Shown: in pieces, positions 1-64,000 of the stretch
Layout: every line of letters begins with the position of its first letter
Position numbering within the stretch: position 1 is the first letter of the stretch
Assembly (NCBI GenBank): GCA_000091205.1
Contig: AP006486.2
Direction: 5' to 3' (one strand)
Source of the DNA: Cyanidioschyzon merolae
Taxonomy: Eukaryota
DNA: 64,000 nucleotides
Program-made: the position numbers and the translations under genes
The notes under the pieces: generated by a model
The model's input: only the letters and a program-made list of their open reading frames with translations
Told to the model about the DNA's origin: nothing
The model's database searches: none

Positions 1-132
1 GGCGATCGCGCATTCGACGCCACGCGGCTGGGCGGGCGGGCGCCAACGCCAACGCCAGCCGACGACTAGTCTTCTGGTGCACCGGTTGCGCTGTTTAGAA
101 ACGCAGGGCGCTCGACGGGCTAGCTCCACACA

Positions 133-807
133 ATGTCCGTAAGACCAGATGACGAGTACGACTATCTTTTTAAGATTGTTCTCATAGGAGATAGCGGGGT
201 GGGAAAGTCCAACCTGCTCTCGCGCTTCACACGGAACGAGTTCAATCTAGAGTCCAAGTCAACGATTGGCGTTGAGTTTGCAACGCGCTCGGTGCAAACC
301 GACGGTAAAGTGATCAAAGCGCAAATCTGGGACACTGCCGGGCAGGAGCGCTATCGAGCAATCACCTCAGCATACTATCGGGGGGCTGTTGGCGCCCTTC
401 TCGTCTATGATATATCGAAGCGGTCGTCGTTTGAAAACGCGGAACGGTGGCTGAAAGAACTGCGAGACCACGCTGACCAGAACATTGTGATTATGCTCGT
501 TGGCAACAAGTCGGACCTGAAGCATCTTCGAGCTGTGACCACGGAGGAGGGTCAGCAGTACGCAGACGCAAGGGGTCTATCGTTTATTGAGACGAGCGCA
601 CTGGACGCTTCGCACGTGGAGGAGGCCTTCGTCCGCATCCTCACCGATATTTATCGCCTAGTGCACAAGCGCCATCTGGCCAGCGGTGATCCGACAGTCG
701 CTAAATCCGCCTCGGGTGCTGTCTACCAAGCGGGGCGTGGCGAGACGATCTCCGTCGGTAACTTGTCCCATGATAATCGCTCGTCGAAGCGCAAGTGCTG
801 TAGTTAA
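133..807 (+). CDS. RAB11: Rab11-family small GTPase (single exon, complete)
   Basis: ORF translation carries G1 GDSGVGKS, switch [16 protein letters not shown] and ETSAL motifs and a C-terminal KCCS prenylation tail. It is near-colinear with Rab11A over the whole length. Confidence 0.9.
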
Positions 808-1008
808 GGCGCCCGAGCACACGCACACGCACACATGCACCTGTTGACTGACTCGGTTAGGATCAGCGACGATAATCGCGCGTATTCCTTCGTCGGACTC
901 GGGCGTCAACCTCGGGTAACCGCACGATAAGGCGCAGACGTTTCCGAAAGCGTCATGTTCGCGGGTTCGCGCCATCTGCGAGGATTAGCATTTGCCGGAT
1001 CGGAGCAT

Positions 1009-1689
1009 TTACAGTGGATAAGAGTACTCAACCTGGTGTCCCGAATGCACGACGGCCGTCCCGAATGCATTCTGCGTGACAAAAAGCAGCATGACCTCGC
1101 CGGTGTTGCTATCCCGAATGATCCACGGGTGACCCACGTACGTGGGCTGGAAGCGGCTCTTGCCGGGTTCCAGCCACCCAAACGGTATCTCTTGACCATT
1201 GAAATCAATCCAGTTCACTTCGACGACAACACCGGAGTCAGAGAGGTTCTCAAAAAGAATTAAGGTTCGGTCTTCGGTTTCAGAAGAACGGATTCCCTCC
1301 CAGTGGGGGCGCAAGTTGGGCGCCGCGGTCAGTCCCTCAGAAAATGGCAACGTTGGCATATTCGTTTCGGGGAAAGGAGCGGGAAGCGAAATGCCGTCTT
1401 CTACCCAAAGTTGACGAGCCGGTTCCCGAACCATACGAACGATAGCTTGCTCATTTGATTGTGCTAAAGCGGCGAGTACGCCTTTGTTCTCGACAACGGA
1501 CCGCGGCGCCAGCAGCCAGTCCCAGGCGAAGGCCACAGTCGTCGTTGCGCTGCGCGAATAAGACCACTGGTTCGGTGCACAGCACCCACAACCGGAGCGA
1601 CGTCGCCATCGTATTGGAAGCTTTCTCGCACCGCCCGCATTACCAGCGGTGCTAAACCCCAAAACGTGAACAAGCGCACCCGTTCCCAT
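1009..1689 (-). CDS. VHL beta-domain-like protein (start codon uncertain)
   Basis: C-terminal half ...LILFENLSDSGVVVEVNWIDFNGQEIPFGWLEPGKSRFQPTYVGHPWIIRD aligns with the von Hippel-Lindau beta-domain ([48 protein letters not shown]). The N-terminal part is low complexity. Confidence 0.45.
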   Translation of the reverse strand: MGTGALVHVLGFSTAGNAGGARKLPIRWRRRSGCGCCAPNQWSYSRSATTTVAFAWDWLLAPRSVVENKGVLAALAQSNEQAIVRMVREPARQLWVEDGISLPAPFPETNMPTLPFSEGLTAAPNLRPHWEGIRSSETEDRTLILFENLSDSGVVVEVNWIDFNGQEIPFGWLEPGKSRFQPTYVGHPWIIRDSNTGEVMLLFVTQNAFGTAVVHSGHQVEYSYPL

Positions 1690-1819
1690 TCAAGCGCACG
1701 GAGGTCTTTTCGCGGTTGCAGCTCCCAAGCAAGCTCTGAAAATATGGTTCCGTTCAAAAAAAGATTCCCTGATACTTTACAAGTTTGTATATGTGTTAGA
1801 AAGCTGCAAGCGAAGATAC

Positions 1820-4345
1820 CGGTCTCGAGCAACACGATGTTCGAAAGTCGAACGTCGCCACCGGTGTACAGTAGTGGCGACCGGCGCCCTAGACAAGAAG
1901 TCGCTAACGGATGTGCAGACATCTCCCAGCCGCTTTGGACCGGCCACCTTCTACTGGTTCCAACTTTTTCTCGTATAGTTCCACTTTGAGAGGTTGTCCG
2001 ATAAAGTTCTCTCTTGTCGGCTCTGGAGGTCTTTTCTCTAGCACCGTACATTTCCTTATATTGATGGCGGCATTAAAGTCTCGGTTCACAAACTCCATCC
2101 GTTTCTTCCATCATTGCTTGTTCTAACCAGCGCAGGTAGTCCACGAACTTTCGTCCTCCTTTCCATTTGCTCCTCCTTCAGCGGTCCGCACTTTGCTATA
2201 TGTTCAGGGGTCCGTTGGCACTTTTCTTTCTCGACCATCTGAAGTGTACAACCCAGTTCATGGTGTGTATAGGACGTTCGAAACTCATCTATCGGTATCG
2301 TAACGAAGCGGCTTGTGCACTCCTTGTACGTTCTTGTTGACGGAGCTGTTGTACTCCCTTTCTTCGACGCCCAGCGTCCTGCCCCATACGCTACCAGGAG
2401 CCTCTGACTTCCATCCTCCTTCAAGGCGTTCAACCGGTTGAAAAAATTCGCAACCGCCCGCTGTTTTCCACAATACAAATTCATTCGCAAACGAGCCCAC
2501 CGGGGCTTGGTATACTCCGCCCACAGTGCATCCCCATGGGCAACACGAACATCCATGAATTTCCGAAAAGGTTCAAAGTCCGCTCCTCGGCTCGTCGCCT
2601 CGCTCAAAGCTTCCAGGTGATCCTTCATTTCTGCATTCCACGGACCAATTTTCTTTCTTGCATTCACTATACCGGATTCTCGATAGTATCTCGCTCTGGC
2701 GAGCCTCAAAAGACGCATGTCTGTCTGGCGTAAGTTGCAATCAGTACCATCATCCGCACGCTTGGGAGCAGCGATGGTTATGATATTTGTGTTTCTAGGA
2801 TCCCCGCCAACGACAAAGTCGTTATCCTGCACCTCCTGCATCGTAGGACCCGCCTCCTTCTCATCTTCATCCTTCGTCACGGGTGCAGCCGAGGACGGAA
2901 CTGAACAATCCGCGTTCAAGCGCCGATTGTGTGCACACAGGGCTACCCCATCGGTTTTGATCATCCCAGTAAATACCTTTTGCTTGCTCACTTTGAGACA
3001 TTTGAAATCGAAGATGTTCTTCCAGTACGTCTTCCGGTTTTCACCGGAGAACTCCTCCCTGCTAACATCGAACTCCGGACAGATCTCCTTCATGATGCCG
3101 TAAAGGATTCTGGAGTCGATAGTCACAAAATGTGACTTGATCTTGCCCAACGGAACCACGTCGAAGCGCTTCCCTACTAGGAAAGCCTTCCGTCTCTCCC
3201 ACTCTTCATTTTTCCCGTTCAGCTTCATCTCTGCCTTGCGTTCGAGTTCTCGGTCCAGAAACACGAAATAGCACAGAATGAGGCGATCGTATCTTTCCTG
3301 ATCTTTGCTCAACTCTGATACCTTGTCTGTTGGATTCGGTAGCCCCAGTACCGCACGATGCTCTTGTATAACCGCACGGATCGCAGAAGCTTCATTCGTG
3401 GTCTCGTTTGACGCCTTCTTGTCGACAAATTCTACCTCATCTTCACGCTTGCGATCTTTCATGATGCCATTGATAATCGTCCATTTTCCATTGCGAGAGA
3501 TGCCCGGGTAGAGTGCAAACACGGTGCGTATCATGAAACGTTCGAGGTTCCCTGTCTCATGGTTCTTCAGATTCGTGAGGTACTTCATCGCCCCATAGCT
3601 GTAGATATCTCGGTCACCCTTGTTTCGAGTATCTTTGAAGCTGTAAAAGGGATGTCTTTCGTGTAGGGCATGTACTTGCTCATTTTTCCCTCCGTGTTTG
3701 CCCTGAACCAAGCATCAGGTGACGAACGAAGGTCTTGTCGAAGATCTCGTCTGGAATCTCGACTGTTTTGATGGCCGCCACGTCGCGATACATCTCCCTC
3801 GCCAGATGCATCAGTCCTGACAACGCCTTGACGATACTCTTAGAGTACGAGTCGAAAAGGTTGTGGATGGCCTCTTGAAACATTTGCTTGTAGAGATCCT
3901 TGATGTAATTAAGAAGACAGGCTTTCACCACCATCTCGTTGTACAGTCGTCTTTCTTGCCGCCTTCGACGTGGGGCCTTCCCTCTTTCGGTTCTTCTTCT
4001 CCTCCTTTTCTTCTGGACACGGCACTGTTTTTTGTTTTTGTTTTCCAGCAGCCGGCGACCCTGGGCCTCCAGGATCGTCGACTCAGTTTTTCATAACTTT
4101 CCATTTTTTTGGTTTTTTTGAAAAAAGCACTCTGTGAACGCTTCTCCAATATACTACGAAAAAAACACTTGACTAGACTTGTTTGAGTTTTGAAACATAA
4201 ATGAACTGAAAAACTATACTTTGCTACGTCCTGAACGGAAATCCGACTTTTCCAGCTGAATAACACGCTACTGATCAAAATCGCGTTTCCCTTCAACAAC
4301 GGCACCGTGCGCGTCGTGTCTCATGCCTGCCAGATCTCCCAGGTG
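1820..4345 (-). mobile_element. Fanzor1-like (eukaryotic TnpB-like) element, family A, copy 1, ~2.5 kb, single ORF, no TIRs
   Basis: Ends were set by where similarity to copy 2 stops. The 5' end (in element sense) reads GCGCACCTGGGAGATCTGGC near 4345. The 3' end reads ...CCGGTGGCGACGTTCGACTTTCGAACA near 1820-1836. No terminal inverted repeats, as in IS200/605-type TnpB elements. Confidence 0.7.
1904..4104 (-). pseudogene. Fanzor1-like RuvC nuclease ORF (~730 aa reconstructed) broken by at least 3 frameshifts; largest intact piece 2086..3711
   Basis: RuvC-I QDNDFVVGGDPRNTNIITIA at ~2770-2826. Zinc finger CTSRF...HHELGC...KCQRTPEHIAKC at ~2185-2319. RuvC-III EFVNRDFNAAINIRK at ~2057-2083 sits in a -1 frame relative to upstream (1-nt deletion relative to copy 2 at ~2095). 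Further frame breaks at ~3700 and ~3930. Confidence 0.7.
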
Positions 4346-5019
4346 CGCTCACTATGCGTCGATTCGTTTTCCGATGTCAACACCTTGCCATAGAACATAG
4401 AATCCAGATTGCGGGATGGATACTGAAATAAATGAGAGCGCTCATTATTCTTCGCTCCACCTTCAAGTTCCATTACTTATACTTCCTCTGGGATCTACTG
4501 GTCGTTTCGTATATTCTATCGTGCACCGAGTGCCTGCCTCGCTGCACCTGCAATAGCGCCCGTATCGTTGGAGCAGCTGCATCACCGAGACAGAAGAGCT
4601 TTGCCATACCACTGAGGGCGTCGGATCGAGGAATACTTCTCCTCACACGGACTCGGAGTGCATAATCACTCTGGTAACCAGCATGCTGTGCTTAAAGGCC
4701 TACTGCCTGTGGCAGCGCGGAGCGATGTACTAGGAGCCACTGCGACCAGCGCAACGCCCAGAAGCAGCGTACCCGCTCCTAGTCCCAGGATAAACTGCGT
4801 TGCGGACGGACTGCTCAGATCGGACCAAAGCACCTGCCACTGGGAGGAGCATGAAGCACGAGGCTAGCTGTCTCGTACGACTCATGGGACCTTCCACCAA
4901 GAAGGTAAACCTTCGGCAATATGGAAAGCTTTCCCCTTTTAACGTTTCTCGTAGAGGGGTAACGAAATTGTTATCTCATTACTGCGTGGTCGCTCGTTGC
5001 TGTTCTTTTTCCTAGAGCG

Positions 5020-7530
5020 CAGTCTGTTAGCACACCTGGGAGATCTGGCGGGCGTGAGACACGACTTGCAACTCGCAGTTGAAGCGAAACACGATCCTGA
5101 TCATTTGTAGACTTGTTACTGTGACTGGCAAGTTGTATTTGCATGAAAGTCGTAGCAAAGTATAGTCTTTCAGTTCTATCATGTCTCAACCACCAAGTAA
5201 CTGTATTCAAGTGATATTTCGCGGTTTATAGCGGAAGCGTTAATCGTGAACTCGTTTGCAAAAATAAATAAAGTTATGGAAATGAAAGTAGAGGATCCTG
5301 GAGGGCCTGTGCCGCCGCGTGCCGAGAAAAATACGGAAAACAGTGCCGTCCATGAGGAACAGGTGAAGACGGTGAAGCAAAAGGGGGCGAACCGACACCA
5401 GAACCTGCACGAAAGACGACAGTACGACGAATTGGTAGTGAAAGCCTGTCTTCTTGAACGTAACGCGGATCCCGTGAAGCAAAAGTTCTGAGATGCCATC
5501 AGAAACCCTACTGCATCTCACTCCTTGAGTGTTTGTAACGCATCTTCAGCACCAATTCATCTGACGAAGGAGATGTACCATGACGTGACGGACATCAAAA
5601 AAGTCGAGGCTCCGGAAGAATTGTCCAACGTGACCTTCCTTCGCCACGAGATGCTTGACACATGGGAAACAACGAGGAGAAATGAGCGAGTGCATGCACT
5701 CTACGAAAATTATGCAGAGTGCCGCTCCAACGGCACTCGATATAGGGGTGACTCAAATGTTCACAATTACGTGGCGATGAAGTACCTCTCGAATCTGAAG
5801 AACAAAACGACCATGAACCTGAAACGCTTCATGATACGCTCCATCTTTGCGCTCTACCCTGGGCTGTCTCGAAAAAAAAGGATATGGGCCATCATGATTG
5901 GCATCACGAACGATCGTCGGGATGCACAGGAGATCGAATTCGTGAACAAGAGGACATCACACAGGAGAAGGAAGACGCTTCTTTGATCCGTGCGGCGATT
6001 CATAAGCACCGCGTGGTTTTGGGGCTTGTCAACCCAACAGAAAAGGTTTCAGATATGAAAAAAGATGTTTTTCCCGCATCCTGCGCTAGTTCGTGTTCCT
6101 GAAGCGTGAACTCGGACGCAAGGCCGAAAAGGAGCTGAATGGGGGAAAAATGGAGAGTTGTTGGAACGGAAAGCTTTCGTACTGGGGGAACGCTTCAATG
6201 TCGTTTCGTTTTGCAACATCTAGTCAATGTTTGTTACATTCGACTTCAGAGTCCTTCATGGCATCATGAGGGAGATCAGTCCAGGGTTCGATGTGAGGAA
6301 GATACGGTTCATCGGCGAGAAACCGGGAGACATACCAGAAGAACATCTTCGATTTGAGACATCTCAAAACGAGCAAGAAAAAGTATTAACGGAGATGATC
6401 GAAACCGATGGAGTAGCCGTATTCGTACACTATAGTCGCTTGAAGGCAGATCGTCCTGTTCCGTCTTCGCTATCGCACTTGGCGAAACGTGAAGAAAACA
6501 AGGATGCGGATCCTGCGACACAGAAAGTGCAGGATAACGACTTTGTCGTTGGCGCGAACCCCGGAAACACGAATATCGTAACCATCGCTGTGCCCAGGCG
6601 TGCGGAAGATGGTACTGACGGCAACTTACGCCAGAAAGACATGTGTCTTTTGAGGCTCGCCAGAGCGAGATACTATCGAGAATCCGGTATAGTGAATGCA
6701 AGAAAGAAAATTGGTACGTGGAATGCAGAAATGAAGGATCACCTGGAAGCTTTGAGCGAGGCGACGAGCCGAGGAGCGGACTTTGAACCTTTTCGGAAAT
6801 TCATGGATGTTCGTGTTGCCCATGGGGATGCACTGTGGGCGGAGTATACCAAGCCCCGGTAGGCTCGTTTGCGAATGAATTTGTATTGTGGAAAACAGCG
6901 GGCGGTTGCGAATTTTTTCAATCGGTTGAACGCCTTGAAGGAGAATGAAAGTCAAAGGCTGGTAGTGGCATACTGAGCAGGGCGATGGAAGACCCGAAAA
7001 GGGTGTACGCCAGCTCCAATGACAAGAGCGTACAAGGAGTGCACGACGTTTCGTTACAATGCCTGTCGATGAGTTTCGAACATCGTATGCACACCATGAA
7101 CTGGGATGTACACTTCAGAAGGTCGAGATGGAAAAGTGCTAGCGGAGCCCTGAACATATAGCAAAGTGCGGACCGCTGACGGAGGAGCAAATAGAAAGGA
7201 GAGCGAAAGTTCGTGGACTACCTGCGCTGGTTAGAACAAGCAATGATGGCAAGAAACGGATGGAGTTTGTGAACCGAGACTTTAATGCCGCCATCAATAT
7301 AAGGAAATATACCGTGCTGGAGACGAGACCTCCAGAGCCGACAAGAGAGAACTTTATTGGACAACCTCTCAAAGTGGTACTATACGAGAAGAAGTTGGAA
7401 GCAGTAGTGGGTGGCCGGTCCAAAAAGACTGCGAGGCGCCTGCACATCAGTTGGCGTCTTCTTGTCTAGGGCGCCGGTCCCCGTTACTGTACACCGGTGG
7501 CGACGTTCGACTTTAGAACAGCGTTGATGG
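5020..7530 (+). mobile_element. Fanzor1-like element copy 2 (mosaic: 5' half family-B-like, 3' ~0.7 kb ~97% identical to copy 1), inverted head-to-head with copy 1
   Basis: Same termini as copy 1 (5' ...GCACACCTGGGAGATCTGGCGGG at ~5029, 3' ...CCGGTGGCGACGTTCGACTTTAGAACAGCG at ~7526). A ~675 bp spacer (4345-5020) separates the two inverted copies. Confidence 0.7.
5246..7469 (+). pseudogene. Fanzor1-like nuclease ORF, copy 2, multiple stops/frameshifts; RuvC-I aspartate replaced by asparagine
   Basis: ORF pieces 5246..5491, 5525..5986, 6227..6862 and 7260..7469. RuvC-I reads DNDFVVGANPGNTNIVTIA (D->N at ~6557). An in-frame TAG sits in the zinc-finger region (~7141). RuvC-III MEFVNRDFNAAINIRK at 7260-7307 is in frame with LPALVRTSNDGKKR upstream. 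Confidence 0.7.
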
Positions 7531-7563
7531 CGCCGCTCTGAAAATTCGCGTACCTCCGCGAGG

Positions 7564-8292
7564 ATGCCGCCACCAAACGACTCGCAGCGGTACTTCGAAG
7601 AGGGGCCCGTTCTTGCGCACCGCACGGACTGGAAACCCATCGCTGAGCGCTCAACTGCACAGCGCCCTGAGCCAGCACTGCAGGCAACCACAGAAGCGCC
7701 GAGCTGGTGGCGACAGGTGACGCGGCGTGGCGCTCGTGTCTTCCTCTTTTACGCGCTTCTTTATCCGTTGCTGGTGCTTTGTGTGGTAGGCGGTATTGTT
7801 GGTGGGTTCATCGGCGGTTTTTGGCTTGACTGGCACGCCATTCGACTGGCCGGCAACGCCTGGCTGGCGCTTGTCTCTATTCCGTATGCGACCGGTTTCC
7901 TTGCGCTCCTGTGGTTGATGCGAGCGGAGAGCTTCCGTGGGGCTTCCGCGGGCGCACTGAGCTTCGCATCGAACGCGCTTGGGAATGCAGCTAGTCGCTG
8001 CACTGCTCGCCTTTTGTTGTCATTGTCAATATCTGGGTCACTGGCGCTCCCCGCGTTTCTCTTCCTGAGCCGGCGGGTGCCGGCAGACGCAGCCCTGATC
8101 TGCACCGCAGGCACCGCTGTGATTTGTGCTTCGCTGGCGCTATGGGCGTTCGTTTTGGAGAGTGACTGGCTGGAGCCGCGAACCTGGCTCGAGCCCACAG
8201 CCCCATCGAACGTGTGGATACGACCCTCGTACTGGCCTCGACGTGAACATTATATCGACCTGGAAGCAGCGCCTACACGGACTGGCGGATAG
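7564..8292 (+). CDS. hypothetical multi-pass membrane protein
   Basis: 242-aa ORF with several hydrophobic segments and codon bias like neighbouring genes. No recognisable domain. It starts ~35 bp after the copy-2 element end. Confidence 0.3.
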   Translation: MPPPNDSQRYFEEGPVLAHRTDWKPIAERSTAQRPEPALQATTEAPSWWRQVTRRGARVFLFYALLYPLLVLCVVGGIVGGFIGGFWLDWHAIRLAGNAWLALVSIPYATGFLALLWLMRAESFRGASAGALSFASNALGNAASRCTARLLLSLSISGSLALPAFLFLSRRVPADAALICTAGTAVICASLALWAFVLESDWLEPRTWLEPTAPSNVWIRPSYWPRREHYIDLEAAPTRTGG

Positions 8293-9284
8293 CTATTGAG
8301 GCTCTGAGCGCCTCCAAGATGCCTTCATTGTTGCGAAGCAGTGGCGCGTACTCGATTCCCGCGCTTCATCGCAGACAGGGCGGCGATGAAGTGTTCGCGC
8401 TGCCTACTCTCCAGACGGCCACTGTGACATTCAGGGTGCCTCGGACGTCGGGCAATGCACCACTAGCGGGACACCGACGCAGCGCCTCTACTCGGGAGCT
8501 GCTCGCCTCACGTCGATGCATCCCGCACGCAAAACAGTACCGAGTGACAAGTTCGTGTCTCCGTGGCATCCAGGGTACCGCGTGCTTCCGGCACCCGCTG
8601 CTGTATTGCGGGATCTATTCACATCACATTCATCACAGACTGGTTGCCGACGCAGTGCAGGCAGTGGTCGAGCAGCATCAGACCTTGTATTTTCCCAGAA
8701 ACTCGATCGTGAATGGATGTTTACAATGCAGCTCAAAGTCTGATGCTCGGTTGTCTTCGAGTGAGCACATCCTCAACGAATGTGTTTCGCAAGAAGAAAC
8801 CAGGAGCGAGCAAAGCCATCTCGCATGCCCGGAAGCACGGCATCGCTGCAGACACCACGAGCGCATCTGGGCTCTTCATCGGTGGCGCCCGATCACGCTC
8901 GTGCTGCTCTGTCGCGGAGAGTCTTGACCTGACAACCACGACACACCATCTGTCATGAATCCATGTCCCTTATTCAAAGGCATTGGACTCATGTCGGATT
9001 CTGGATAGCCTCCGCGAGCGGGTGGTATCGCGCTGTTGCGGGTGAAACCATCCAAGCGCATACCGCTTGTGTCCAAGCGTTCAAAGTGCGTGCGGTGTGT
9101 ATCGCTCCGCACGAACTCTGAGGCTCGCGGTTTGGTCGTTCGTGATGGACACGACACAAGTCCAGCGCACTGGACTCTTGTCCAGTCCACGCCGTCCAAG
9201 GTGCAGCTGATGTCTACGCGCATACGCACGGCACAGAGCGCGGACCCGAAAGCAAGACTCAATCGAATAGGTATCCGCATTGCA

Positions 9285-10284
9285 TCACTTTTTACTACCA
9301 GGGTTAGCGTTCAGCGCGCGGACCAAGTCCTCGTCTCTCTCACTAGAGTCGAGCTGCAGTTGCAAGATACCCGCATCCAGGAATACCTTGTTGGAGCTCT
9401 TCGCTATTTTCTGCGCGATGTCTCTGGCGGCCTCTATCCGGCGGAGCTCAATAAAGCCCGGATTGCTTTTCATGGCATCGCCGATGAGCTTGGCACTGCG
9501 CGCTTCGCCCTGCGCCCGGATGATTGTGGCCTTCTTATCCTGCATGGCTTTTTCAACGAGAAAGCGACCGCGTTCCGCTTCTTGCTGCGCAACCTGCTTT
9601 GCCTCAACAGCTGCCGTGTATTCCTTGCCAAACGCTAGATGTGTGATGGATATATCGTCGAGCAGGATGTTAAAGTCCTTGGCACGCTCGATCAGGTTCC
9701 GCTGAATCAAACGCGACACCTGTTCTCTCTGCGTGATCAGCTGCGACGCATTAAACTGTGCAACAACTGCTTTTGTCACCTCATTCACGATTGAAGGCAG
9801 CACACGCTCGTCATAGTCCAGACCGAGCGTCTGGTAGATGACTGGTAGTTGTCGCGGGTCGGGTCTAGAGAGCACGCGTATCGTGATCTGAACCATCTGC
9901 AAGTCCCGGGAACCAGTTAACGTTGAAATAGAGCGTGGTTTCGCCCTAACATCATAGATGATCGGCACATCGATCCAGGGAATCCGAATGTGGGTGCCCT
10001 CGGGCACCACTGTGGGTTTCACCCCCACGAGGCGATTAAAAATGACAGCCCGGTGTCCTCCTTCGACTGCGTTCGACGTAGAATGTCTACATGGTTAGTT
10101 TGTGTTCATGATCCCAGGATTCTGACGTATCCCCAGTTCGCTTATGCTTACCATTATAGAGCGCGTACTTGTAGAAGGCCGCTGCACCCACCAGCGCCGT
10201 AACCCCGAGGCCAACCAGGCGCGTGTTCACAGCGCCACCGCCGCCACCACTTCCGAACCCACCAGACGATAACGGGAACCGCAT
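9285..10284 (-). CDS. PHB2: prohibitin-2, two exons (exon 1 ~10153..10284, intron ~10068..10152, exon 2 9285..~10067)
   Basis: Exon 2 ([23 protein letters not shown]...[18 protein letters not shown]...) matches PHB2 end to end. Exon 1 encodes the N-terminal membrane anchor and ends ...YALYN. An 85-nt intron runs GTAAGC...CGCAG and the spliced reading ...YN|[31 protein letters not shown] restores the conserved PHB motif. Intron borders are +/-2 nt. Confidence 0.85.
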
Positions 10285-10312
10285 ATCCTACCGGCCGATC
10301 CCAAATCGTTCG

Positions 10313-10331
10313 CACACGCACACACACACAC
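10313..10331. repeat. (CA)n microsatellite
   Basis: gcacacgcacacacacacaca seen directly; a similar short (CA)n lies at ~818-836. Confidence 0.8.
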
Positions 10332-11924
10332 AAAATAGAGTCTCCCAAGGTATCCTAGCAAACACGCAAAAAGTACACGATCGTGCGCGCTCTTCAGTAA
10401 CAAAACGCTCCAGCCAATAGGGGAGGCAGCGCAGCGCCCTGCGCCATCCGCCGTCAGCCGTCGACGCGATGCGCGCAGCATTGCTGCACTGCCCGGAAAG
10501 CGCGGCTTCGTATAGCTGGTGCTCTTCCGGAGACTGGGACGCAGAGCGGCACCTACATCGCAGTCGTATAACAGAAGCAACATCAGCAGAAGCACACGAG
10601 GGGAGTACGTTTGATTCGGTATAGCTGGAGGCAGCGTTCAACGACGGTTGCGTACGAGCGACCTGCGTTACGCTAGGGCGCTTTTTCTCGCGTGAACGAC
10701 CGGAAGCGGTTGGTACCAGGAGTGCCAGCACCGAAGCCTCTTGTGGTGTGACTGCTACCCAGAAAGCGTCCCGCTGGTGGCGGGCTCGGTTCAGCGAGCG
10801 CGTGAGTTCGCATCTTCGTGCGTACGACGACAGGCACGTAGAGACGCCAGCGTAACGGGTGTAGTGCGCGCCTCCGCCGGGTAACGCTCTTTACCATAAG
10901 GTCGCTGCTTCCAGAAAAGTGTGGTAACATTCGACTGGCGGTTTCACGAACGTGTCATAGTGACAACTGGAACAGCGTACCACCGGTAAGCATGGGTGGT
11001 ACACCGCGCTACCCGTACCCACGCGACGTCTGGTCGCCAGCTGGCGGCTGGTGGCCGCATCCTCGCGCTTGGCGTAGGAACACTGCAGTGGCAGCGTTCG
11101 GCCTCGTTCTTGTTCTGACGCCGATCTTCATCTACTCTGAGCGGATCTCCGAACGGCCTGAGGACGCCGCACGCCAGATCCCTTGGCGGCCGTGGGTCAA
11201 GGTGCGGGCAAACTCCATGACGTCAGAAACTGAACCCGGGCAGCACTGAGGGCCTTGCTGCAGCATGCGGCGGTGCGTCGAGAGCATCAGCGCTTGTGGA
11301 TGGAGCTTGTGCTTCCAAGTCGATCAAGGAGCGGTCACGCAAGCGACGATATAAACCAGAGATTCCGACGCGGTGAGATTCTTCTCTGAACGGAACGGAC
11401 AGGAAAGAATGGCATTTAAGGGTTCTATGCGGAGCGACGCGGACATCTGACCTGTGTTGCATGCGCGGCGCTCCGTGTATCTGTTTCCATATGAGTGCTG
11501 TTATGCGCTGTGGCGAGCAGTGCCAGCGGCAGCGTCTGGTACCAGTATCGCCGCTAACAACGAGCACACTACACTGCACACGCAGTGCAGCCGACAAGCT
11601 CCAGGACGGCAGGTACCAGCGACACACTTGGAGCAACGGGCAGGTTGCGCTTGTCCGATCGTATCCGTTGAGATGGATGCGCATGCTTGTTCCCGCTATC
11701 GAAAATGCAACGGTTGTGTGTCACTTTCGTGAACCGAGTTCGTCTGCGCCAGTCTTTATCGCGTATCTTGTTGCGCCCGAGAAAGATACCGTAAAAACAC
11801 GAGAAACACACCAAGGGTCCCGCATCACCATAAACGTTGAAGCTCGCGAAAACGTGCTGCCCTGGTATCCCAAACCGCGCAAACGTCAGCCAGCGCCGTC
11901 CGCTCCCGCGACCGTAGAATGCAT

Positions 11925-12140
11925 CGCTGGTGAACGTACAACTCACCTCAGGCCCTTTTATCACTCAGAGAACAACATGACGAAGTATGACTGTGCTAGT
12001 GTCCCGAAAGATGCACCGCTGGCGACCATAAACCGCACCTCAGGCCCTTTTATCACTCAGAGAACAACATGACGAAGTATGACTGCGGTGGTGTCCCACC
12101 AGATGCACCGCTGGCGAACGTACAACTCACCTCAGATCCT
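11925..12140. repeat. ~91-bp minisatellite, ~2.3 tandem copies
   Basis: Unit ACCTCAGGCCCTTTTATCACTCAGAGAACAACATGACGAAGTATGACTG...GATGCACCGCTGGCGA.. repeats with period ~91 bp (starts ~11946, ~12037, partial ~12128). Confidence 0.8.
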
Positions 12141-12239
12141 TCCACCGAACTATAGACAACAACACCCTAGACGTCAAAGCTGCCGTCAGCGACTGCAGCC
12201 GCAGGATGAGCGCGTGAACATCCCAGCTCCTCCAACGTC

Positions 12240-13019
12240 ATGGCCTGTCAACGAGTGCCTGGGTCTCGCGGTGCACCCGGGCGATGCGCAGGGCGCGGGC
12301 GCGATCACGTCAGTCGCCTTCTGCCGAGGGACGCGCTTTGCTCCCAAAGAGCAATCATCATCGGAGAACGTGAAGGAATGTTTCTTTCGGGTATAGGTCT
12401 TGACGGGATAGGTGTGCACACACGAGCAACGAATGCCGGCATAAAAAACGTGCGACCAGGGTGCAGGAGACGTGCGGCAGGGGCTTTTCGCTCGGGCAGC
12501 GTCTCGACATCCATGACGTTGACACGGAGGCGCCTCCTGCAACTGGGTCTCGGACAGGCGCTCGTTTGGACACTGAGCGGACTCGCGTGGGACAAAGCCA
12601 GAGCAGCGAATGAGAAAGATGTCCCAGAACTACCGTTTCCAGTGCAGGTCTTAGAAAAAGGTACCGGGCCTCAGCCGCAGACGGGCGACCTCGTGGGGAT
12701 CCGCTTCCGAGCGGCCTATAATGGCCGGGTATTCGACGACATCATGGACTCGTCGGAGCCATTCTACATGCGTGTTGGTTCCGGTAACCTTGTGAAAGGC
12801 GTCGAGGAGGCAGTGAAACGTATGCACGTCGGGGACTTGTGGCGCTTGGAGTTGCCGCCCGCGTACGCCTTTGGGAGCAAGGGCCGCAAGCCGTCCCCCG
12901 GGAAACCCGCGATCCCGCCGAACGCGACGGTCGTATATGAAGTGCGCCTCGATGAAGTACCAGGACGCGAGCAGGAGTTGCTTGAAGTCACTGGCGGCGA
13001 GCTCCGCGAAAACGACTAG
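12240..13019 (+). CDS. FKBP-type peptidyl-prolyl cis-trans isomerase with N-terminal extension containing a twin-arginine (RRRLLQLG) motif
   Basis: C-terminal ~110 aa form an FKBP domain (VQVLEKGTG...GDLVGIRF...VGSGNLVKGVEEAV..MHVGDLWRLELPPAYAFGSKG...IPPNATVVYEVRLDEV). The upstream TRRRLLQLGLGQALVWTLSGLAWDKARA resembles a Tat/lumen-targeting signal. True start may be downstream of 12240. Confidence 0.75.
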   Translation: MACQRVPGSRGAPGRCAGRGRDHVSRLLPRDALCSQRAIIIGEREGMFLSGIGLDGIGVHTRATNAGIKNVRPGCRRRAAGAFRSGSVSTSMTLTRRRLLQLGLGQALVWTLSGLAWDKARAANEKDVPELPFPVQVLEKGTGPQPQTGDLVGIRFRAAYNGRVFDDIMDSSEPFYMRVGSGNLVKGVEEAVKRMHVGDLWRLELPPAYAFGSKGRKPSPGKPAIPPNATVVYEVRLDEVPGREQELLEVTGGELREND

Positions 13020-14137
13020 GTGTAGGCGTGTTGTCCGCGCACAGTGCTCAGAGAGGCGGCATCGCCACACCGACGAGACCCAGGAGGCAGCGCGGTTTGC
13101 AGCACCAGAGTCGCCGCGAAGCCGCTACACACAGCGGCTCTGGGATCGAGCATGACGGACTAGCGGGGTTGGTCACAGTCGCAGACGTCGAGAAGCACAT
13201 GGACGTACTTGCGGTGGCGTTCTTGCGACGAGCGCCCGACGCATGTCGTTCTCGGGCAGCGTGATGCTCGACGCGGTCTATACTGAAGGACAGCGGGTTC
13301 AATTTGGGCATGTAGTCACGGCGAATGGAAAGGTCGATGTCAGCGAAGGTGCGCACAGGGTGTGCGTCAGGGCAACCTGGGGGCAGCTCGCTGGGCACCC
13401 TGTGCCTCGCGACCGCAAAACCCCGCGCGGACGCACAGGCTACCCAAGCGCAGCGTGCGGGCGGTCGATATAGACAGTGCCACAGCGTACGGCGGCGATG
13501 CAGTCGTCCACGAGCACCGTTGCGGCTTGTTGCCCATCGTGGAAAGCAGTTGTCGCGAGGTGTTCTGCATGCGGGCGCGCTGATCGATAGGTGCGCCTCG
13601 CGGCCAATGTGCAGCGGTGATGCCTCTTACGCAAGTGAAGCGATGTGTATTCCATACCTTGGCGTCATCTGTCGATAAACCAAGCGGGTCACGGTCAAGG
13701 ATACATAGCATTTATCGATGAAGCGGGCGTACTTGGCACCACCGAGAGTTCACGTATTTCCCGTCGACATGCTGACTGGAGCGGGGCCCATTCGTTACGA
13801 GACGCAAATCACAGAGAACCGAGCCGCGCTCGGCGCAGTCACGCTGTCTGCAGTGCGATACGCTCTTTAGGTTGCAGCACGTTCGACGACGCATTACAAT
13901 GGCATCCGCGTACCGCCCTGGTATCGCGCGTATGCAACGCAGAACACTGGTTGCATTCCAGGGGCCAGGGTTGTCGGCTGATTCTAGGGTTTTGGCGGCA
14001 GCGACGGCGGCCGAGTCAGAAGCAGTCTTCTATTCGCGCTTGTCGTTGGTATGGGCATTGCCGGGAACACCGCGTGGCGGGTCGCTGTGGATTTCGCGCA
14101 GCCTACGCCAGCTCGGTGCGTGCACTCCACCGGATAC

Positions 14138-17100
14138 TCAGGTCTGCTGTGCATCGCAACGCAGCTGACGCACCAGTTCTTCGAGCTGGCGCGTTGCTCT
14201 CGTAAAGTGCGCTCCTTTCCAGTACAGTTGGTGACATCGCGCACATTCGTAAAAGATATGAAAAGAATTCACAGTTCGCTGTGGCAACAACGTCTGCACT
14301 TCTTCGCGAGAGCGCTGCTCGAAGCGAGCACAGTTGCACTGTATACATCGAGCGAGAAAATTCTCCGGGGCTGGCGATAAGCGAAATTTTCCCAGCACCT
14401 CACGAGCCTGAGATTCCGTCTTTGTCGATGAGACGTAATAACATGGCACGCCGTACCGAGTTGCTCGTGCGAGCACGTCTGCATCGCGGGTGAGGATCAC
14501 CCTCGGCTTGCTTGCCGAAGGAGATCGAACGTCTTCCTCCCGGGTCCAGACAAGTTCGAAGAGAAGCGCTAGATCTTTTCCGCACGTATGCAGCACATCC
14601 AGGCCCAGGGCACGCAGGCGTCTGACCAGGCCACCCATGGTACTATCCACAACAAAATACCCCCGGCAACGATCATCAAAGTATGTTTCCGTCCAGGTCG
14701 CCGATGCGCGTAGTCGTCTCTTGTCGGTGAGCAGCGCGGCCGTGTCCGACACCACCGCACGCACATTCGACTCTGGATGTGACGTTGTCGCTGTCGTCGT
14801 TAACCAGACCGCCTGACGATGCCATTGCAGATCCGAGGCCCGCAGCGCGACCACGCTCTCCGGCGAGCCGCCAGACAAGAACATGAGATCATCGGCAGCA
14901 TCCTTGCCACCGTCAGCGACCTCGCCACGACGCAGTGCAGCGTCCATGAATGTAAGCACCGGTGTCCAGCTGCCGTGTCCACCATCCACCCGCTCGCAAC
15001 GAAGCCCAATGGCCGAAACCGCACCTGACGCGAAACCAAAAATAGTTTCCAACTCAAAAGGCGTTGCAAAACGCAGCGCCCCGCTGCCAAGACCCAAACG
15101 TTCGGCAATCTCGCGCAGTGGTGCTCGACGCTGCCCCTGCATGACGACGAGAATCGGGCGCTGTTCGGCACCGCCAGCGATGAGCGCGATGCACTTGCCC
15201 ATGCGATCCGCAGCAGCGCGCTGCAGCGACGCCGGCGCCCGCTCCAAAGCGGCCAATCGATCAACGAGACAAAATGGACCTGCCAGCAGCGTCTCGCCCA
15301 CACGATACACAGGGCGACGTCGCCATCGCTCGGGCGCCCGCTGCAGCGCATCGCATACGCGTTGCAGCGCATCGTAATGCAGTGCGTGTGAGGTATCTTC
15401 CCCGGACACGTGTCCAAGCGTGGATGATGCATCGGCAGCGGCAACCGTGATACGCTCGATGCGTGCGAGCGCTGCCTGCGCCGTCCGCCATCCAGTGCGT
15501 ATCAGCGACGCGGATGCGCACGGAACGTGCCGCCGTAACGCCAGCAGCACCCACGCGTCGAGGGCGGCGTACTCGATCTGCGCTCGTGTGAGCGGGCGGG
15601 CTTCCCAGTCACTGCAACGGGGTCGCTTATCGAACGCGCGTCCGAGGAAGACGGCAACGAGCTGCGCGAGGCCCACTGTGAGACGTCCGCGACGTCGCAC
15701 GCTGGTGCGTCCAACCAGAGTCGCCAGGTCAGCGCAAAACGCATCCGTGCCCTCTGAACCGATCCGGTCTAGGTCTCGCAATGCGACGATTGCGTCAAAG
15801 CAGGAGAGACCAAGGTATGAGTGTCGGAGGCGCACAAAGTCGGAGCTGAAGCAGAAACCGACTTTGAGAATCGCTGGTGAGCGAAAAAGGCGGCGTAAGG
15901 CTTCATTCAGCCGCATTGCGAACAACGCATCCGCATCGATCCGTAGTAGGTCTACCAGAAACACATCCGCGGGGAACGCTATCTGGAGAAGTGCACATCG
16001 CGGTTGAAGGCCGCTCGTTCGCACCGGCCTCCATTCCACGTCAAGACCGACGCAGTGAGGGTCGAGCCACGGTGTATCCGCAGTGCACGAGTCCGAATGC
16101 TGATGCAAAATGCTCTCGACAAACTGCATCAATGTGTGGACGGCAACGGGTGTATCAACCATGTGGATGCGAACATGCGGCGGCAGCCGAAGCACGCTCA
16201 ATGGAGGCGAATCCATTGCTGCTGCTGTCGTCGGGCTTGAATCGGTTACCTGGCTCGCGGGTTCGCCTGTACGCTGGGCTGTGAGCGCGGGCGTTGGTAT
16301 CGCATCCAAGTCCATAAGTGCGATCCCATGGAGGGGTCTCAGATCGGCAACGCGTCCAGCAGACGACACACATGGCGGATCCGCAACAACTCGACCGCGG
16401 AGAAAGTGCAGTGTATCCACGCCTTGCAAGCCATTCCAAGATTCGGCGCATTCGCGAGCGAGCGACCATTGCTGCTGGGCAACCAGCTCCTGGAACAAAC
16501 GGGATCGCTCCTCTCCCCAGACGACACCGTCGAGTACGCCTAGTCGGCCGAGCATTTGCAGCAAATCGACTGCAGCACGCCAGCACCTGCGTGACACGCA
16601 CGCCCGCATGAGCACTACTGCCTGTTCGGCTGCTGCTGGGTGCAATGTGTGGAGCTGCCACTGGCGGATCATATTTACCAAGATTCGAGGGTCTGCGAAG
16701 CGTTTTGCATTTGCAGCATCATCCTCCGGAGCGAGCAGTAGTCGCCAGTGTAGCACTTCACTCGCCAGCGACTGATGCAGCTGACGAATGTTTGCAGGGG
16801 CAACGTCCTGTGCAACGTCCGTATCGAGCTGCGGATGATCGTCGAAAGCCCACCGATGCGCACTTGAAGGGCACATGCTGTCTCGACACAAGACAGCATC
16901 GACCGCAGTTAGAATCCCTCGCAACGTATTGTCCGTCCAGACAAACTGATCTCGAGAGGCACTCATTGAAGACGAAAACGCTGGTCGGGTCGAGGACGGC
17001 GTCACGGGAGCGTCTCTCACGAGTGACTGCATCATCCAGGCCGCTATGAACAGAACGCGGTCGCGACCGGATTCCACTGAGCCGGCCATGAACTGAGCCA

Positions 17101-17914
17101 ACACCTCAGACACTGCATGTACAATCGTCGTTCTCGCTTCAGGATGTTCGCGGAGCAACTGTTGAAGTTTTTTGCCTAGACGAAAGGCCTGCCGCCCAGA
17201 TTCGTCCATGCCAAGATCATCGTGCCTGTGCCGCGTCGGGCGCAACCAACCGAGCTCGCCAAGCCATCGCTCCAATGACCCATCATCACGTTCATGAGGC
17301 GCATGCTTCGTAGCGACAGGCCTTGTAACACGCTTCGAACCGGGCGCCGTCTCTTGAAGTGGGAAGCACTTGCGACACCGCGTCCGATAGTGCTGACGAC
17401 AACGTACGAGCTTTTGTGGCGTCGCTTGCGCACGCAAGAAAACGCTTTCGCCACCAGCAACGTCATCGTCCGACTTTCCGGCACCTTGCATGGCCAAGGC
17501 GCACGACGGTGCCTGCTCACGCTCGTGTAGATGCACGAGCTGCTCCTCTCCAGCCACTGCAGCTACCTGTGCGCACGACAAATCCAGGTGTCGCTCAGAG
17601 CCTGCTGCTTGTGACGACGATGACGCGAACTGGGTACGTGCCACCCGCTCAGAGGCCGTCGTGTCGCGCAGGCAGCACCGCGGGCCCACTGGTTCAACCG
17701 CTGGGGCGCACTTCGTTGCTGGCGCTTGCCAAGCTTTGCTTCGCTTCACCCTCAGCCGTAAACGCAAGCGCGTCACGTTCACTGCGAAGGCCGAGGAAAG
17801 CTTTTGACGCATGAAACGTGTTCGTTTTCGCGCAAAGCACCTTCGCCCAGCTGCTAGCGGATACCTCTGGCTCCGCTGCAGTTGCCCGCAGGCAACGCCT
17901 GACGCTGCAGTCAA
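14138..17914 (-). CDS. Mut-7/EXD3-like protein: DEDDy 3'-5' exonuclease domain plus C-terminal Mut7-C nuclease/zinc-ribbon domain
   Basis: Central GLDVEWRP...CALLQIAFPADVFLVDLL...ILKVGFCFSSDFVRL...EYAALDAWVLLAL is a WRN/Mut-7-type 3'-5' exonuclease fold. C-terminal GYFVVDSTMGGLVRRLRALGLDVLHT...VILTRDADVL...ARCIQCNCARF...FYECARCHQLYWKGAHF matches the Mut7-C family. The N-terminal ~500 aa are low complexity and the start is uncertain. Confidence 0.75.
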   Translation of the reverse strand: MTAASGVACGQLQRSQRYPLAAGRRCFARKRTRFMRQKLSSAFAVNVTRLRLRLRVKRSKAWQAPATKCAPAVEPVGPRCCLRDTTASERVARTQFASSSSQAAGSERHLDLSCAQVAAVAGEEQLVHLHEREQAPSCALAMQGAGKSDDDVAGGESVFLRAQATPQKLVRCRQHYRTRCRKCFPLQETAPGSKRVTRPVATKHAPHERDDGSLERWLGELGWLRPTRHRHDDLGMDESGRQAFRLGKKLQQLLREHPEARTTIVHAVSEVLAQFMAGSVESGRDRVLFIAAWMMQSLVRDAPVTPSSTRPAFSSSMSASRDQFVWTDNTLRGILTAVDAVLCRDSMCPSSAHRWAFDDHPQLDTDVAQDVAPANIRQLHQSLASEVLHWRLLLAPEDDAANAKRFADPRILVNMIRQWQLHTLHPAAAEQAVVLMRACVSRRCWRAAVDLLQMLGRLGVLDGVVWGEERSRLFQELVAQQQWSLARECAESWNGLQGVDTLHFLRGRVVADPPCVSSAGRVADLRPLHGIALMDLDAIPTPALTAQRTGEPASQVTDSSPTTAAAMDSPPLSVLRLPPHVRIHMVDTPVAVHTLMQFVESILHQHSDSCTADTPWLDPHCVGLDVEWRPVRTSGLQPRCALLQIAFPADVFLVDLLRIDADALFAMRLNEALRRLFRSPAILKVGFCFSSDFVRLRHSYLGLSCFDAIVALRDLDRIGSEGTDAFCADLATLVGRTSVRRRGRLTVGLAQLVAVFLGRAFDKRPRCSDWEARPLTRAQIEYAALDAWVLLALRRHVPCASASLIRTGWRTAQAALARIERITVAAADASSTLGHVSGEDTSHALHYDALQRVCDALQRAPERWRRRPVYRVGETLLAGPFCLVDRLAALERAPASLQRAAADRMGKCIALIAGGAEQRPILVVMQGQRRAPLREIAERLGLGSGALRFATPFELETIFGFASGAVSAIGLRCERVDGGHGSWTPVLTFMDAALRRGEVADGGKDAADDLMFLSGGSPESVVALRASDLQWHRQAVWLTTTATTSHPESNVRAVVSDTAALLTDKRRLRASATWTETYFDDRCRGYFVVDSTMGGLVRRLRALGLDVLHTCGKDLALLFELVWTREEDVRSPSASKPRVILTRDADVLARATRYGVPCYYVSSTKTESQAREVLGKFRLSPAPENFLARCIQCNCARFEQRSREEVQTLLPQRTVNSFHIFYECARCHQLYWKGAHFTRATRQLEELVRQLRCDAQQT

Positions 17915-18416
17915 CGTCGAATAACGAGCAAGGAATGCGCTGCGGCTGGAGCGAAGCGCCGGTGGGCGTCCACCGGCGCAGCTCAGGGGGAACGATCGTT
18001 GAGGCAGGCGCTTTCGTGGCGTACGCTTTATGGGCCTTTACCTCGAGTGTATTTTATCCTCAGGTGTGGGTAACCAATTGCTTATCCATGGTGCATAGCG
18101 GATGCGTTAGAAGTGCGTTCATTGGAAGGAAGAAAGGCTGTCATCGCCGGATGCGATAAAAAATACCAAAAAAATGTCTCTTGTCGCCGACTGCCGAGCG
18201 ACGGCGATAAAGAAAAACAAGAGGGCATCTAGGCGAGGAAAGGCGTTCGCCCGGCCTGGCGATGGCCAGACTCTAGGGGTACAGGGGGGTGAGGGTGAGG
18301 GGGGTGTTCGACTCTGAGCAATCCCTGAATTGGTGCGTTCAACCAGCGGCACTGCATATAAGGAGTTCATCAACGAAGACTTTTCACACCACGATCGATA
18401 CCAAGCGACGGGTGTG

Positions 18417-18560
18417 GTGCTGGAGACGAGAAACCCGAGGAGCTGACGCGATCCAGCCCAGTCGGACAGCCGCTCACGGTCGACTTGTACAACGACAAGT
18501 TGGAATCAGTACCAAGGGGCCGGTCAAAAAAAGTCGCGAAGCACCTGCACGTCGGTCTCT
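18417..18560 (+). repeat. solo degenerate 3'-terminal fragment of the Fanzor element (RuvC-III-downstream region)
   Basis: ctggagacgagaaacccgaggagctgacgcgatccagcc...gttggaatcagtaccaaggggccggtcaaaaaaagtcgcgaagcacctgcac aligns with copy-2 7315-7455 (ctggagacgagacctccagagccgacaagagag...gttggaagcagtagtgggtggccggtccaaaaagactgcgaggcgcctgcac). Confidence 0.5.
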
Positions 18561-18707
18561 CTACATACACGCTACGGTCGGAATGCACTTTGGTGCTGCA
18601 TCGGTGGCGGCATTCGTACCGCATAGCGTAGCACATACCGCTGCCTAGTCAGGCACGATGCATCACGCGAGGTCGTCCGCTGCTACGCGAAACGCGCTTC
18701 CAGCGTC

Positions 18708-20774
18708 GTGTCAGACGACACCCATGTCACCATAAAACGGAACGGGTGCTCTAACTCGAGCGTACACTTTAAAGTCTGGGTCTTCTCTGGGGCTGCTTCT
18801 TTTCCGTGCGCTTATTTCCGGCTTTACCGAACAAGTACGACTTCGCCTCTGCTTCCAGCTTCCGGTGCTCCTCTGACGACTGTACTCCTCTGCGCCTCGA
18901 CTGTCGCATACCGGCTACGTTGCATCGATATGAAAATTGTCACTATACCTCGACCGTTGCATACCCCGTGGGCTCTACTTTCGCATCGCGCAAACGCTTG
19001 CGTCGGTGCTATCCCTGAACTCGGCCTGCGCGAAAGCGGCGTACGAGCGTGGTGGTCAGGGTATGAGCGCCCCGCGATTCCTCATCGTTATCTGCAGCAT
19101 CAGGCCTTTTGTGGGTATGTATGTATGTTCGTCGCCAGCGAAAGCTTCGTGAAAACTGGAACCTCGAGGAGTTCAAGCGCCTGCTCCAGAGGTTTCCAGC
19201 GCACAACGAGCAGGGCTCGTCGTTGTTTCGTGTTCTCTCTGGCTCGTGGCGCAGACAACGCTACGCCCGGGTACGCAAGCAGAACACCGCGGCTTCTAGA
19301 CTGCCAGCTCAGTCGACGCACGCTGCTGCAGCTTCTCGGCTGCGGGTTACTGGCGGTGAGCGCGTCCCCTGCAGCAAGCGCTCCGTACGAGAAATCAAAA
19401 GTCCAGGCACAAGCGGTGCTTGGAGAACCCCAAGGGAAGCAGAGTTGGGCAACGCGCCTCGCACCCTACTCGTCTGACACAATCTATCGGCTGGCAACGA
19501 GCGGTGAACACGCTTCAGTGCTTGCGGTTGATGAAGAAGCTTGTTTGGATGCGCTTGCGAGAAGCGCGGACCTGGTGCTCGTTGGAGACCATCCGCGCTC
19601 CCAAACGGACCACGCGATGGAAGCCCGAATCGTCGCTGCGTTGGCACTTCGCGTCGCACCCAACCAAGACTACAGCCAAGAGAGGAGCTCGCTCGCTGTC
19701 GCATCGGACGCTTTCGAACAAGCGCACCAGAGTCACTTGGACGATTTCATCCAAGGCCGTATTCAAGAGGAGGAGCTTTACGAGCGAACGAAATGGGATG
19801 AACGATGTATGTGGCCCTACGAGCGCTATCTGAACCTTCTTCGAACGTGTCGATCTCTGGGTGTCAACCTCGTGGCGCTCAGTATGCAGAATACGCATCG
19901 TAAGGCGCTTGAAAAGCAGGGACTGCGATACCTCCAGGAGAATCATGCCGTGCGACGTTTGTACTTCCCTGAACGCGAAGGCATCTGCGATGAGCTAGTG
20001 CAGTACGCATCATCGCCGGCATACAGACTCTTCGCTTCTCAAGTACTGGAGCCGTTCTTCATGACCATGCGTCGGTACGGATCCACGGATCCCGATGTTT
20101 CGTTCGCGAGCTTCTCCGAGGCCGCGCTTGTGCAGGACGCCGCGATGGCGGCAGTGCTACGTCGCTGGATGACCAAGCGTAAGCGCCATCCGAGAGCGAC
20201 AGCGTCCCGTTGCCGTCTGCTGGCCTGCTGTGAGTTGCCGCATGTCGCTTTCGGCCAGGGTATTCGCGGCATGCTGGAATGGTGGCAAAAACTCGACAAT
20301 GAGAAGCAACGCGCACAGCATGGCACAGCAGGCGCAACTGTGGATGCTGCGCGCCCCGCGACACTGCTTGGCGCTGATCCAACCGATTCCGTCATTCCAG
20401 AGGAAGGACCGACAGAGCCCATGTTATCCATTCAGACGCTTGTGCTGAATCCAACAGTGGTTGATGTCGGAAGCAGAACCGTGCCGGGTACGGAACGTCG
20501 TGATCTATTCTCTGGAAGGCGCATACGTCGCTTGCGTTTAGAGCTGCCCAGAAACATGATGGAGGAGAGTCCACTGCTGGTATCCCCAAAACGTGCGTTC
20601 AACGGAATCCTCGATGCTGAACCGAAGGAGCTCCACGCAAGCGCAGCGCAAACTAGCGCACCAAATGGAGATGCAAGTATAGGCTCGTCGGAAAGCCCCG
20701 TTTCCACTGCACCACTGGTAATCGGGGATTATCTCTGGATCAGTGCTTCGAAGAAAGGACGCATTCAGGTGTGA
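18708..20774 (+). CDS. hypothetical protein with twin-arginine-like leader (RRTLLQLLGCGLLAVSASPAASA); start uncertain
   Basis: Long ORF with host-like codon usage. An internal segment shows weak ChaN/Tiki-like resemblance (LVLVGDHPRSQTDHAMEARI). No firm domain assignment. Confidence 0.4.
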   Translation: MSDDTHVTIKRNGCSNSSVHFKVWVFSGAASFPCAYFRLYRTSTTSPLLPASGAPLTTVLLCASTVAYRLRCIDMKIVTIPRPLHTPWALLSHRANACVGAIPELGLRESGVRAWWSGYERPAIPHRYLQHQAFCGYVCMFVASESFVKTGTSRSSSACSRGFQRTTSRARRCFVFSLARGADNATPGYASRTPRLLDCQLSRRTLLQLLGCGLLAVSASPAASAPYEKSKVQAQAVLGEPQGKQSWATRLAPYSSDTIYRLATSGEHASVLAVDEEACLDALARSADLVLVGDHPRSQTDHAMEARIVAALALRVAPNQDYSQERSSLAVASDAFEQAHQSHLDDFIQGRIQEEELYERTKWDERCMWPYERYLNLLRTCRSLGVNLVALSMQNTHRKALEKQGLRYLQENHAVRRLYFPEREGICDELVQYASSPAYRLFASQVLEPFFMTMRRYGSTDPDVSFASFSEAALVQDAAMAAVLRRWMTKRKRHPRATASRCRLLACCELPHVAFGQGIRGMLEWWQKLDNEKQRAQHGTAGATVDAARPATLLGADPTDSVIPEEGPTEPMLSIQTLVLNPTVVDVGSRTVPGTERRDLFSGRRIRRLRLELPRNMMEESPLLVSPKRAFNGILDAEPKELHASAAQTSAPNGDASIGSSESPVSTAPLVIGDYLWISASKKGRIQV

Positions 20775-21305
20775 TCTGCGCCCGCCTCGAGTGCGGATAC
20801 AGGTCGGTGCATGCTCCAGCCGGTGGCGATTTCTGACGTTTCTGCTTGGGCTTCTCACGGAGAATGCGAACGCTTCGTCATGGAACCCAGGAGCCGACAA
20901 TGCGACCTCGAGAACCGTATGCATGCGACATCTCCAGAACGTACTTCCTCTGCAGTCTAAAGTTGTCGTCGCTTGGAACATGGTGCTGCTTGGACGCAAC
21001 TGGGATTTGCCGGCACATTTGCAAACAGTTTCCGACACGACTGCACAGCGTGTGCATTCTTCGCGGGTACGAACGCGTCCCATCCCATCAGTAACCAGGG
21101 TAGGGGCTTGTTAGCCGCGCTTCGTGCGCCGCTTCTGCAACGCAAAAGCAGTTTCTTGAGCCGCCTGGAGAATCGCCGCGAGTTGTCTCGCGTCTGGGGC
21201 AGGTTCGCATTCACGCCCTGCGCCTCGAGCCATACATACAGGCGCGGTCGTTCCGATGTAGCCTCGCCAGCCAGCTATGTGCTCGGTTGTCTCCAGAATG
21301 GAGCC

Positions 21306-22383
21306 CTATGAGCGGCCAGCATCCGTCACTCGATGAGACGCCGACGCCGCTAACGGGCGAGTAAAGTACGTGAGCAGAGCCCGCAGGCCCTGCCGCTCCA
21401 CCACCGCTGGAACGTGGGCAAAGGCTGGGTTTCCCCTCCAGTTGAGGTTTCCCAGATGGAGATACGCTGTCTGGAACGCTTCTGGCAACGGCAGCTGCAG
21501 ATCGTTCTCGTAAACCTGCAATGAGCGCAAGTCGCTGCACATCGCAAGTTCGGAAGGAAGCGTTCTTAACTGGTTACGACCCAAGTTCAGCGTAAGCAGT
21601 GCTGTGCAACACCCGGTAGCGGGCGGCATTGTTTTCAAGGCGTTTCCGTGCACATCAAGATGCATCAACGAGGCACCGCTTCCGTTCTCCGGGTCGAATA
21701 GTGAGGGCGGCAGCAATTTAAGTTGATTGCCACCCAAATATAGAGTCTCGAGCTTTTTCAGCGATAAGAACACATCGTCTGGGAGCTGCTCCAGGACACC
21801 ACCGTAGCTGAGGTCAAGTTCGACGAGCTCCACCGGAAGCGCCCCCCGTGGGCACTGCGACCAGTGGCGCGCACCCTAACCATAGTCGCTCCAGGTGCGG
21901 TAGGCTCCGTCTGAGAACATCAGGGATTTTGCGCACATTGGTCATGAATAGGTTCAGGAAGCGTACTCGGTGAGCAACGCCGAGCTGCACGAGCTCCTGC
22001 AGGACGCCGGTGAGCTCCAGCTCCGTCAGCGGGCTCTGTGACAAGTCCAGCGCACCATCAAACGAAGACTCCGAGCAGCGAGCAACTCGTTCGCTGATCC
22101 AACGAGACGATGAAGCAGTTGCATTGGGAGTGCGGTCACAGACCTCTAGCATGGCTTGCAGGATGCATACTCTGCCTTCGCGGCAGCATCTGAAACAGAA
22201 GCGCAAACCGAGAATCGGCGTGCAGACGACACCAGGCGACGACCTCCTGGCGTCCATGATGAAAATAAAAAGCCATTTAGGCCAAGGTTCCACCTGATCC
22301 CCGCGTGGCACTGGTGTCGGACACTTTGGTGGACAGCGCTCGACATCCGGTGTCGCACTGTGGCAACCTGGGTGGATCTGCAC
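21306..22383 (-). CDS. leucine-rich-repeat protein (two overlapping ORF pieces, possible frameshift or short intron near 21820)
   Basis: LxxLxLxxNxL repeats seen directly: LETLYLGGNQLKLLP, LMHLDVHGNALKTMP, LLTLNLGRNQLRTLP, LRSLQVYENDLQ. The upstream piece 21814..22383 continues LRR-like sequence. Confidence 0.55.
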
Positions 22384-22467
22384 CTAGAGTGGACAAGGAG
22401 CTGCAATAGCGACGTAAGCAAACGGGTACGTAGTCGCCAACGTTCCTAAGAATCGACTCCATTCGAG

Positions 22468-22488
22468 CAGCAGCAGCAGCAGCAGCAA
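22468..22488. repeat. (CAG)n microsatellite
   Basis: cagcagcagcagcagcagcag seen directly. Confidence 0.8.
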
Positions 22489-22797
22489 CGGCAGTACCGC
22501 GTCGTCTAAGTTGAGCGGATGTCACCGATACTCCTCGTCTATGGTTGCATGCATGCGGAGCGACGCGGTGCTCTAGACAAGCAAACGTGAAACCCTTTCC
22601 TGGGAGCGTTCATCGATGTCGCGGGGGCGTATATCGCTGCAACGCTCAGCGCTCGTGCTCGTCGCGTGCATCCGTTGGGACGGTTCTTGTCTCGCTTTGA
22701 AGTTACGAAGATCATGCCTCGAACAGGGCAAATTCGCTGTAGAGACCAGGCTGTTGCGAGTTTCCAGCGGAACACACACAAAGCAAACCACGATGCG

Positions 22798-23769
22798 TTA
22801 TCGATCCCAGCGAGTTCGTCGTCGTCGATGATTCGTAAAGGTACTGGTGGTCTGTGTGGGCGAAGCAGACGCATCGACCGCGTTGCAACCATTCTGGAAA
22901 GTTTCGTTCGAGGGGATGCTCTCCATTTCCAACGAGCGTGTAGATTTCAGGGACCCCTGCGACTCCAAGGCCGGCTGTGATCGTTTCTGACTCCCCATAC
23001 CGTGTTTGCCTTCGGTCGGCTGCAGATGTTCTCGGGTACACCCGTCGCTTGAGCGCAGTGCGTTGCGCTGCTTGGATAGGTCTCCAGTTGCTCGCGCTAG
23101 TGCAGTAGCGAACTCGGTGAAGGCTGGCGCAGCAAACGTGCTCCCGTATCCGTATGCTGGAATACCACCGGTGGCATCGACGGTACTCCCTGTCCACATT
23201 CGCCTTGCACTTGGACCAAAACGGCCATTTTTCACTGGCGGAACGCGCAAATGCTTAACGCTGGTCTGTAACTGCGAGCTGTCAAGTAGCGCTGGTGCGG
23301 CAGACACCGGAACCATACTGCAGTTCGTTGTACGAACAAGCGACACTTGTTGGTACTCCGGCTCAGCGTCAGTGTCAGACGCTGCGGCAGCTTTCCCGCC
23401 AGCACCAGCGCTCTCGCTGTCGTCATGGATAGGCACGCTGTCAAAGAGGTCCTGGGAGCCTTTGTTGTTACCTGCCGAGTTCTTACGTCGTCGCTGTCGT
23501 CTCGGCGGTCGAAACGGGTCCAAGCTCCGAAGGTCTCGTTGTGAGTGGGCGCTTGCGTCCGACGTGGCAAGTTCGTGTACCTCTTCCCGAAGACTGCGCT
23601 GAAGCTCGTATGGGAATGGGCGAACTTGCTCGTGCTTGGAAGTCGTGGTAACAGCCCGGCGCTTTCGAGCGAGCACTTCCGCAAGTGCTACCCGCGTGCG
23701 TTCACTTGTCTCACGCTCGAGCTCCTCTCTGGTCAGCGTTGGCCGTACCGGAAAGCTCCCAGAGCACAT
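22798..23769 (-). CDS. hypothetical Ser/Ala/Arg-rich protein
   Basis: 323-aa ORF, low complexity, no recognisable domain. Retained only because of length and host-like codon bias. Confidence 0.25.
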   Translation of the reverse strand: MCSGSFPVRPTLTREELERETSERTRVALAEVLARKRRAVTTTSKHEQVRPFPYELQRSLREEVHELATSDASAHSQRDLRSLDPFRPPRRQRRRKNSAGNNKGSQDLFDSVPIHDDSESAGAGGKAAAASDTDAEPEYQQVSLVRTTNCSMVPVSAAPALLDSSQLQTSVKHLRVPPVKNGRFGPSARRMWTGSTVDATGGIPAYGYGSTFAAPAFTEFATALARATGDLSKQRNALRSSDGCTREHLQPTEGKHGMGSQKRSQPALESQGSLKSTRSLEMESIPSNETFQNGCNAVDASASPTQTTSTFTNHRRRRTRWDR

Positions 23770-25817
23770 AATGAATAGTAGCGCCTACTCCTAAACATTA
23801 ATAAACGTAAAACAGAACACCGACTGTTCCAGTGGTCAACAGCGAGGCATCCCGTTGGGTTGCGTATGGCCGGTTTCGGAAGAGTGCTAGCAAGAACGCC
23901 TTGAAAGAATGGAATGATATACCCATATGAGAACAAACCTAACTAAATCCGTACAATGGCGTGTCCATTGAAATCCGGGGCGCTTCCGACGATCACCAGC
24001 ACCAGCCTTGTGGGATTTTTCTGCGACTGCTTTCTTTACTCCTTCTCTCTTTGGCTTTACATATGCCGATCATCCCTTTTTCTCCAGCTTCGTTGTCAAC
24101 AGTCGAAGGATGTTGGCAGCGCCTCTCATGTCTGGACCTCGATGCTTCTGGCTGTTCTTGACGCATTTCATGCACGAGCGGAAGTTGCGATCTCTGTTTC
24201 ACTTGCTATTGTCATCTTCTTCGTAGACATTCAGGGTGCGCGGTTCACCACAGGACCAGTTCGGTATGATCAGGTCTTCTCATACAACCACTAAACCTCC
24301 TCCTATGAGAGCCGCTCTGTGCCGCGTGAGCACTTGCTTCCTTGATCAGCAGATGCCCTCGACGGGTTCAGAGCGCTCGTCTTGATTTCCTCGCATCCGA
24401 TTCCGCCCGCCGTTGCCGTATCCTGCAACCAATGGCCTCTTCTGGCTGGTCCCGTCGGCGAGTACGCTGTATGAAGCACACGCGCTCGCACACTGTTTCA
24501 TTCGACAGAGGATTTGCGGAAAGCGAAGTTCCCAATGACGGAACAAGTCCCGGAAGTCGAGTTAGGGCTGGAGAACGAGTCGAGAAATTTCGATCCGTAT
24601 TCGCTCCCTTTCTACAAAGCGATGCGCACGCTCCACTGGGAGCGACCCTTGCACGACTCAAGTCCGTGTCCAAGACCCATTTGCATGGAAGCAGATGAGA
24701 CAGAGGCTTCATGGGGTGTATCCCATTCGATTTGTCCTACTGCTTTGGAATGCAATTTCGTCGATGGCCGTAAAGAGCAGAGGATTTTTCTTTGGAACGA
24801 AATCTATTATTTGACGTGAAGAGTGCTTTCAACGTTCGGCATGCGCTTGCGAACAAGCCATCTGGAATCGACGTCAGGTTTGCTCCTCGTCGACACAGCA
24901 GCGAGAATTGCAGCACCCACGAGTTGTCTTGAAACAGAAGATTCGAAGACTTGAGGCATGCGTGAATCCCGCATGCTACACGTGCTGACAGCAGAAGCGT
25001 TGCTGCGTGAACCCATGAATTGGATATGGATATTGGATCTTTCACAAATCGTTTTTCGGTTGCGTCGCGAATCACCTCGATGACGGTGACGGAACGAATT
25101 GCAGTGGCAAAGCGTCGAAGAATGCGCTTCGAAACGACAACCGAGAACCTTAACACTACGCAAGGATCAATAAGCCCTGATCGCTGCACTTGGAATGTCG
25201 AGGTTGAACATCGAAACAAAAGTTCGGAGAAAAATCAAAAGGCAAGAACAGAGCAAGCATATCAGGCTTTCTTTTCAATCATGCATCAGTGGAGTCTGGG
25301 TACAACGCAGTCTCCTGCGCTAAAACGCTACCTGGTGAGTCACCCGCGAGTCTCGTGCAAAGCTCTGGTGCGCAGTATCGTGTGCAAAGAGGGTGTTCGG
25401 TAGCTCTTAGCGTGCGTACGGCATCGAGCGTGGGAAGAGCTGCCAGTGCTTCAAAAAATGGATATACAGCTGCACCCGTAACGCGCATTCGGTTCCGTTT
25501 ACCGTACTGGACGGAAAGCGTTCGTAAGCGGTTGCTGCGGGCCGGTCAGAGATGCCTCCCGAGGTGCCTCTGCCCATATCATGTTGCTGCGTTCGAGCAG
25601 AGCAGGTTTCGGGCCTCGACACCGCATCGTTCCAATGTTGGGCAGTGCGAAAGGCATGCTGTTGTACGCAATCTGGATTTGCTTGCTCACTGATGATGCT
25701 GGTTAGCTTCGCTGACGCTGCGTCCCTACACGTAAACGTTCTCCATTCGATGGGAGCAAGTTCCCAGACTGCAGCCACCAGGGATCGACCGAGTATTATG
25801 CCAACGGCAGTATATGC

Positions 25818-26354
25818 TCAAGAGAGTGGCACTGCCCGCAAGCCAGTTGCACCGTCCACAACCTGTTCATGGATGAGATCCGTGAGCACGGCTCCGAGCC
25901 ACCAGCCGAACGCGCCGAGGGCCAGACTGCCGAAAAGGAGCTGGCTAAGGAGGAGGGCGTCTCGGTTCCCGGAACCCGTGTGCAACGGGGCAGTCGCCTG
26001 TTTCCTCAGAGACTGCGTACACTGCTCATACTCGAGTCGTGCGAGGAACGCTCGGAACCTTTGCCGCGCTTCATCGTCAGCGCTTGACGAAGTGTCATCC
26101 TGCGGCAACTGCCAGCGCACGAGCGTGCTCTGAACGAGTTCACGCACCGCATCCTGGGTGTATCCCGAACCGAGCGCGACGTCCAGCAGCTCTCTGTGCG
26201 ATATCCAGCACTTCTCGAAGGTCGCTGTGTCGTCAAGCACTGAACCAGGCCCGGAAATGACGTCGCGCTGGCTGCGCCCCTGAGTCGCTGCTCTCAGAAA
26301 GGCGCGAACTTTGGGGTCTGTGGCGTCGAGCCACGGCATAGAGCCGACCAGCAA
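25818..26354 (-). CDS. hypothetical protein with C-terminal transmembrane anchor
   Basis: 178-aa ORF divergent from the guanylate kinase gene. C-terminal LLFGSLALGAFGWWLGAVLTDLI is hydrophobic (tail-anchor-like). Confidence 0.3.
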   Translation of the reverse strand: MLVGSMPWLDATDPKVRAFLRAATQGRSQRDVISGPGSVLDDTATFEKCWISHRELLDVALGSGYTQDAVRELVQSTLVRWQLPQDDTSSSADDEARQRFRAFLARLEYEQCTQSLRKQATAPLHTGSGNRDALLLSQLLFGSLALGAFGWWLGAVLTDLIHEQVVDGATGLRAVPLS

Positions 26355-26706
26355 ACCTCTCCACGAACTGACGACGATTCGCTGCTCGTGTACTCCTGGC
26401 TCGCGCAGCCGGTGTCCGTGTCACGCTTCACAGGGCAGAAACAACGCAGTGTTCGTGTCCTACGGAACGGTAACGGTCAAGTCTGACGTCGCGTACGACA
26501 GCAGGCAGCGCGCAAGCTTGTGTGCTGAAGCAACACCACCGCTTAACGCACACTAGTTCGACTCGAGTGACACGCTCGAGTACGTCTCTTTGTTGTGTGT
26601 GCGTACGCATCGAGGTTTCGTGAACGTTTATAGTGCATGTTTGCAGCACCGACACTCACGGCACCCGCTCGACCGTAGCATCTAGCCAACTCGCTACGTT
26701 GCACCA

Positions 26707-27453
26707 GTGTCGTGCGTCACGGAACGCCACGTTGCGGAGCGCACCTGGACCCTAACGACGACTGTTGCCTGCTCATCACCGTTGCTTTATTGGAAGCACA
26801 CCAATAGTTTTATGGGTGCAGCGGCAGCAGCGCCTCGTTGCCTTGTGCTTGCCGGCCCTTCGGGTGTCGGCAAGGGAACCGTGCTTGCGCGTCTCAGTCA
26901 AGTGCTCCCGGACGTCTTCGGCTTCTCCGTATCGCATACGACGCGGGCACCGCGTCCTGGTGAGTGCGACGGGCGCGAATATCACTTTGTCACGGAGGAG
27001 GAGTTTCAGCGAGCCCGCGCTGAAGGCCGCTTCCTCGAAACTGCATCCGTGCATGGTCAGTGGTACGGAACGAGCTGGGAGGCCATTGAACGTGTACGTC
27101 GCACTGGACGAATCTGCGTACTGGACATTGATGTGCAGGGCGTGCGCAGCATCCGAGCTGCAAAGCTTCCAGCGCTCGTCGTTTTCTTGCGACCGCCGAG
27201 CATGGCGGAGCTGGAGCGACGTCTCCGTGGTCGCGGGACGGAGGACGAGGCCAAAATCCAACGCCGCCTCGAGACTGCTGCCGAAGAGCTGCGGATAGCA
27301 CATGAAGAACCCTCGCTCTTCGATGCTATTATCGAGAACCAGGATCTCGAAGAGACCTGCGCACAGCTACGAAAACTGCTTGACGAGGACGTGCAGGCGC
27401 TTCGCGGTGTGCGCGAGGCTGGAGCAGCATCCGCTGCACAGCGAACGAGTTGA
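26707..27453 (+). CDS. GUK1: guanylate kinase (probable start at M ~26812)
   Basis: P-loop LVLAGPSGVGKGT, SVSHTTRAPRPGExDGREYHFV, and the LDIDVQG / LRGRGTEDE lid region match guanylate kinase throughout. Confidence 0.85.
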   Translation: MSCVTERHVAERTWTLTTTVACSSPLLYWKHTNSFMGAAAAAPRCLVLAGPSGVGKGTVLARLSQVLPDVFGFSVSHTTRAPRPGECDGREYHFVTEEEFQRARAEGRFLETASVHGQWYGTSWEAIERVRRTGRICVLDIDVQGVRSIRAAKLPALVVFLRPPSMAELERRLRGRGTEDEAKIQRRLETAAEELRIAHEEPSLFDAIIENQDLEETCAQLRKLLDEDVQALRGVREAGAASAAQRTS

Positions 27454-28577
27454 AAGCATTAGTGTGTGCTATGCAGCTGGATCAGGTTTGAGCACTGAAC
27501 TGGAATCTGGAAAGGCACCGTTGGAGCTGGTGTTGGATCATGAGTTCGCGTGGATGGAGCGGTAAGCGCAGACGCGTCCGGCGGTACGACAATGGGCCTT
27601 TGCACCTCATTTTCTGGATGCGAGCAGGGATCCCCTGGACTGTCGATCGTGCAGTGGCATCAGAGAGCCTGCTGAGGCACTTGCTCTGGTCGCTTTGCTT
27701 TCATTTGTGCGCGCCAGGCCTATGCTATAGAGCTGGATGCACACGAACTCGTGCGTCATCGCGCAGGCTGATGACCTGAATCGACAGCGTGCTTATCGCT
27801 TCGCCTATCATCGCGGGAGCGCATGGAATGCCTCTGGTTCAGTGCTCGATGGACCATACGGAGGCGTTGCGCTCGCCACGAGTGATTGCTCGCTTTCCTG
27901 TTATGGTGGCAACAGGATACCATGCTCTCAAACGACTGCATTAAGTAAGGGTGCTTTTTGGTATACGTGGTGTGATCCGGGAGCTGCAGGGCGCTGCGAA
28001 CGCATGAGCGACAAGCGTTTGTGCTTTTTCATATAGGATAAGGACGTACCGCTCGAATGGAGATTGCCCGAATACATCGACAATCTGATACTGACAGTAC
28101 TTGTATTCGTCAAAGTCATTTATCTAACGAACGACCTGGCGTTTTGAATAGAGCTTGACGGAATGCATAAACGAGCTGACACCTTTGGCATTCCGTCTAT
28201 TCGACTTCCCTTTACGACGAATAACAACGCATCCTTCAAAAAGGGATTCCTCGAATGCGTAGACGAACTGATACCGTCCACCACTGCCAGATCCAATCTA
28301 ACGCATACGAACCTACACCACGACGCGGAAACGCTGATTTACGCTACAGAAAATGGCGGCCACACCTGCACCTTAACGCTGCACCAAACCAAGTCGCTTG
28401 GACAAACCCTATACCATAAGCGGATGAGGACGAGGCACCAGGCACTGACGGAATCAGAAGCTTCCGCATCCCCGAGCGCAGCGATACCCAGACTGGTCTG
28501 TTCACGGGCTCGCAAACAACACAGCCTGCTACTCGGACGTTACCCCATCGCTGGGCAACCCGCAGCACACCTGGCGT

Positions 28578-30002
28578 TCAGCGAATCGTGCCTCCTTGAA
28601 TGGTGGCGGCTCGACACGGTCCTTTATCCGTCGTAAACGGAATGTCACCGTAACGAGCCTCACAGGACGGATCCGTGCTCGTGCGGAAATGTTCCGCAAC
28701 TTTCTCGAATATTTTCTTTTTCGGATTCAGCTGCGCATCCGGCTGGTTATCGCGGTCTGCATCTGTACCGGGAAAGTAGACGCGGTCTCCGGGCTTGGCT
28801 CCAGGAGGCGGCTTGACGAGTTCCACTTGTGTCCCGTCGGCTGAGGTGGCGCAGAGCACCATCGCCTCGGAAACAATACCGCGCATTTTCACGGGTTTGA
28901 GGTTTGCCACCACGATACACGGCCCGAGTAGCTCTGCTGCATCGGGGATGTACTTGCGGAGGCCACTGCACACCGTAACGGGACCGCTGTCTCGACCAAT
29001 ATCGATTTCCTCGACATAGAGTGCGTCGGCATCGGGGTGCGGCTTTGCAGTGAGAATCTCCCCGACCCGAATATCGACGCGAGCAAGGTCGCTTCGGCCA
29101 TCCCCCGAAGCGTCTTTTGGCGTTTCAACTCGCGTCGTCTTTGCCGTTTTCGACGAGGCGACTGCACTTCCGGGCGCGGGCGCAGCTTCAACACCCGCCC
29201 TCGTCTCCTGGTCTTCCTGCTGCCCTGACTGAGACTCTGTTCCAGACCTTGCAGCTGTAGACGATAGTCCCGCGACACCAAACATCGGTGCTTGAGCTGT
29301 GGTTGATCGAAACCACGCTTTCGGAGGCAGCGGCACGAGTTCAACCCGGTCTGCGTGGCCGTACCGATGCAGGAGGTTTTGCATGAGGTCAAACCAGCGC
29401 CATACCTGTACGAGGTTGCTCCTCTGCGCAGCGTCAAGACCATCTTTTACCCAAGTTTCAAAAACTGGTGCAGTTGCTCGAGCTGCTGCCACGTCTAGAG
29501 CAGTCACCACCGGACCGCAGAGGAAAGTCTTTTCGCCCCGCGCAAGAACGTCTGGAAGCACCTTTCCAGCAAAAGTTTCCAACGACTCTCGCTGTAGCCG
29601 TTCCAGCATTCTCTCTATAAACTTCGTCCGCTCTGATTGCAGGGATCCTCCTCCCAGAAGTTCAGAGTGTGTGGGCAGCGCTTGCCGGCACGCTGTGACG
29701 AGTTCCGAAACGCTCTCGAACCGGTTCCGTGCAGTTGCTGCACGGCAAAGTGCGACCCACTCGGGGCAGAGGTTCGGGGACACTATCGTCATTACAGGCC
29801 AGCCTACGCTTTCTTTAATTCTTCGCCCAAAACCTGTCCCCAAACCCGAGAGGAACAGATCCCTCTCGATCAAGAAGAATTTTCGTGCGCTCATAGAGCT
29901 CTTCGCAGTGCATGCGTCGACGAGAGCCTGCGGGCATTTTCGCCAGCGAGTGGCGGGTCTTCTTTCAGGTTTTGTCTGTGCGCCGTCGCCGAGTTCAGAC
30001 AA
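28578..30002 (-). CDS. Arc1p/AIMP1-like aminoacyl-tRNA-synthetase cofactor: GST-C-like N-terminus plus EMAP-II/Myf tRNA-binding domain
   Basis: C-terminal DIRVGEILTAKPHPDADALYVEEIDIGRDSGPVTVCSGLRKYIPDAAELLGPCIVVANLKPVKMRGIVSEAMVLCAT...VELVKPPPGAKPGDRVYF is a canonical EMAP-II-type OB-fold tRNA-binding domain. The central K/T/S-rich linker is typical of Arc1p/AIMP1. Confidence 0.75.
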   Translation of the reverse strand: MSELGDGAQTKPERRPATRWRKCPQALVDACTAKSSMSARKFFLIERDLFLSGLGTGFGRRIKESVGWPVMTIVSPNLCPEWVALCRAATARNRFESVSELVTACRQALPTHSELLGGGSLQSERTKFIERMLERLQRESLETFAGKVLPDVLARGEKTFLCGPVVTALDVAAARATAPVFETWVKDGLDAAQRSNLVQVWRWFDLMQNLLHRYGHADRVELVPLPPKAWFRSTTAQAPMFGVAGLSSTAARSGTESQSGQQEDQETRAGVEAAPAPGSAVASSKTAKTTRVETPKDASGDGRSDLARVDIRVGEILTAKPHPDADALYVEEIDIGRDSGPVTVCSGLRKYIPDAAELLGPCIVVANLKPVKMRGIVSEAMVLCATSADGTQVELVKPPPGAKPGDRVYFPGTDADRDNQPDAQLNPKKKIFEKVAEHFRTSTDPSCEARYGDIPFTTDKGPCRAATIQGGTIR

Positions 30003-30883
30003 GCGTCAGACTCAAGTGGAACATAGGAATGCTTGCTTCGTTCGTCGTTCTCGACATCGACGAGCTTGGTTCAGATGTGCAGCATAGACATTCGAAATGC
30101 ACGGATAAGGGCTCACGGAAGCATGCGTCGTGTTGAGATTCGCCGACATCGTTTCTGAGTGGCTTCTTCGACGGTTTACCGCTGGAATTCGTTGCGTCTC
30201 CGAAACGAGGATGGCTCGCGACACCCTCGATGCAGGGCTCTTAAAGCGACCAATACGATCATCGGATTCGTTCGTACGCGGATCTATTCTTCCCCTTTTC
30301 TCAAGTGTGGCAAGCTGAAATCACGCCTTCCTCATGTTTTCGATCTTTTTGTGTTTCAAGGAAACAGGTGAACAAGGCAACTTGAACCAATGTATTGACT
30401 AGGAGCGTACTCGAACTCGTCCTTCGACGACTTGCCCACAAACTTATGCCGCATGCTCTCTGAAATCGTCAAGCGAAATCATTGACCCTGTACTTATGCA
30501 ATATCCTAGTCTCTTGGTGGCTATCGGCGATACAACATTCTACTCCAGCATGATATTTGTCACAGGGTACGCTCCCAGAGGTTCTAGTCTCTAGTGTTTG
30601 CAGGGAAGATGTTCTTGGACTCGAAGTCGAGTTCTCGCAGCAATCGCCTTCATTCGGGAGAGCGTCAGCGCTTCGCATGAACGCATCCTGGCCGGATCTA
30701 GGTTTCTTGACGTGATCTCAGGCCTGGATTTTTCCGTTCAACAGTTGTTACATCGCGGACAACATCGCGTTCCACAAATCCGGTTCTATTCGGAAACAGC
30801 TGCGAACAGAGCACGGTTCATCGTACAGACGCCATCTTATTCTCTGTGATTCAACCCGAGTTAGATCGTCACCAGGGTCTCGA

Positions 30884-31345
30884 ATGGAAGCAAATCATTC
30901 GTTGGAGAATGCAACAGCGTGCGTTAGTTTGAGCAGCAGACCGAGGACTTGCCGAGGGATCGCTCCGAAGAAGCCCATGATCATCGTGGACAGTACCGGG
31001 CGCGAAATCACAAGCGAGCATCCATGTCATGCTCTGCATTCGTTAGGGGCATGTACAGAGCGAGGAAGCATGCTTCTTTTTCAAGCGCCACAAGGCGGTG
31101 CCTGGAACAGCAGGAGCTCCTTCGGTAGATCGTTCTGAACACCAAACCACACTCCCGTGTTACTGCAACGAAGGGCGCACCGAGGCTGTGTTCAAAGAAC
31201 ACGAAGATGGCAAGCAAAGCGTAGATTGCAACGCCCGCTCGTGTGTGAAGCGCCCCGACAACAGTCGATAGCAGCAAAATCGGGAACTGAACGCTGCCAT
31301 CAACATCCTTCAACTACTGACAACAGACGCAGAAGGACAGAGGAG
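30884..31345 (+). pseudogene. degenerate TnpB-like remnant of a second, more prokaryote-like family
   Basis: Reading through two stops in one frame gives ...KKPMIIVDSTGREI...QGGAWNSRSSFGRSF*TPNHTLPCYCNEGRTEAVFKEHEDGKQSVDCNARSCVKRPDNSR*QQNRELNAAINILQL. This parallels the TnpB C-terminus (...CSCCGH...YTCPHCGLVLDRDLNAAINI): a CxC...CxxxxC zinc finger followed by the (D/E)LNAAINI RuvC-III motif. Confidence 0.4.
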
Positions 31346-31527
31346 ACCAGTGCATTGAAAGCGAGAGATGTGTGTTGAATGAAACGAAGAAGGCGCTGCG
31401 ATCACAGAGGGCATACATAAACACCCACTCACAGACGCCTCCGAGCCCTTTTCGACGGGCCGCCTGCTATCGGCTACAGTTTTTATCGCAGCGCACTTCG
31501 TGTTGAGCGGCTGCCCGGTAAGCTTAG

Positions 31528-32000
31528 ATGGCGGCAGCTCTGCGAGTCTCTTGTCGTCAGCACCGCACACATCATCTGGTATTGGTGGCAGCATTGAAAT
31601 CTGGGTTCTCGAGCTCCATGCGTTTATTGCCGCTGAATGAACTCGCCAGCGCAAGGATTCCTCTAATTTGTACCCTCTGTGGAAATACAGTCTCACCATC
31701 GTCCCGTCGGGCAAACACCTCTTCTCGCATATACCCCATCGTCTTCGTCACTTGCGTTTCTTCGCTCGATTGTCGGCGAGAAGAAGATTTTTTCGTTTTG
31801 TTTTCGGGCACCCGGCGATGATGGCCCTCCAGGATCCGCGACTTTCCGGTCCATACCTTCCCATTAGATTTTTATTTCTTCAAATGAACGCACTTTGAAC
31901 GCTTCTCCAATAAACCGCGAAAGCGCATTTGATGACACGGAAGTGAGCGTGCAATGCAATTAAGGTGAAAGACTATGCCAGCGCGAGCATATGCTAGACC
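31528..32000 (-). mobile_element. internally deleted non-autonomous derivative (mini-element 1) of the family-A Fanzor element
   Basis: The 5'-end-homologous part (31800-32000) aligns with copy-1 3900-4300 (e.g. ccctccaggatccgcgactttccggtcc vs cctccaggatcgtcgactcagtttttc; gaacgcttctccaata shared). The 3' part retains a decayed RuvC-III block (ENPDFNAATNTR at ~31581-31607, minus strand). About 1.8 kb of ORF is missing. Confidence 0.55.
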
Positions 32001-33483
32001 AATGCATTGATGAACATGGCCCGTAACGTACGGGCACACGACACAGGCCGCGTGCGGACGGACGCTGCTCTGCCCCCTGTTTACCACATAGGAGCGGAAG
32101 GAGTAGGACTCGGCTGTTCGAACACCAGATCTAAGCATTCGTATGCAGAGTGAGCGAATCGAGGATCTGTTGCTCGATGGACCATGCACGCTGTGCAAAA
32201 GCTCGCTGTACTGATTTCAAGCGAATAGGACACATAGCGGTCGTTGTCCATACAACCAACTCGCTTCGGAGAGCAGTTCATGTACATCAGTGCATCGTGC
32301 ATCATCTTGCGGGAAGGTTTTGGCGGGTCTGTTCGACACAAAACCTCAGTTGTCTTACAGGACGCTCCTATGCGATTTGCAGCACGAAATCAAAAAGTAT
32401 ATACGAGTTATCGGAATCGATACACGAAAGCATTACTTGGGCGACGCACTCGAGCATTCAGGACGGGCATGATTGCAGAAGCTGCGCCCTGCAGTCCACG
32501 AATTCCTCTAGGGGCTTCGATTTCCCTCTTTACAAATTAGTCACAAAGATTCGAGCTGAGCTCGCTAACAACGGTCAGGTATCATCCACGTTCGATTTTG
32601 AATACCGCCTGTTGCTCATATACAGACCATAATGCCGAACAAGCATCTAGTTATTCTCAGAATGCCGCCGAGCAGACTCATACAGTACCCATCAGCCGTG
32701 ACGCGACTTGGTCGCTGTGGGGCACTCTGTCTGAGCAAAGCGCGAGTCCCCTGGCAATAGAGCCTCGCGCCTCGACAGCTCATGGCAGGCGCCAGACGAA
32801 CACATGCGAGAGCTGCACAAGTTCAGCGAAGCGCTTCCCCTGTTCCGACCTTACCCCGGTGTCGATACCCGTACACGTTCACGAAAGTAGACTTTGCAGC
32901 CAGACCCGAGAGCGATTGCAACCGATTGACACTAAAACAATGGTTTTCGTTCGAGTACCCTGTGACACGTGAGAGCGGCCGGGTCCTCGCCGCTGCCTCG
33001 TTCCAGACCAGCTACTCTGCAGCTGCGTACGCTACGAACAAGAGCCAGCAACCCACGCGCACCGTTTTCAACCGCCCGCGTGTGGAGCAGAGGCATCACA
33101 AGAATCGTCTTTCCACTCGGGCCCCAGTGTTCGTGACTCGTACACAGCAGCTCGAAGCGAAGTATCAATCGCCGAAGCGAGCTGCTCCACGAGACGCAGT
33201 TTCTCGCTGAGTTCTTGAGTTTTCGACTGCAGACTCTCCACGGTGGAGTTCATGTCCCTGACAGCAAGTAAGAGTTCCTCTAAAGCGGCTATAGACGCTT
33301 GTTCCGGTGCTTGCATTACCCCGCTCTCTACACAGGAAAAGCGCACAGTGTTTTGTCCAGCAAACTGAGTGCCAATCTAACAGCGGTGTCCGCGCAGCTG
33401 GGCGGCGCCGCCTCCGCCACGTACGACAGCAGAGCGAACGGGACGGGACACGCAACCCGCCGCGTGCGCGCCTCCGTTATGCT

Positions 33484-33990
33484 TTTCCATCTCAATTGCG
33501 TTCCATGCCCAGGTGCGTTTCATTGAATGCTCTCTCGTGGTTCATAGCAGAGGCGGTGGAAGTGCGTCCCTTTGATGCGCTAAACATCTGAGGGAAATGG
33601 ATGGGCGTGAAAGTCGGGAGTCCTGGACAGCTTCTATAGCCGGGTGTCCGAAAAAGAAATGAAAATAGTTTTCCCTCGCCGACAATCGAGCGAGGAAGCG
33701 CAAGTAACGGCGAAGAAGACGACGAAGAGGGTAGACCGGCGAGAAAAGTGTTTATCCTGCGGGAGAGTCACGAGACTGTTGCTGGACAGAGGCCAAGAAC
33801 GCTTGGGATCCTCGCACCGGTGCAATCAACCAGAGGCAATGCACGTACGGAGTTCGTGAACCGAAACGTAACATTGCCATCATTACGCGACGATGCTCGT
33901 GGAGCTGACGCGAGCCAACTTTGTTCGTGTAGCTCTAGCTCCAGCAGAATCGGCAAACGCTCAAACACGCAGGGCCTGGTGAAATCCCAA
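33484..33990 (+). mobile_element. internally deleted derivative (mini-element 2) of the family-B Fanzor element (copy-3-like)
   Basis: 5' part tccatctcaattgcgttccatgcccaggtgcgtttcattgaatgctct aligns with copy-3 49595-49650 ctaaactcaattgtgttccatcgccaggtgcgtggaatcaaatgctct. 3' part has decayed RuvC-III TEFVNRNVT and gagctgacgcgagccaactttgt matching copy-3 51770-51800. Confidence 0.5.
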
Positions 33991-34039
33991 GTTGTCCAAC
34001 TGATGGACGTTGCTAGACGTGAGGGGAACCTCTTCAATC

Positions 34040-34650
34040 ATTCGACAAGGTGAATGAAGTTGTCTGCGCCTTCTATTCGCGTTCGATCGTACATAGGACG
34101 GGCGCCCTGCTCGGCGAATACCCATAGACGCTCCGACCGTTTCGTCCAAAGGGAATCTCATGGACTGAGAAAAACAACGTCCCTGTGCTTCATACCGAGC
34201 GCGAAGATCCAGGGACGCTGCCGTTGCGATGATCTCCGCAGAAGATGGTCGTGAAAGAACCAGGACTCTGTTTTTGCGATTATACCCCAGTGTTTTCAGG
34301 ACCACACGAGCAAGCTGCTGAGAACCAGTGACGCCCGTAGCGACTAATATCGTCGCTTTTGCATCCCGCTTGGTGATCAGCGGGTCATTTTTCTACTATA
34401 GAACGCGAGCAGTCTTTAAAAATATCGGTTGCTGGCGCGGAGCGCATATCCTTCTCTCTTTCAGTATTCCACAACCATTTGAGCACTGTGGTATGACTCA
34501 CCTGAGGGAGGAATGCAATCCTGCTTGCACTGCGCAGTAAACAACATATATCCGATAGTCAATTCGTCTAGAATCCATGCGGTACCTGGCATCGTGATGT
34601 TGATCGCCATCTATCCACCGCAGCAGGCGTGGTCCACCATTCAGTCGAAA
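34040..34650 (-). repeat. dispersed ~0.6 kb repeat, copy a, containing an NmrA/SDR-like Rossmann N-terminal pseudogene fragment
   Basis: ~75% identical over ~550 bp to 45990-46580 in the same orientation. Minus strand encodes ...KATILVATGVTGSQQLARVVLKTLGYNRKNRVLVLSRPSSAEIIATAASLDL (NAD(P)-binding GxxGxxG) with no in-frame ATG and decaying sequence after ~60 aa. Confidence 0.5.
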
Positions 34651-34835
34651 CACGACCATGGCGGACGATTCGTTGGATTGCACCGCAGCCGCTGCGCGCC
34701 CGCGCATTGTGCATTCATGGTATTCAGCCCTGAGTCTATGGTTCGCGACTAACAAGATATTCGTGAGCCCTGGAGACTTGAGTGCTTCTCTAACTCTGCA
34801 GACGCCTTGGTGAGCGGGCCTTTCGAAGCGTTTTC

Positions 34836-37412
34836 TTGGTGGAAACGTGGCAGAAGGCTCGGCCGTCCGGGGGTGCGTTGGCCGCGAAGCGTGCAGCGAA
34901 CGAAACGCTGACTCAGCAAGGGTGCGGAGCAGCTTTCGTTGCCACTCTGCTTTTCCGCTGGGAAAAGATGAGCGGTGGTCGAATAAGTTCAAGCGATGCG
35001 CTTCGTCTACGAGTGCCGGCAACAGCGCGTTTGTCCACAGCTTCCACGAGTCTGTCGTGGTCCGCGGGAACCCAGCGGAGCCAGCCGCAAGCGTCTCCAG
35101 CGGCAGCTGCCCAGAGCGTACCCGAGCTGGACCGCGGTGCCTTCCTTCGCCGAGACTATGTGAACCGTGAAATAGAACGGAGGGCGGCGGAGTATACACG
35201 CACCCGAGAACTTCGCTTTTTTGTCAGTACTTTTAACGTGAACGCCAAACCGCCGGTGTTTGACCTTTCGCCGCTGTTAAAAGACCACCGAGCAACACCA
35301 GCTTCACGCGACGCGCTCTGGGAGTCATGGGCAGGCGCTCACGGTGCTGCCCTCGGGCCGCCCAGCGCTGGTATGAAAGCTGGAATCCCAGAAGTAGCGG
35401 CGGACGCTGGCGACGTCCTCATCTTTGGCTTCCAGGAGGTGCAGAAGCTCTCCGGGACCGCCGCGGTCATCACTGACGAGTCCCAAGGCCGGCCTTGGCG
35501 TGACTCTATCCAAGCGCTGCTCGACAGCATCGGCTCATACGTCTGCGTGGTGCAAAGGCAACTGGTGGGCATTCTGCTGCTCGTCTTTGTGCGAGCAGAC
35601 CACGCAAACGCCGTGCAGAATGTTCAGATCACGAGCGCTGGCACTGGGATTGCAGGTGTGGGTGGAAACAAAGGCGGCGTGGCTGCCAGATTCCAGCTCT
35701 ATGACACGAACATTTGTTGTGTATGCTGCCACTTGAGCGCGCACGAACAGAATCTGGAAAAACGCAATGCCGAGTATCGTGCGATCATGGAACGGGTCGT
35801 CTTCAACCCGATGAGCGATGACAACGGGAATCCTGCACCGCTGCTGCCGAGCTATCCTGGCTCTTATGCCGTACCACAAACAACTTCGATCCTCGATCAT
35901 GATGTGGTCTTCTTCTTCGGTGACTTGAATTACCGTATCGCGCTGCGCCCCGAAGAAGTTCTCCGATGCATCAAGGCCGGCGATTGGCAGTATATGGCCA
36001 GCCACGATCAGCTGAATTCTTGCCGGTCCATGGGATTCGCATTCGAGCCTTTTTCTGAGGCACCTCTACAATTTGCACCGACCTACAAGTACAAGCCATT
36101 CGAGAACGAATATGATAGTGATCCGGACAAGCCGGGTACATTGAAGCGGACACCCGCCTGGTGCGATCGCATCCTCTTCCGCGGAAACGGGATGCGGATT
36201 CGCTCGTATCGAAGGCATGAGATTTTTGCTTCCGATCATCGACCAGTTTCGGCCATTTTCACAGTCCCTATACAGCAGATCGATCGCGAGCGGCGGCAGG
36301 CCGTATGTGATCGTCTGTGGCGAGAGATTAGTCGACGGGAAAATGAGACCATACCGCGGCTGGCGGTCTCCGAAAACGATATTGTCATCGGAACCGTTCG
36401 CTTTCGATCACCGCTGTATGTACACTTCACCATCACCAACGTGGGCCGCGTCCGAACACGCTGGTACCTTCCGCTGCAGTACATCAAGAAATGGATGCAC
36501 TGCGTTCCGTCGAGTGGAGAGCTGGAACCCAAGCAACAAGTGCGCGTCCAAATCAAAATTCTCGTCGACGAGCATTGTGGATACTCAGCCATGCTCGCCG
36601 AGGCACCGCGAATAGAGTGCACGCTCGTTGCACAGGCGGAAAACGGTGCGGCGTGCTTTGTAGCGCTACACGGCCGCTATGCGCCCACAATTTACGGCTG
36701 TTCGCTCGAGCTGCTGGCCTCGCGGAACGGTGGCAATGGGTTCATGGTGCCGGAACTCTGGCTCATGGGTGATGCGCTCTTGCATCGGCGCATCCTGGGC
36801 ACGAATCGCAACCTTTTCGTAGAAAATTGCCCAGACACGCAAGCAGTCGAATCGTTACGCGATGCCTTGGCAAACACCACCGCAGCTGTTCGCGAAGAGG
36901 CGCTTGAAAAGGCGCCGCCCCTGGCCCTTGGGCAGGTACTCGTAGAGTTTCTGCGCTACCTCGAGACACCAATCGTCCCATTCGACTTATATGATGACTT
37001 TATGCAAGCAGCCGGATCTGGCGACGCACGCGCCGTCCTCCACGTCATGACTAGAGCCCCGCCTATCTATCGTAATACCTTTGTGTATGTGCTTGCCATG
37101 GTAAGAGAGCATCTTCAACGACTTGCGCTGGATTTGCGGTCTGAGCGAGACGCGAATCCAACGGCGTCGCTAACCCTGAGACTTGCGCACGCTTTTGGGA
37201 CTGCACTACTGAGACGTAGGCCATCCGAACAAGCAGCTGGTGGCGATGCTGGCGACGCCCATCTCGACAGGGCGCGCTGTCTGCTGCCGCTGCTTCGGGC
37301 TCTTGAAACAGCCGATGATACGCGCGATAGCGATGCCGCGAGCCAGACTACGGAAGATGCAAGCAATGGATCCGCGTTTCCTCTCTATGAACTATTGTTT
37401 GACTCTGTATAA
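34836..37412 (+). CDS. inositol polyphosphate 5-phosphatase, OCRL/INPP5B-like (IPPc catalytic domain + ASH + RhoGAP-like C-terminus); likely start at internal M ~34968
   Basis: IPPc motifs seen directly: LIFGFQEVQ, ICCVCCHLSAHE, FFFGDLNYRI, PTYKY, WCDRILFRG, SDHRPVSAIF. A C-terminal RhoGAP-like region (LALGQVLVEFLRYLETPIVPFDLYDDF) is as in OCRL. Confidence 0.85.
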   Translation: MVETWQKARPSGGALAAKRAANETLTQQGCGAAFVATLLFRWEKMSGGRISSSDALRLRVPATARLSTASTSLSWSAGTQRSQPQASPAAAAQSVPELDRGAFLRRDYVNREIERRAAEYTRTRELRFFVSTFNVNAKPPVFDLSPLLKDHRATPASRDALWESWAGAHGAALGPPSAGMKAGIPEVAADAGDVLIFGFQEVQKLSGTAAVITDESQGRPWRDSIQALLDSIGSYVCVVQRQLVGILLLVFVRADHANAVQNVQITSAGTGIAGVGGNKGGVAARFQLYDTNICCVCCHLSAHEQNLEKRNAEYRAIMERVVFNPMSDDNGNPAPLLPSYPGSYAVPQTTSILDHDVVFFFGDLNYRIALRPEEVLRCIKAGDWQYMASHDQLNSCRSMGFAFEPFSEAPLQFAPTYKYKPFENEYDSDPDKPGTLKRTPAWCDRILFRGNGMRIRSYRRHEIFASDHRPVSAIFTVPIQQIDRERRQAVCDRLWREISRRENETIPRLAVSENDIVIGTVRFRSPLYVHFTITNVGRVRTRWYLPLQYIKKWMHCVPSSGELEPKQQVRVQIKILVDEHCGYSAMLAEAPRIECTLVAQAENGAACFVALHGRYAPTIYGCSLELLASRNGGNGFMVPELWLMGDALLHRRILGTNRNLFVENCPDTQAVESLRDALANTTAAVREEALEKAPPLALGQVLVEFLRYLETPIVPFDLYDDFMQAAGSGDARAVLHVMTRAPPIYRNTFVYVLAMVREHLQRLALDLRSERDANPTASLTLRLAHAFGTALLRRRPSEQAAGGDAGDAHLDRARCLLPLLRALETADDTRDSDAASQTTEDASNGSAFPLYELLFDSV

Positions 37413-38744
37413 AGCCCGCATCAACATGAATGGATTCATTCTGGTGTTCTCGGTACCGAGTTGCGAAAGGGGCGTTCGACGTTCAGTTCAGCTCGCATCA
37501 CCAATTTTGCATCCCAATGGATCGTACCGACAATCATGGCAGCAACATGCAGCGGAAGCGATCCATTGCCGATCTTTCCATCACACGATATCCAGGAATC
37601 GAACTAGAGTCTTCTGTACGCGCTGTGGATATCGGCGCTGTCCAGCGATCGTGCTAACTCGAGCTCTACGTTCATGTTTCGCCACGCACTCGGATACATG
37701 ATGCAGGTCACATGCTTCTACGTTGTGGCCGAAGCCGCAGCATATATGCACCGCTCGCGAGACGTCTCAGATACTGGCGCTGCTCATTATGGGTTTTTCG
37801 GAAGCTTGGACCTGATTCAAGGCTCTGAAGGACCCAGTTGCAAACGGTAGCCCTGAACAGAAACGGCCTATCCGTGCCGATCTATCCAGCACCTAGGCCC
37901 CCGCTGATCCGGGGCATAGACACTGCGCCCGCTTCAAGGACGGAAGCGCGCCACGCGTAGCGCGCTCCTCTCGAGCTGGGGCCCCGAGCGCAGCGCTCTC
38001 GCCTACCGAAGTTTCGCGCGCGGGCGAGTGCGCCTCCACTCAGACAATGCCGCCACTGCATCTGGTCGTAAGGTTTCAAACTTTGACGAATGCTCGGAAA
38101 AACATTTGATGGATATCGGCCACGATATCGAAGACTGTGACAAGGCACCTTTCGGGGAACACACACCAGAGCAAGACATGCATGGCAGCGCTCGAGTGCA
38201 CCGTACCCCCAAGGCGAGGTCTGGATGGTCATAGTTCTTGGAACTCGGACGTCTGGTGCAGTACGGTAGTTGACTACCTTCATGCCGGTAACCAACGTGC
38301 ACTCGGGTATCCCTGATGTGAGTCAACGATCCACCGTGAAACACGAAGCAAGTCATGCACAGCACCCTGTACAGCTGGGGGCGCGTCGCGCGCGACGCCA
38401 GCATCGCTTCGCAAACGAAAGCTTACGTTGTCGTGCGCTTGCGAGCAGCACTCCACTGGGACAAAGGATTGAACACGAACGGATCGAATACATTACTGCG
38501 ACTGGTTACGCATTTTTCCAGGCTGGTCTCGGAAGCGACGAGCTCGTCACGAGGAGAAGGCGTTCACTGCCGCGCTTTTTCCTTCAGGGCTGAGCGTTCG
38601 TCCATTCCAACCAGGTGTGAGCTGTTGGTTTTCGTTTCTAAGAGAACACGAGTGTGAAGAACCGCACTCGAGCACACTGACTCGATACTACAGGTTGGCT
38701 ACAGCAGCTACGAGCACATTCTCACCTCGAAAGCGTGCAAAACT

Positions 38745-39800
38745 ATGCACAGCGGAGAACGTCTTGTTCTCGGTATTGAAGGAAGTGCGAATAAAATCGG
38801 GGTCGGGATTGTGACGAGTGATGGTGCGATCTTAGCAAACGTTAGGCGGACGTTTGTGCCAAAGACAGGCTCGGGCTTTCAACCGCGGGAGACGGCGCGG
38901 CACCACCAAAAACACGTCGCCTCGCTCATAGAAGAGGCGCTTCACACCGCCGGGGTGCGTCCGACTGACCTCTGTGCAGTCGCGTACACAAAAGGCCCGG
39001 GCATGGGAGCCCCACTTCAGAGCTGCGCGATTGCTGCCCGCATGTTTGCGCTCATGCACGATCTTCCGCTGGTGCCGGTCAACCACTGTGTCGCGCACAT
39101 TGAGATGGGACGACTCGTCACCGGTGTCGACAATCCTGCTGTGCTCTATGTCAGCGGCGGCAACACGCAAATCATATCCTATTCCGAGGGACGATATCGC
39201 ATATTTGGGGAGACAATTGATATAGCGGTTGGGAATTGTCTGGATCGTTTTTGTCGACTCGTCGGTCTAAGCAACGACCCATCTCCTGGGTTTCAGGTGG
39301 AGCAGGAAGCCAAAAAAGGGCGACACTACGTTCCTTTACCGTATTCGGTCAAGGGTATGGATGTGAGTTTCTCGGGAATCCTCTCGCGAATCCAAGATCT
39401 TATCGGATCCTACGCTATACCTGACCTTTGCTTTTCGCTTCAGGAGACCGTGTTTGCGATGTTGGTTGAAGTCACTGAGCGCGCGATGGCGCACTGTGGC
39501 CAGCGGGATGTCCTCGTGGTGGGCGGTGTCGGTTGCAATGAGCGCCTCCAGGAGATGCTGACCACCATGTGCACTGATCGAGGTGGAAGGGCCTTCTGTA
39601 CAGACGAGCGCTTTTGTGTGGATAACGGTGCCATGATCGCTTGGACCGGCTGGCTTCAAATCTCGTCAGCTGCGCGTTTGCTTGGTTCCGAAAAACTCGA
39701 ATGGCCCTGGAGCGACTGCACAGTGACTCAGAGATACCGCACCGATGACGTAGCGATCACTTGGCGCGAGGAAGGCGCTCTGCAGCTAGCGATGGATTAG
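38745..39800 (+). CDS. KAE1: tRNA N6-adenosine threonylcarbamoyltransferase Kae1/OSGEP
   Basis: [41 protein letters not shown] and [10 protein letters not shown] match Kae1/OSGEP over the full 351 aa. Confidence 0.9.
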
Positions 39801-40551
39801 AGCCCGTCGCGCGCTCGTCCAACGCTGCAGTACGTATCTTGATGCGTCTGCCTTTGCAGACCGGAGACGCTGCCTCGACGCTGCACTGATGCCAATGCGC
39901 GTTTGCCGCGGGCATGGAGCCTGAGATGCGCGGGCGACCAGACTGGCGACCTCACTGACAGTGATACCGCGAGCAGGGAACGAAGCGTGTGTAGTTGAAA
40001 GTGCTGGTCTGGATTTCGTTTGGGTTCGTGCAGAGACCCTCTGGACCATCTGTTTTTCTACCACAGCGTTTCACAAGCTCTGAACGAGACTCGACCTTCT
40101 CCGAGACCGAGTAAACGCCTGCGTTGCATCGCCTGTATGCAGTGCACCGAGATAGAGCGGGACGCGCGTCCCATAACGTTCCGCGTACAGGCGCCAAACA
40201 AACTGGCGTGTTTCCTGACTCATGCTGGGCAGTGCTCGGGAAGGAAGGCGCGCGCCTAACCAAAGGCATGAGCGAGCGGGCTAGTCAAGGCGTGGGCGCT
40301 CGCGAACGCCAGGTTTAGCGTGTCAAAGATCTGCCGCTGCAACCAGCGACAGTGCACGAACAGGTGCTGTTCACGCACAGAGGTTTCCTTGGTCACGCAG
40401 ACGGCAGCAGTGCAACCGCTGCGCAGCCGAATACGTCAGCGCGGGCGTGCTACTATTTGGACAGGCCTCGAGGCTGGAACTCGCCCTGAGCGACCGCTGC
40501 AGCGAGGCCCCAGAGAAGCTCGTGTAGAGAACGCTTCTGTATTGCAAAATT

Positions 40552-40623
40552 TGCGCAAGCGAGGAATCGAACCTCGATCTTCACGGCCACAACGTGATGT
40601 TCTGACCGTTAAACTACTTGCGC
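40552..40623 (-). tRNA. tRNA-His (anticodon GTG)
   Basis: Minus-strand sequence GCGCAAGTAGTTTAACGGTCAGAACATCACGTTGTGGCCGTGAAGATCGAGGTTCGATTCCTCGCTTGCGCA folds as a cloverleaf. Acceptor GCGCAAG/CTTGCGC, anticodon stem TCACG/CGTGA with loop TTGTGGC (GTG), T-arm CGAGGTTCGATTCCTCG, discriminator A. No genomically encoded G-1. Confidence 0.8.
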
Positions 40624-41378
40624 TCGACCGTCTAGCATCACAAATGAAAATCATCATAAATTCATATATAAAGCGTGAACGCGGGAATTCGTCGACCGCA
40701 GGTGGCGTGCGGCGCGCACCCGACGCTTGGCGATTTTCGCAGCGCAGTACTGATCGCGGCACGCTCCTCGAGGCTGCTGGCGCAGCAGACGCAACTGCTG
40801 TCCCGATTCGTCGGGTCGCCTCCGCGTGTTTTGCAGCTGTTAGCGGAGAGAGCCGCATTCACCATCCTATTTTCGTTCTATGCTCCGAACGATGCTGAAC
40901 CCAGCTGGGTTTCCGGCCCTGCAGTGCGGGTTCAGAGCAGTGCTCGAGTCTGCTTCGCCATAGCCACGCTGTCAGACGAGCAGCGCATTCGAGACTCGGC
41001 GCCCGTCCGAACATGAACCAAGCCCAACGCACTGAAAATGAAGCAGTCGTGCATTGACCTGCATACAGATCAGCAGTGCAACGCGGGAGAGCGCAGCACG
41101 GCGCCTTGCGGAGTCCTCTTCAGCGCTAACCGCCATGTGCACAGCGCTATACACCATGCGTTCAACCTGAGCAGCGTCTCGAGCTGCGTCTGTCATCATG
41201 GTTGCCTTTGAGGATCCTGAATCACCAGAGCGGTTCCGAACGACTGCGAAACCGCTGATGATATCCAGAAACCAAGGTCGAGGGGGGCTTCGCTGCGAGG
41301 CGTCCACAGCGGCAGGCGCTGCTCTGTGGATGCCCATCGGGTCGCCTTCGCGCCTCCGAGTTCGGCAATGGTGCGGAT

Positions 41379-41399
41379 CTGCTGCTGCTGCTGCTGCTT
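41379..41399. repeat. (CTG)n microsatellite
   Basis: ctgctgctgctgctgctgctt seen directly, just upstream of the PP6 gene. Confidence 0.8.
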
Positions 41400-41444
41400 C
41401 TAGGTCAACGAGCGAAGCTGTCCACGCTTCTCTACGAAAACGTT

Positions 41445-42356
41445 ATGAACCTGGACGCTTGGATTGCTACGTTAAGAACAGGAAACATACTTCCAGAATC
41501 AGACCTAAAAAAGCTGTGCGAATATGTGAAAGAACTGTTGATCGAGGAGAGTAACGTCCAACCAGTCGCAGCACCGGTAACGGTCTGTGGCGACATTCAC
41601 GGCCAGTTCTACGACTTGTTGGAGCTGTTTCGAACAGGCGGTGAGGTCCCCGCAACATCTTACATATTCATGGGCGACTTCGTGGATCGTGGACGAGACT
41701 CAATCGAGACGCTCTCGTTCCTCTTCTGCCTCAAAGCACGATATCCGTCTCGGGTGACGCTTTTGCGCGGAAACCACGAGTCTCGCCAAATCACCCAGGT
41801 TTATGGATTTTATGACGAATGTCTTCGAAAGTACGGTTCAGCAAATGCGTGGAAGTGGTGTACGGACGTTTTTGACTACCTTGCTGTGGCGGCGCTGATC
41901 GACTCTAGGATACTCTGCGTCCATGGCGGGCTCTCACCAGATATCAGCACCCTTGATCAAATCAGACTCATAGACCGTCGACAGGAGATTCCACACGAGG
42001 GCCCGTATTGTGACCTCATGTGGAGCGACCCGGAAAACATTGAAACATGGGCGGTGAGCCCCCGGGGCGCCGGCTGGCTCTTCGGGGCCAAGGTAACGCA
42101 CGAGTTCAATGAGATCAACGATCTGGAGCTCATTTGTCGGGCGCACCAGCTTGTTCAACAGGGCTACAGGTACATGTTCGATGATGAGTCTTTGGTAACG
42201 GTATGGTCGGCTCCGAACTATTGCTATCGCTGTGGAAATGTAGCAGCGATTCTGGCTTTCGACAGTGATCTGAACAGGGAGTTTCGCATCTTCAGAGAAG
42301 TCGAGGAGGAGCACCGACGCGAACAGAACCGAGGCATCATTCCGTATTTTTTATGA
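41445..42356 (+). CDS. PPP6C: serine/threonine protein phosphatase 6 catalytic subunit (Sit4/PPP6C-like, PP2A family)
   Basis: Near-colinear with human PPP6C. Motifs seen: [36 protein letters not shown]-terminal YFL. Confidence 0.9.
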
Positions 42357-44272
42357 AGACTATTTTTCATGGATGCATGCCAAATGAACCCACGGTCCTT
42401 TTACCGGGCGTGATGATCTGGTTGCTGGAGGCAATCCGTTGCCGTACCATGGAAACTGTTTGCTGGGACGAATGCCAGTTCCCCCGAGGCCATACGGGCA
42501 GCACCGCGTGCTGTCCGCTCGATTCCAAAGCGCCGTCGCTGAGGTCGCCAGAAGACCCCGAGAGATCCTGCCCGAAGCACCATCACCGAAACGAGCGCTC
42601 CCCGGACGACATGCTCTTGGAGCGGGCGAGATCGATATCGCCAGGAGCATCGACAACGGCGCCTGAGTGCGCATCCAGCAAACAGTTGACGCGTGGCGTT
42701 TACGGGGGAACTCACCCCTGGTTTCAAGGAACCCTGGCGATCCGGCGCGATGCTTGGCACGATGCGCACCGTGCCCTCTCTGAGATGCTCCACGGGAAAC
42801 CAGATGTGTTTATGGGCATATGTGCGTTTGTGCAAGCGTGAATGCGTGTGCGCGTTTGCGTATGCGTACTTTATGCGCGTCTCGGAGGGAAAAGAGCAAC
42901 GGATGTGGGCGTGTGTGTGCGCGAACAAAAACGCCATAAACTGCCACCACGGTTTCTCGTTGCAGGTGACGGCAGAGGATCCATCTGCCTCGCATATCTG
43001 GAAAATCATCGTGGCCAGAGAGCCGCTTCGACTTTGCAGTCACTGTCACAACCTGCGAAACGCTATAGTATCTAGATTTACTGATCGCGGGCTGATTCCG
43101 GATATCAGCAGACCGTTTGCGTTCGACTGCGACTGAGTTCAACGCATGCATCGAGTAGCTTCCGTATTTTTCCGAATACGACGTGCTTTCCGGCGCGTTC
43201 GCCCGCTGCAGATGATTGAGCCGATGTGTGCGAGTCGGCCGAGCCTCTTCGTCATTCAGTGCATACCATCGGTGAGGATATGCGGGCTATACGGATGTAC
43301 ATACGACCGGTACACGAATCCAGGTGGTGTCTGCATTCCAAACCGCGTCGACCTGCAAGATCCGTAAGCATCCGTTCGAATCGGGACGCTCAGCTTTTCG
43401 GTCAGCCCGATTACTCGGGCCCTGCCTCCCCCGGGCGCGACACTGATGCCTGTTGCCTCGCGCCGAAGGATGTACTCGTACACACAGCGGATTGTGCTTC
43501 TTCCACCTGCATAAAGCCCAGTCTCGACCGTACCATACAGACGATGCGTGGCTTGCTCCCGTACACCTGGGATACTTTCTGATGCACACGGGCAAGGGAG
43601 ATGCTATGCGCTACGCAACGAAGCACATTATCCGGTCACTGTTGGACGCTAATTGCAAGCCGCGACTGTGCGTAATTATCCAGCATCACGGAGATGACAT
43701 TCTTCACAAGCTCCGACATACACAAGTTTTAAAGCACGAGGCACGTCGAGCAAAGGAACGGAGCTCACACAGACACCAGCGGGTATCGCTCACATCATGT
43801 GATCACAAGCGATTGGATCGCATTACGATCCCTTCGCTCCACCATTTTGTCGTTTGCATTCGTCGATTCGCAACAGCCGCGGGGCATCGTCACGGTCGAT
43901 CGTTGCGAAAACGCTGGCGATTCAACGCCGGCAGAGCGCCTTGACAGCATCTCGGGGCAAGCGAGTGACAGCCGCGAGTCGCAAGGTACCATCTCCCAGA
44001 GCCGTTGCAAGTTAATGACGGACTCACGTGCCTACGCAACAATCTTGCGTGCAATGCCAGCAGAGCTATCGCTGCTCTGATAATCCGGGCGCGAGCCAGG
44101 TATCAGAGAGGTCCCGTCACCATGACAGCTGCGTACGCGCGCTACGCGGCTCTGGGCAGCGAGCGCCTGCTTCAGGGGCGCAAAAATGGATTCCCGAGCA
44201 CCGCAACGTCGCAGATCGCTCGGCGCCCTTCGTCTTGTTCAGTTAGAGAGCTACAGTCCCTTGCCGAGGGAT

Positions 44273-44785
44273 TTACTTGAGACGGTACACAATGCGTCCG
44301 CGATACAAGTCGTATGGACTAAGCTCTACGCGAACGCGGTCCCCAACGATACAACGTACAAAGTTTTTCCGAATTTTTCCACTCACATGCGCTAAAACCA
44401 CAACGTCATTGGTCAGTTGCACGCGAAACATTGCGTTTGGAAGAGATTCGACGATAACGCCTTCCATTTCAATCGCACCCTCTTTCTCCGGATCGGTATC
44501 CGTACGTCCATTTTGCGTATCCTTTTCTCTCCGCATCGACTTGGGTGGCGTTCTCTTACTTCCAGGATTCTTCTTCTTGCGGTCCCCAGCAGCGACAAGA
44601 GAGAAACGGCCAGCACGCCAGCACGGGCTCGCTGGCCGGTGCCCCTGCGAGACCTCTCGAACACGCCCGCCCCAGAACGCAGGCGTGCTTTGGACAACAT
44701 TTAATTGAACCCCCGCAAAACTCGAAACAAATGCCTGCAGAGATTGTGTGCCCATGGTTGAGAGTAGTTGAGCCCGCTCAGTCAC
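44273..44785 (-). CDS. infA: organelle-type translation initiation factor IF-1 (S1-like OB fold) with ~100-aa N-terminal presequence
   Basis: C-terminal [64 protein letters not shown] matches bacterial/plastid IF-1 ([65 protein letters not shown]) almost position for position. The N-terminal extension is Ser/Arg-rich, consistent with a transit peptide. Confidence 0.75.
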
Positions 44786-45229
44786 TTGCGTTGCCGAAGA
44801 AGAGCGGGACGCGGCCCTGCGTTGCTAGACTTTCACGCACCTACGCTCAGATTGTGGGCGAGCTTTAGGCGCACGTCAGGCGCAGCGCGCTGCTGGGGCG
44901 CTCTTCTCCGTGGGTACGACGCCGCAGCCGCCGCAGCCGCCGCAGGCACCCTCGCTGTTGGCTCACGGAGGCGGTGGCGATGTGCGCGCGTCGGGCGGCA
45001 GGTCATAATGCGAGTGTCCTGTTTATTCCATAAAGTTCTGTTTCATCAGCGACACGCTGTGGTATGCGAAAGTGTTGGGCTGGCTCTTGTGCATGGACCG
45101 ACAACCGTGTTGGCATGCAATGGAACAGGTACTTTACCAAGACATACCATTGAAACAAAAGATGTCTTCAGGGAATGGAGTATATATACGCACCAGCAGA
45201 CGACTCCCAGCCTTTATTGACCGGCCCAC

Positions 45230-45800
45230 TGTTATAGTTTTTCAGTTTATCTAGGTACAGTTCGGGTGCCAAAGACTGCCCCACGACGTTGGATCGCTTC
45301 AGCTCTTCGAGTATCGTCTTCAGCACCGCATATCGTCTGATACAGATGGAGATGTTGAAGTCTTGCTTGAATATACCATCGCAGGGATTGCTGGCACTTG
45401 TACCCTCTCTGCCGCAACAGGCTCGTCATTGTCCCGTCAAGCAAACTGCCTTACTCGCCTATCTGCCCTTTTCTTGTTAGTCATTTGCTATTCTCTGCTC
45501 GATGGTCGGCGTGAAGAGGGTTCTTCTTTTTTGTGAAATTCGCCTATGAGAGTCCATCAGGATCCCCGACTTGCGTGTCCATAACTTTCCTTCATTTTTT
45601 TAAATCTTCAAATGAACGCACTTGTTTATGCCCAAAGGTGAGGAGTCTCCCCCGACTGCGAAGGACTTGTGGAAGAAAGATGACGCGTGCCCCAATGTCT
45701 ACATGTGCTGAACGCTTCAGCGAGTCGCCCAGTCCAGCGATCATTACGTTTTACCATAGAAAACACTCTAGCCATGGGTTTGAACCAGGCAGCGCGCTAA
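45230..45800 (-). mobile_element. internally deleted derivative (mini-element 3) of the family-A Fanzor element, same deletion junction as mini-element 1
   Basis: 45290-45640 aligns continuously with mini-element 1 31560-31915 (e.g. ccatcaggatccccgacttgcgtgtccataactttcc vs ccctccaggatccgcgactttccggtccataccttcc; tcttcaaatgaacgcact shared). The 45640-45790 stretch continues into the 5'-end region (ctgaacgcttc, aaaacactctagcc vs copy-1 aaaacacttgactag). Confidence 0.5.
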
Positions 45801-45989
45801 GGAATGAAGAGCAGCTCTGCCCGCGGATAGAATCGGCAAATGCACGAGCGCAAAGGGAATGGTGATATGCCACGCTGTCCAATGAGGAAAGTCTCTAGGA
45901 GTCAGGGAGAAAAGTCTTCAATGATTTGAGAAAATGGTTGGTGCTATCGTATGCGCATTCTCTACGAGCGGAACTGAGGCCACTACTGG

Positions 45990-46580
45990 AATCCACTACA
46001 TCTAGAACAGATGATGGATTCCTGGTTCTCTTCGCGTTCGATTCTGCATACCACGGTCTCCTTCAGTGCGAATGCCCATATACGCTCCGACCGTGTCATC
46101 AGAAGCAAGTCTCACCGACTGAACCAAACAGATGTCACTCAGCCGCAAACCAATCGCGAGATTCCACGAATGCTGTCGTTGCGATTTCGGTGGAAGATGG
46201 CCATGCGTGAATTGGTCACTTTTTGCGTCTGTATTCCAGTGTTTCGAGGACCAAACGAACAAACTGTTGGGAAACAGACACGCCTCTGGTGGCTAATGTC
46301 GTCGCTTTTGCTTTCCGTAGAGTGATCAACGTGTCGTTTTCAACCATGGACCGGTTGCATTTTTTGAAAATATCGGTATTGGACGCGTGGCCCATCTACT
46401 TCTTTCTTTTAGTGTTCCTCAGCCATCTGCGAGCTTTTTTATGACTGACCTGGATGAGGCATGCAGTCCTCCTTGTACTGTACAGTAAAGCGTATGCCCT
46501 GCAGGCAATTCGTCTACGATCTGTGCCGAACATGGAGATCGTGATTACGATCTCCAGCGATGCACTGCGCAAAACTATTC
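45990..46580 (-). repeat. dispersed ~0.6 kb repeat, copy b (NmrA-like fragment TLATRGVSVSQQFVRLVLETLEY...)
   Basis: Homologous to 34040-34650 (shared strings gcgaatRcccataKacgctccgaccgt, cgttgcgat, tcgtcgcttttgc, aaaatatcggt). Immediately follows mini-element 3, as copy a follows mini-element 2. Confidence 0.5.
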
Positions 46581-48560
46581 GGCAACACTCGGCGCGGGTG
46601 AAACATAACTGAGTTGAAAGACTATAGCGTGCAGATGCTCAAGCTCGTGTAACCTTTCACTGTCGTCAACATCAGTCCTTACAGGCTTTTTCTGCGTGTG
46701 TTTCCTTTCCGTTTATATTATCTTTGGCTATAAATACAACGGTATCGGGTTTACCGCTAGCTCCATTGGCAACAGCTGAAGACGCTGATGGAAGCGCTCA
46801 GGTCTCGATTTCTGCCGTTCCGGGTATTGTTCATGCATTTTATGTACAGAAGGAATTTGCGATTTCTGTTGGGTTGCACGCGTTCCTGTGCTGTGCAAAC
46901 GGCCTTGGTAGGCACTCTGCAGCGGTGACATTGGAACGTCGCCAGGTGCTCCCATACATTCACTCTATATGGCATTCTCCGGTGATCACCGTATGGAGTT
47001 TGAACGCCCGCAGCATCGCCCGGTACCTGCCCTTGACGGGCAAAGAAGGCTCCCGTCGATGCCGTCCTCCGATTTAGCGTACTGCATCGTACTCTCCCGT
47101 TACGGGCTTGTTCCAGATGCTGGCCCGGGAGAGTACTCTGTCTGCTGCAGATGCATGTACTTGCTGTTCTATTCGATATACAGGCTTTGTCGAGCTTGGT
47201 TTTGTACGTCATGAAAGAATTGCAGGGAGGAAAAGCTAACCTGGTCAACAAGTCGGGAAACTTCGATTCGTCCCGCTTTATCCGTGCAAATCGGTAACGC
47301 ACACTTGACTGGAGGCGATCCCTGGGATCATTACAGTCCGAGTCCAGCACCCTTGTCCATCTGAAGATGAGAGACGACAGCATCTGGCAACGCATCCTGT
47401 AATAGGGATCATGCTGATGTCGAATGCGGTCTTGTCGATAGCCACGAAAGAGGAATGTGTTGGATTTCGGACGGAATTGCTCATTGTACGTGACAATTTC
47501 AGTGAACTTTAGGAATGAGCGTGTGAAGAGGTCATCCAGGGACAACCATTTTGTTTCCTGTTCAATAAAGCTGCGCGAATCGCTGCGTCGACGATTTGCG
47601 ACGAAACAGAAATATCGAATACTTGATGCAAGCGTGATTTGAGCATGGAACTCGGAAGTGAGCGAAACGTGGACGCATGTACTCATGATTTGGGTAATGA
47701 TATCGGTTACTTTAGGAATCCTTATTCGATAGCGTTGCGAATCGCCTCTATTCCGTCAAATTCATGAATTCCAGCGGCTAAGCTTCGGAGCCACATCAGA
47801 TAGACGACCGAGTATCCTGGACCTTCGTATGAATCCGTATGTCGGTATCGCTGTACTTCGGGCGTAGAAATTTGACATTTATGGATAATTTGGGACGAAA
47901 TCGAGTGACGGAGAACAGAGCACGCAGTTCACTTTTCGAATTAATCTTGTACGTATCTCGCACGAGACAACTTAAGTGCCTGCCTGGATATTCTCAATAT
48001 TTCTCGAAGGCTTAAGATTAGCTCCCGCTTGTCGTGACTGAGAAACGGAGGCGTTGCCGGTGGCGCTCAGCGGTCCCAAGGTGTCGTGATGCAACTCGTT
48101 GCGCTCTGAACGGTCGAACAGGGTTTGGGCCCCTGAACCCGTGCCTCTCCGAGCTGATCACTTTCTGGCATCGAAGGCATTGGAACAGGCCCTAGCCGAT
48201 AAGATGCAGCACAGCAACCTCATTGGAATCGTTATCGAACTTGAGGCGCACTTTCCGTCACTGCAGACTGAAGATGCTTCAACTCCATCCAGCTGAGGAA
48301 GCTGCAGTTCGCAGCTGTGCAACAGTGGTTGTGCCCCAGTGAGGCACTCTTCGGATATTTGTTTTCATATCGGATGCTTTACAAGTGCACCGGCCTGTCC
48401 GAACTGAATGAGTCACAGCACAATCTGAGTATCGCCATGCTCTTTACGTTCCCATCTAATACAGGGCAACCTGGCTCCATGACCATCTTCTCTTGTACCA
48501 GATATCCGCACCAGCGACATTCCCTGGTGTCGTTGTATTCGAAACTGCTGCTCGCTCGCC

Positions 48561-49232
48561 TCATTCCATCTTATAGACGCAATGGCCTGGTGGTCCTGCA
48601 CTCCTCACAAACAACGTATAGATGAATGCGCCGTACAGCTGGGTACCGTTCTGGATCGGATCAATTGTGAATGCGGTTTCCCTGTTACCAGGGTAACAAT
48701 TTGACGGCAGGATGCCAAGCGCCGAGTTTGTTGAGTTTTCGAAATCAACGACCCCGCTGCTCAACACGAACGGAAAACCAACGGGCCCTGCTGCGGTCAT
48801 GTTGAACGCAGCGCAGGAGACACCATCAACGAGCACGTTTCCACTCGGAACTGTACCCGGTGCAGAAAACTTGTGGCGAACGACGATTTCCGGCGTACAG
48901 TTCGTCGCGGAGATCGGCGTGGTATAGAGCTTATAAGTTCCGGCCGGGACAGTGATTGACTCCAGCGTCTGCAGCGGCTGCAGCGCAAAAGAGCTATTAT
49001 AGGCAGCAATCGTGCACGTCGACACGCAGAGTGCCGAAGAGGGGCATAAGGCGCCGCAGTAACACTCCGTCTCACAGGCTGTATCGGGGACCACTTTCAG
49101 GCTGAACAGCCCCAGTCGACTGGAACCGCAGTCATAAAGACACCGTGCAGCTCTGGCGGAGCTTGCACTCAATGAAACTACAACAATAGCCCATATGGTG
49201 AGTGCAACTGCAAAATACCGCGAAAAAATCAT
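48561..49232 (-). CDS. hypothetical secreted cysteine-rich protein (N-terminal signal peptide)
   Basis: MIFSRYFAVALTIWAIVVVSLSASSARA looks like a signal peptide, followed by a Cys-rich region. No homolog recognised. Confidence 0.35.
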   Translation of the reverse strand: MIFSRYFAVALTIWAIVVVSLSASSARAARCLYDCGSSRLGLFSLKVVPDTACETECYCGALCPSSALCVSTCTIAAYNSSFALQPLQTLESITVPAGTYKLYTTPISATNCTPEIVVRHKFSAPGTVPSGNVLVDGVSCAAFNMTAAGPVGFPFVLSSGVVDFENSTNSALGILPSNCYPGNRETAFTIDPIQNGTQLYGAFIYTLFVRSAGPPGHCVYKME

Positions 49233-49587
49233 TGGTTGCTACTTTCTAAGTTCCACTCTCCTACACGCAAGTGCTTATACACTCGTAGGCTCAATTCTGG
49301 TTCCAAGAAAAATGACGCATTGATACGAGATTGCACGTCAGTTACGGGCAGCGCACAAAGAGCGCTCAGATCAGCGTAGAAACGATCGAGCGATCGTTGC
49401 TGAGCTCGCGTACGGGATGCACCAACGCACGAGAAACTCCACTCGATACGCCATGCGGTTGCGTCAAGCATGCGAGCACAGCCCAAAATTGTTCATTCGA
49501 TACGCTGGACACGTCACGTGAATGCAATGCGCGCATGCGGGCGCTTGAGGCGTGAATGAATGGCGATCGTCGGGGTATACGATATCT

Positions 49588-51960
49588 GTGCATTTCTATC
49601 CTCTAAACTCAATTGTGTTCCATCGCCAGGTGCGTGGAATCAAATGCTCTTCCGCGGTTCATTGCAGACGTGCTCGATGTGGGTTCATTTGAAGAAATAA
49701 AAAGTTCTGCGAATGGAATTGGAGACTTCTGGAAGCCTGATTTCGCCGGCTGCCGCAGAAAAACGAAAAGCAGTGTTGAGCGAAGAGGAACAAGACAGCA
49801 TGAAGAGGCAGAGGCAGGAGGCCCTGCGTCAAAAGCTGCTCGAAAGATGAGAGTACGACGAGACGGTCGTGGACGCCTGTCTTCTTGTACATGTCAAGGA
49901 TCCGTATGAGCAAACGATGCAAGCGGACGTCAGAAACCGTGTCGAGTCGTACCGCATAAGTATGATAAAGGCCGCTCCAAGACTGATGTATGTGGTAACG
50001 AAAGTGTATCGCGACATAACGCACGCGGAAACAATCGAGTTTCCAGAGGAAATTTCCAACGTAACCTTCATCGGCCACCTGACGCTTGCCACCGGGGAAA
50101 CGTCGAGGTGAAATGAGCGGGTGCATGGCCTCCATGAAAATTACGCCAAATACCGCCTCAACGGCACTCGATACAGGGATGACTCGGGTGTTTACACCTA
50201 CGGGGCGTTGAATTACCCTACGAACCTGAGAAAGCATATGAACATGAACCTGAAACGCTTCATGGTACGCGCCGTCATTGCGCTGTACCCGGGCCTCTCT
50301 CGCAAAGGGATACGAGTCATCATCCGTGGCATCACGAATGATCGACAGCATGAACAGGAGATCGAATTCTTCCACAAGAAGACATCACGCAAGAGAAAGA
50401 ATGAAGCTTCTGTAATCCGTGCGGCTATTATTGAGCACCGTGCAGTCTTGGGGCTTGTCAACCTACAAGAAAAGATATCAGATAGGAAAAAAGATGAAGA
50501 AAGATGTTATCCCCTAATCCTGCGCAATTTCGTGTTTTTTGACCGAGAACTCGAACGCAAAGCCGACATGGAGCTGAGTAGGGGAAAATGCGCAGTCGGA
50601 GAGACGCAAGGCTGCGGTTCCGGGGAGGCGCCTCAATATCGTTCCGTTATGCTACGTCAAGTCACGCGTTGTGACAATCGACTCCACAATCCTTTATACC
50701 ATCATGAAGGAGATCAGTCCCGAGTTCAATGCAAGCAGGGAGAAGTTCACCCGCGGAGACGGGAAAATCTACCGGATGAATATCTTCGATTTCAAGCGCC
50801 TCAACACCAGCAAGAAAAAGTTATTCACTGGGATGATCGAAAGCGATGGAGTAGCCGTGTGTGGAGACTATCGGCGCTTGAAGGCGGATCGCCCAGTTCC
50901 GTCATCGGCTTCGCCCTTGGCGAAGCATGAAGAAAACAAAGAGGCTGGCAGTACGAAACAGGAGGCGCAGGAGGACGACTGTGCCGTTGGCGCGGACCCG
51001 GGAACACGAATATCGTACCCATCGCAGCACCCAAGCGTGCGGAAGACGGTATCGACGGCAACTTACGCCACAATGACATGCGACTTCCAAAGTACTTGAG
51101 AGCGAAAAATTGCCGATAATCGGGAATAATGAATGCAAGGAAGGAAAGTGAGACATGGAATGCAGGAGTGAGCGCGCACCTGGAAGCTATGAGCAATTTC
51201 GCGAGTCGTGGATCGAACTTTCATTTCTTTCGTGAATTCATGGAATATCAAGCTGCTCGTGACGAGGAGCTGTGGAAATAGCAAACAGAACCGCGATGGG
51301 CTCGTCTGCGAATGAATCCGCACAGAGGGAAGCAGCGCGCGTTCGCGAAATTTTTCAAACAGTTGATTGCCCTCATGGAGGACAAGAGTCAAAGGCTCAT
51401 ACTAGCATACGGAACTGGGCGCTGGGCACCCGGAAAAGGGTGTGTACCCGCCCCGTCGACGAGAGCGTACAAGGAGTGCGCACGATGTTTTGTCACGATA
51501 CCGGTAGATGAGCTCCGAACATCGTATGTGGATCATGAACTGGGATGTCCACCTCCGAGAGTCGAGATGGAAAAGTGCCCGTGGAGCCCTGAGGATATAA
51601 AAAAGCACGGAGAGCTGACGGAGCATCAAATGGCTCAGAGGGCGCGAGTTGGAGGACTCCTTGCATAGGTGAGCTCTACCAACGGTAACAAACGCACTGA
51701 CTTCGTGAACCCAGACTTTAACGCCGCTATCAATATCAGACGACGTGCTGTATTGGAGAAGAGATATCCCGAGCTAACGAGAGCCAACTTTGTCGGGCAA
51801 CCTCTTAAGGTGGCACTCTACGAGAAGCATTTGAAACCGATCGCAGCGGGCCGGTCGTAAACGGCCGGGAGACGCCTGCCGGGTGGATACCTATCTACCC
51901 TATGTGGCCGTGGAACATTTTTCGTTTCACTGACAAATGAGTTTGCGCTGGTAGCGCGTA
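49588..51960 (+). mobile_element. Fanzor1-like element copy 3 (family B, ~55-60% protein identity to family A), 3' end approximate
   Basis: 5' boundary was set by the end of homology with mini-element 2. The 3' region gggccggtcgtaaacggccgggagacgcctgc parallels the family-A ggtggccggtccaaaaagactgcgaggcgcctgc. Confidence 0.6.
49700..51860 (+). pseudogene. Fanzor1-like nuclease ORF copy 3, broken into pieces (49869..50111, 50121..50930, 50671..51099, 51312..51668, 51669..51860)
   Basis: N-terminal MYVVTKVYRDITHAETIEFPEEISNVTFIGHL and NERVHGLHENY...LYPGLSRKG...IEHRAVLGLVN...FVFFDRELERKA are homologous to copies 1 and 2. RuvC-I DDCAVGADPGTR has a frameshift inside the motif. Zinc finger KECARCF...HELGCP...KCPWSPEDIKKHG. 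RuvC-III DFVNPDFNAAINIRRR at ~51705-51737. Confidence 0.65.
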
Positions 51961-52209
51961 CCGGGTCGTTTTCGAATGAGAGTCTTTCTCAATAGTGCCT
52001 CTCAAGAGTCTTCGATCGATAGCTTGGAACCTTGGGGTAGCGATTCACCGTGCGCAGCGGAGTCTACACATACCTCTACCCTCTCGTCTCGGACAAGCCC
52101 CGCACGGGGTCCAAGCTCCTACGCACGGTAACAAACTCGAGCAAGTCGACCTGGCGGCATCTGCTCTCGCACTGTCTCGGATAGATTAAAGGCAGCGCAA
52201 CTGCGTGAC

Positions 52210-52701
52210 TTGAACCTGATGGATACCGGCGAACTGCATGACCTGACTGTAAAAGGCGCTGTCGTTACCCAACTTGAGCGGTGTGAAGTGGCCTGCCAGA
52301 GACTCTTCCAGAACCTTGCGCTATTGGGTCTTGAACTGCAGAATTCAGAGAGCATCACTGAGGGAGTTTGTGACTCAAAAGCAGCCTCAGACCTAGGAAG
52401 CTCCGTGGAGCTTCTCGAAAACGAAGAGCGGGCGCTGAGACTCTGTGTCGACAGGTTCGTACTGGAGCTCCGGCAAGTAGAAAATCTGGCCAAGACTCTA
52501 GATGGAATCAGGGAGGAGGAGGAAAGGATTCTGTCGCTCGAGCAGCGCTCCATCGAGCAGGCAGAGAGATGCTTTTACTTGTGGAACGATGCCCGAGAAA
52601 TGTTGCGGGGAACGAGGTTGACCTCGATCAAAGAGGTGCTCGAGTCAGCAGCTCGCTATCCGCGCATCCCGTCATGGACACCGTTGCCTACATCGAACTG
52701 A
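52210..52701 (+). CDS. hypothetical coiled-coil protein
   Basis: 163-aa ORF rich in heptad-like E/L/R repeats with host-like codon use. No domain recognised. Confidence 0.3.
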   Translation: MNLMDTGELHDLTVKGAVVTQLERCEVACQRLFQNLALLGLELQNSESITEGVCDSKAASDLGSSVELLENEERALRLCVDRFVLELRQVENLAKTLDGIREEEERILSLEQRSIEQAERCFYLWNDAREMLRGTRLTSIKEVLESAARYPRIPSWTPLPTSN

Positions 52702-53802
52702 GACTGGCAGCGTGCAGCTAAGCGTTTGTCTGGCTAGAACCAGTCCTCTGAGCTTCTTACGGGCAGTCCACAGGGTACGCACGCGCGGCGACTTGACGAT
52801 CTTCAGAATGGTTTTTACAAATTAGCCACGAAAATAGGCTTGTTGGTAAGCGGGTCAGTCTTGTTACGGTGCAGAGGGGATTGATGAATCCGGGATCGAC
52901 GTCCGGCTTCGCTTCGTACATAAGTCTAGCGTTCTGCGTACCGTGAAAAGCGTGCTCCGTGGACCTCTGTTGCGTTCGTGCATGCTGCATTCGCATAAAA
53001 CTGACACGCGATGCAGTCGCTCGCGTTCACACATTCATATACACGTGCACATTTGCACTCTCGAACGCAAACGAGTATACATGAGTATGTGCACACTCGC
53101 GTGCTTGTGCAACATAGATCCGTTGACGACCTCGGATTTTGGGGGAGCGCTCTATCCTCACGGCAGAATGCTTTCGCAAAGGCATGAATAGCAGCGCCCC
53201 CGGTGAATGTCCTTCTTTACGTGCCTCCAGCACCTCTTCATTCGATCGATTATCGGGAGAAAACTTTTTTAAAACATGGGTATTTCCGAAAAGCGATCTG
53301 AAAACAGAAAGTTGTCAAAGAGCCTCGCGGTGAATTCGATGGTTCATCGGTAAGGCAACACCACGGATCCGACAAATGACCCTGAAGCAGGATACCTCAC
53401 TTGTAGCAGAAACGACGCTGCCTCACAAGCTGAAGCTGAAATTCGTGACCAGCACCGTTCTAAGACGAAGACAGTGTAAAGTTTCGCATCCATCATCATG
53501 TTCCAGGCACAGCATATCAGACGCATAGGATGCTCGTGCATGAACCATGAACGGTATGAAGGCGTACGTCCCGCGGTAGCCAAAACTCTCGTACGAACAC
53601 TGCTCGCGCGAAGGCAGTGAAGCGATCCTGCTCGTGCGCGCGGTCGAAGTTTGCAACTGCTGGACGTTCAGCGACGTATCTTTGTTAGGTTGCGCTCTAT
53701 CGTGCCGCGCCGAGCGTTGGGCAGGCAAACTCTGGAAAAGCAAGACCTCGCGGCAGACGAGTATGAACAGCTTGCCCAAACAAGCGCTACCGTGGCACAA
53801 AA

Positions 53803-54873
53803 ATGTTGAGCAGTGCAGTTCAAGGTTTAAGCTTTCTGAATCGACAACGACGACTGTTGCCGCTGCTGCTGCTGCAACGCTGGTCTCGTTGCGAGCTGGC
53901 AACTGCAGTCAAACCGAAAGCAGAGACCGGCGCTGCTGATGATGCCGTTGCAACTGAACATGACTCTTGGAGCCGGGCGACTTGTCAAGAAGCCGAAAGT
54001 CCTCCACAGCGAACCGCTGAGCACGCCAGTTTGCTCGTTTCCGAGATATTTGCGTCGATCCAGGGCGAGGGTCCCTTTTGCGGTTCACCTTCGATTTTTC
54101 TACGCCTCGGTTTATGCAACTTAGAATGCATCTGGTGTGACACGAAATACACTTGGTTATTTAGCGAGCAGCGCCTAGCCCGGCTGCAGTCCCGTAGTCG
54201 CGCCCGTGACGGCAGTGCCACAACACCCGGTTCAAGTCAGCAGCAGGAGCAGCCGCTTGCGTCGCAGAAAGCCAACTTCTGTACAGTTTTTGATAGACAC
54301 AAGGAGCTGCGACGGCTCTCTATAGAGGAAGTTTGCAGATGCATCGAGCTCGCCCGGGAAGGAACGCGAGCAGATGCTGTAGTGGTCACTGGGGGTGAGC
54401 CACTTCTGCATCTAAAACCTCTACGACCGCTCGTGAAGCATCTCGTACAGGATCTCGAGCTGAGAGTCGAATTCGAAACGAACGGCACGATCATGCCGCA
54501 GGTCCTGCTTGATGTCGATCACGAAGCGAAACAGCGAATCCACTTCAATGTTTCACCTAAGCTAGCGAATTCGCTTCAGTCAGCAAAACAGCGATTGCGA
54601 TGGGATATACTCCATTACTACGCGACCCAGCTTCCGCACCAATCAATCTTCAAGTTCGTTGTTGATCGCGAAGAAGACCTCGCTGAAGTGGAAATGATTG
54701 TGAATGAACTGCAGTTACCGAGGACCCGCGTCTGGCTCATGCCGCAAGGCACGACAAGCGAATCGCTCGCACTTGCTGCCAGAGAACGAGTCATCCCTTG
54801 GTGTCTGCGCCTCGGCTTCCGCTACAGCCATCGTGTCCATATCGCGATATGGAATGATCGCAGAGGAGTCTAG
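53803..54873 (+). CDS. queE: 7-carboxy-7-deazaguanine synthase QueE-like radical-SAM enzyme with ~60-aa N-terminal extension and a low-complexity insert
   Basis: IFASIQGEGPFCGSPSIFLRLGLCNLECIWCDTKYTW matches the QueE signature (IFxxxQGEGxxxGxPxxFxRLxGCNLxCxWCDTxYxW) including the Cx14Cx2C cluster-binding variant. The downstream AVVVTGGEPLLH matches the QueE SAM-binding motif. Confidence 0.75.
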   Translation: MLSSAVQGLSFLNRQRRLLPLLLLQRWSRCELATAVKPKAETGAADDAVATEHDSWSRATCQEAESPPQRTAEHASLLVSEIFASIQGEGPFCGSPSIFLRLGLCNLECIWCDTKYTWLFSEQRLARLQSRSRARDGSATTPGSSQQQEQPLASQKANFCTVFDRHKELRRLSIEEVCRCIELAREGTRADAVVVTGGEPLLHLKPLRPLVKHLVQDLELRVEFETNGTIMPQVLLDVDHEAKQRIHFNVSPKLANSLQSAKQRLRWDILHYYATQLPHQSIFKFVVDREEDLAEVEMIVNELQLPRTRVWLMPQGTTSESLALAARERVIPWCLRLGFRYSHRVHIAIWNDRRGV

Positions 54874-57800
54874 CTACATTGTCGCCGCTCGGCAATAGAT
54901 TGATCAGTTGCGTCTGGACGCGCAAGGTCAGCTTCTGCATACACACTACCGAGCCCATTTACTCTTGCAAATAGAATGGTATGTAGCTCGCTCGATTCCT
55001 CAGCTTTCATGGAGCGCGTGGCTTTCGTGAAGCGCAGCTACCAGCATAGCGGCGAGTTCCGGAACACCTGCACCAGCATGCGTATTTGCACCTGATTGTC
55101 CTCCTCATCGATATTCAATAGAAGAAATGTATCTCGTAGATCGGAGGAAGGTCGCGGAAAGAGTTTATGCTGTGACTGCTCGCTTGTGAAAAACGGGCCA
55201 ACTTGTACAAGTCAGTCTTTGTATGGTCAGCAAACGGATGAACACCAGTCTCGATGTCTAAGCCTGTGCATCAGAACCCTAAACCCTACTTGTAAAACGC
55301 TGTCAACGCGAATGTCATGTCGTCGGCCCACTCCTCTCCATAGATGCAATGGGGAGTACCACAACAGAAGCCAGGCGGTTTCAGGTTTCCCCAGCATGGA
55401 TTTCAATCGCGGTGAAGAGACACGGATTCACAAAAAGAAAAAAGCACGCCTCTACGGGGGATTGTCTTGCATTGCACAAAAAACTACCGATTTCGCTCCG
55501 AAATGCGACGGTGTGTTACGTCAGGGAAGGATGCTCGTCGCCATCGATGAGAATTTATTCGGACGACATGCTAGACCTCTGAGTGGGTTCTCGAAGAGGG
55601 GCAAACAGTTGTTCATCCGGCACAGACAACAGAGCATAACGACAATATCAGGCATATCAGCGATTCAAACGTGTGGTCGCCTTTAAAGCGCCAGACGGTA
55701 AAGTTTGCTCAACATCTCATTCTTCGTTGAAACACCTCGTGGCTTCCCCTTCCCAAATAACTCTGTCTTGCTGCCGGACAACGTCGCTGTCTATAACTCA
55801 GAAGCGGTCAATGAGCATGCAACTGCGATTGGCCTTGAGCTGCTGTATCGCTAGCCTAAGCTCACGGGTCAGTACACGAGCCGTTCGCAGTGATCAAACC
55901 GAAGTTGTTCGACAACTCGTTCTGTACTCTATTCACGAGCCTTGAACTGCCGTGTTGCTTGCTGGCTCGCAAACGAGAAAGAGCGAGAAAACGCACTCGG
56001 ATCCGGCGGTATGCGCGCGACGGAAAGCTACTTGTGGATTAGAAAATACGTATGCAGAAAGATGAGCTGGATTCGCTCCATCTAACCAGTGCGTACGAAT
56101 CCGGAAGAACAAAACGAATATAGAGTATAACGACAGCATCCATGTGAACACGCTATGACAATTTGAAGCAGCAGAGAGCAACGGAGAAAGAAGAGCGAGA
56201 TCTTCCCGAAAAGATCACCAGAAAGATCAGGAAGCACATTCTCTTGGAGCGGAAACATGAGTTTGATACGCAACTGGAAAATCCTGCTTAGCAGAACGTA
56301 TGAACCGGGTGAAACTTCCGAAAACTGAAGTGCAGGTTGCCGTTCATCGTAGCGTTCCATCTGTCTAGGGTGACAATTGTGACGCATCTTTCGACTTGAT
56401 GCAAGTCGTTGAGCAACGGGTTGTAAAAGTAACGGACGTAGACCTGCCAGCTGTCCATTTTCCTGTGGAAATTTTGATCGAACATTCGAGCGACGACACA
56501 CCTGATGCTTGGGACAGAAGATGCAACCCGACCAGATCGAATGAATCATGGATGTGCGGAAACGCTGCCAAACATACTTTGACACGTCGATGGGCGACGT
56601 TGATGGTCAGAACGTCAACAGCTCAGGTGCCAACGAATATCAAACAACCTAGAAAATCATATGCCGGTCGATCAAGAGCGCTTCATCAAGCACAACCTGT
56701 AGGCGTGACAGCCTCACCTAATTTGCGCAGAAAAATTGGCACTCATGGAAGGGATTCCTGGTGTGCAGATAGATACGAATGACGAGCTGGCGCCTGAAAA
56801 GGTAGAAATGGTGGCGAGCTCGGAACAGAGGTCGCAACGACAGCCAGAGTCGCTGCAGATCACCCAAGCGTATCGTGTTGCTGTCGACCGCGGATTGACG
56901 CACGTCGTGTCCAAAGAAGAGTTGAGAAGCGATGCGGGCGTGTCTTGCATCTTGCGCTGCCAAGTTTCCGCGGATAGAGACCTCTCGAGCAAAGCAGACT
57001 TGCTTCGCAGAGTCCGGGCGCCCGTGTCTCCTTTAGCGTCTATTCGACGCAATCCGAATTCGACACATCAGGGACCATGATATCACCCTAGACGCTCATG
57101 ATATGGAAGGCCCATGTAGTGAGATGTATTTCGTCTCTGCGAGCAAGGATGCAACATTCGAACGAATTCAGATATTTCAGTGGCGGGACTCCTTCAAGAC
57201 TTTCCGTTTACGGTAAGGAAATGGAGATCACTTTACACGAACGATTGAGACGCACGGCGTATCGTTCTGCATGTGCCTGCTCGAAGTCGGCAAGCCCGGT
57301 CTGCATTGCGTATCGGAGGCCATGTTCAACTGCGCAAGACAGATGGAGAGGTAGGCATCGTCAACGGCAAGCATCCAAAGCTGGTCAACGTTTCTATTGT
57401 ATGCTATTGTAAACAGTCGGGCATAAAACACCCCAGGTCGCATACCACCTACTAAAATGATGGTGTCAGGACGCCTGTCGACACCCTTAGCTCCGTCTCA
57501 GGCGGAGGAGATGCGATGCACGCTTCATCCAGACAGAGTACACGAGCGTCCAAATGGCGTACGCAGACGAGCTTCGCCAGGAGTTCATGCGCCCGTGCTA
57601 GGCTGCCGGAGCTCTCTGAGGTCCGCAGTCAAGATGCATGCATTCACCGAATTCCTTGCATCGTTCGAAATGGAAATAATCTATCTTTCGCGTCCTTCAG
57701 TTGTAGTCCATGACGCTGCACCTACTCTGTCACGCAAGGGCGAGCACTTCTGTCCGTCCGATGGGAGCGCACAACGAGTGTATGAGTCAATGCTTCGAGA

Positions 57801-58598
57801 TTTCCAGTGATGCATTCATGACGACTTTCACGCATCACGAGCGCGGGTGCTCGCTGCATGAGGTAAACAAAAAATGAGCGTTAAACAGAGAGTGATGCAC
57901 GCGATGGTGTACAGTTCGCTGACTGAACGTCAGATAACGAGACAGTCGAAGAGGCGTTGCTTGTCATCGCATGATGCCAACCGCGACCATACGCGCAAGC
58001 ACCTTCAGCACCGAGGCTCTGCGCCTCGGTAGGCATCCGAATATATCTCGTGCTTCCAGAGCGTGCAGTAGTTTTGTTTCGAGCATTTTATCGAGTGAAT
58101 TCTTTAGCACTAAATGTGGGCGTTGTGCTTCAATGCTGCAGACTTGCAGTGAAAAACAACTGTAGCCCGGAGAGTGCAGTGGATTCTCACCTCCAGTACG
58201 GCACTGGTGTGGAACGGTTCAGCAATCCAGCTGCACGCCTGGAACGCCGCACACATGCACCGTGAAAGAATCTCCCAGGGGAATTAGCTGATGATACTAA
58301 TGCTCGGTAATTCGATGGTGCTGAGTATACGAGCACGAGCATCCAAAAAACAATACACTCTTCAAGGGCCTGTATATAACGCAGCTTCCAACGCCGGCAC
58401 TTTGTGTGCGTTATGGCGCACTGAGTCACCGGCCGATGAACCGATCCTTTCGCGTGAGAGAGCTCCCACTAACGCTGACCTCTTCGCTGTGCAGAATATG
58501 CGGCATCGGTGCGTTCTGCTTGACGCACAACCTTCCTAAAGACAATGCATTTCTAGCGAGCGAACCTCTGACGCAGCGCGGGTAAACGCAGTTACGTG

Positions 58599-60332
58599 TC
58601 AGTTGCGTGCACGCATCCGTGCGCTGCTTTCCAACATCATATCTTTGAACGCGTCCCGTGCCGCGTTGACGGCCATCGCATCGAGCCACTTTTTCGGAAT
58701 ATATACAACAGGTTGAAAGTCTATCGTCAGAGACATGTAACAAGCCGGCCGTTGCTGCTGCTGTGGAGCAGCAGCAGCAGCAGCAGCAGTAGCAGCAGCG
58801 CCAACCTCGGACACTGGTCGTATTTCCCAGTTGGCAGCATACCGACGCACGCCTTGGCCGCTGATGAACACGAAATTCACAGCTCCGCGGCTGGGGTATT
58901 CCTCTGCTCGCAGCAGCATTTTCGCTTTCACCGTGAAAATCCACAGCGACCGTGACTGCGTGGTGCGAATCAGAGAGATGCGCCCGTGCTCACCCTGGTG
59001 ACTCTCGACGATTCGACATTGCTCGACGCCTCGGCAAAACTTGCCATAATGTTCATAATCTGTAACGGTTTGAAAGGCGACGGATTCGCTGACACCAGGC
59101 ACAGAGGCGGAGGCGCGTACTCTGCGATGCGTCCCTTCGCTGAGCTCAATCACCGTGTCGATCTCCAGCGAATCCAGAGTTTGCAACCTCCGCTCAGACG
59201 CCGCATCCTCGAGCTCCAATTGAGATTGCCACCAATCCGCTAATGATCCCGTGTACATCACGGGAATGATCTGAAAAGTCTCCCATGGGCCAGCCTGCTT
59301 GCGATCACATCGGACGCTGAAAAAGCCGCTTGGTCCCATCCGCGACTGGTCTGCGCAAAGGAAGCCCCATCGGGATTCGAGTTGAATGATATTGCGTGGG
59401 TATGCACGCACCACAAAGTACTCCGCAGCATGTGGTAGATTTGAATGCGCAATCACATGCTTACCGCAATCATGTGTCGCGAGCAAATATCGACCAGAGA
59501 CATCTCGAATCAGTGCGGTTCGGGACATGTCTGCGTATTCAAAGAAGAATGGCGACGGTTGGACACTCTGAGAACTGCGCTTCGCGCGATGTTCATGATG
59601 CCACGGCAGCGCGACAAGTTGTCCAGTGAAGAGCACTCCGCACCATAACCATCCTGTATCCCTTCCATAATAGTTCCTTGTGCGGATAAATGCCGCGAAT
59701 CGGCAGGTAAGCGTCAAGGAACGCTCGATTCCAAACGTTGGAAGGAGCTCCAACTGGAAGCATTCCCAGCGTTTTGCATGCACTTTGTCTGCCACCACGC
59801 TCCCAGACCTAGGATTCGCTGAAAGGTAACGTGCTCCTACACGAATATATACGACCGCTCGCTGCGCGTCCGTCCCGCCAGCCTCAAAAGCGACGGATAG
59901 GTGTTGGGGGCAGGCGGCCTCATCGTCGTTGGCACCCTGCGGCACGGTGCTTTCCACGGCGGCCTCTATGCGAAGGATTCTCCCTTGGAGGTCGGTGAGC
60001 TTCCAAGGCCCTTCGGCAACCTCAGGCAAGTGCAGCAGCAAAACCGTGGAGTTCACCGCACCACGCTGTCTTTTCAGCGCGCGGAGGCAGCGTTCGTCCC
60101 TGCCTAGCTCAGGGCCTGGAACGGCTGCAAGATAGAGGCCGCGGGTGCAGCGCACCCTGACGGCCAGAACCTGCGACGGGTGCAGTCGATCAGCAGGCAC
60201 AGAGCTGGCGGATTTCTCTCTCCTTTCCTGCGAGGCGCTGAACAGCGAGGCACCTTGCCAGCCCAGGCTTTGCAGCGTTCGCCAGGTGTACCCAAAAGTG
60301 CGCGTATAGTTTTGGAGTGTTTGGAGAAGCAT
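58599..60332 (-). CDS. hypothetical protein (N-terminal beta-trefoil/fascin-like region, C-terminal SRPBCC/START-like region; low confidence)
   Basis: 577-aa ORF. The C-terminal ~150 aa (GEHGRISLIRTTQSRSLWIFTVKAKMLL...VNFVFISGQGVRRYAANWEIRPV...SLTIDFQPVVYIPKKWLDAMAVNAARDAFKDMM) resembles Bet v1/START-like lipid-binding folds. An internal poly-Ala/Gln run overlaps the (GCA)n microsatellite. Confidence 0.45.
   Translation of the reverse strand: MLLQTLQNYTRTFGYTWRTLQSLGWQGASLFSASQERREKSASSVPADRLHPSQVLAVRVRCTRGLYLAAVPGPELGRDERCLRALKRQRGAVNSTVLLLHLPEVAEGPWKLTDLQGRILRIEAAVESTVPQGANDDEAACPQHLSVAFEAGGTDAQRAVVYIRVGARYLSANPRSGSVVADKVHAKRWECFQLELLPTFGIERSLTLTCRFAAFIRTRNYYGRDTGWLWCGVLFTGQLVALPWHHEHRAKRSSQSVQPSPFFFEYADMSRTALIRDVSGRYLLATHDCGKHVIAHSNLPHAAEYFVVRAYPRNIIQLESRWGFLCADQSRMGPSGFFSVRCDRKQAGPWETFQIIPVMYTGSLADWWQSQLELEDAASERRLQTLDSLEIDTVIELSEGTHRRVRASASVPGVSESVAFQTVTDYEHYGKFCRGVEQCRIVESHQGEHGRISLIRTTQSRSLWIFTVKAKMLLRAEEYPSRGAVNFVFISGQGVRRYAANWEIRPVSEVGAAATAAAAAAAPQQQQRPACYMSLTIDFQPVVYIPKKWLDAMAVNAARDAFKDMMLESSARMRARN
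58768..58799. repeat. (GCA)n microsatellite inside the CDS (poly-Ala/Gln)
   Basis: gcagcagcagcagcagcagcagtagcagcagc seen directly. Confidence 0.8.
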
Positions 60333-61059
60333 GCAAGCGAAAGTAAACGAGGATCTTCTGAAAAAGTTAAACTCCGTACAAAGACCCTGAAAAGCGACTC
60401 ATTGGTTAGACAGTCTTCCGCTAAAAGACCCAAGAATATTGGCGCAGTTTATGGAGGATTTATGCGCCTCGCCTCATCGCTGTTTACCGTCCGATACGCT
60501 GGTGCACCGGCATGCTGTCCAGCGAATGCCATTTCATGTCATGCCATATGTTTGCCAGGTTGCTATGCGAAAAAGACCAGAAAAGATCCTTTTCCTAACA
60601 CAATTTACGGGCCAATGCTTCAAGTCAAATTGAGGCACTTGGATCATCGCTGGAGTTTGCCGGCACTTTCGCTAACCAAGAACGGAGTCGTCCTGCCTGG
60701 CGGGGTGCGCTCCCGCACTGCTGCTCTCCGCTCCACCAGCGACATGGAGGCAGTCGTCGCTTCAGGCAAGCGATGGCGGCAGAAGATCGCATACCCGCGC
60801 TTCGAGTCAGCGGGCGGACCCTTCTATACATCACCTGAAATGATGGACAAGAAGCGGCGCCCTTGCATCGTGGACCAAACATATGAGCCACAAACTCCGT
60901 CGAGCAGGGGTAAAGGCGCACGCGTCTGCAGTGCTCGATCCATTTGCGCTATACGGAAGCCAGTGGGCGCATTCTGTTCATTTTACAGTATCGGACGCAC
61001 CAGAAATACAAACAGGGTCAGTTCGATCCATCCATATCGAACAGAGCATACAGCGCATT

Positions 61060-63528
61060 CTAGGTGCAAGACGGACGCCCCGGCACCGATGCATACCATC
61101 GATCAATGAAATCCTGTCGCTCGGGATCTCGAAACTGGAGCGTAAAGAGGTAGATCACAAGGGCGGCAAAAATCCACCGAAAGGGCACGACGGCGATCAG
61201 TAGAGCGCTCACCACAAGCCCATAGATGTACTGGCGGGTTCGTGCGGGATCCCGCCACAGATGGATGCTCTCGAACTTTTCCAAGTGTCTGTTCATGTGC
61301 TGCAACCAGACTTGCGTCGCTACTAGCCCGTGATGGATACGCACAAAGAAGCCGCTGAGGTACGAGGCCTTCATTTTCGAAGATTCGGACAACGATTCAT
61401 GTTTTGGATTCTGCACAGCCTTCCTGACCGATAAAAGAAGGCCGCAGTAACCAAGAATCGCCAGCGGTATCAGGTACGTCACAGCGTCCAGCAGCACAAC
61501 GAAAAGCAGAAAGAGGAAGATTGCAGCGGACACCGCCGGTCGGTCCCAGCGAATCACATAGCAAACAGCATCGAGCATGCAGCCTATGGGGGCCACCAGC
61601 TCTATGAAGGTCGAGATCTGGTTGCCCAGTGAAACTATGTCCAGGGTTTCAGTGTCGCGATCGCCTTGCCTCCGCCGATTTGCCTCCATATTCATGTTCA
61701 CCCGTTGCATTGCTCGAACAAACCACCAGGAGCGTTCACCGGCTGTAATGCGATGAGCAGCATCAACGTATTTCCGAAATGCAGCTCGTCTGAGCTCGCG
61801 GCCGCGCAAGTCATCAACAGACATGGGGTGGTGTTCGACGACCACGTCCGCTTCAGATGCAACACTAAAGATGAATAACGAACGCGGTAGACGTCCGCTT
61901 AATACACGTTTCAGTGCCCTGCTACGCAAAATATTCAACCTAGCGATGCGTGCAAATGCCGGAGTTGGACACTGAACGATTGCCTCGAAGCTTGACGCTG
62001 GCACTTTAACGCCTGCGGTCTGCGCTGTAGTCGAAGCCGCGAGTGATGCGTTCGGCGAGCAGTCACGCATCCGCGAGAGGCGCTGGCCCCGCTGCTGCGT
62101 AACTCCAGGGCTTGCCTCCTCTGCGAATCGCGTCGTCTCTGCCAGATCCAGAGCTTGTCGAAGCCGGACACTCGAGCTCGTTTCGTCTACGCTCATCACG
62201 ATGTTTGCATCAAGGTGATCGACGTGATGTTGCTTGCTCGCTACATGGGCGGCGACCATCTCGCGAATGTACATCACCCACGCATCCCGGAGACGTGTTG
62301 AACGAAACTCGTTAAACGAGAGCACCAAACCTTTGTCGATCGCTCCAGTGGGTAGCAGCTTCGAGAATGGACCGTTGACATTCTTCTCAAGGTTCTTCGG
62401 CACGGTGAAACTGATCACGACAGCATCGCGTCGCAAAACCGGCAACTCAGTGGATTTCACTTCTCGGATCATTGAGAGTGGGACCAAGAAGTGCCCCCAG
62501 CCGAGGCTCGCTGCGAAACAGAGGTATCGCTCCGAGAGAAACAATTTTCCGAAGATCGGTATCGTGCCAGAGTGATCAAAAGCGGCTCCGGCCTTGACCA
62601 GTGGTTCGGCGTGGTCGATTCCGAAAAGGCGTTTCGCCTCAGTCCATTCGGGCTTTGTTTTGGAGAAAATCTTGCCCAGTGCGATTAAGAATTCATCCCA
62701 GACTGCGAAGCTTACATGCGCCTCCGAAGGTTCGCCCTCGGTCAACGTACCGGACGTGAAATCCATGTCACGTTGCTCCAAAGAGACGTTTTGCCTTTCT
62801 GTAAACTTTCCCGTCTTGTCTCCACCGTACATAGAATCTGTGGCTGCCTTTGAGCTTGCCTCTGACAGCGTCTGAAAGACGAGCTCCACAACAGCACTAT
62901 CCGCCACCGGGGTCATCAGAGGCGCATACCGAACGAACTCGGCAAGGTACGCTCGACCTTCACCAGAGCGGTCCATCAGGTTGAACGTCCAGGAGCGCGA
63001 GTTCTGCATAGCCAAGGCATCCCGTTCGCGCAGGGTGCGCATAAGAACGTAGTCTACAAAGTCGCGCGGTGCGTTCAAGCCCAGGTCCTCGAGGAGACGA
63101 GCCCTCGACGGTACCGTGTTTCTGGAGCGACCCTGGACTGGCGCCCCGAGATCTCCATGCTGCAAGTATTCAGCATAAGCGTGTCGCAAACTCTCGAGAC
63201 TGGACTCGAGGAGCTCCGCACAGGCCTCAGCAAGCGCCAACCGCCACTGAAGAGCCCGCGAGTCCGCAGGCCCCTTCGAGGACGGCTCGCTTTCAGCGTT
63301 CGCACGCCAACCAGTCTCGTGGGGTTCTTGTTCACCGCTGGCGTGCTGACTGTGCCCAGAAGAAGGCCTCTTGGATAGGGTTTTCGAAGGAGTCCACAAC
63401 GGAGGCAAGTCACTTGCCATAAACAAAAAGCAGAGCGCTTCGCATATCGACTGCACGTTCAACACCGGCAGGTGTTGTCGATGGAGCGGTGGCGGCTCGG
63501 GGCATGTCGTTCGGGGCACTGCAGACAC
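61060..63528 (-). CDS. GRAM-domain-containing membrane protein (C-terminal transmembrane segments)
   Basis: RLFGIDHAEPLVKAGAAFDHSGTIPIFGKLFLSERYLCFAASLGWGHFLVPLSMIREVK fits the GRAM-domain pattern (G.L.LS...LCF.S....IP...I..I.K). C-terminal hydrophobic stretches AIFLFLLFVVLLDAVTYLIPLAILGYCGLLL. Confidence 0.5.
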   Translation of the reverse strand: MSAVPRTTCPEPPPLHRQHLPVLNVQSICEALCFLFMASDLPPLWTPSKTLSKRPSSGHSQHASGEQEPHETGWRANAESEPSSKGPADSRALQWRLALAEACAELLESSLESLRHAYAEYLQHGDLGAPVQGRSRNTVPSRARLLEDLGLNAPRDFVDYVLMRTLRERDALAMQNSRSWTFNLMDRSGEGRAYLAEFVRYAPLMTPVADSAVVELVFQTLSEASSKAATDSMYGGDKTGKFTERQNVSLEQRDMDFTSGTLTEGEPSEAHVSFAVWDEFLIALGKIFSKTKPEWTEAKRLFGIDHAEPLVKAGAAFDHSGTIPIFGKLFLSERYLCFAASLGWGHFLVPLSMIREVKSTELPVLRRDAVVISFTVPKNLEKNVNGPFSKLLPTGAIDKGLVLSFNEFRSTRLRDAWVMYIREMVAAHVASKQHHVDHLDANIVMSVDETSSSVRLRQALDLAETTRFAEEASPGVTQQRGQRLSRMRDCSPNASLAASTTAQTAGVKVPASSFEAIVQCPTPAFARIARLNILRSRALKRVLSGRLPRSLFIFSVASEADVVVEHHPMSVDDLRGRELRRAAFRKYVDAAHRITAGERSWWFVRAMQRVNMNMEANRRRQGDRDTETLDIVSLGNQISTFIELVAPIGCMLDAVCYVIRWDRPAVSAAIFLFLLFVVLLDAVTYLIPLAILGYCGLLLSVRKAVQNPKHESLSESSKMKASYLSGFFVRIHHGLVATQVWLQHMNRHLEKFESIHLWRDPARTRQYIYGLVVSALLIAVVPFRWIFAALVIYLFTLQFRDPERQDFIDRWYASVPGRPSCT

Positions 63529-64000
63529 CGCCGTGTACTGTGGAGCTGCGAAAACGTACCGGTTCGCGAGTCGCCCTCCCTACAGGTGAATTCTGCTATT
63601 GCGCTAGTCTTTTATGGTGCTGTCTCTCCTACGGAGAGGGGCTCTGCTCTTCGGTACGAGTGCTGCACTAGTCGGAGCAGCGCTTTCGCCCGTACCGGTG
63701 CACAGCGAAGCCCCAGCGGTGCACGGCATCGAGGAAAGCGCAGCAGACGCTGTCACGTTGTTGAACTGGTCGGCAACCCACGCAGTCCATACAAACGCTC
63801 TGTTCGTACCAGAAAGCGTTGATCAAGTTGAACAGCTTGTTGCGGATCGCCACGCAAAGTCGGAGAAACTGAGACCGCTTGGCAGCGCACTGTCGCCAAA
63901 CGCGTTGGCCTTCGAGGCGGGCGGCATGGTAAGCTTGGCTCTTCTGGATAAGATTTTATGGATAGATGAGAAAAAGGCTCAAGTACGCGTGCAATCGGGT

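What the first reader, a model, noticed from the sequence alone, without database searches (positions are those of the whole stretch)
53803..54873. Bacterial-type QueE (7-carboxy-7-deazaguanine synthase) encoded in a eukaryotic nuclear context
The QueE radical-SAM signature, including the unusual Cx14Cx2C motif, is unmistakable. Eukaryotes are generally described as salvaging queuine rather than making 7-deazaguanines de novo. The ORF has an N-terminal extension (possible organelle targeting) and host-like GC and codon use. It sits between ordinary eukaryotic genes, so it is not a contaminant. It could mark organelle-localised preQ0/queuosine synthesis or another 7-deazaguanine pathway acquired by endosymbiotic or horizontal transfer.
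Basis: partly seen in the sequence, partly recalled or inferred. Interest (0 to 1): 0.6.

Follow-up and report, generated by a model that had tools for sequence, protein, structure and literature searches.

The report
Nuclear QueE gene in a red alga
A red alga carries a genuine, conserved nuclear gene for QueE, an enzyme of 7-deazaguanine (queuosine precursor) synthesis that eukaryotes are said to lack; its closest relatives are Asgard archaeal enzymes, not cyanobacterial ones, but the rest of the pathway could not be confirmed.

Summary
The ORF at 53803-54873 (+) is real. It is 100% identical to a 'hypothetical protein, conserved' of Cyanidioschyzon merolae 10D. [quoted passage not shown]

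The cluster motif is the canonical C105-x3-C109-x2-C112, not Cx14Cx2C.

The gene is not contamination:
- Its neighbours are eukaryotic.
- Gene order is conserved in Cyanidiococcus.
- The Galdieria and Porphyridium orthologs contain introns.

Orthologs occur across red algae and in the glaucophyte Cyanophora. All carry Arg-rich, acid-poor N-terminal extensions that look like organelle presequences, more mitochondrial than plastid.

The closest prokaryotic relatives are Heimdall-group Asgard archaea (Kariarchaeaceae). They share a homologous insertion of about 22-25 residues after the cluster loop. A cyanobacterial origin is not supported.

I could not find a red-algal QueC or QueF, so pathway completeness is open. 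A QueD-like C. merolae protein (BAM79613) is cited in the Physarum genome paper. That 2015 paper also reported preQ1 genes in a eukaryote, which is a precedent. I found no paper describing red-algal QueE.

Verdict: a real and moderately surprising new eukaryotic member of a known enzyme family.

The parts
53803..54873 (+). Complete single-exon ORF (356 aa plus stop) encoding the QueE homolog of Cyanidioschyzon merolae 10D
   Evidence: ORF list. 100% identity and coverage to C. merolae protein P0001. QueE models are the top hits.
53803..54027 (+). N-terminal extension (aa 1-75), absent from prokaryotic homologs; putative organelle presequence. The first 30 aa have 5 Arg/Lys and 0 Asp/Glu.
   Evidence: Alignment A1. 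AF2 pLDDT is below 50 for residues 1-63. Composition table across eukaryotic orthologs. There is no other Met before the core.
54043..54072 (+). N-terminal QueE substrate-binding motif E81-I-F-A-S-I-Q87-G-E89-G90 (equivalent to Q13/E15 of B. multivorans QueE)
   Evidence: Invariant in the 113-sequence alignment. Mapped onto 4njg through the phmmer alignment.
54115..54144 (+). Canonical radical-SAM [4Fe-4S] motif C105-x3-C109-x2-C112, followed by D113-T114 (the Mg/substrate site in solved QueE)
   Evidence: Regex on the translation. Invariant columns.
54157..54297 (+). Insertion after the cluster loop (aa ~119-165). The Asgard/eukaryote-type segment 'LFSEQRLARLQ...' is further expanded by a low-complexity stretch specific to Cyanidioschyzon/Cyanidiococcus.
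   Evidence: CDT-to-TGGEP spacing is 81 here, 58-100 in eukaryotes, 58-59 in Asgard and 31-52 in bacteria. Insertion similarity between eukaryotes and Asgard has z=3.8; against bacteria z~0. pLDDT is 70-76.
54388..54402 (+). T196-G-G-E-P200 SAM-binding 'GGE' motif (T90 equivalent of B. multivorans QueE)
   Evidence: Invariant columns. Alignment to 4njg and 6nhl.
54469..54486 (+). E223-F-E225-T-N-G228 strand carrying the Glu116 equivalent (E225) of B. multivorans QueE
   Evidence: Invariant E225/T226/G228. Alignment to 4njg.

Best explanation
[quoted passage not shown] QueE is a radical-SAM enzyme that uses a [4Fe-4S] cluster (C105/C109/C112), SAM and Mg2+ to contract the ring of 6-carboxy-5,6,7,8-tetrahydropterin to 7-carboxy-7-deazaguanine.

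The protein is made with an N-terminal presequence of about 75 residues. It is most likely imported into an organelle, more probably the mitochondrion than the plastid. There it would supply the 7-deazaguanine core for preQ0/preQ1. Those precursors would feed the bacterial-like TGT/QueA/QueG enzymes already reported in red algae, giving queuosine in organellar tRNAs.

The gene belongs to a QueE subfamily shared by red algae, the glaucophyte Cyanophora and Heimdall-group Asgard archaea.

Shown here: enzyme-family identity, nuclear residence, conservation, and Asgard affinity.
Inferred: catalytic activity, targeting, and the downstream use of the product.
For: Family identity:
- The top NCBIfam hits are the five QueE models.
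- The only PDB sequence hits are QueE.
- The AF2 model's best structural matches are the three solved QueEs, TMt 0.72-0.78, ahead of PFL-AE.
- Residues equivalent to B. multivorans Q13, E15, F25, R27, C31, D50/T51, T90 and E116 are Q87, E89, F99, R101, C105, D113/T114, T196 and E225. All are invariant or nearly invariant in 113 homologs.

The subfamily behaves as true QueE in prokaryotes:
- The closest insertion-bearing homolog, P0048, lies in a GTP-cyclohydrolase I - QueC - PTPS/QueD - QueE operon.
- 29 of 80 prokaryotic loci have QueC within 6 kb, mostly adjacent.

Nuclear gene:
- Neighbours include Ras, VHL, OCRL-type phosphatase/RhoGAP, PP1, Kae1/TsaD and DUF639.
- Cyanidiococcus shows the same order TsaD-PP1-...-QueE-571aa-DUF639.
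- The Galdieria and Porphyridium orthologs lie among eukaryotic genes and have gene spans exceeding the CDS, with a GTAAGT donor visible.

Conservation: orthologs are found in Cyanidiococcus, Galdieria (2 species), Porphyridium, Rhodosorus, Gracilaria, MMETSP transcripts and Cyanophora.

Presequence: eukaryotic orthologs carry Arg-rich, acid-poor extensions, typically 20-65 aa and up to about 140 aa, while Asgard homologs have 2-8 aa. Cyanophora lacks the early Phe typical of muroplast transit peptides (the Phe rule is from my own knowledge).

Downstream enzymes: PMC12301720 reports mitochondrion-targeted bacterial-like TGT, QueA and QueG in some red algae. A C. merolae QueD-like protein, BAM79613, is cited as the closest homolog of Physarum QueD.
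Against: - No QueC or QueF of C. merolae or any other red alga was found. An Asgard QueC query, a Diphylleia QueC query against 50% representatives, and an Asgard-type QueC profile returned only one eukaryotic hit, from Diphylleia. By contrast, red-algal QueE ranks directly behind Asgard QueE in the analogous local profile test.
- The protein scores far below all five curated NCBIfam QueE cut-offs (94.7 vs 260, 76.8 vs 200 and so on). The whole subfamily does too, including operon-embedded prokaryotic members.
- No Q-pathway gene lies in the 64-kb window.
- Targeting was judged only from composition, not with a trained predictor.
- There is no expression or biochemical data for C. merolae.
Confidence: 0.6

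Rival explanations
1. The QueE feeds a 7-deazapurine pathway other than tRNA queuosine. Candidates are tubercidin/toyocamycin-like nucleoside metabolites or a 7-deazaguanine DNA modification.
For: 5'-Deoxy-5-iodotubercidin, a 7-deazapurine nucleoside, was isolated from the red alga Hypnea (PMC3884313). In bacteria, QueE/QueC/QueD also serve toyocamycin-type clusters and Dpd DNA modification (established knowledge, not tested here). No QueF or tRNA-specific partner was demonstrated for C. merolae.
Against: The gene is conserved across all sampled red-algal classes and a glaucophyte, including the minimal-genome extremophile C. merolae, and always carries a presequence. That pattern fits a housekeeping organellar role better than lineage-specific secondary metabolism. 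Bacterial-like TGT/QueA/QueG are reported in red algae (PMC12301720). No DpdA-like or nucleoside-tailoring gene lies nearby.
Confidence: 0.15
2. The protein is a QueE-derived radical-SAM enzyme that has been recruited to a different substrate. On this view C. merolae lacks the rest of the preQ0 pathway, so the QueE annotation is only a homology label.
For: It fails every curated QueE equivalog threshold. No red-algal QueC was recovered in three searches. It carries an enlarged insertion and a long extension not seen in characterised QueEs.
Against: All substrate-, Mg- and SAM-binding residues known from solved QueEs are invariant. Prokaryotic members of the same subfamily score equally low on the curated models yet sit in FolE-QueC-QueD-QueE operons. 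The QueC searches listed only the best 120-150 hits, so a bacterial-type or divergent red-algal QueC would have been missed.
Confidence: 0.15
3. The ORF is prokaryotic contamination, an assembly chimera, or a very recent unexpressed transfer.
For: Homologs are overwhelmingly prokaryotic: 6,776 hits, most of the named ones bacterial or archaeal.
Against: - It is flanked on both sides, within one contiguous window, by eukaryotic genes.
- The same gene order occurs in an independently assembled Cyanidiococcus genome.
- Orthologs in Galdieria and Porphyridium contain introns.
- Orthologs occur as MMETSP transcripts.
- GC and codon use match the neighbours.
- The best prokaryotic identity is only about 40%.
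Confidence: 0.02

Closest known systems
[quoted passage not shown]
   Same: Same fold: these are the best Foldseek hits, TMt 0.72-0.78. The QGEG motif, Arg, Cys triad, Asp-Thr, TGGEP and ETNG residues are the same. The cluster motif is canonical CX3CX2C, as in the E. coli and B. subtilis enzymes.
   Different: Only 22-25% identity to the solved enzymes. Below the cut-off of all five NCBIfam QueE models. Unlike B. multivorans QueE, it has no Cx14Cx2C motif. It carries a 75-aa N-terminal extension and a 45-aa insertion after the cluster loop. E. coli QueE also has an insertion at this position, but its sequence is unrelated by my reading of the alignment. It is encoded in a eukaryotic nucleus.
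Asgard (Heimdallarchaeia: Kariarchaeaceae, Ca. Kariarchaeum pelagius) QueE in FolE-QueC-QueD-QueE operons
   Same: - Closest prokaryotic group in the NJ tree.
- Closest by profile ranking.
- Closest by group-HMM classification with the insertion removed: 43 of 48 eukaryotic sequences.
- Shares a homologous ~22-25-aa insertion, 'K-Y-T-W-L-F/Y-x-E-x-x-L-x-x-I-...-V-P-...-G-x-x-V-Y-x-K-x-x-E'.
   Different: The archaeal proteins have no N-terminal extension and lie in operons. There preQ0 presumably feeds archaeosine (established knowledge). Identity to the C. merolae protein is only about 40%. Bootstrap support for the joint clade is weak (8%). C. merolae itself scores slightly better on a short-spacer prokaryotic HMM once the insertion is removed.
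Physarum polycephalum preQ1 pathway genes (QueD, QueE, QueC, QueF) reported in the 2015 genome paper (PMC4758236)
   Same: A published case of a eukaryotic genome encoding 7-deazaguanine biosynthesis enzymes. The closest homolog of its QueD is a C. merolae protein, BAM79613.
   Different: The closest relative of Physarum QueE is Novosphingobium, a bacterial group with 47-residue spacing. It is not the Asgard/red-algal type. Origins are mosaic: Rhodospirillum for QueC and Moritella for QueF. No Physarum protein appears among the top 120 relatives of the C. merolae protein.
Bacterial-like mitochondrial Q salvage module (BL-TGT, QueA, QueG, YhhQ) of Chloropicon and some red algae (PMC12301720)
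   Same: Prokaryote-derived queuosine enzymes that are nuclear-encoded, predicted to be organelle-targeted, and present in red algae. This is the logical consumer of the product of a QueE-containing pathway.
   Different: That work proposes salvage of imported preQ1. It states that all eukaryotes studied depend on salvage and does not mention QueC, QueD, QueE or QueF. QueE acts upstream, in de novo synthesis.

Membership tests
[quoted passage not shown] | Three-Cys [4Fe-4S]/SAM motif in the loop after strand 1 | tested here: met
   C105-x3-C109-x2-C112. Invariant in 113 homologs. Pfam Radical_SAM 31.1 bits (GA 29.5) and Fer4_12 24.6 bits (GA 22).
[quoted passage not shown] | N-terminal E-x-F-x-S-x-Q-G-E-G motif plus Arg on strand 1 that bind the pterin substrate (Q13, E15, R27 in B. 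multivorans QueE) | tested here: met
   E81, F83, S85, Q87, G88, E89, G90 and R101 are present and invariant or nearly so. Positions were mapped by the phmmer alignment to 4njg. The residue roles are from my own knowledge of the published B. multivorans QueE structure.
[quoted passage not shown] | Asp-Thr after the last Cys (Mg2+ site), Thr of TGGEP, and Glu of ETNG (D50/T51, T90, E116 equivalents) | tested here: met
   D113/T114, T196 and E225 are invariant or nearly invariant.
[quoted passage not shown] | QueE-type abbreviated partial TIM-barrel fold | tested here: met
   The AF2 core has pLDDT above 95. The five top Foldseek PDB hits are QueE chains (E 2e-14 to 1e-10), and B. multivorans QueE is at rank 7.
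[quoted passage not shown] | Score at or above the curated NCBIfam equivalog cut-off | tested here: not met
   94.7/260.1, 76.8/200, 70.3/300, 67.1/206.1 and 36.3/240 bits. The same shortfall (80-117 bits) holds for all ten tested subfamily members, including operon-embedded and PGAP-named QueEs. This means the models do not cover the subfamily. It does not count against QueE identity.
[quoted passage not shown] | Genomic or pathway association with QueC, QueD and GTP cyclohydrolase I | tested here: inconclusive
   Met for prokaryotic relatives. In C. merolae none of these genes is in the window. QueC was not found in red algae by three capped searches. A QueD-like C. merolae protein is cited in PMC4758236.
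[quoted passage not shown] | Catalyses CPH4 -> CDG + NH3 | not testable with these tools
   Requires an enzyme assay or complementation.
Cx14Cx2C QueE subfamily (TIGR04508, B. multivorans type) | 11-residue insertion inside the Cys motif, giving Cx14Cx2C | tested here: not met
   No Cx14Cx2C match was found. C93 lies 11 residues before C105 and is not conserved. TIGR04508 is the weakest of the five QueE models (36.3 bits).
Asgard/eukaryote-type QueE clade (defined here) | A ~22-25-residue insertion directly after C-D-T-K-Y-T-W, with recognisable sequence similarity | tested here: met
   Spacing analysis. Smith-Waterman scores against shuffles: C. merolae vs Asgard z=4.2, all eukaryotes vs Asgard z=3.8, eukaryotes vs bacterial insertion groups z~0.
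Complete de novo queuosine pathway in a eukaryote | QueC, QueF, bacterial-type TGT, QueA and QueG/QueH present in the same genome | not testable with these tools
[quoted passage not shown]

The most novel reading that the evidence does not exclude
Red algae and glaucophytes, and possibly the CRuMs protist Diphylleia, whose QueC is also Asgard-type and carries a presequence, retain a 7-deazaguanine (preQ0) biosynthesis pathway. The pathway would be inherited from, or anciently acquired from, Heimdall-group Asgard archaea. It now works in an organelle and makes these the first eukaryotes able to produce queuosine precursors without bacteria. If vertical, LECA had the pathway and most eukaryotes became queuine auxotrophs by loss.
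Probability: 0.2. Interest if true: 0.8.

Novelty: new member of a known kind. Interest (0 to 1): 0.55.

Why it matters
Queuine is treated as a bacterial 'vitamin' that every eukaryote must salvage (PMC4425180, PMC9881137, PMC12301720).

A conserved, intron-bearing, presequence-carrying QueE across red algae and a glaucophyte suggests that a major photosynthetic lineage may make the 7-deazaguanine core itself. C. merolae is an obligate photoautotroph from acidic hot springs with little bacterial supply (my own knowledge of its ecology).

It also makes C. merolae a convenient system for testing eukaryotic de novo Q synthesis directly, because it is axenic, genetically tractable and has very few introns (again my own knowledge).

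The Asgard affinity, shared with a Diphylleia QueC, raises an evolutionary question about the origin of the pathway in eukaryotes.

Tried and rejected
1. Cx14Cx2C motif: searched for and absent.

2. Cyanobacterial or endosymbiotic origin:
- No named cyanobacterial protein is in the top 120 database hits.
- None is among the best 80 loci of the GTDB species scan.
- The positive Asgard signal argues against a cyanobacterial origin.

3. Red-algal QueC:
- An Asgard QueC query found nothing red-algal.
- Diphylleia QueC against 1.84 billion 50% representatives also found nothing red-algal.
- An Asgard-type QueC profile likewise found nothing red-algal.
- The only eukaryotic hit was Diphylleia rotans.
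- Long or N-extended QueC representatives were inspected. They proved to be phage, intein or homing-endonuclease fusions, and P0357 sits on a phage-like contig.

4. Clustering of Q genes next to QueE: none in Galdieria, Porphyridium or Cyanidiococcus or in the window.

5. C. merolae locus look-up by exact protein: not on record.

6. AFDB50 fold search to widen the taxonomic picture: the library was unavailable.

7. Literature:
- Ten full-text searches were run. The nine aimed at this question returned no paper describing QueE, QueC or de novo 7-deazaguanine synthesis in red algae; one search checked the red-algal iodotubercidin lead.
- The eLife Cyanidiales HGT paper has no supplements held.

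8. Bootstrap NJ: the eukaryote+Asgard clade is recovered but with only 8% support, and the eukaryote clade has 55%. No ML software was available.
Full report
**1. The observation**

The window contains an ATG-initiated ORF at 53803..54873 (+) of 356 codons plus stop, exactly as reported. Its translation is 100% identical over its full length to 'hypothetical protein, conserved [Cyanidioschyzon merolae strain 10D]' on a 513,455-bp contig. The window is therefore a piece of a C. merolae nuclear chromosome.

There is no Met between codon 1 and the catalytic core, so the N-terminal extension is necessarily part of the product.

The ORF's composition resembles its neighbours. GC is 0.539 and GC3 is 0.541, against 0.52-0.61 and 0.56-0.64 in 12 neighbouring genes. 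Its codon-frequency correlation with those genes is 0.65, inside their own range of 0.54-0.85.

**2. Is it QueE?**

- Pfam sees only a generic Radical_SAM/Fer4_12 domain, just above threshold.
- The five best NCBIfam hits are the five QueE models, with E-values from 6e-27 to 5e-9.
- The only PDB sequence hits are the E. coli, B. subtilis and B. multivorans QueEs.
- An AlphaFold2 model built on a 113-sequence alignment has mean pLDDT 83 and core pLDDT above 95.
- The best structural matches of that model are those same three QueEs, with target-normalised TM-scores of 0.72-0.78, ahead of pyruvate formate-lyase activase and viperin.

Using the phmmer alignment to 4njg, I mapped the residues that bind substrate, Mg2+ and SAM in B. 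multivorans QueE. Their roles are from my knowledge of the published structure.

| B. multivorans QueE | This protein |
|---|---|
| Q13 | Q87 |
| E15 | E89 |
| F25 | F99 |
| R27 | R101 |
| C31 | C105 |
| D50/T51 | D113/T114 |
| T90 | T196 |
| E116 | E225 |

All of these are invariant or nearly invariant across 113 homologs.

The triad is the canonical C105-x3-C109-x2-C112.

**3. The sub-threshold scores**

The protein is far below every curated NCBIfam QueE cut-off, for example 94.7 bits against 260. This does not distinguish the alga, because ten other members of the subfamily score only 80-117 bits. That set includes prokaryotic proteins that NCBI names QueE.

These prokaryotic members behave as true QueE by genomic context:
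- The closest insertion-bearing relative, P0048, lies in a GTP cyclohydrolase I - QueC - PTPS/QueD - QueE operon.
- In 29 of 80 prokaryotic loci a QueC lies within 6 kb, usually adjacent. QueD is present in 10 loci and FolE in 4.

The curated models simply do not cover this subfamily.

**4. Nuclear residence**

The flanking ORFs encode typical eukaryotic proteins:
- Ras/Rab GTPase, VHL-domain protein, Band 7 and FKBP
- Mut7-C exonuclease and guanylate kinase
- an Arc1p-like tRNA-binding protein
- an OCRL-type inositol 5-phosphatase with RhoGAP
- Kae1/TsaD and PP1 phosphatase
- a START-like protein and a GRAM/DUF639 protein

The independently assembled Cyanidiococcus yangmingshanensis genome has the same order: TsaD - PP1 - ... 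- QueE - 571-aa protein - DUF639.

The Galdieria and Porphyridium orthologs lie among topoisomerase II, PGK, RPL32e, cornichon, TAF4, mTERF and GH47 genes. Their gene spans exceed the CDS by about 150 bp, and a GTAAGT donor is visible in Galdieria.

Contamination or chimerism is excluded.

**5. Distribution**

The best hits after C. merolae are listed below.

| Organism or source | Identity to C. merolae protein |
|---|---|
| Cyanidiococcus | 61% |
| Porphyridium purpureum | 43% |
| Galdieria sulphuraria | 44% |
| Galdieria phlegrea | 43% |
| Rhodosorus marinus | 40-41% |
| Gracilaria domingensis | 48% |
| two MMETSP transcripts | 42-45% |
| Cyanophora paradoxa (glaucophyte) | 36% |

There are also roughly 35 unnamed assemblies.

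In an NJ tree of 149 sequences and 224 columns, these sequences form one clade of 48 with bootstrap 55. The Cyanidiales subclade has bootstrap 96.

The Galdieria and Porphyridium proteins are already auto-annotated as QueE. The C. merolae protein is not.

**6. N-terminal extension**

Eukaryotic-clade members that begin with a Met and are not truncated carry an extension before the core, typically 20-65 residues and up to about 140. It is Arg/Lys-rich, nearly free of Asp/Glu, and Ser/Thr-rich. Several contain R-x-(F/L)-S-type motifs.

Asgard homologs have only 2-8 residues before the core. AF2 predicts C. merolae residues 1-63 as disordered.

The Cyanophora extension lacks the N-terminal Phe that I recall being typical of muroplast transit peptides. 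I therefore favour mitochondrial over plastid import. This is an inference from composition only.

**7. Origin**

The spacing between C-D-T and T-G-G-E-P separates the groups:

| Group | Spacing (residues) |
|---|---|
| Bacteria and most archaea | 31-52 |
| A compact archaeal group | 58-59 |
| Eukaryotes | 58-100 |
| C. merolae | 81 |

The archaeal group is named Candidatus Kariarchaeaceae, Ca. Kariarchaeum pelagius, Heimdallarchaeota or 'Asgard group archaeon' wherever a name exists. The 2.85-Mb contig carrying P0048 also encodes an Arf/Ras-family GTPase and a family-B polymerase.

Four lines of evidence link the eukaryotic and Asgard proteins:
- The 30 residues after 'TW' are significantly similar between eukaryotes and this Asgard group. 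The mean Smith-Waterman score is 29.5 against 15.6 for shuffles (z=3.8), and 69% of pairs exceed the 95th percentile.
- The same segment shows no similarity to the bacterial groups that also have insertions there (z~0).
- With insertion columns excluded, the NJ tree still places the Asgard-type group as sister to the eukaryotes. In addition, 43 of 48 eukaryotic sequences score best on the Asgard-group HMM, with a mean margin of 11 bits.
- An Asgard-QueE profile ranks Galdieria, Rhodosorus, Porphyridium and Cyanophora immediately after the Asgard sequences and above all bacteria.

Caveats:
- Bootstrap for the joint clade is only 8%.
- The divergent C. merolae sequence itself scores 7 bits better on a short-spacer prokaryotic HMM when the insertion is removed.
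- I could not run ML phylogenetics.

Nothing points to cyanobacteria.

**8. Rest of the pathway**

This is the weak point. I used the QueC adjacent to the Asgard QueE, then a Diphylleia QueC, and then an Asgard-type QueC profile as queries. None recovered a red-algal QueC among the best 120-150 hits.

The only eukaryotic hit was a Diphylleia rotans transcript. It is 59% identical to Asgard QueC and has a mitochondrial-looking presequence.

Red-algal QueE does rank directly behind Asgard QueE in the analogous local profile test. The absence therefore suggests one of two things: red algae lack an Asgard-type QueC, or they have one of a different origin. A bacterial-type QueC would be invisible to these capped searches.

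Two pieces of literature bear on this:
- The Physarum genome paper lists QueD, QueE, QueC and QueF in that amoebozoan. It names C. merolae BAM79613 as the closest homolog of its QueD, so C. merolae has at least a QueD/PTPS-like gene.
[quoted passage not shown] It also asserts that all eukaryotes studied depend on salvage.

**9. Mechanism proposed**

Shown:
- A conserved nuclear gene encodes a protein with every sequence and fold hallmark of QueE.

Inferred:
- After import and presequence removal, the enzyme binds a [4Fe-4S] cluster through C105/C109/C112.
- It reductively cleaves SAM and converts CPH4 to CDG. CPH4 would come from GTP via GTP cyclohydrolase I and a QueD-like enzyme.
- QueC and QueF, not yet identified, would then give preQ0 and preQ1 for the organellar bacterial-like TGT/QueA/QueG.

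Rivals:
- A role in 7-deazapurine nucleoside metabolites. A red alga, Hypnea, yielded 5'-deoxy-5-iodotubercidin.
- A role in DNA modification.
- Neofunctionalisation without QueC.

**10. Novelty**

None of the nine full-text searches aimed at this question found a paper on QueE or de novo 7-deazaguanine synthesis in red algae; one search was the iodotubercidin lead. Reviews state that queuine is made only by bacteria.

The one precedent for a eukaryote is the little-noticed Physarum annotation of 2015. The protein itself is already in public databases.

I rate this as a new eukaryotic member of a known enzyme family, with an unexpected Asgard affinity and real but unproven implications for eukaryotic queuosine autonomy.

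Noticed in passing
window 40552-40623 (-): A nuclear tRNA-His(GUG) gene lies between the Kae1/TsaD-like gene and the PP1 phosphatase gene (ARAGORN and Rfam, 70 bits). tRNA-His is one of the four GUN-anticodon tRNAs that receive queuosine. The proximity to QueE (13 kb) is probably coincidental.
   Followed up: no
window 38745-39800 (+); L085 1-144; L001 15532-16811: Enzymes of the tRNA t6A37 modification lie loosely near QueE in three red algae. A TsaD/Kae1-like gene lies 14 kb upstream in C. merolae and about 10 kb upstream in Cyanidiococcus. Sua5/TsaC lies about 5 kb downstream in Galdieria. This may be chance.
   Followed up: no
P0134 (EukProt EP00002 Diphylleia rotans transcript): A QueC from the CRuMs protist Diphylleia is 59% identical to Heimdall/Kariarchaeaceae QueC. 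It carries a ~40-aa presequence-like extension. This is a second eukaryotic 7-deazaguanine enzyme of Asgard type, from a different supergroup. Prey or contaminant origin is not excluded.
   Followed up: partly
L083 6194-8759: A Heimdall-type archaeal contig (2.85 Mb) has a tight FolE-QueC-QueD-QueE operon. It sits next to a cytochrome oxidase cluster (COX1-4), an Arf/Ras-family GTPase and a family-B DNA polymerase.
   Followed up: partly
P0279, P0281, P0293, P0320, P0375 (QueC cluster representatives): Several QueC homologs carry LAGLIDADG-like N-terminal domains or intein-like insertions that split the C-terminal Cys motif. P0357 sits on a dense phage-like contig (L084). QueC appears to be a frequent target of mobile elements.
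   Followed up: no
window 54190-54285 (aa ~130-160 of the ORF): Within the Asgard/eukaryote-type insertion, C. merolae and Cyanidiococcus have a further ~18-residue low-complexity expansion (SRSRARDGSATTPGSSQQQEQPLASQKAN). Other red algae lack it. AF2 confidence drops to about 70 here.
   Followed up: partly
window 46757-50930: Four ORFs of 223-309 aa between the PP1 gene and QueE have no Pfam match. Two of them (49659-50375 on the - strand and 50121-50930 on the + strand) overlap on opposite strands, so at most one is likely real.
   Followed up: no
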